Positions 1 through 6,803 of a DNA stretch of 6,803 nt are shown one piece after another. The notes beneath the pieces are model-generated. The model saw only the letters and a program-made list of their open reading frames with translations. It was not told where the DNA came from and did no database searches. This DNA is from Candidatus Woesearchaeota archaeon (lineage in GTDB: Archaea; Nanobdellota; Nanobdellia; Nanobdellales; Nanobdellaceae). The translations under genes and the position numbers were made by a program. The stretch covers positions 1 through 6,803 of the forward strand of contig CAYXSZ010000083.1 in the NCBI GenBank assembly GCA_964468425.1, in the 5' to 3' direction. Within the stretch, counting starts at the first letter, position 1. Each line of letters begins with the position of its first letter.

Positions 1-257
1 ACAAGTTCAGCGATCTTCGATTGGAGCTCAATATTGCTTTTTATTAACGAGTTGACTATGTCTTGATTTATTTTCGCATATTCTATAAGAGCATTCGCGC
101 TTGGAGAGTGTACTGGCTTATTATTGGTATGTATATTGTTGTCAGTTTTAATTGCAATTTCTTCTCGGAGAGAGTGGATAGATTGTTTTAACTCTTCGAC
201 CTCCTCTTCGAGCTTGCGGATAGGATCTATTGATATAATTTCGTATTCTTCTGGCAT
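1..257 (-). CDS. Hypothetical coiled-coil-like protein, N-terminal 85 codons only (3' end lies beyond the left window edge)
   Basis: Absent from the ORF track because it has no stop inside the window. Minus-strand ATG at 257..255 is preceded in frame by TAA (275..273). The frame stays open to position 1: MPEEYEIISIDPIRKLEEEVEELKQSIHSLREEIAIKTDNNIHTNNKPVHSPSANALIEYAKINQDIVNSLIKSNIELQSKIAEL. Its K/E/I-rich composition matches neighbouring genes. An A/T box is centred about 25 nt upstream. No family recognised. Confidence 0.45.
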   Translation of the reverse strand, partial: MPEEYEIISIDPIRKLEEEVEELKQSIHSLREEIAIKTDNNIHTNNKPVHSPSANALIEYAKINQDIVNSLIKSNIELQSKIAEL

Positions 258-277
258 AAGTAATATGTGTCCTTACG

Positions 278-286
278 TTTTTATAT
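278..286 (-). promoter_or_regulatory. TATA-like box (minus strand ATATAAAAA) upstream of the 1..257 gene
   Basis: A/T-rich element centred about 25 nt upstream of the ATG at 257. No Shine-Dalgarno-like purine run lies between them. The same spacing is seen at other starts in this window. Confidence 0.3.
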
Positions 287-300
287 GGGTTTTGTTAAGC

Positions 301-326
301 AAAATTGTTAAACGAAAATTAAAAAA
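301..326 (-). terminator. Oligo-T tract after the thermosome stop codon (candidate archaeal terminator)
   Basis: Minus strand reads TAA-A-TTTTTT-AA-TTTT-CGTTTAACAA-TTTT directly after the stop at 330..328. Archaeal termination typically uses oligo-T runs. Not tested. Confidence 0.3.
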
Positions 327-327
327 T

Positions 328-1968
328 TTATTCAAGGTCGTAGTCGCCTTCCTCGGAGCCTGGTCCTTTACTCTCGCTTTCTTCTTTCTTTACAGCTGCT
401 ATTACGTCATCTATCTTGAGAATCATACACGCAGCTTCTGTAGCTGACTTTACGGCTTGTGTTGTTACATTTGCTGGCTCCAGAACGTTTAGTTCCCACA
501 TATCTGCTACTTTTCCGTTGATCGCGTCGACTCCGTACCATATTTTTCCTTCTTCGTGTGCCGCTCTTAACTCAGCCATTACTTCGATTGTGTCCATACC
601 TGCATTTTCGGCTAGCGCGGAAGGTATTGCCTCAAGTGCGTCAGCGAAAGCTAGCATAGCTAGTTGGATCTTGGATGGGTGTCTTTTAGCTTCCTCTCTC
701 AATCTTCTCGCAAGTTCGATTTCGATAGCTCCTCCTCCTGCAATTACCTTTCCATATTTGATTACGGTAGCTACATCCTTGACTGCGTCTTGGATGGATC
801 TCTCAATTTCATCTGCTACGTGCTCAGAACCCGCTCTGATCAAAATTGTGACTGCTCTTGGATTCTTACATCCGGTTACGAATATCATATTTTCGTCTGC
901 AACCTTCTTTTCTTCTACAGCTTCAGCGTATCCTAAATCTTCTGGGGAGAGGTCGTCTATAGAGGTAACGATTTTAGCTCCCGTTGCTTTTGCGAGCTTT
1001 TCCATATCAGACTTCTTTACCCTTCTTACAGCGAGAATTCCATATTTAGCTAAGTAATGGGCAGCTAAATCGTCAATTCCCTTTTGGACAAACACTACAT
1101 TTGCTCCGACTTCTTTTATTTTATCTACCATTTGTTTAATCATTTCTTGTTCTTTTCTCAAGAAGGCTTCAAGTTGTTCTGGACTTGTAATGTTAATTCT
1201 CGCGTCTGTTTCGGTTTCTTTTACTTCTAGAGCATCGTTGATTAATGCAATCTTCGCTTCCTTGACAATTTTAGGCATTCCTGGGTGAACTCTTTCCTTG
1301 TCTATTACGATTCCGTCAATTAATTCGGTGTCCTCTATTCCTCCCCCTACTCGTTTTTCGATCTTGATAGCATCGAGGTCTACAATTACTCTATCGTCTT
1401 GTTGAGCGGTTACCTTCTTTACGGCATTTACAACGAGATCTGCGATCTTGTCCGCATACATTCCAGCTATCTTTGAAGACAAAGCGGATTTGGCTATTTT
1501 CTTAAGTGCTTCGGCATCGTCAATCGAAACGTCCTTCGCTATTTCGCTTACAGTCTTCTCCACAAACTGCATAGCTCTCTTGTAACCTTCTATAATGACT
1601 GTTGAATGGATGTTGTTGTCTAGCAAATCTTCTGCTTTTCTTAGAAGTTCTCCAGCGAGAACTACCGATCTTTTAGTTCCATCTCCAACTTCAGTATCCT
1701 GCGTCTTCGCGATCTCGATAATTAACTTCGCTGCCGGGTGCTCTACTTGCATTTCGTCTAAAATTGTGTATCCATCGTTTGTAACGATTATGTCTCCAAG
1801 CTCGTCAACTAGCATTTTGTCCATTCCTCTTGGTCCGAGGGAGGTCTTTAGGATTTCGCCAATGATGACCGCTGCCATGATGTTCGATCTCAAGGCGTCC
1901 CTACCTACGGTTCTTGCATATTTTTCGGGAAGTACCAAAATGGGATACAACGTTCTCTGCTCCGCCAT
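328..1968 (-). CDS. ths: Thermosome subunit (group II chaperonin, Cpn60/TCP-1 family)
   Basis: Long ORF with group II chaperonin motifs: [29 protein letters not shown].., [22 protein letters not shown]. The first M in the track (1986) is a TTG codon; ATGs occur at 1977 and 1968. The TATA box at 1990..1997 predicts a transcription start near 1968, so [15 protein letters not shown]... is the preferred N-terminus. The maximal ORF is 328..1986. Confidence 0.95.
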
Positions 1969-1989
1969 AGTATTCATATACAACAAAGG

Positions 1990-1997
1990 TTTATAAA
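1990..1997 (-). promoter_or_regulatory. TATA box TTTATAAA for the thermosome gene
   Basis: Close match to archaeal TATA boxes (a palindromic octamer), centred about 25 nt upstream of the ATG at 1968. This implies a leaderless or near-leaderless mRNA. Confidence 0.45.
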
Positions 1998-2025
1998 CTG
2001 TATTGAGAAATCTCGTAGAATTTGT

Positions 2026-2043
2026 CTTTTTAACGCTAAAAAG
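2026..2043 (-). terminator. Perfect 7-bp inverted repeat (CTTTTTA-acgc-TAAAAAG) containing a T5 run; candidate terminator of the Fap7-like gene
   Basis: The repeat was read directly from the sequence. It lies 37-54 nt past the stop at 2080, and a further T5 on the minus strand (2058..2062) lies between them. Its function is inferred only. Confidence 0.3.
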
Positions 2044-2079
2044 CTTCGAGATTAACTAAAAATGCGCTCAAAATGAGTA

Positions 2080-2574
2080 TTATTTCTTATTATTAATATA
2101 TCTGATTATTTTGTTCGCTATTTCTTCAGGGGTTTCCTTACTGGTATCGAACGTAATGTAAGGTTTGCTCTCTTCTTCGAGCTCGGATTCGATTACTTCC
2201 AGGTTCTGAGCCCAGATATTCTCGAATATTTTATGATAAGGGTATTTTCGCTGAGACAATCGCTTGTAAAGATCGTTTGGGTCTGCTTTAAGCAAAATGA
2301 AGAGATCCACGAGTTCTTTTGGAAGCAAGTGTGCGAAGGTGCCTTCTACGATAACGTTATCTTCAGAATTTTTTATATGTTCTGAAAGCTTTCTAATTAG
2401 AACATTTTCGTCGACCACAAAGGTTTGGTAAGCTTCGTCGTACTCTAAATGAAGGTTTTGAGACTTTGCGAAGTCTAAAATGTTTATTACGCGAGCTTTA
2501 AGTCTCTTAGAAAGTTCTTTAGCGAGAGTAGTTTTTCCAGATCCGGGAACTCCTGTAATCACTATTACAACCAT
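2080..2574 (-). CDS. Fap7/AK6-type P-loop nucleoside kinase/NTPase (putative adenylate kinase involved in small-subunit rRNA maturation)
   Basis: 164 aa. Walker A ITGVPGSGKTTLAKEL is at the extreme N-terminus. EGTFAHLLP, ADPNDLYKRLSQRKY and KIFENIWAQ resemble the archaeal Fap7 pattern (GHLSHLLP; RL..RGY...KI.EN..AE). Size and layout fit AK6/Fap7 better than a classical adenylate kinase. Confidence 0.8.
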   Translation of the reverse strand: MVVIVITGVPGSGKTTLAKELSKRLKARVINILDFAKSQNLHLEYDEAYQTFVVDENVLIRKLSEHIKNSEDNVIVEGTFAHLLPKELVDLFILLKADPNDLYKRLSQRKYPYHKIFENIWAQNLEVIESELEEESKPYITFDTSKETPEEIANKIIRYINNKK

Positions 2575-2593
2575 TTAAAGGAGCTGGTGAAAG

Positions 2594-2601
2594 TATTTTA
2601 T
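2594..2601. promoter_or_regulatory. Central A/T box (TATTTTAT / ATAAAATA) possibly shared by the divergent Fap7-like and aIF5A genes
   Basis: The 49-bp divergent spacer (2575..2623) has this octamer centred 23.5 nt from the minus-strand ATG (2574) and 26.5 nt from the plus-strand ATG (2624). No SD-like sequence lies adjacent to either start. Confidence 0.35.
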
Positions 2602-2623
2602 GCTTTATGGGTTTTAAAGTTGA

Positions 2624-3019
2624 ATGGTGGAAATTCAGGTTAAAAAGATTGGAGAGTTGAAGCCCGGTAACTACATTTGGTACAACAACAAGGTTTACAA
2701 GGTCGTGAGTGTTGAAACTTCCAAGGTTGGAAAACACGGAGCTGCGAAGGCGAGGGTGGAAGCGGTCTCGTTTGACGGAGACAAAATTGTTCTAATTAAA
2801 CCAACTCACGATAACATTGATGTTCCAATGATAAAGAAGATCAAGGGTCAAGTAATATCCGTTCTTTCAGAGGATAGAGTCATGATTATGGATATGGATA
2901 CTTACGAGACCTTCGAGGCGGTGGTCAACGAAGACCTTCGCGGTAAGCTAAGTGAAGGTCAAAGAGTTGTAGTTTGGGATATTGGAGAGCGAGTTGTGAT
3001 GCAGGCGTTCAAGGATTAA
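2624..3019 (+). CDS. eif5a: Translation initiation factor 5A (aIF5A)
   Basis: 131 aa with the (deoxy)hypusination loop TSKVGKHGAAKA; the modified Lys would be K37 (2732..2734). IMDMDTYETFE and the overall length match archaeal aIF5A. Confidence 0.95.
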   Translation: MVEIQVKKIGELKPGNYIWYNNKVYKVVSVETSKVGKHGAAKARVEAVSFDGDKIVLIKPTHDNIDVPMIKKIKGQVISVLSEDRVMIMDMDTYETFEAVVNEDLRGKLSEGQRVVVWDIGERVVMQAFKD

Positions 3020-3624
3020 AAATCTGCTTTTGGCTCAATTTTAACAATTTTTCCATCTTTCAACCCCTCTAGAAAAGCTCTAAAATCTTCTAAAGTGTAT
3101 TTTAAACTCTCCTCGTAAACGTCGTTATACGTGCTCTCTAGAAGCGATATGTACTCTACCTCTTTCATCAACCTGTTGTATAAGTTTGTTCTCGTTTTTT
3201 CATAGAGCAGTCTAAACAACCTTCTTCTACCCTCATAATAATCTCTGAGGTCTTCAGACAATATCCTTTCGAACAATTCGTCTATTGCTTTGCTTACGGA
3301 GCTTTCCTTATCTTTTTCAAAACCGGGAATGGATAATGAAAATATCAAAAAGTTCTCATACACGTACTCTATTCCAAAGTACACATCGTACCCGATTCCG
3401 TACCTTTCGCGAATTGTTTGGAAGACTAAGGAAGAAGCTCCTCCGGAAACGAACTTTTCAAAAGCGCTGGCGAGGAGAAATTTATTCATAGGTACCTTGA
3501 AGTTCAAGGCAAAATAAACTTGGTTGTTCGTGTCCCTATGCTCTATTATATCTTTCCCTTTACCTACAGTTGGTTTCTTTTTTTGAAACTTCTTTTTCTT
3601 CCAAGTTTGAGAAGTATTTCTCAA
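3016..3624 (-). CDS. M16 peptidase, C-terminal half (Peptidase_M16_C-like); continuation of 3560..4231 in the +1 frame
   Basis: QVYFALNF...VSGGASSLVFQTIRERYGIGYDVY matches the M16 pattern (q.h..lg...LGGGmsSrLf..lRek.GLaYsvy) that normally follows the catalytic domain in a single polypeptide of about 400 aa. The 5' 65 nt overlap the upstream ORF. The ATG at 3624 is probably not a real start. Confidence 0.75.
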   Translation of the reverse strand: MRNTSQTWKKKKFQKKKPTVGKGKDIIEHRDTNNQVYFALNFKVPMNKFLLASAFEKFVSGGASSLVFQTIRERYGIGYDVYFGIEYVYENFLIFSLSIPGFEKDKESSVSKAIDELFERILSEDLRDYYEGRRRLFRLLYEKTRTNLYNRLMKEVEYISLLESTYNDVYEESLKYTLEDFRAFLEGLKDGKIVKIEPKADF

Positions 3625-4231
3625 CTAGTTCGATGTGCTTTTCTGAGAAGTCGCCTTCAAGCAAAATAAACATGTTCTTTGGAGTGTAATATTTGGCTTT
3701 GAACTCCTCTAGGTCTTCTTTAGAAGTGCTTTCTACAGTTTCTCTATAACCAGTAATTGGATCTCCGTAGTCGCTCTCTCCAAAAACAGCTTTTGGGATT
3801 AGCTCGCTCATCCTTTTTTCAGGATCATTATTATAGATCTCTAATTCAGATAAAACTACTTTCTTCTCGTTGTTAAATTCAGTTTCTTTATACTTTTCGT
3901 TTTCAAACATGGAATACAAGATGTCTAAAACCTTTGGAAAACCTTCCGGAATGACTTCTACTATGTAACAGGTTAAATAAGTACTTGTAAATGCGTTTAC
4001 AATCCCGCCATTTAGTTCTAAACCCATGTTTATTTGCTCAGCATCGTATTTATGGTTAGACTTAAACATCATGTGTTCTAGAAAATGCGATATTCCTCTC
4101 TTGTCTTTAGGTTCGTAAACACTCCCTATTTTCACTCCAATTGCGATGCCAACGGTGCTCGCGTCTGGAATTCTTAAAGTATACAATGTTAATCCATTGT
4201 CAAGTACTTTCTTTCCAAAACCATCGGACAT
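3560..4231 (-). CDS. M16 (pitrilysin-family) zinc peptidase, N-terminal catalytic half; truncated by a frameshift
   Basis: Inverted zinc motif HFLEH (4073..4087), followed by NAFTS..T.Y and the distal LSELE region, all typical of the Peptidase_M16 domain. The ORF ends 18 nt after an A7 run, and the reading continues in the +1 frame. Confidence 0.85.
   Translation of the reverse strand: MSDGFGKKVLDNGLTLYTLRIPDASTVGIAIGVKIGSVYEPKDKRGISHFLEHMMFKSNHKYDAEQINMGLELNGGIVNAFTSTYLTCYIVEVIPEGFPKVLDILYSMFENEKYKETEFNNEKKVVLSELEIYNNDPEKRMSELIPKAVFGESDYGDPITGYRETVESTSKEDLEEFKAKYYTPKNMFILLEGDFSEKHIELVEKYFSNLEEKEVSKKETNCR
3578..3584 (-). other. A7 homopolymer (T7 on plus strand) marking the frame change inside the M16 peptidase gene
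   Basis: Minus strand reads GTT TCA AAA AAA GAA ACC AAC TGT AGG TAA in frame 0. Removing one A gives GTT TCA AAA AAG AAA CCA ACT GTA GGT AAA, which joins the two halves. Confidence 0.6.
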
Positions 4232-4247
4232 CTCGAGTAATAATCTA

Positions 4248-5141
4248 TTACTCTTTTTTAACTTTCTTGCTGATCTCGTCCGCGATCCTTATGGGCTCGG
4301 GATATCTTCCCTTAATCCAGAACTCATCGCTCAACTCCTTGGCAGTTTCAACCGATACTTTGTGTCCCGGAGAAACATAAATCACATTTCCATATTTCTC
4401 TAAAACATGACCTATTAACTGGTTATTTTCATCGAAAATTCTGTTACCTTGAATTTTTCCATACAAATGCTTCCTTGTAACTCCGATCGTAGGAATGTCT
4501 AAAAGAACTCCGACGTAGCTGGCTAGTCCTAGTTTTACGGGATGCGCAACTCCCTGTCCATTTACAAAGAGGATGTCAGGAGCTTTTATCTTGTTAAACG
4601 TTTTTAGAATGGGTTCTCCTTCTCTAAAAGCTAAAAATGTTGGAATATATGGAAAAGTTACCCGCTCTTCGAAGACATAGTATTCTACTAAATTTAGTTC
4701 GTTATCCAAGAGAACGTAAACTACTTTAGCCTTATTATTTTTGTAACTTAGATCTACACCACCAATCAACTCTAACTTCGAGAAATCGTCTTGTAGTTTT
4801 AACCTTTTTGAAAGTTCTACTTGCATTTTTCTTAATTTCTCAAGGGGTTTTTCGCCAATCCTAAAGTCATTAAATAGATGCTTTTTTAAATTAACTTTTC
4901 CATTTACAATTTCAACACCTTCGCACTTCAGTCTAATTAACTGCTCTAAGTTTTTTATCTCTCCTTTTTCGTTTACAACCCTCCACCAAGGAATATCTGA
5001 ATGTTTTATAGCTTGGGCTACGAATCTGGTAGCATAAGGACTTCCTAGCGCTAAAGCTAAAGTTTTGAATGTGGTTACCTTACCTTTCGGAATTTGGAAT
5101 ATTAGGTCGCGTAAAATCCTGTTTACGTCCGGAAGATCCAT
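4248..5141 (-). CDS. nfi: Fusion protein: N-terminal alkyltransferase-like (ATL / MGMT DNA-binding) domain plus C-terminal endonuclease V
   Basis: Residues ~8-80 (IPKGKVTTFKTLALALGSPYATRFVAQA...IPWWRVVN..G....LKCEGV) match the MGMT/Ogt C-terminal domain pattern (IP.G.v.tY..iA...g.p.a.RaVg.A...iPCHRVv..G.....LL..EG). Residues ~95-297 carry EndoV motifs: GGVDLSY, PYIPTFLAFRE, NGQGVAHP, GLAS, PTIGVTRK, VSPGH. Confidence 0.9.
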   Translation of the reverse strand: MDLPDVNRILRDLIFQIPKGKVTTFKTLALALGSPYATRFVAQAIKHSDIPWWRVVNEKGEIKNLEQLIRLKCEGVEIVNGKVNLKKHLFNDFRIGEKPLEKLRKMQVELSKRLKLQDDFSKLELIGGVDLSYKNNKAKVVYVLLDNELNLVEYYVFEERVTFPYIPTFLAFREGEPILKTFNKIKAPDILFVNGQGVAHPVKLGLASYVGVLLDIPTIGVTRKHLYGKIQGNRIFDENNQLIGHVLEKYGNVIYVSPGHKVSVETAKELSDEFWIKGRYPEPIRIADEISKKVKKE

Positions 5142-5162
5142 TAAAAAGAGATTAAAGAAAAA

Positions 5163-5170
5163 TTAAAAAT
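5163..5170 (-). promoter_or_regulatory. TATA-like box (minus strand ATTTTTAA) for the ATL-EndoV gene
   Basis: Centred about 25 nt upstream of the ATG at 5141. No SD-like sequence intervenes. Confidence 0.35.
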
Positions 5171-5209
5171 AATGCCTGCAGATCTCTCAGTAACATTTAT
5201 ACATTCGAA

Positions 5210-5222
5210 AACGCGTCGCGTT
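5210..5222. repeat. 13-bp perfect palindrome AACGCG-T-CGCGTT
   Basis: Read directly from the sequence. It is a conspicuously GC-rich island in an AT-rich gap, about 40 bp upstream of the putative EndoV TATA box. Function unknown. Confidence 0.5.
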
Positions 5223-5444
5223 GTACTTCTCACATAACTCTGAATATTTTTTACATAAATTTATAACTTATTCCTTAGGGTTGACTCTTGAGAGGCTCGC
5301 AGTAGATTTTTTATGACAATAGATTTCGACGACTTATAGAGTATTCCTTTGATTTTAAGTAATGGCTCGAGAATTTGATCTAGCTCTGAACTAGAAATCT
5401 TCTTAGTTTCTGAATTAGCATTACTATCTTGTAAATCATGTAGA

Positions 5445-5478
5445 AAACAATTAATGTGAGTTTGAATTATGATTGTTT
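5445..5478 (-). terminator. AT-rich imperfect hairpin ending in a T4 run, downstream of the permease-NTase stop
   Basis: AAACAAT (5445..5451) pairs with ATTGTTT (5472..5478), and an inner TAAT/ATTA pairing is separated by a 2-nt bulge. On the minus strand the 3' arm runs into TTTT. AT-rich stems of this size arise easily by chance. Confidence 0.2.
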
Positions 5479-5524
5479 AGCTAGATAACTTGCATAATCT
5501 TAGGATATTACAAACAATTATAAC

Positions 5525-6803
5525 CTACAATGCGATATACTTTTTAATGGATTTTAAGATTTCCTCTTTCTCGTTTAACCTAAAGATGTGGACATCTATA
5601 GGATATTTCTGAAATTTGTGTAGAATCTCCTCAGCGAGCTGGACTGCGCTCTCATCATCCTTTACAAAAATCAAAAGATCTACATCGCTTGAAGACTCTC
5701 TTTCTCCTCGTGCTAGACCTCCCGCCAAGAAAACTTCTGAGCCAGGATACCTTTCAGAAACAAACTCTTTAATTTTTGGAACCCACGTCTCCCAAGAATT
5801 AATTAGCTTTTCTCTTTTCTCAAGACGAGTGTCGAGATGATATGCGATTTCTCTCTGAGCAAACTTCCTATATACAATCTCAATTATAAAAGCTAGGACA
5901 ATGGCGGATACAAAAACTATAACTCCAACTATATTAGTTTTAATATTTTTAGCTAAAAGAGTTATAAGAGCAACAAAAGAAAGAATTATAGAAGTTATAG
6001 ATAAATATTTGTTGATTTTTGCTTGTTTTCTTAATATGAAACCTGCGAGGTTCACTGAAAAAAAGATTAAGAGAAAACCTGCGCTTCCAATCAGCGAGAT
6101 CTCTTCTAAATTGAGTAAATTTGCTGAAAGAATTGAAATAAGAGAAATTATTATCAATCCCTCATAAGCTTGCTTCCAAACTTTTCTTTCTAAAGCTTCT
6201 GGAAGTTGACCGTATTTCGATATTATATAAGAAATTCCTACAGTTCCGAACAAAGTAGCATTGATTGCAGACGCTGTCGAAGCGAGAGCTGCGATGCTGA
6301 TTAAAACAAAACCTAGTTTCCCTAGTATTGGTTGAGCAACAGCTGCTAGTGCGTAGTCCTTCGCTTTTACAACTTGTTGAACTGGGAGAGCGCTAACCGT
6401 TACGATTGCTATTAAAATATAAAGAATAGTTACAAAAGTTATCGAAGCGTAAAAAGCTTTCGGAATGTCTTTCAAGTTTTTGGCTTCCGTTGACGCGTTT
6501 GCTATTAGCTCAAAGCCTTCATAAGCTAGAAATATGATCATTCCTCCGACCAGGACATTTAGAATATTTTGAGATGGTAAAAAATATGAAATAATGTCAA
6601 AGTTTTTCAAAGAAACTAATCCTGCGAGCGCAACTAAAGATAAAGCAATTAGTTTAAAAATAACTAGGGCATCTTCAGTTTTACCTGTTATGTATGCTCC
6701 GAGAGCGTTAATCAGCGTGAAAAACAGAATAATTCCAGTTATTGCTAAATGCTTGGGAATTCCCAAAAGAATACTTGCATATGCGCCAAACGCATACGAA
6801 TAC
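5525..6803 (-). CDS. APC-superfamily amino-acid/polyamine permease fused to a C-terminal minimal nucleotidyltransferase (pol-beta superfamily) domain; 5' end beyond the right window edge
   Basis: Multiple hydrophobic helices and FLAYEGFELIANASTEAKNLKDIPKA (compare the APC pattern f.G.E.....aeE.knP.k.iP.A). The last ~109 aa (5528..5854) are soluble and carry VFLAGGLARGERESSSDVDLLIFV (hG[GS]x9-13DhDh) plus a downstream IDVHIF. The M at 6766 in the track is a TTG codon. The frame is open to 6803 (YSYAFGAYASILL...), so the gene is truncated by the window. Confidence 0.9.
   Translation of the reverse strand, partial: YSYAFGAYASILLGIPKHLAITGIILFFTLINALGAYITGKTEDALVIFKLIALSLVALAGLVSLKNFDIISYFLPSQNILNVLVGGMIIFLAYEGFELIANASTEAKNLKDIPKAFYASITFVTILYILIAIVTVSALPVQQVVKAKDYALAAVAQPILGKLGFVLISIAALASTASAINATLFGTVGISYIISKYGQLPEALERKVWKQAYEGLIIISLISILSANLLNLEEISLIGSAGFLLIFFSVNLAGFILRKQAKINKYLSITSIILSFVALITLLAKNIKTNIVGVIVFVSAIVLAFIIEIVYRKFAQREIAYHLDTRLEKREKLINSWETWVPKIKEFVSERYPGSEVFLAGGLARGERESSSDVDLLIFVKDDESAVQLAEEILHKFQKYPIDVHIFRLNEKEEILKSIKKYIAL

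Follow-up and report, generated by a model that had tools for sequence, protein, structure and literature searches.

An Endonuclease V Fused to a Cysteine-less Alkyltransferase-like Domain in Nanoarchaeota

Described Alkyltransferase and Endonuclease V Systems

The closest characterized system is the AGT-EndoV fusion of Ferroplasma acidarmanus, a bifunctional alkyltransferase and endonuclease V (EndoV) reported by Kanugula et al. in 2005 and summarised in a 2023 review (PMC10779285), which states its activity as an earlier note on the present DNA had given it. Of the AGT, this protein has only the C-terminal domain, followed by a linker and then EndoV; the N-terminal AGT domain is missing from all EndoV fusions (PMC10779285). 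AGT chemistry uses the His of the PCHRV motif and a Glu that activates the Cys, and alkyltransferase-like proteins (ATLs) are defined by homology to the AGT C-domain only and by replacement of this Cys, with Trp in most ATLs (PMC10779285). According to the same review, an ATL-EndoV fusion in archaea was already reported in 2009, being mentioned by Tubbs et al. (2009) and Pegg (2011). For the nuclease, the active-site residues of the Thermotoga maritima enzyme are D43, E89, D110 and H214 (PMC3025561). Asp110 coordinates Mg2+ directly, and roles have been assigned to the wedge and to the hypoxanthine pocket residues G83, L85, G111, G113, G121 and L142 (PMC4650699).

The Fused Gene and Its Distribution

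The window (the whole stretch of 6,803 nucleotides that was analysed) carries an open reading frame with an ATG start and its stop codon within the coordinates given in Table 1. The identical protein (P0001) is encoded by four independent metagenome contigs, one of them from a hydrothermal-vent sample. The earlier note had proposed an EndoV joined to an AGT-C-type domain with Trp in place of the acceptor Cys, and this is borne out by two Pfam domains and by structure alignments. The match of PF01035 (DNA_binding_1) at aa 13-68 was significant (E 1.3e-12, 47.8 bits, cut-off 27), with no N-terminal AGT domain upstream of it, and PF04493 (Endonuclease_5) matched at aa 109-288 (E 6.3e-51, 173 bits, cut-off 23.4); the NCBIfam endonuclease V equivalogs reached E ~1e-47, yet stayed under their own cut-offs. 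PF01035, the conserved LFxDF linker and PF04493, the marks of the fusion family, thus occur in one polypeptide. In the AlphaFold2 model of the whole protein (pLDDT 96.8, pTM 0.91), the two domains are confidently predicted to form a rigid body. The general organization is the same as that described for F. acidarmanus AGTendoV, a comparison made by description, with residue differences drawn against Cys-type fusions; it also agrees, by description, with the archaeal fusion of a Cys-less alkyltransferase-like domain and EndoV in the 2009 and 2011 papers.

Table 1. Position of the fused gene, its domains and its key residues in the window.
Feature	Position	Strand	Basis
Whole gene, Cys-less AGT-C/ATL-like domain and endonuclease V fusion, 297 aa	4248..5141	(-)	ORF listing and two Pfam domains
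N-terminal domain (aa 1-93), AGT-C/ATL-type fold with a helix-turn-helix; aa 89-93 are the linker motif LFNDF	4863..5141	(-)	PF01035, profile, hhalign, Foldseek
F25, site of the base-flipping Tyr (Atl1 Tyr25, hAGT Tyr114)	5067..5069	(-)	Alignment
R39, arginine-finger site (Atl1 Arg39, hAGT Arg128)	5025..5027	(-)	Alignment; Arg kept in the 297-aa protein
PWWRV motif, aa 51-55; W52 for the alkyl-acceptor Cys, W53 for the His	4977..4991	(-)	Sequence and alignments to PCHRV (OGT, Ada) and PWHRV (Atl1)
Endonuclease V domain, aa 109-288	4278..4817	(-)	PF04493, phmmer, Foldseek
D130, metal-ligand Asp (T. maritima D43)	4752..4754	(-)	Alignment; invariant in clade
Wedge, PYIP at aa 164-167 (P79-P82 in T. 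maritima)	4641..4652	(-)	Invariant in 29 clade members
Active-site Glu, E174 (E89 in T. maritima)	4620..4622	(-)	Alignment; invariant in clade
N194, Asn at the metal-ligand Asp110 site of T. maritima	4560..4562	(-)	Alignment; 29/29 in clade
D288, site of T. maritima H214	4278..4280	(-)	Alignment; invariant in clade

The earlier note had regarded an ATL-type fusion to EndoV as a different arrangement from the active enzyme of F. acidarmanus and had suggested a survey of the two types. The architecture is not new, having been noted before in archaea, and the survey showed it to be widespread. Both Pfam domains are recorded for 117 of the 120 best homologues. The exceptions are P0013, a truncated protein of 226 aa, and two members of the nanoarchaeal clade (P0014 and P0020) with a W-type N-domain in the alignment. 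The acceptor Cys is missing in 50 of 119 aligned fusion homologues, the remaining 69 being of the Cys type, and F90 and F93 of the linker are nearly invariant across 78 fusions. The W-type version was present in every Nanopusillaceae genome recovered among the matches; Nanoarchaeum equitans had no entry among the matches listed. The second Trp of the motif, which had seemed atypical for ATLs, did not prove exceptional either: PWWRV is the second commonest motif among stand-alone MGMT-family proteins of ~100 aa retrieved with the N-domain profile (42 of 120), a share that is inflated because the retrieval seeds on shared words, and it is clearly not rare. The gene is a nanoarchaeal ortholog (Nanopusillaceae-type, marine hydrothermal-vent) in the archaeal AGT-EndoV fusion family, uncharacterised yet expected in its own lineage.

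No repair operon was found in the neighbourhood of the gene, and the window contains no tRNA or Rfam family. Since the EndoV of P. furiosus, E. coli and human cleaves inosine-containing RNA, the nuclease domain could act on such RNA, with the N-domain assisting by binding RNA or DNA. Neither the sequence nor the neighbouring genes (aIF5A, an M16 peptidase and the thermosome) point to RNA processing, however, and the AGT/ATL fold binds the minor groove of duplex DNA (PMC10779285), which makes an RNA-directed role very improbable.

The N-Terminal Domain and Its Missing Cysteine

The codons CCT TGG TGG AGG GTT, read at 4991..4977 on the minus strand as the earlier note had given them, encode P51-W52-W53-R54-V55. 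In HMMER alignments with solved structures, W52 pairs with the IPCHRV cysteine of S. solfataricus OGT and Ada-C, with Trp56 of S. pombe Atl1 (VPWHRV) and with the Trp of the V. parahaemolyticus ATL (LPWFRV), which places it at the acceptor-Cys position as proposed. Two of the residues on which AGT chemistry depends are thus absent, W52 standing for the Cys of PCHRV and W53 for the His; the counterpart of the Glu, E74, is kept by every clade member. Compared with Cys-type fusions, the 297-aa protein differs at both of these sites and also has Phe for the flipping Tyr.

A transferase activity could in principle be hidden in another cysteine, given that the N-domain holds C73 and that some relatives carry a Cys at the second position ahead of the Trp (CPWWRV). 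A substitute Cys was sought across the N-domains of 29 clade members and none was conserved. C73 is the sole N-domain Cys of the 297-aa protein and is unique to that sequence, relatives having K, E, R or N at its site; the Cys of CPWW occurs in only 5 of the 29 members, and 17 of the 29 have no Cys at all in this domain. This distribution effectively refutes a cryptic transferase, the chance of which is virtually nil.

In profile comparison, the N-domain is by far closer to ATLs (E 1e-13) than to AGTs (E >= 2e-4), so its description as ATL-like stands. The clade N-domain profile matched ATL structures with E 1.5e-13, and the stand-alone ATLs (S. pombe Atl1, V. parahaemolyticus ATL and E. coli YbaZ) were its best matches, at E 1e-13 to 1e-12; the best Foldseek matches were the ATL structures 2kif (V. 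parahaemolyticus), 3gx4 and 3gva (both Atl1), with a target TM of ~0.72. The domain fits the ATL definition, being homologous to the C-domain of AGT alone and having its Cys replaced. With the stand-alone ATLs it shares Trp at the Cys site, the helix-turn-helix, the Arg finger (in the 297-aa protein) and a C-terminal 'EG[IV]xI...L..Y.[WF]' element. Nano-type and Cys-type fusion N-domains also align with each other over their full length including the linker (hhalign probability 99.8, E 7e-29).

These similarities suggest that the protein could be a genuine ATL with a nuclease attached, in which O6-alkylguanine would be flipped and held unrepaired while EndoV nicks nearby in cis. In favour of such a sensor are the ATLs as top matches by both sequence and structure, a Trp at the Cys site as in Atl1 and the E. 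coli ATL, a motif common to many stand-alone proteins of ATL size, the retained R39 and the preservation of the domain in all Nanopusillaceae genomes recovered. The literature has also raised, as speculation, that EndoV may act like XPG after ATL binding in such fusions (PMC10779285). If true, this would mean a self-contained excision of alkyl lesions in a genome-reduced symbiont, to be compared with the recruitment of NER nucleases by ATLs.

The details of the pocket weaken this lesion-sensing reading, which the earlier note had put forward. The N-domain is fused, has F25 for Tyr25 of Atl1 beside its helix-turn-helix and R39, and lacks 4 residues before and 7 residues after the motif relative to Atl1, so that the pocket loop following the motif in ATLs is not retained and L65 pairs with Arg69 of Atl1. 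In Atl1 this Arg69, which lies in the loop deleted here, has a role in alkyl recognition. Relative to Cys-type fusions, both pocket loops are shortened, by 4 and 5 residues; the post-motif loop counts 19 residues here against 24-26 in Cys-type fusions (n=69) and 24-27 in stand-alone relatives. Phe replaces the flipping Tyr in this protein and in 23 of the 29 clade members (Tyr in 6), whereas Tyr is found in 68 of 69 Cys-type fusions and 119 of 121 stand-alone relatives. Similarly, the Arg finger is Lys in 25 of 29 clade members, compared with Arg in 69 of 69 Cys-type fusions and 117 of 121 stand-alone relatives; the latter thus retain the long loops, the Tyr and the Arg, unlike the N-domain studied here. 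The post-motif loop is cut to 18-19 residues in all three multi-member Cys-less clades, and since the identical deletion arose independently in the two other clades, it gives the impression of a pocket in decay and not of one being refined. As judged from its sequence, the N-domain is not a canonical ATL, and an ATL-type sensor is possible, if rather doubtful.

Within the clade, the W52 site is W in 26 of 29 members, I in 2 and F in 1, and W53 is kept in 24 of 29. Members P0030 and P0031 retain PIHRV and a long loop of the AGT type and look like intermediates, so that loss of the Cys in place is probable. In an NJ tree built from EndoV domains the clade is monophyletic and the three other Cys-less lineages are separate from it, indicating at least four separate losses of the Cys among EndoV fusions. 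Mean pairwise identity within the clade is 53% for the N-domain and 63% for EndoV, and the N-domain residues I17, P18 and G33, like E74, are invariant; the pattern of conservation indicates a domain still under constraint.

The Endonuclease V Domain and Asn194

The EndoV domain matched T. maritima EndoV with E 3e-37 in phmmer and superimposed on 3hd0, 2w35 and 4xpu (Foldseek E 1e-21, rmsd ~1.7 A), as fits an EndoV of RNase H-like fold, with an identity of 37-38% to the T. maritima and E. coli enzymes. The 297-aa protein keeps the wedge, the hypoxanthine pocket and the equivalents of D43, E89 and H116 of T. maritima EndoV; the wedge and the pocket residues L170, G195, G197, G205 and L226 are invariant in the 29 clade members. 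Differences from T. maritima are the extra N-terminal domain, Asn194 for D110, Arg223 for K139 and Thr168 for G83, the last site holding Thr or Ser throughout the clade, as it does in many archaeal relatives. The Asp at the H214 site is as in E. coli EndoV and is found in about 30% of family representatives; the H214D mutant of T. maritima EndoV still cleaves inosine-specifically (PMC3025561).

The D110 site sets the protein apart within its own family, with Asn here and Asp in all 88 non-nanoarchaeal fusions examined. N194 pairs with D110 of 3hd0 and 2w35 and with the Asn introduced in the D110N mutant (6ozf), which by its PDB title was crystallised with uncleaved substrate DNA. Given that Asp110 is a Mg2+ ligand and that the DNA in this mutant's crystal was uncleaved, the nuclease could be slow or dead. 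Taken with W52 for the Cys, the invariant N194 at the site of a Mg ligand and the intact inosine DNA bound by the engineered mutant would then suggest a double pseudo-enzyme serving as a sensor or shield of damaged DNA. Against this, Asn occupies the D110 site in about a third of diverse family representatives (47 of 150), mostly ordinary stand-alone enzymes of ~200 aa, and these keep D43 (46/47) and E89 (45/47), as well as Y80 and H116, almost perfectly, as would not be expected of dead enzymes. The commonness of Asn and the retention of these four residues argue that Asn-type enzymes are functional; in the clade itself D130, E174 and D288 are invariant. A double pseudo-enzyme is thus improbable, and Asn194 as the mark of a dead nuclease was dropped as the main reading.

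In Asn-type EndoV the K139 site becomes free to vary. The idea that the D110 and H214 sites had undergone an 'Asp swap' was also considered and rejected: the H214 site of Asn-type enzymes is His in 31 cases and Asp in 14, so compensation is not strict. No biochemically characterised EndoV with a natural Asn at the D110 site was found, and the cluster names of Asn-type EndoV comprised only metagenome-derived Hydrothermarchaeota and Nitrososphaerota.

Proposed Function and Implications

Comparison of the two domains suggests, with somewhat better than even confidence, a nuclease specific for inosine that carries a DNA-binding but non-catalytic N-domain, that is, a fusion whose alkyltransferase half has no reactive cysteine. 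The N-domain would be unable to accept alkyl groups and would act as a non-catalytic helix-turn-helix module that binds DNA, possibly flips bases and is held against the nuclease. For such a module, a general role in anchoring or positioning on DNA appears more likely than recognition of O6-alkylguanine in the manner of Atl1, because the Arg69 loop is deleted and neither the Tyr nor the Arg finger is strictly kept in the clade. Sensing of O6-alkylguanine may be possible but is less likely; lesion binding is still conceivable since the N-domain profile matches ATLs best and R39 is kept.

A further proposal, which we consider unlikely, is that the AGT-C domain does a second job for which no cysteine is needed, since it has been kept despite at least four losses of the Cys and three deletions of the pocket loop. 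The Trp-Trp version would then set the lesion range of the nuclease, or its choice of strand or site, in the genome-reduced Nanoarchaeota, for instance by guiding its nicks to guanines that are alkylated or distorted in some other way, and would represent a one-protein substitute for ATL plus NER. The hypotheses offered by this family come from the repeated loss of the Cys with the same deletion of the pocket loop, and from the Asn subfamily of EndoV. The fusion would give a first handle on the function of Cys-less alkyltransferase domains that are hard-wired to a nuclease.

Domain Architecture and Genomic Context of the Fusion Gene

The window protein is a Cys-less, alkyltransferase-like (ATL) domain fused to endonuclease V (EndoV). 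The earlier note's reading of an EndoV joined to a domain with Trp for the acceptor Cys is borne out by codons, Pfam, alignments and structural model, which all agree. Pfam recorded a significant DNA_binding_1 match (PF01035, aa 13-68, E 1.3e-12) and Endonuclease_5 (PF04493, aa 109-288, E 6.3e-51), together with a weak C-terminal Endo_dU match, as would be expected given the kinship of the DUF99 family; the NCBIfam endonuclease V equivalogs matched with E ~1e-47, under their strict cut-offs. Among solved structures, the EndoV domain matched T. maritima EndoV (E 3e-37) and E. coli EndoV, and the N-domain matched the V. parahaemolyticus ATL (2kif, E 8.6e-10) and S. pombe Atl1 (3gva, E 1.8e-8), with true alkyltransferases at E > 0.1. 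W52 does sit at the acceptor position, aligned to the Cys of IPCHRV in S. solfataricus OGT and Ada-C and to Trp56 of Atl1, with F25 and R39 aligned to Atl1 Tyr25 and Arg39. The AlphaFold2 model, built with 78 homologues as input, was very confident (pLDDT 96.8, pTM 0.91), which implies a predicted fixed arrangement of the two domains. Foldseek confirmed the EndoV fold (rmsd ~1.7 A) and returned ATL structures as the best non-EndoV-fold matches of the N-domain (target TM ~0.72).

Features of the window, with their positions
Feature	Position	Strand	Description
Fusion ORF	4248..5141	minus	297 aa
PWWRV motif, P51-W52-W53-R54-V55	4991..4977	minus	codons CCT TGG TGG AGG GTT
Asn194	4560..4562	minus	T. 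maritima D110 position
M16 peptidase gene	3016..4231	minus	two overlapping frames, 223 aa and 202 aa
Break in M16 peptidase gene	near 3575-3600		at A7 run, mid Peptidase_M16_C domain
Permease ORF	5525..6766	minus	amino-acid permease with C-terminal nucleotidyltransferase (NTP_transf_2) domain
EndoV fusion, aIF5A and M16 peptidase neighbourhood	2624..5141

The fusion gene is flanked by the permease ORF and the M16 peptidase gene, beyond which lie aIF5A, a P-loop kinase-like protein and a thermosome subunit. Searches of the window for tRNAs and Rfam families found none. Across Nanopusillaceae genomes (loci L005-L021) the fusion gene keeps aIF5A and the M16 peptidase as syntenic neighbours, in varying order and orientation, and terrestrial relatives carry rpl15e, SufC-like, SufBD-like and RadA genes upstream in place of the permease. 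No repair operon was evident around the fusion gene or in the relatives' neighbourhoods. The split M16 peptidase sequence is the same, gapless, in two independent assemblies (L001, L002), and relatives have a single intact ORF of 395-411 aa; the gene may be a pseudogene or contain a slippage site, or both assemblies may have the same homopolymer error. The permease was matched only from profile position 122 onward, and gene calls in this region vary among assemblies, with three separate genes in L001.

Distribution of the Fusion and Loss of the Acceptor Cys

ATLs are defined as homologues of O6-alkylguanine-DNA alkyltransferase (AGT) without the Cys, most having Trp there (PMC10779285, a 2023 review). 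The same review describes F. acidarmanus AGTendoV as a bifunctional fusion, as the earlier note had stated, dates the report of an archaeal ATL-EndoV fusion to 2009, and relays the speculation, credited to Pegg 2011, that the EndoV part is XPG-like or speeds DNA translocation. The Cys-less arrangement, proposed as new, has been noticed before without characterisation. The two-domain architecture is also widespread outside the nanoarchaeal lineage: both Pfam domains were recorded in 117 of the 120 best homologues, and the acceptor position holds Cys in 69 and another residue in 50 of 119 aligned fusions. The window gene belongs to a fusion kind already known, though uncharacterised.

Four independent metagenome contigs, of which one is labelled hydrothermal vent, encode the identical protein. 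The closest named relatives (51-62% identity) are from Nanopusillaceae MAGs, Nanoclepta minutus, Nanobsidianus stetteri, Nanopusillus acidilobi, Nanobdella aerobiophila and strain YN1, all with the same architecture and PWWRV or a near variant, while fusion homologues span Thermoplasmata, Bipolaricaulota, Planctomycetes, Thermoproteota and others. Neighbour-joining on the EndoV domain groups the nanoarchaeal fusions (29 members) into a monophyletic, uniformly Cys-less clade, with three further Cys-less lineages arising separately; AGT-EndoV fusions (homologues P0033-P0120) have lost the Cys on at least four separate occasions. Many Cys-type fusions, such as P0045, P0051 and P0060, read PCYKV or PCYRV for PCHRV, with Tyr for the His of the Glu-His-water-Cys network and often Lys for Arg.

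Fusion classes compared at the alkyl pocket (hAGT numbering; loop lengths in residues, leaving out end residues)
Class	n	Acceptor motif	Tyr114 position	Arg128 position	Post-motif loop
Cys-type	69		Y 68	R 69	24-26
Nanoarchaeal	29		F 23, Y 6	K 25, R 4	19 (26 members)
Thermoplasmata-like Cys-less	10	PIHRV, PTHRV, PLHRV or PKHRV	Y 10	R 10	19
Bipolaricaulota-like Cys-less	8	PSHRV, PTHRV, PWHRV or TWYRV	F 8	R 8	18
Cys-less P0085	single sequence	PYFRV

A profile of the nanoarchaeal N-domains retrieved 120 stand-alone proteins of ~100 aa whose annotation is either 'MGMT family protein' or 'YbaZ' and whose motifs include PCHRV (46), PWWRV (42), PAHRV (8), PWQRV (5), PWHRV (3), PWFRV (2) and PWYRV (2). 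The share of PWWRV is over-sampled because this search seeds on shared 5-residue words; the motif nevertheless occurs in dozens of independent clusters and is not the atypical form it had been taken for. P0121 (97 aa, 1785-nt contig) is a stand-alone nanoarchaeal-type N-domain with PWWRV and short loops, ending inside the linker just beyond LFxDF and before the expected EndoV start; it may be one part of a split gene, a known habit of Nanoarchaeota, or the product of a gene call that was cut short.

The EndoV Domain and Asn194

In T. maritima EndoV the active site comprises D43, E89, D110 and H214, with D43 and D110 binding Mg2+ directly, P79-Y80-I81-P82 form the wedge, G83, L85, G111, G113, G121 and L142 line the hypoxanthine pocket, and H214D keeps inosine-specific cleavage with lower non-specific activity (PMC3025561, PMC4650699). 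The equivalents D130, E174 and D288, the wedge P164-Y-I-P167, the pocket residues L170, G195, G197, G205 and L226, and H200 are invariant in the 29 clade members; G83 is replaced by Thr168 in the window protein. The exception among the active-site equivalents is Asn194 at the D110 position, likewise invariant (29/29). The top structure match is 6ozf, an engineered D110N enzyme crystallised on inosine DNA, and the natural Asn was therefore tested as a possible mark of a dead nuclease. Exhaustive HMMER searching with this EndoV domain as query yielded 150 representatives (50% identity clustering, P0122-P0268); in these the D110 position is Asn in 47 (about a third), Asp in 89 and other in 14, and the Asn-type proteins keep D43 (46/47), E89 (45/47), Y80 (46/47) and H116 (47/47), so the dead-nuclease reading was dropped as the main one. 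As no characterised EndoV with a natural Asn here was found, a pseudo-nuclease retains a small probability. Asn-type EndoVs are mostly ordinary stand-alone proteins of ~200 aa, those with names coming from Hydrothermarchaeota and Nitrososphaerota. One further difference goes with this split: at the K139 position (Arg223 in the window protein) the Asp-type proteins all have Lys (89/89), and the Asn-type ones vary (K 23, R 13, Q 6, T 3, others). Judged from these sequences, Asn194 marks a natural EndoV subfamily, one probably still capable of catalysis.

Probable Decay of the Alkyl Pocket and Proposed Mechanism

Of the stand-alone relatives, 119/121 carry Tyr at residue 25 and 117/121 carry Arg at residue 39, compared with F25 and R39 in the window protein; the two loops beside their pocket usually span 16 and 25-28 residues, against 12 and 20 in the window protein by the same count. 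Compared with Atl1, the window protein has 7 residues fewer after the motif and L65 aligned to Arg69, which Wilkinson et al. in 2012 reportedly found to contact the alkyl group. Among the fusions, the post-motif loop was cut from 24-26 to 18-19 residues independently in all three multi-member Cys-less clades, two of which also changed Tyr to Phe at the flipping position. The nanoarchaeal members P0030 and P0031, with PIHRV and a retained 24-residue loop, look like intermediates. By hhalign, the nanoarchaeal N-domain profile matches the Cys-type one from end to end, LFxDF linker included (probability 99.8, E 7e-29).

We read these patterns as a single origin of the fusion, its AGT-C domain then still active, followed by several in-place losses of the Cys, with the alkyl-pocket loop deleted after each loss. 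On sequence grounds, this order would fit decay of the lesion pocket better than specialisation. The main rival, an Atl1-like sensor of O6-alkylguanine, is less likely than the mechanism favoured below, and the earlier lesion-sensing idea is weakened because the pocket loop is gone and the hallmark Tyr and Arg are relaxed. The N-domain presumably has a role needing neither Cys nor pocket, since it has been kept, with a clade mean pairwise identity of 53% (EndoV 63%) and invariant I17, P18, G33 and E74. We lean towards an inosine-directed EndoV nuclease with a non-catalytic DNA-binding N-domain as the best-supported mechanism. Two by-products of this analysis are the most useful: the recurrent, stereotyped way in which the AGT pocket decays among EndoV fusions, and the EndoV subfamily with Asn.

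Follow-up and report, generated by a model that had tools for sequence, protein, structure and literature searches.

A natural asparagine at a metal-ligand position of endonuclease V in nanoarchaeal ATL-EndoV fusion proteins

The window, by which we mean the whole 6803-nt stretch of DNA analysed (37.7% G+C), carries on its minus strand an open reading frame for a protein of 297 residues, in which an alkyltransferase-like (ATL) domain is followed by an endonuclease V (EndoV) domain (Table 1). At the level of fold and family the protein is a member of both the EndoV and the ATL groups. The EndoV profile of Pfam scores 173.3 bits against a cut-off of 23.4, with positions 2-197 of its 198 covered, and PF01035 scores 47.8 bits against a cut-off of 27. 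The ATL domain, which has the AGT C-terminal-domain fold with a helix-turn-helix, starts at about residue 10 and lacks the N-terminal domain that AGTs have. Two NCBIfam equivalog models (NF041102 and NF008629) remain below their cut-offs (162.9 bits against 300 and 159 against 230), mostly from divergence, since the models were built for the Thermotogales and the PRK11617-derived deoxyribonuclease V types. Upstream of the ATG, an AT-rich, TATA-like box could be an archaeal promoter that gives a leaderless transcript, as judged from its sequence and position. The host of the gene is a tiny symbiotic archaeon, a Nanopusillaceae-like nanoarchaeote of hydrothermal metagenomes. Across the window, tRNA genes and Rfam elements were looked for and none was found. 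A neighbouring gene in the window is frameshifted.

Table 1. Features of the ATL-EndoV gene and its upstream region, in window coordinates (Tma, Thermotoga maritima EndoV)
Feature	Position	Strand	Basis
ATL-EndoV fusion gene, 297 aa	4248..5141	-	ATG at 5141, stop codon 4250..4248; ORF list, translation, Pfam PF01035 and PF04493
ATL-like DNA-binding domain, aa 13-68 by Pfam, fold to about aa 90	4938..5105	-	PF01035 E=1.3e-12; best solved relatives 2KIF and 3GVA; Foldseek matches 2kif and 3gva
PWWRV motif, Trp52 replacing the alkyl-acceptor Cys of PCHRV	4977..4991	-	Sequence, alignment
Arg39, aligned with the Atl1 Arg39 "arginine finger"	5025..5027	-	phmmer alignment to 3GVA
Endonuclease V domain, aa 109-288	4278..4817	-	PF04493 173 bits, E=6e-51; PDB EndoV matches E=1e-37; target TM 0.83-0.85
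Asp130 = Tma D43, first catalytic carboxylate	4752..4754	-	Alignment
Wedge motif P164-Y165-I166-P167 = Tma P79-P82	4641..4652	-	Alignment
Glu174 = Tma E89, second catalytic carboxylate	4620..4622	-	Alignment
Asn194 (AAT) at metal-ligand position Tma D110	4560..4562	-	Translation, alignment, codon comparison
Block N194..Y209 (NGQGVAHPVKLGLASY): pocket glycines G195, G197, G205; H200, V202 (=R118), Y209 (=H125)	4515..4562	-	Translation, alignment
Arg223 = Tma K139, phosphate-contacting basic residue	4473..4475	-	Alignment; role from PMC4650699
Asp288 = Tma H214 = E. coli D210, true fourth active-site residue	4278..4280	-	Alignment; D210 equivalence from PMC4650699
His260 (SPGH) = Tma H185, other than the catalytic His	4362..4364	-	Alignment
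AT-rich TATA-like box (ATTTTTAA), 22-29 nt upstream of ATG	5163..5170	-	Sequence reading

The initial annotation had described the N-terminal half as a Cys-less ATL, and a search of PDB sequences bears this out. Residues 11-90 are closest to vpAtl of Vibrio parahaemolyticus (2KIF, PWFRV) and Atl1 of Schizosaccharomyces pombe (3GVA, PWHRV), and not to any AGT. In a structural comparison (Foldseek), the N-terminal part of the modelled protein matches the same two entries with target TM scores of 0.71-0.73. The three proteins have in common the motif PW[HFW]RV, where Trp (W52 here) takes the place of Cys, and an Arg that aligns with R39 of Atl1, which we take, from what is known of Atl1 and AGT, to act as a finger. 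They differ in that Phe25 replaces Tyr25 of Atl1, and in that Atl1 and vpAtl stand alone and pass lesions to nucleotide excision repair, whereas here the ATL domain is joined to a domain of nuclease fold.

The joining itself is not new. Tubbs et al. 2009 already remarked on archaeal ATL-EndoV fusions (cited in PMC10779285), and in the AGT-EndoV fusion of Ferroplasma acidarmanus both activities have been demonstrated (PMC10779285). The Ferroplasma protein has the domain order of the one in the window, an alkyltransferase-fold C-terminal domain and then EndoV, but departs from it in both catalytic signatures: it has the acceptor Cys where Trp is found here, and the window protein has Asn at a metal-ligand Asp of EndoV. 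Since the architecture was already known, it is the Asn that is the new element. No description of a natural EndoV with Asn at this position was found in a search of the full-text literature, several key subscription papers lying outside its reach.

The position of the Asn was established by alignment. In a phmmer search against all PDB sequences, residues 97-296 align with residues 10-222 of T. maritima (Tma) EndoV with E ~1e-37 and without gaps around the conserved block. The initial annotation had read the block at residues 194-209 as having Asn for D110, Val for R118 and Tyr for H125, and had considered D130 and E174 to be intact catalytic residues. The translation agrees exactly with the block as given there, and the alignment yields the same equivalences (D130=D43, E174=E89, N194=D110, V202=R118 and Y209=H125). 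It had gone astray over the catalytic His, for which it took H260 of the SPGH motif. That motif aligns with Tma S182-H185, and residue 260 is Asn in most of the nanoarchaeal orthologues. H214, in Tma "RLAH214I", aligns instead with D288, in "RIAD288E", and the tetrad is therefore D130-E174-N194-D288 and not D-E-D-H. The annotation had also overlooked the equivalent of Tma K139, which is R223 (T222-R223-K224 aligning with A138-K139-S140). Of the canonical set, consisting of D43, E89, D110 and H214 (or Asp) together with K139, the protein thus has D130, E174, D288 and R223, with Asn194 at the D110 position, so that the tetrad is canonical at three of its four positions. The residues of the wedge and pocket are present: P164-Y165-I166-P167, L170, G195, G197, G205 and L226 correspond to Tma P79-P82, L85, G111, G113, G121 and L142, which make up the strand-separating wedge and the hypoxanthine pocket.

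An AlphaFold2 model made from 71 homologues (mean pLDDT 96.4, pTM 0.91) places N194 at the C-terminal end of the strand spanning residues 190-194. In the model the two domains pack into a single compact unit of high confidence, the linker having a pLDDT of ~97. The model superposes on the EndoV structures of T. maritima and E. coli with a Foldseek E of ~1e-21, target TM scores of 0.83-0.85 and an rmsd of ~1.8 A. N194 and D288 are assigned to the D110 and H214 positions by the alignment, the secondary-structure position and these global superposition scores. Tma EndoV (PDB 2W35, 3HD0; 6OZF) has ~37% identity to the window protein over the domain and resembles it in the RNase H-like fold, the PYIP wedge, the pocket glycines, D43, E89 and a basic residue at K139. 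The window protein departs from it in Asn at D110, Asp at H214, Val at R118, Tyr at H125, Arg at K139 and the fused ATL domain. E. coli EndoV (Nfi, PDB 4XPU; 35% identity) has the same fold and, like the window protein, Asp at the fourth position (D210 against D288), but it keeps the third-position Asp, as judged by alignment to Tma D110, being D-E-D-D where the window protein is D-E-N-D.

The role of D110 is best seen in the product complex of Tma EndoV, where, in the account given in PMC4650699, D43 and D110 directly bind the Mg2+ that contacts the 3'-OH, and K139 and H214 hold the 5'-phosphate. At the H214 position E. coli EndoV has D210, and that enzyme is natural and active (PMC4650699). 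Asn at the D110 position has been made in the laboratory. PDB titles show that crystals of complexes with inosine-containing DNA or RNA were obtained by engineering the enzymes (D110N and E89Q in Tma, K155M in mouse and D234N in Ciona), and 6OZF is Tma D110N with an uncleaved inosine-containing 12-mer. The use of these mutants for such crystals suggests that they are strongly impaired under those conditions, D110N in the Tma background among them. The natural sequence in the window matches this mutant at that site, and 6OZF is the top PDB match in the phmmer search, ranking best because the Asn is common to both. The initial annotation held that changing a metal-ligand Asp abolishes cleavage, but for D110 this goes too far. 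In their study of 36 Tma mutants in Mn2+ with a ten-fold excess of enzyme, Mi et al. found the specific cut at inosine in all but D43A, D43C and D43H, the D110 substitutions being unnamed in the text (PMC3025561). H214D was among those that still cleave at inosine, and the active-site mutants had lost most of the non-specific cutting seen with wild-type enzyme (PMC3025561). PIWI nucleases, which are structural relatives of the model (Foldseek), have a DEDX tetrad in active members, where X can be D, H, K or N (PMC12865457), the variability being at the fourth position and not the third.

A trivial origin of the Asn had to be considered, all the more as AAT is one transition from GAT and a neighbouring gene is frameshifted: the codon could be a sequencing or assembly error, the gene a decaying pseudogene, or the alignment one that hides a true Asp. 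We regard all of these as extremely improbable. Four contigs, each from a different metagenome assembly (JGI 3300007771, ENA ERZ23491583, ENA ERZ940667, which is labelled hydrothermal vent, and JGI 3300028838), encode the identical 297-residue protein. Their genes differ from that of the window by 3-4 nucleotides each, all synonymous, and all four have AAT at codon 194. The same codon is present in 17/17 nanoarchaeal sequences compared (16 GTDB genomes and the window). Since AAT recurs in the four independent assemblies and in all 17 sequences, it is not a read or assembly error. Decay is ruled out by dN/dS, which is far below 1: for pairs of Nanopusillus genes with unsaturated dS (0.19-0.44), it is 0.06-0.18 overall and 0.05-0.20 in the EndoV half, and pairwise values indicate that the EndoV half is constrained at least as strongly as the ATL half. 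Misalignment is ruled out by the gap-free alignment at E=1e-37 together with the fold match; moreover, a conserved Asp or Glu was sought in the alignment near N194 in the FVNGxG strand and none was found. The codon and the placing of N194 at the metal-ligand position, both put forward from the sequence in the initial annotation, are thereby secured. The changes at R118 and H125 were also considered as independent signs of decay and rejected, as both positions vary among the Asp-type fusions. Across independent clades only the R118 change tracks Asn; the change of H125 to Tyr, Trp or Phe is confined to the nanoarchaeal clade.

The Asn is fixed in the lineage. The best 120 homologues from a collection of 5.8 billion proteins comprise 32 nanoarchaeal proteins and 88 other fusions. 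The 32, which are the closest (45-100% identity) and include proteins named Nanopusillaceae, Nanopusillus, Nanobdella aerobiophila and Nanoarchaeota, all have Asn in the D110 column, and none has Cys in the ATL motif. The remaining 88 are AGT/ATL-EndoV fusions, some of them named Thermoplasmata or Bipolaricaulota, and have Asp in 88/88. When one genome per GTDB species was considered, the fusion was found in 17 nanoarchaeal genomes, including the complete genomes of Nanopusillus acidilobi, Nanobdella aerobiophila and strain YN1, and all 17 have N194, D288 and Lys at position 223. The check proposed in the initial annotation, whether orthologues in related genomes share the Asn, thus comes out in the affirmative.

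Around the Asn, the rest of the site is held nearly constant. In the 32 nanoarchaeal proteins D43, E89, Q20, the PYIP wedge, H116, S182, L85, G111, G113, G121 and L142 are invariant. D43 is invariant in the 88 other fusions as well, and E89 in all 120 proteins, with Asp found in its place in one GTDB genome (L010). The K139 column is Lys in 28 and Arg in four of the 32 nanoarchaeal sequences. The fourth active-site residue is Asp in 31 of the 32, and Asp is found at the H214 position also in 15 of the 88 Asp-type fusions.

The change is not limited to fusions. A genome scan detected stand-alone EndoVs with Asn in an Aenigmatarchaeota MAG (L052), in uncultured archaea (L047, L084) and in Asgard MAGs (L051, L058, L067); the scan pattern contained "LFVNGxG", which favours Asn, and the proportion of Asn among the scanned loci is thus not a frequency. 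Four Hadarchaeota genomes in the same scan have Gly-Ala in place of Asp-Gly. Among the best 120 matches to the L052 protein, 68 have Asn and 52 Asp. The K139 column is Gln in 62 of the 68 Asn matches, Ala, Ser or Gly in six and Lys in one, and the R118 column is hydrophobic in nearly all 68; K139 is kept in all 52 Asp matches. These stand-alone proteins (Aenigmatarchaeota, other DPANN and Asgard MAGs; for example L052/P0121, L047, L058 and L067) resemble the window protein in Asn at D110, a hydrophobic residue at R118 and invariant D43, E89 and Y80. They are unlike it in their independent origin, in being without ATL, in K139 being changed to Gln, Ala, Ser, Thr or Val, and in mostly keeping His at 214.

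In the pooled sets, K139 is kept by each of the 142 sequences with Asp, and of the 109 with Asn, 108 show Asp in the H214 column or something other than Lys in the K139 column; these are counts of related sequences and not of independent events. In a neighbour-joining (NJ) tree of the EndoV domain, built with the variable active-site columns masked and carrying no support values, the 123 sampled fusions come together as a single clade. The clade of nanoarchaeal Asn proteins lies within it, nested among Asp-type fusions and adjoining the Cys-less fusions of Thermoplasmata, in which the canonical D-E-D..R..H..K..H is kept. The Asn clade of the Aenigmatarchaeota type is placed with stand-alone Asp types. 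A Fitch count on the tree gives 12 Asp/Asn changes, a number probably inflated by tree noise. From these relationships we infer that the Asp-to-Asn change arose at least twice independently, each time with a change of charge elsewhere in the site. To judge from the alignments, the nanoarchaeal route would have gained a carboxylate (H214D) and the Aenigmatarchaeota route lost a cation (K139Q), with R118 lost in both.

How might a site of this composition work? We give about an even chance to the EndoV half being a remodelled, charge-compensated nuclease that is probably still active but attenuated. In such a protein the ATL half, with Trp for the acceptor Cys, would bind and flip O6-alkylguanine without alkyl transfer. 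The EndoV half would depend on a divalent metal and would introduce its nick at the second phosphodiester on the 3' side of hypoxanthine or a related lesion, and perhaps 3' of alkyl lesions bound by ATL as well. The side-chain carbonyl of Asn194 would provide a neutral ligand for the leaving-group metal along with D130 and E174, and Asp288, on the side of the nucleophile and the 5'-phosphate, would supply a third carboxylate, so that the site would keep three carboxylates, as in the Tma enzyme. Weaker metal binding, slower turnover, possibly a preference for Mn2+, and less non-specific cleavage would be expected, and an attenuated nuclease might be safer while tethered to DNA by the ATL domain. 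A remodelled functional site is favoured over a dead one because of the clade-wide purifying selection, the invariance of D43 and E89, and the convergent appearance of Asn with a second charge change. By analogy, Asp at the fourth position being natural and active in E. coli, the cutting by Tma H214D and the tolerance of Asn in the PIWI tetrad also speak for it. Several considerations weigh against it. Tma D110N is presumably strongly impaired, the equivalent Asp-to-Asn changes in RNase H (E. coli D70N, B. halodurans D132N) are inactivating, and the PIWI tolerance is at the fourth position, not the third. Moreover, the partner ATL domain is itself a non-catalytic binder, and metal-assisted binding might by itself account for the conservation of D43 and E89.

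These last points lead to a nuclease-dead reader of lesions, possible though on balance unlikely in our judgement. Both halves would bind, ATL to O6-alkylguanine and EndoV to hypoxanthine, without chemistry, and would mark or shield the lesion or pass it on, for example to Fen1, XPF or EndoIV. EndoV remains tightly bound to its lesions and products, the Asn replaces a direct metal ligand, and the Tma mutant in 6OZF held its substrate uncleaved. The second Asn clade has the neutral isosteres D110N and K139Q, the very changes an experimenter would make for inactivation, and ATLs are established as non-catalytic sensors of damage (PMC10779285). However, D43, E89, Lys or Arg at 139 and the fourth Asp are invariant or nearly so, with dN/dS at ~0.1, in genomes of 0.6-0.8 Mb. 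Pseudo-enzymes usually drop several catalytic residues, whereas the nanoarchaeal clade gained a carboxylate through H214D, and the results in Mn2+ described above, where of the tested Tma mutants only D43A, D43C and D43H failed to cut, are also at odds with a dead site.

An enzyme that is active but of altered chemistry or substrate appears improbable. It could be strictly dependent on Mn2+ or effectively a one-metal enzyme, act on inosine in RNA, or make ATL-directed nicks at alkylated guanines, for example. The coordinated changes at D110, R118, H125, A138 and H214 in the nanoarchaeal clade would suit such an enzyme, as would the modelling of the two domains as one compact unit, and EndoV has been speculated to be the incision nuclease for lesions marked by ATL (PMC10779285). 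Against this, the hypoxanthine pocket and the wedge are unchanged, which argues that lesion recognition is conserved, and the sister Cys-less fusions of Thermoplasmata keep the canonical residues, so that fusion alone does not require Asn. The initial annotation had allowed for lesion binding without catalysis or for altered chemistry or metal dependence; of the two, it is the latter half that has the better support, and the remodelled, attenuated nuclease remains our preferred reading.

More broadly, and with some hesitation, we propose that archaeal EndoVs may include natural convergent classes, previously unrecognised, in which D110 is Asn and the charge is rebalanced elsewhere, by H214D in the ATL-EndoV fusions of Nanoarchaeota or, in the stand-alone enzymes of Aenigmatarchaeota and Asgard archaea, by loss of K139 (to Gln, else Ala, Ser, Gly, Thr or Val). 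Such proteins may have found a different catalytic solution, a metal site with a neutral ligand and with changed metal dependence or specificity, or may be conserved non-catalytic readers of hypoxanthine and alkyl lesions in minimal genomes. Either way, a natural Asn at D110 that is fixed by selection in a lineage and recurs independently with a second charge change would mean that the metal site of EndoV has more plasticity than one would guess from the model enzymes, or that conserved nuclease-dead readers exist. EndoV serves as a reagent for detecting inosine, as in the EndoVIA assay outlined in PMC11273454, and the same use could be open to a thermostable EndoV that by nature is attenuated or only binds; the protein may thus have practical value, if it is of either kind. 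The finding could also bear on how ATL-EndoV fusions handle damage by alkylation and deamination in organisms whose repertoire of repair is extremely reduced.

In the window, the M16 peptidase gene and the gene of the ATL-EndoV fusion belong to the same neighbourhood as those of a thermosome subunit, a small NTPase and aIF5A (Table). The linkage of ATL-EndoV, aIF5A and M16 is kept across 16 nanoarchaeal genomes (loci L005-L021 compared), with local rearrangement: the order is EndoV-aIF5A-M16 in most genomes, and M16 follows EndoV directly in the window and in L005.

Table. Genes flanking the ATL-EndoV gene in the window
Feature	Position	Strand	Remark
Thermosome subunit	328..1986	-	
Small AAA_18/adenylate-kinase-like NTPase	2080..2574	-	
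aIF5A	2624..3019	+	
M16 (insulinase-type) peptidase gene	3016..4231	-	directly downstream of EndoV gene
413-aa ORF, amino-acid permease portion with C-terminal nucleotidyltransferase domain	5525..6766	-	TTG start

The M16 gene is broken up into two ORFs, 3560..4231 (223 aa) and 3016..3624 (202 aa), which overlap and lie in different frames, and the frame break interrupts Peptidase_M16_C, of which the first ORF covers profile positions 3-48 and the second 51-168. The break is located at the run TTTCAAAAAAAGAAACC, an A7 tract at about 3576..3582, and the frames would fuse if the tract were one A shorter. Three further independent assemblies (L001-L003) share this A7 sequence. In strain YN1, unlike in the window, M16 is a single ORF of 432 aa (L011 4521..5819). 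The split could be that of a real split gene or a pseudogene, or could mark a slippage site. The permease portion of the 413-aa ORF is N-terminally truncated, because it matches only positions 122-407 of the 427 in the AA_permease_2 profile; the nucleotidyltransferase domain (NTP_transf_2/Polbeta) occupies aa 330-410. The near-identical contig L001 has separate gene calls of 376, 147 and 67 aa on the upstream side of EndoV, and the permease-nucleotidyltransferase fusion may reflect a difference in ORF calling or a frameshift.

Variation at the EndoV active site is also seen elsewhere (T. maritima numbering). In four Hadarchaeota stand-alone EndoVs (L068, L072, L077, L079), Gly-Ala ('MIGAQGIAHP') replaces the Asp-Gly of other EndoVs, which leaves no side-chain ligand at D110, while R118, K139 and H214 are kept; the usual Asp is present in a further Hadarchaeota genome (L063). 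In stand-alone EndoVs of Asgard archaea (Borrarchaeota and Promethearchaeota; L051, L058, L067), Asn takes the place of D110, and these proteins may represent a third independent Asn lineage. Their K139 position is Ser, Val or Thr with Lys immediately after, so the basic residue is shifted by one. The Glu at the E89 position (E174 of the window protein) is otherwise invariant, the one deviating nanoarchaeal genome being the single-cell genome of Candidatus Nanobsidianus stetteri (L010), with Asp (GAT).

Fusions without the acceptor Cys also occur outside the Nanoarchaeota. Thermoplasmata-type EndoV fusions (proteins P0050, P0056, P0073, P0076, P0078, P0080-P0082, P0089 and P0111) have PIHRV, PTHRV, PLHRV or PKHRV as the motif and keep the canonical EndoV residues. 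In the neighbour-joining tree of the EndoV domain they and the nanoarchaeal clade are sister groups. Given this placement of Cys-less fusions with a canonical EndoV, the acceptor Cys was probably lost before the Asp-to-Asn change.

Follow-up and report, generated by a model that had tools for sequence, protein, structure and literature searches.

The window analysed here is a stretch of 6,803 nucleotides, and its right-hand end is occupied by a minus-strand open reading frame (ORF) that almost certainly represents one gene, encoding an ApcT-type transporter with a minimal nucleotidyltransferase (MNT) as its C-terminal tail. The features to which we refer are:

5525..6803, minus strand: permease–nucleotidyltransferase ORF (continuous translation; homologues with both Pfam domains)
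5858..6803, minus strand: ApcT-type transporter core, residues 1-315, roughly TM3-TM12 (AA_permease_2, ApcT alignment and homologue model)
6653..6655, minus strand: Lys50, equivalent of ApcT Lys158 (alignment of "IFKLIAL" with ApcT "LVKLLIL")
6016..6023, no strand assigned: breakpoint of variant contigs in the TM10-TM11 loop (divergence of contigs L008 and L010)
5852..5881, minus strand: end-of-TM12 motif EIVYRKFAQR, residues 308-317 (aligns with ApcT "EIIYRKVTKR")
5528..5851, minus strand: cytoplasmic MNT, residues 318-425 (NTP_transf_2, AF0614 profile match, AF2/Foldseek)
5783..5794, minus strand: W337-x-x-W340 in the first helix of the nucleotidyltransferase domain (conserved family hallmark)
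5678..5722, minus strand: catalytic signature G361-G362-x10-D373-V374-D375, encoding GGLARGERESSSDVD
5588..5599, minus strand: I402-D403-V404-H405 with the third acidic position D403, encoding IDVH

Translation of the minus strand over window positions 5525-6802 yields 425 codons, and the first stop is a TAG at 5527..5525; the ORF leaves the window at 6803, so its 5′ end is absent, and, judged by a 523-residue homologue (P0001), about 99 N-terminal residues are missing. An HMM check proposed in the initial annotation returned both expected Pfam families above their gathering scores: AA_permease_2 (PF13520) at residues 19-305 (E=8.4e-24; 84.7 bits against a cut-off of 27) and NTP_transf_2 (PF01909) at residues 342-422 (E=1.2e-10; 42.0 bits against a cut-off of 21), the latter with E=9e-12 and 45.6 bits against the same cut-off when the tail was the sole query. 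The initial annotation had read a single continuous ORF from the transporter into a soluble tail, and we find no stop or frameshift in it; the 109-residue tail that it placed at 5528..5854 is residues 317-425, its coordinates for GG-x10-DVD are exact (encoded by 5722..5678), and its third acidic position lies in IDVH as read (encoded by 5599..5588). It had also asked whether the junction could conceal a stop or a frameshift: two independent JGI contigs, L009 (99.8% identity to window 6062->3900) and L010 (99.4% identity to window 6023->1), read straight through the junction with no frameshift. Linker and tail are conserved across 66 aligned homologues, and the full-length AF2 model of P0001, which is 61% identical to the window protein, contains 12 TM helices (pLDDT 91.5, pTM 0.90).

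The transporter part is, by alignment, related at the level of an orthologue to ApcT (MJ0609) from Methanocaldococcus jannaschii (3GIA/3GI9/3GI8); ApcT belongs to the APC superfamily, is proton-coupled and transports amino acids with broad specificity. Residues 19-322 of the window protein align to residues 125-430 of ApcT (3GI9; E=2.8e-49) and residues 2-421 of P0001 to ApcT 4-430 (E=4.9e-76), with about 36-37% identity across the whole 12-TM core; the AF2 model of P0001 superimposes on 3GIA with a TM-score, normalised to the target, of 0.92 and an rmsd of 2.1 Å. The subfamily model TIGR00909 of NCBIfam (2A0306) stayed below its trusted cut-off (106.6 vs. 556.8 bits), the query being partial and diverged. 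Lys50 is invariant among 67 sequences, and its ApcT equivalent, K158, has been implicated in proton coupling (PMC12764776). The motif that closes TM12 in both proteins, E-x-x-Y-R-K...R, is strongly conserved in the family (E308 in 67/67, Y311 in 61/67, R312 in 59/67 and R317 in 65/67); its counterpart in ApcT immediately precedes the C-terminus, and the motif marks the final transporter residues before the tail. ApcT ends a few residues past this point, whereas the window protein adds a nucleotidyltransferase domain of about 108 residues. Because the alignment runs to the very C-terminus of ApcT and 12 TM helices are present in the homologue model, the tail is cytoplasmic, as had been supposed; both termini of ApcT are cytoplasmic.

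The tail itself is, as judged from profile matches and a predicted fold, an MNT of the AF0614-like subfamily. Its profile matches AF0614 of Archaeoglobus fulgidus (1YLQ) over the full length (E=3.4e-9), and an AF2 model of the tail (pLDDT 89) gave 1YLQ, 2RFF, 1NO5 (HI0073) and MntA chains as top Foldseek matches, all with probability 1.00. AF0614 and SSO NP_343093 (2RFF) are the best matches in both sequence and fold, with a TM-score normalised to the target of 0.75 and an rmsd of 2.5 Å; they have in common with the tail the GS..DxD motif, a P-x-[DE]-x-H strand and a C-terminal KY..L strand, but are soluble proteins of about 96-111 residues without a membrane partner, titled in the PDB only as "putative nucleotidyltransferase". 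Within the family the signature is retained almost throughout (G361 in 64/67, D373 in 62/67, D375 in 65/67); position 403 is D in 42 of the 67 sequences and H in 20, and H405 is present in 62, the corresponding segment of AF0614 and stand-alone relatives being P-x-E-x-H. The tryptophans of the first helix (W337, 62/67; W340, 64/67) also occur in stand-alone relatives as "W(R/K)xW". The spacing of the signature and the serine preceding it agree with the S38-D39-x-D41...D71 site of MntA. Weak NCBIfam matches to the [protein-PII] uridylyltransferase GlnD (13-19 bits against cut-offs of 519-1299) cover the nucleotidyltransferase core only, not the HD and ACT domains.

When 1.84 billion representatives were scanned with a profile, the best non-fused matches of the tail were MNTs of 105-125 residues that have the W..W helix and the GS..DxD and HPxExH motifs in common with it; Pfam-confirmed HEPN-MNT fusions were also among the matches. 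A word-index search with the tail alone found only fragments of the permease–nucleotidyltransferase gene, and the tail HMM, run across the loci of unfused relatives in search of a split permease with an adjoining MNT, had no match beyond fused ORFs. Since the nearest relatives are stand-alone AF0614-like MNTs of about 115 residues and HEPN-MNT fusions, the tail looks like a domesticated component of toxin-antitoxin type, and this ancestry fits the "captured toxin-antitoxin component" that the initial annotation had offered as one reading.

The architecture extends far beyond the window and is widespread among heat-loving archaea. Of the 120 best database homologues (about 520-550 residues), about 100 carry both PF13520 and PF01909, including proteins of cultured Archaeoglobus fulgidus, A. 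veneficus, A. sulfaticallidus, Geoglobus and Pyrodictium, and the fusion is present in 36 of the best 80 species-representative loci, hence in at least 36 species-level genomes. Its archaeal carriers belong to Archaeoglobi, Desulfurococcales, Pyrodictiaceae, Acidilobaceae, Micrarchaeota and Hydrothermarchaeota, and several thermophilic bacterial groups carry it too. Homologues already bear names such as "amino acid transporter/predicted nucleotidyltransferase" and "DNA polymerase beta domain protein region". Some homologues are labelled "amino acid:proton symporter, ABT family". An artefactual origin of the fusion, through a frameshift, a mis-assembly or the merging of two neighbouring genes, has a probability of virtually nil: although the window ends inside the gene and rearranged alleles exist in the population, three independent contigs are concordant across the junction, the single ORF recurs in about 100 homologues from both isolates and MAGs, and the linker is conserved. 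Given that the junction recurs in independent contigs and in most of the best homologues, the fusion is real, and it is old. The architecture is also common, already auto-annotated and not new; the initial annotation had implied that it was undescribed or rare, and what we find is largely the outcome that it had itself named as speaking against that claim. For the window itself the result is thus mostly deflationary. Our search of a limited literature collection found no paper on a transporter–nucleotidyltransferase fusion and no functional study of the tail.

The tails of the family differ in their catalytic residues. Archaeal tails, that of the window protein included, retain them; homologues from Thermodesulfobacteria, Aquificota, Desulfurobacteriaceae and Desulfobacterales keep the domain with DxD replaced by TLH, HIN, KLH or TLR, and the same combination of a degenerate site and a kept domain is seen in P0101, P0102, P0106, P0119 and P0120. 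As the bacterial branch has lost all catalytic residues, at least some of what the family does must be independent of catalysis. Comparison between groups revealed mostly clade-specific TM substitutions, and no Tyr, Ser or Thr that could act as acceptor is both conserved among the aligned homologues and peculiar to fused proteins. Tyr311 was considered as such an acceptor and rejected, as it is also present in the tail-less ApcT. An aromatic position in the linker, residue 322, is Y, F or H among the family and His in the window protein. Among 89 transporters that have a catalytic tail, 86 conserve Arg258 of the cytoplasmic TM10-TM11 loop, a residue not conserved in degenerate-tail or unfused relatives; in this comparison of sequences it is the sole suggestive cytoplasmic position, and we take it as a hint.

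We propose that the tail would serve as a cytoplasmic regulatory module anchored to the transporter's inner face; we give this proposal as a whole an even chance, and a regulatory role of some kind for the tail is somewhat favoured. MNT domains rank with the commonest small enzymes of archaeal genomes, and AMPylation of HEPN toxins is their best-characterised activity. By the residues it retains, the archaeal tail probably binds ATP-Mg: the GG-x10-DVD and D403 site would bind ATP and two Mg2+ ions; AMP (or another NMP) would be transferred to a nearby hydroxyl, on the tail itself, on a second protomer or on a cytoplasmic loop of the transporter; and transport would thereby be adjusted to the nucleotide or energy state of the cell. 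HepT completes the nucleotide pocket within the MntA/HepT complex; in the fusion, the pocket, incomplete in a lone minimal nucleotidyltransferase, would have to be completed by the face of the transporter or by a second tail. Nucleotidyl transfer by the window protein, as read from its motifs, has slightly less than an even chance, and AMPylation in particular, its target and its effect on transport are speculative. The domain probably also has a catalysis-free role, for example in docking or oligomerisation, as it persists in bacterial homologues without catalytic residues. Other APC-fold transporters whose C-terminal cytoplasmic domains are regulatory set a precedent for the proposal. Counting against it are the failure to find a conserved acceptor, a histidine at the third acidic position in about 30% of the family, the loss of the catalytic residues in the bacterial branch and the disruption of the gene in some strains of the population.

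The strongest form of this proposal, in which the tail is an active AMPylase that modifies its own transporter (a loop or the partner protomer) according to ATP level, is distinctly unlikely. If true, it would make the protein a self-contained transporter with its own covalent-modification switch, domesticated from an antitoxin, and the bacterial members would represent a later pseudo-enzyme stage; we know of no described precedent for such a transporter. The interest of the family lies in the permanent recruitment of an MNT to the cytoplasmic end of ApcT, a transporter that is well understood, and in two comparable stages, archaeal tails with a complete site and pseudo-enzyme bacterial tails. 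It offers a tractable system for the roles of MNTs outside toxin-antitoxin pairs and for the regulation of APC transporters in archaea: cultured hosts exist (A. fulgidus, Pyrodictium), and the ApcT crystal structure provides a framework.

A different account takes the tail as a non-catalytic appendage, used for dimerisation, docking or nucleotide sensing without transfer. KimA with bound c-di-AMP and NKCC1 are among the structural matches to the homologue model, and both, like the window protein, consist of a LeuT/APC-fold carrier followed by a C-terminal soluble cytoplasmic domain; the C-terminal domains of KimA and of cation-chloride cotransporters control activity or dimerisation, but are non-enzymatic and have a fold unrelated to pol-beta nucleotidyltransferases. 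Such regulatory C-terminal domains on other APC-fold transporters, the bacterial and the five further database homologues that hold the domain with every catalytic residue replaced, and the lack of an identified acceptor residue or partner gene all speak for this account. We nevertheless judge it unlikely, if a serious contender, in that archaeal G361, D373 and D375 (62-65/67) and the ARGE stretch after GS are kept, the catalytic residues even in the apparently reduced genome of the present host, probably a nanoarchaeon; this level of archaeal conservation is hard to account for otherwise, and metal/NTP chemistry is therefore favoured.

The tail could instead act as a membrane-tethered antitoxin of MntA type that AMPylates, and so neutralises, at least one HEPN RNase toxin whose gene lies elsewhere in the genome. 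MntA (type VII HepT/MntA; Shewanella SO_3166, 5YEP/7AER/7BXO) has its fold and catalytic signature in common with the tail, and the closest relatives of the tail are MNTs of HEPN-MNT modules and HEPN-MNT fusions. Through its GSX10DXD motif and a third Asp (D71), MntA binds ATP with two Mg2+ ions; it AMPylates a Tyr of the toxin HepT and neutralises it by tri-AMPylation (PMC7641770). The L001 orthologue has a separate MNT+HEPN pair 1.7 kb upstream of it, but that HEPN is already paired with its own MNT, and the window's tail differs from MntA in being fused to a transporter and in having no adjoining HEPN gene downstream in the window. We surveyed two flanking ORFs per side at the 36 fused loci, 125 ORFs in all, by Pfam scan: no family occurred in more than four of these ORFs across the 36 genomes, HEPN was absent from the 25 most frequent Pfam families listed for them, and HEPN was not recurrent beside the fused loci. 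With the NCBIfam MntA model (NF047752) at only 18.3-21.4 bits against a cut-off of 60, and degenerate bacterial tails incapable of such action, this account is quite improbable.

Two further accounts assign the tail a small-molecule substrate. Pol-beta nucleotidyltransferases include aminoglycoside and lincosamide nucleotidyltransferases, to which the tail has weak matches, and an enzyme anchored at the exit of the transport path might nucleotidylate the imported substrate, as trapping or group translocation or as detoxification of an antibiotic-like amine. This is highly improbable: the second substrate-binding domain that antibiotic nucleotidyltransferases require is missing, the structural matches to them are partial (TM-score normalised to the target about 0.25), ordinary amino acids are the cargo of ApcT-type carriers, bacterial members are without catalysis, and the neighbours of the fused genes are unrelated housekeeping or metabolic genes. 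That the tail makes an oligoadenylate or a comparable small signalling nucleotide, gating the attached membrane protein, by analogy with the HalB nucleotidyltransferase and membrane effector of Hailong, is extremely improbable, since the HalB matches (NCBIfam E=4e-4; PDB 9DBJ/9DBH E=4e-4) amount to 17.3-20.1 bits against a cut-off of 190 for NF051895, cover only the generic GS..DxD core (model residues 4-38) and come without a defence-island context; PADLOC gave only weak generic MNT matches (PDC-S09) and no defence context.

Downstream of the gene, the 383-nt spacer at 5142-5524 contains no Rfam family, tRNA, terminator or plausible ORF, and no ORF of at least 40 residues lies wholly inside it; the next gene past the spacer is an EndoV fusion. 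Within the gene, allele variation is evident at 6016..6023: contig L008 matches the window from 6803 to 6016 and then continues into unrelated DNA, whereas contig L010 begins with 1500 nt of unrelated DNA before its match to the window sets in at 6023, and the sequence "GCAAAAA" is found on either side of the breakpoint. The contigs probably diverge because an insertion interrupts the gene in some of the population's strains, in which the gene, being disrupted, would be non-essential.

Translation of the minus strand over 5525..6802 gave 425 codons before the first stop, a TAG at 5527..5525; the frame is open at the window edge (6803), and about 99 N-terminal residues are absent relative to P0001, a 523-aa full-length homologue. 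Both halves of the product exceed their Pfam gathering cut-offs: AA_permease_2 (PF13520, residues 19-305) scores 84.7 bits (E=8.4e-24; cut-off 27 bits) and NTP_transf_2 (PF01909, residues 342-422) 42 bits (E=1.2e-10; cut-off 21 bits), or 45.6 bits for the tail alone. The single ORF described in the initial annotation, an APC-type permease with a nucleotidyltransferase tail, stands without internal stops, and its motif coordinates are exact:

5722..5678, minus strand: catalytic signature, GGLARGERESSSDVD (translation)
5599..5588, minus strand: IDVH (translation)

Two independent JGI contigs span the permease/tail junction with the frame unchanged: L009, 99.8% identical across window positions 6062 to 3900, and L010, 99.4% identical across 6023 to 1. 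The fusion is real, and the chance that it is an artefact is negligible.

The transporter half matches ApcT (MJ0609; PDB 3GI9/3GIA) both in the window protein (E=2.8e-49, residues 19-322 vs. 125-430) and in P0001 (E=4.9e-76, residues 2-421 vs. 4-430); the AlphaFold model of P0001 (pLDDT 91.5, pTM 0.90) has 12 TM helices and superposes on 3GIA with TM 0.92 (normalised to target) and rmsd 2.1 A. Lys158 of ApcT occupies the place of the Na2 site in LeuT and has been implicated in proton translocation (PMC12764776); its aligned equivalent, Lys50 of the window protein, is invariant across 67 sequences. The segment EIVYRKFAQR (residues 308-317) aligns with EIIYRKVTKR, ApcT's own C-terminal sequence, and is therefore part of the transporter, the appended part beginning at about residue 318. 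Both termini of ApcT are cytoplasmic; given a core collinear with ApcT and 12 helices in the P0001 model, the tail should be cytoplasmic too, as had been supposed.

A profile built from 30 tails matches the stand-alone MNT AF0614 (PDB 1YLQ) over the full length (E=3.4e-9), aligning the P-F-E-F-H strand of AF0614 with the family's P-x-[DH]-x-H and also matching the C-terminal KY..L. The closest fold match of the AF2 tail model (pLDDT 89) is again 1YLQ (TM 0.75, normalised to target; rmsd 2.5 A), and further top matches are 2RFF, HI0073 (1NO5) and MntA/MNT chains of HEPN-MNT complexes. Across 67 aligned homologues, G361 is found in 64, D373 in 62, D375 in 65 and H405 in 62; the A-R-G-E stretch after GS is almost invariant, and at position 403, 42 sequences have D and 20 have H. 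All three acidic residues are present in the window copy. MntA binds ATP and two Mg2+ ions through G27-S28, S38-D39-x-D41 and D71, and the HepT partner contributes part of the nucleotide pocket (PMC7641770); the spacing of S372-D373-V-D375 and D403 in the window protein is nearly equal to that of S38-D39-x-D41 and D71.

The tail is best read as a regulatory module that sits in the cytoplasm on an ApcT-type carrier; the structural matches include precedents, NKCC1 and KimA (with c-di-AMP), which are APC-fold carriers with regulatory C-terminal domains. In this protein the tail would probably bind ATP-Mg, in a pocket that would be completed by the transporter face or a second tail, and it may AMPylate a nearby hydroxyl. 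No acceptor residue was found (Y, F and H all occur at position 322, and tail-less ApcT shares Y311), and the nucleotidyl-transfer step is therefore speculative.

The initial annotation had not recognised this architecture, a view that the database searches overturn. In a collection of 5.8 billion proteins, 3602 match the window protein at E<=0.001, and about 100 of the top 120 combine a length of 500-550 aa with both PF13520 and PF01909; in species-representative genomes there are 532 relatives, and the tail lies within the same ORF in 36 of the 80 best loci. The architecture is therefore common, old and already automatically annotated, under source names such as “amino acid permease”, “amino acid:proton symporter, ABT family”, “DNA polymerase beta domain protein region” and “amino acid transporter/predicted nucleotidyltransferase”. 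Fused homologues occur in cultured Archaeoglobus fulgidus, A. veneficus, A. sulfaticallidus, A. neptunius, Geoglobus acetivorans, Pyrodictium delaneyi and P. occultum. Fused loci among those best 80 come from archaea (Archaeoglobi, Desulfurococcales, Pyrodictiaceae, Acidilobaceae, Aeropyrum, Micrarchaeota and Hydrothermarchaeota) and bacteria (Thermodesulfobacteria, Aquificota, Desulfurobacteriaceae, Desulfobacterales and Campylobacterota). The window gene, only 55-61% identical to its closest homologues (P0001, P0002 and P0004), is a further member of a known family that is widely annotated, functionally unstudied and a reasonable experimental target.

Archaeal tails retain the catalytic residues, whereas tails from these five bacterial groups have G-S and D-x-D replaced while keeping the domain, the HHP turn and, in several, the ARGE stretch (e.g. 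DELARGER..HTLHL, GNIAVKD..GHINL and GTLRV). Such permease ORFs are found at the following bacterial loci, and five database homologues show the same loss:

L027, L031, L033, L034, L036, L037, L039, L041, L046, L049, L072: GS and DxD replaced

The bacterial-branch tail is a predicted pseudo-nucleotidyltransferase. As it keeps the domain without the catalytic residues, the domain has a role independent of catalysis; a non-catalytic sensor or scaffold is a possible but rather unlikely account of the tail, and in archaeal tails selection additionally maintains a complete metal and NTP site. Differences among the three groups of relatives compared (89 with catalytic tails, 16 with degenerate tails and 45 unfused) are mostly clade-specific substitutions; Arg258, in the TM10-11 cytoplasmic loop (6029-6031, minus strand), is present in 86 of the 89 catalytic-tail sequences and not conserved in the other groups, a hint at a candidate contact between tail and loop.

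A search of 1.84 billion representatives with the tail profile gave 1411 proteins at E<=0.001. Beyond a few fused representatives or fragments, the top matches are stand-alone proteins of 105-125 aa with the same W..W first helix, GS...DxD and HP-x-E-x-H, and P0159, P0178 and P0199 are HEPN-MNT fusions (Pfam HEPN E=1.9e-12 to 1.1e-26). These nearest relatives point to descent from HEPN-associated MNT stock, in agreement with the earlier idea of a captured toxin-antitoxin component. That the tail still acts as a tethered antitoxin against distant HEPN toxins is improbable; in the 125 ORFs that flank the gene at 36 loci, each Pfam family turns up four times at most, and HEPN is absent from the 25 most frequent families. 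The tail HMM found no separate MNT gene beside unfused relatives, and the genes flanking the fusion in A. fulgidus, in Pyrodictium and at the P0001 locus are mutually unrelated: the fusion travels without a partner gene. Modification of the substrate by the tail and HalB-like signal synthesis are less probable still.

A 61%-identical orthologue keeps the gene order of the window: permease-NTase, ATL-EndoV, aIF5A, kinase and thermosome. At the syntenic locus L001, a separate MNT (127 aa) and HEPN (139 aa, PF05168 E=4e-22) pair lies at 653-1422, 1.7 kb upstream of the permease-NTase; because this HEPN has its own MNT, the pair is probably an unrelated toxin-antitoxin module. Downstream of the window gene, the AT-rich 383-nt spacer that separates the permease stop from the start of EndoV (5142-5524) has no plausible ORF (none of at least 40 aa wholly inside) and no Rfam family, tRNA or terminator; in L001-L003 these two genes share a 16-nt overlap. 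The 297-aa product of the next gene (4248-5141, minus strand) joins an O6-alkylguanine-transferase-like DNA-binding domain (PF01035, E=1e-12) to endonuclease V (PF04493, E=6e-51), a fusion also kept in L001-L003. Active O6-alkylguanine transferases have PCHR where this protein reads IPWWRVV, and its first domain therefore looks non-catalytic, of ATL type. An M16 peptidase, absent from L001-L003, is split over two overlapping minus-strand ORFs, 3016-3624 and 3560-4231, the first of 223 aa (M16 and M16_C profile positions 3-48) and the second of 202 aa (M16_C 51-168), which implies a frameshift near 3560-3624; the split is called identically in L010.

The thermosome (328-1986, minus strand) shares 73-78% identity with its counterparts in Nanopusillaceae, Nanoarchaeota NZ13-N, Nanopusillus and Nanobdella, which makes a nanoarchaeon, from a group with small genomes, the probable host; one 84% match carries the label Ignisphaera aggregans and may be a mis-binned symbiont contig. 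Some strains seem to carry an interrupted allele, seen in variant contigs that come from this population or a related one. The contig L008 tracks the window from 6803 to 6016 and then continues into unrelated DNA encoding a zinc-ribbon peptide (789-977, weak IS1595-type match); L010 begins with 1.5 kb of unrelated DNA (1-1500; two ORFs, one of 376 aa without Pfam hit, the other of 147 aa weakly matching Zeta_toxin/P-loop) before joining the window at 6023. GCAAAAA flanks both junctions, which lie inside the permease gene (6016-6023), and this looks like an uncharacterised insertion of at least 1.7 kb. L009, which shares its sample with L008, runs through uninterrupted. The window and L008 (position 1), an independent contig, end within the gene at the identical base, 6803, which suggests an assembly-breaking repeat or a strain-variation boundary just upstream.
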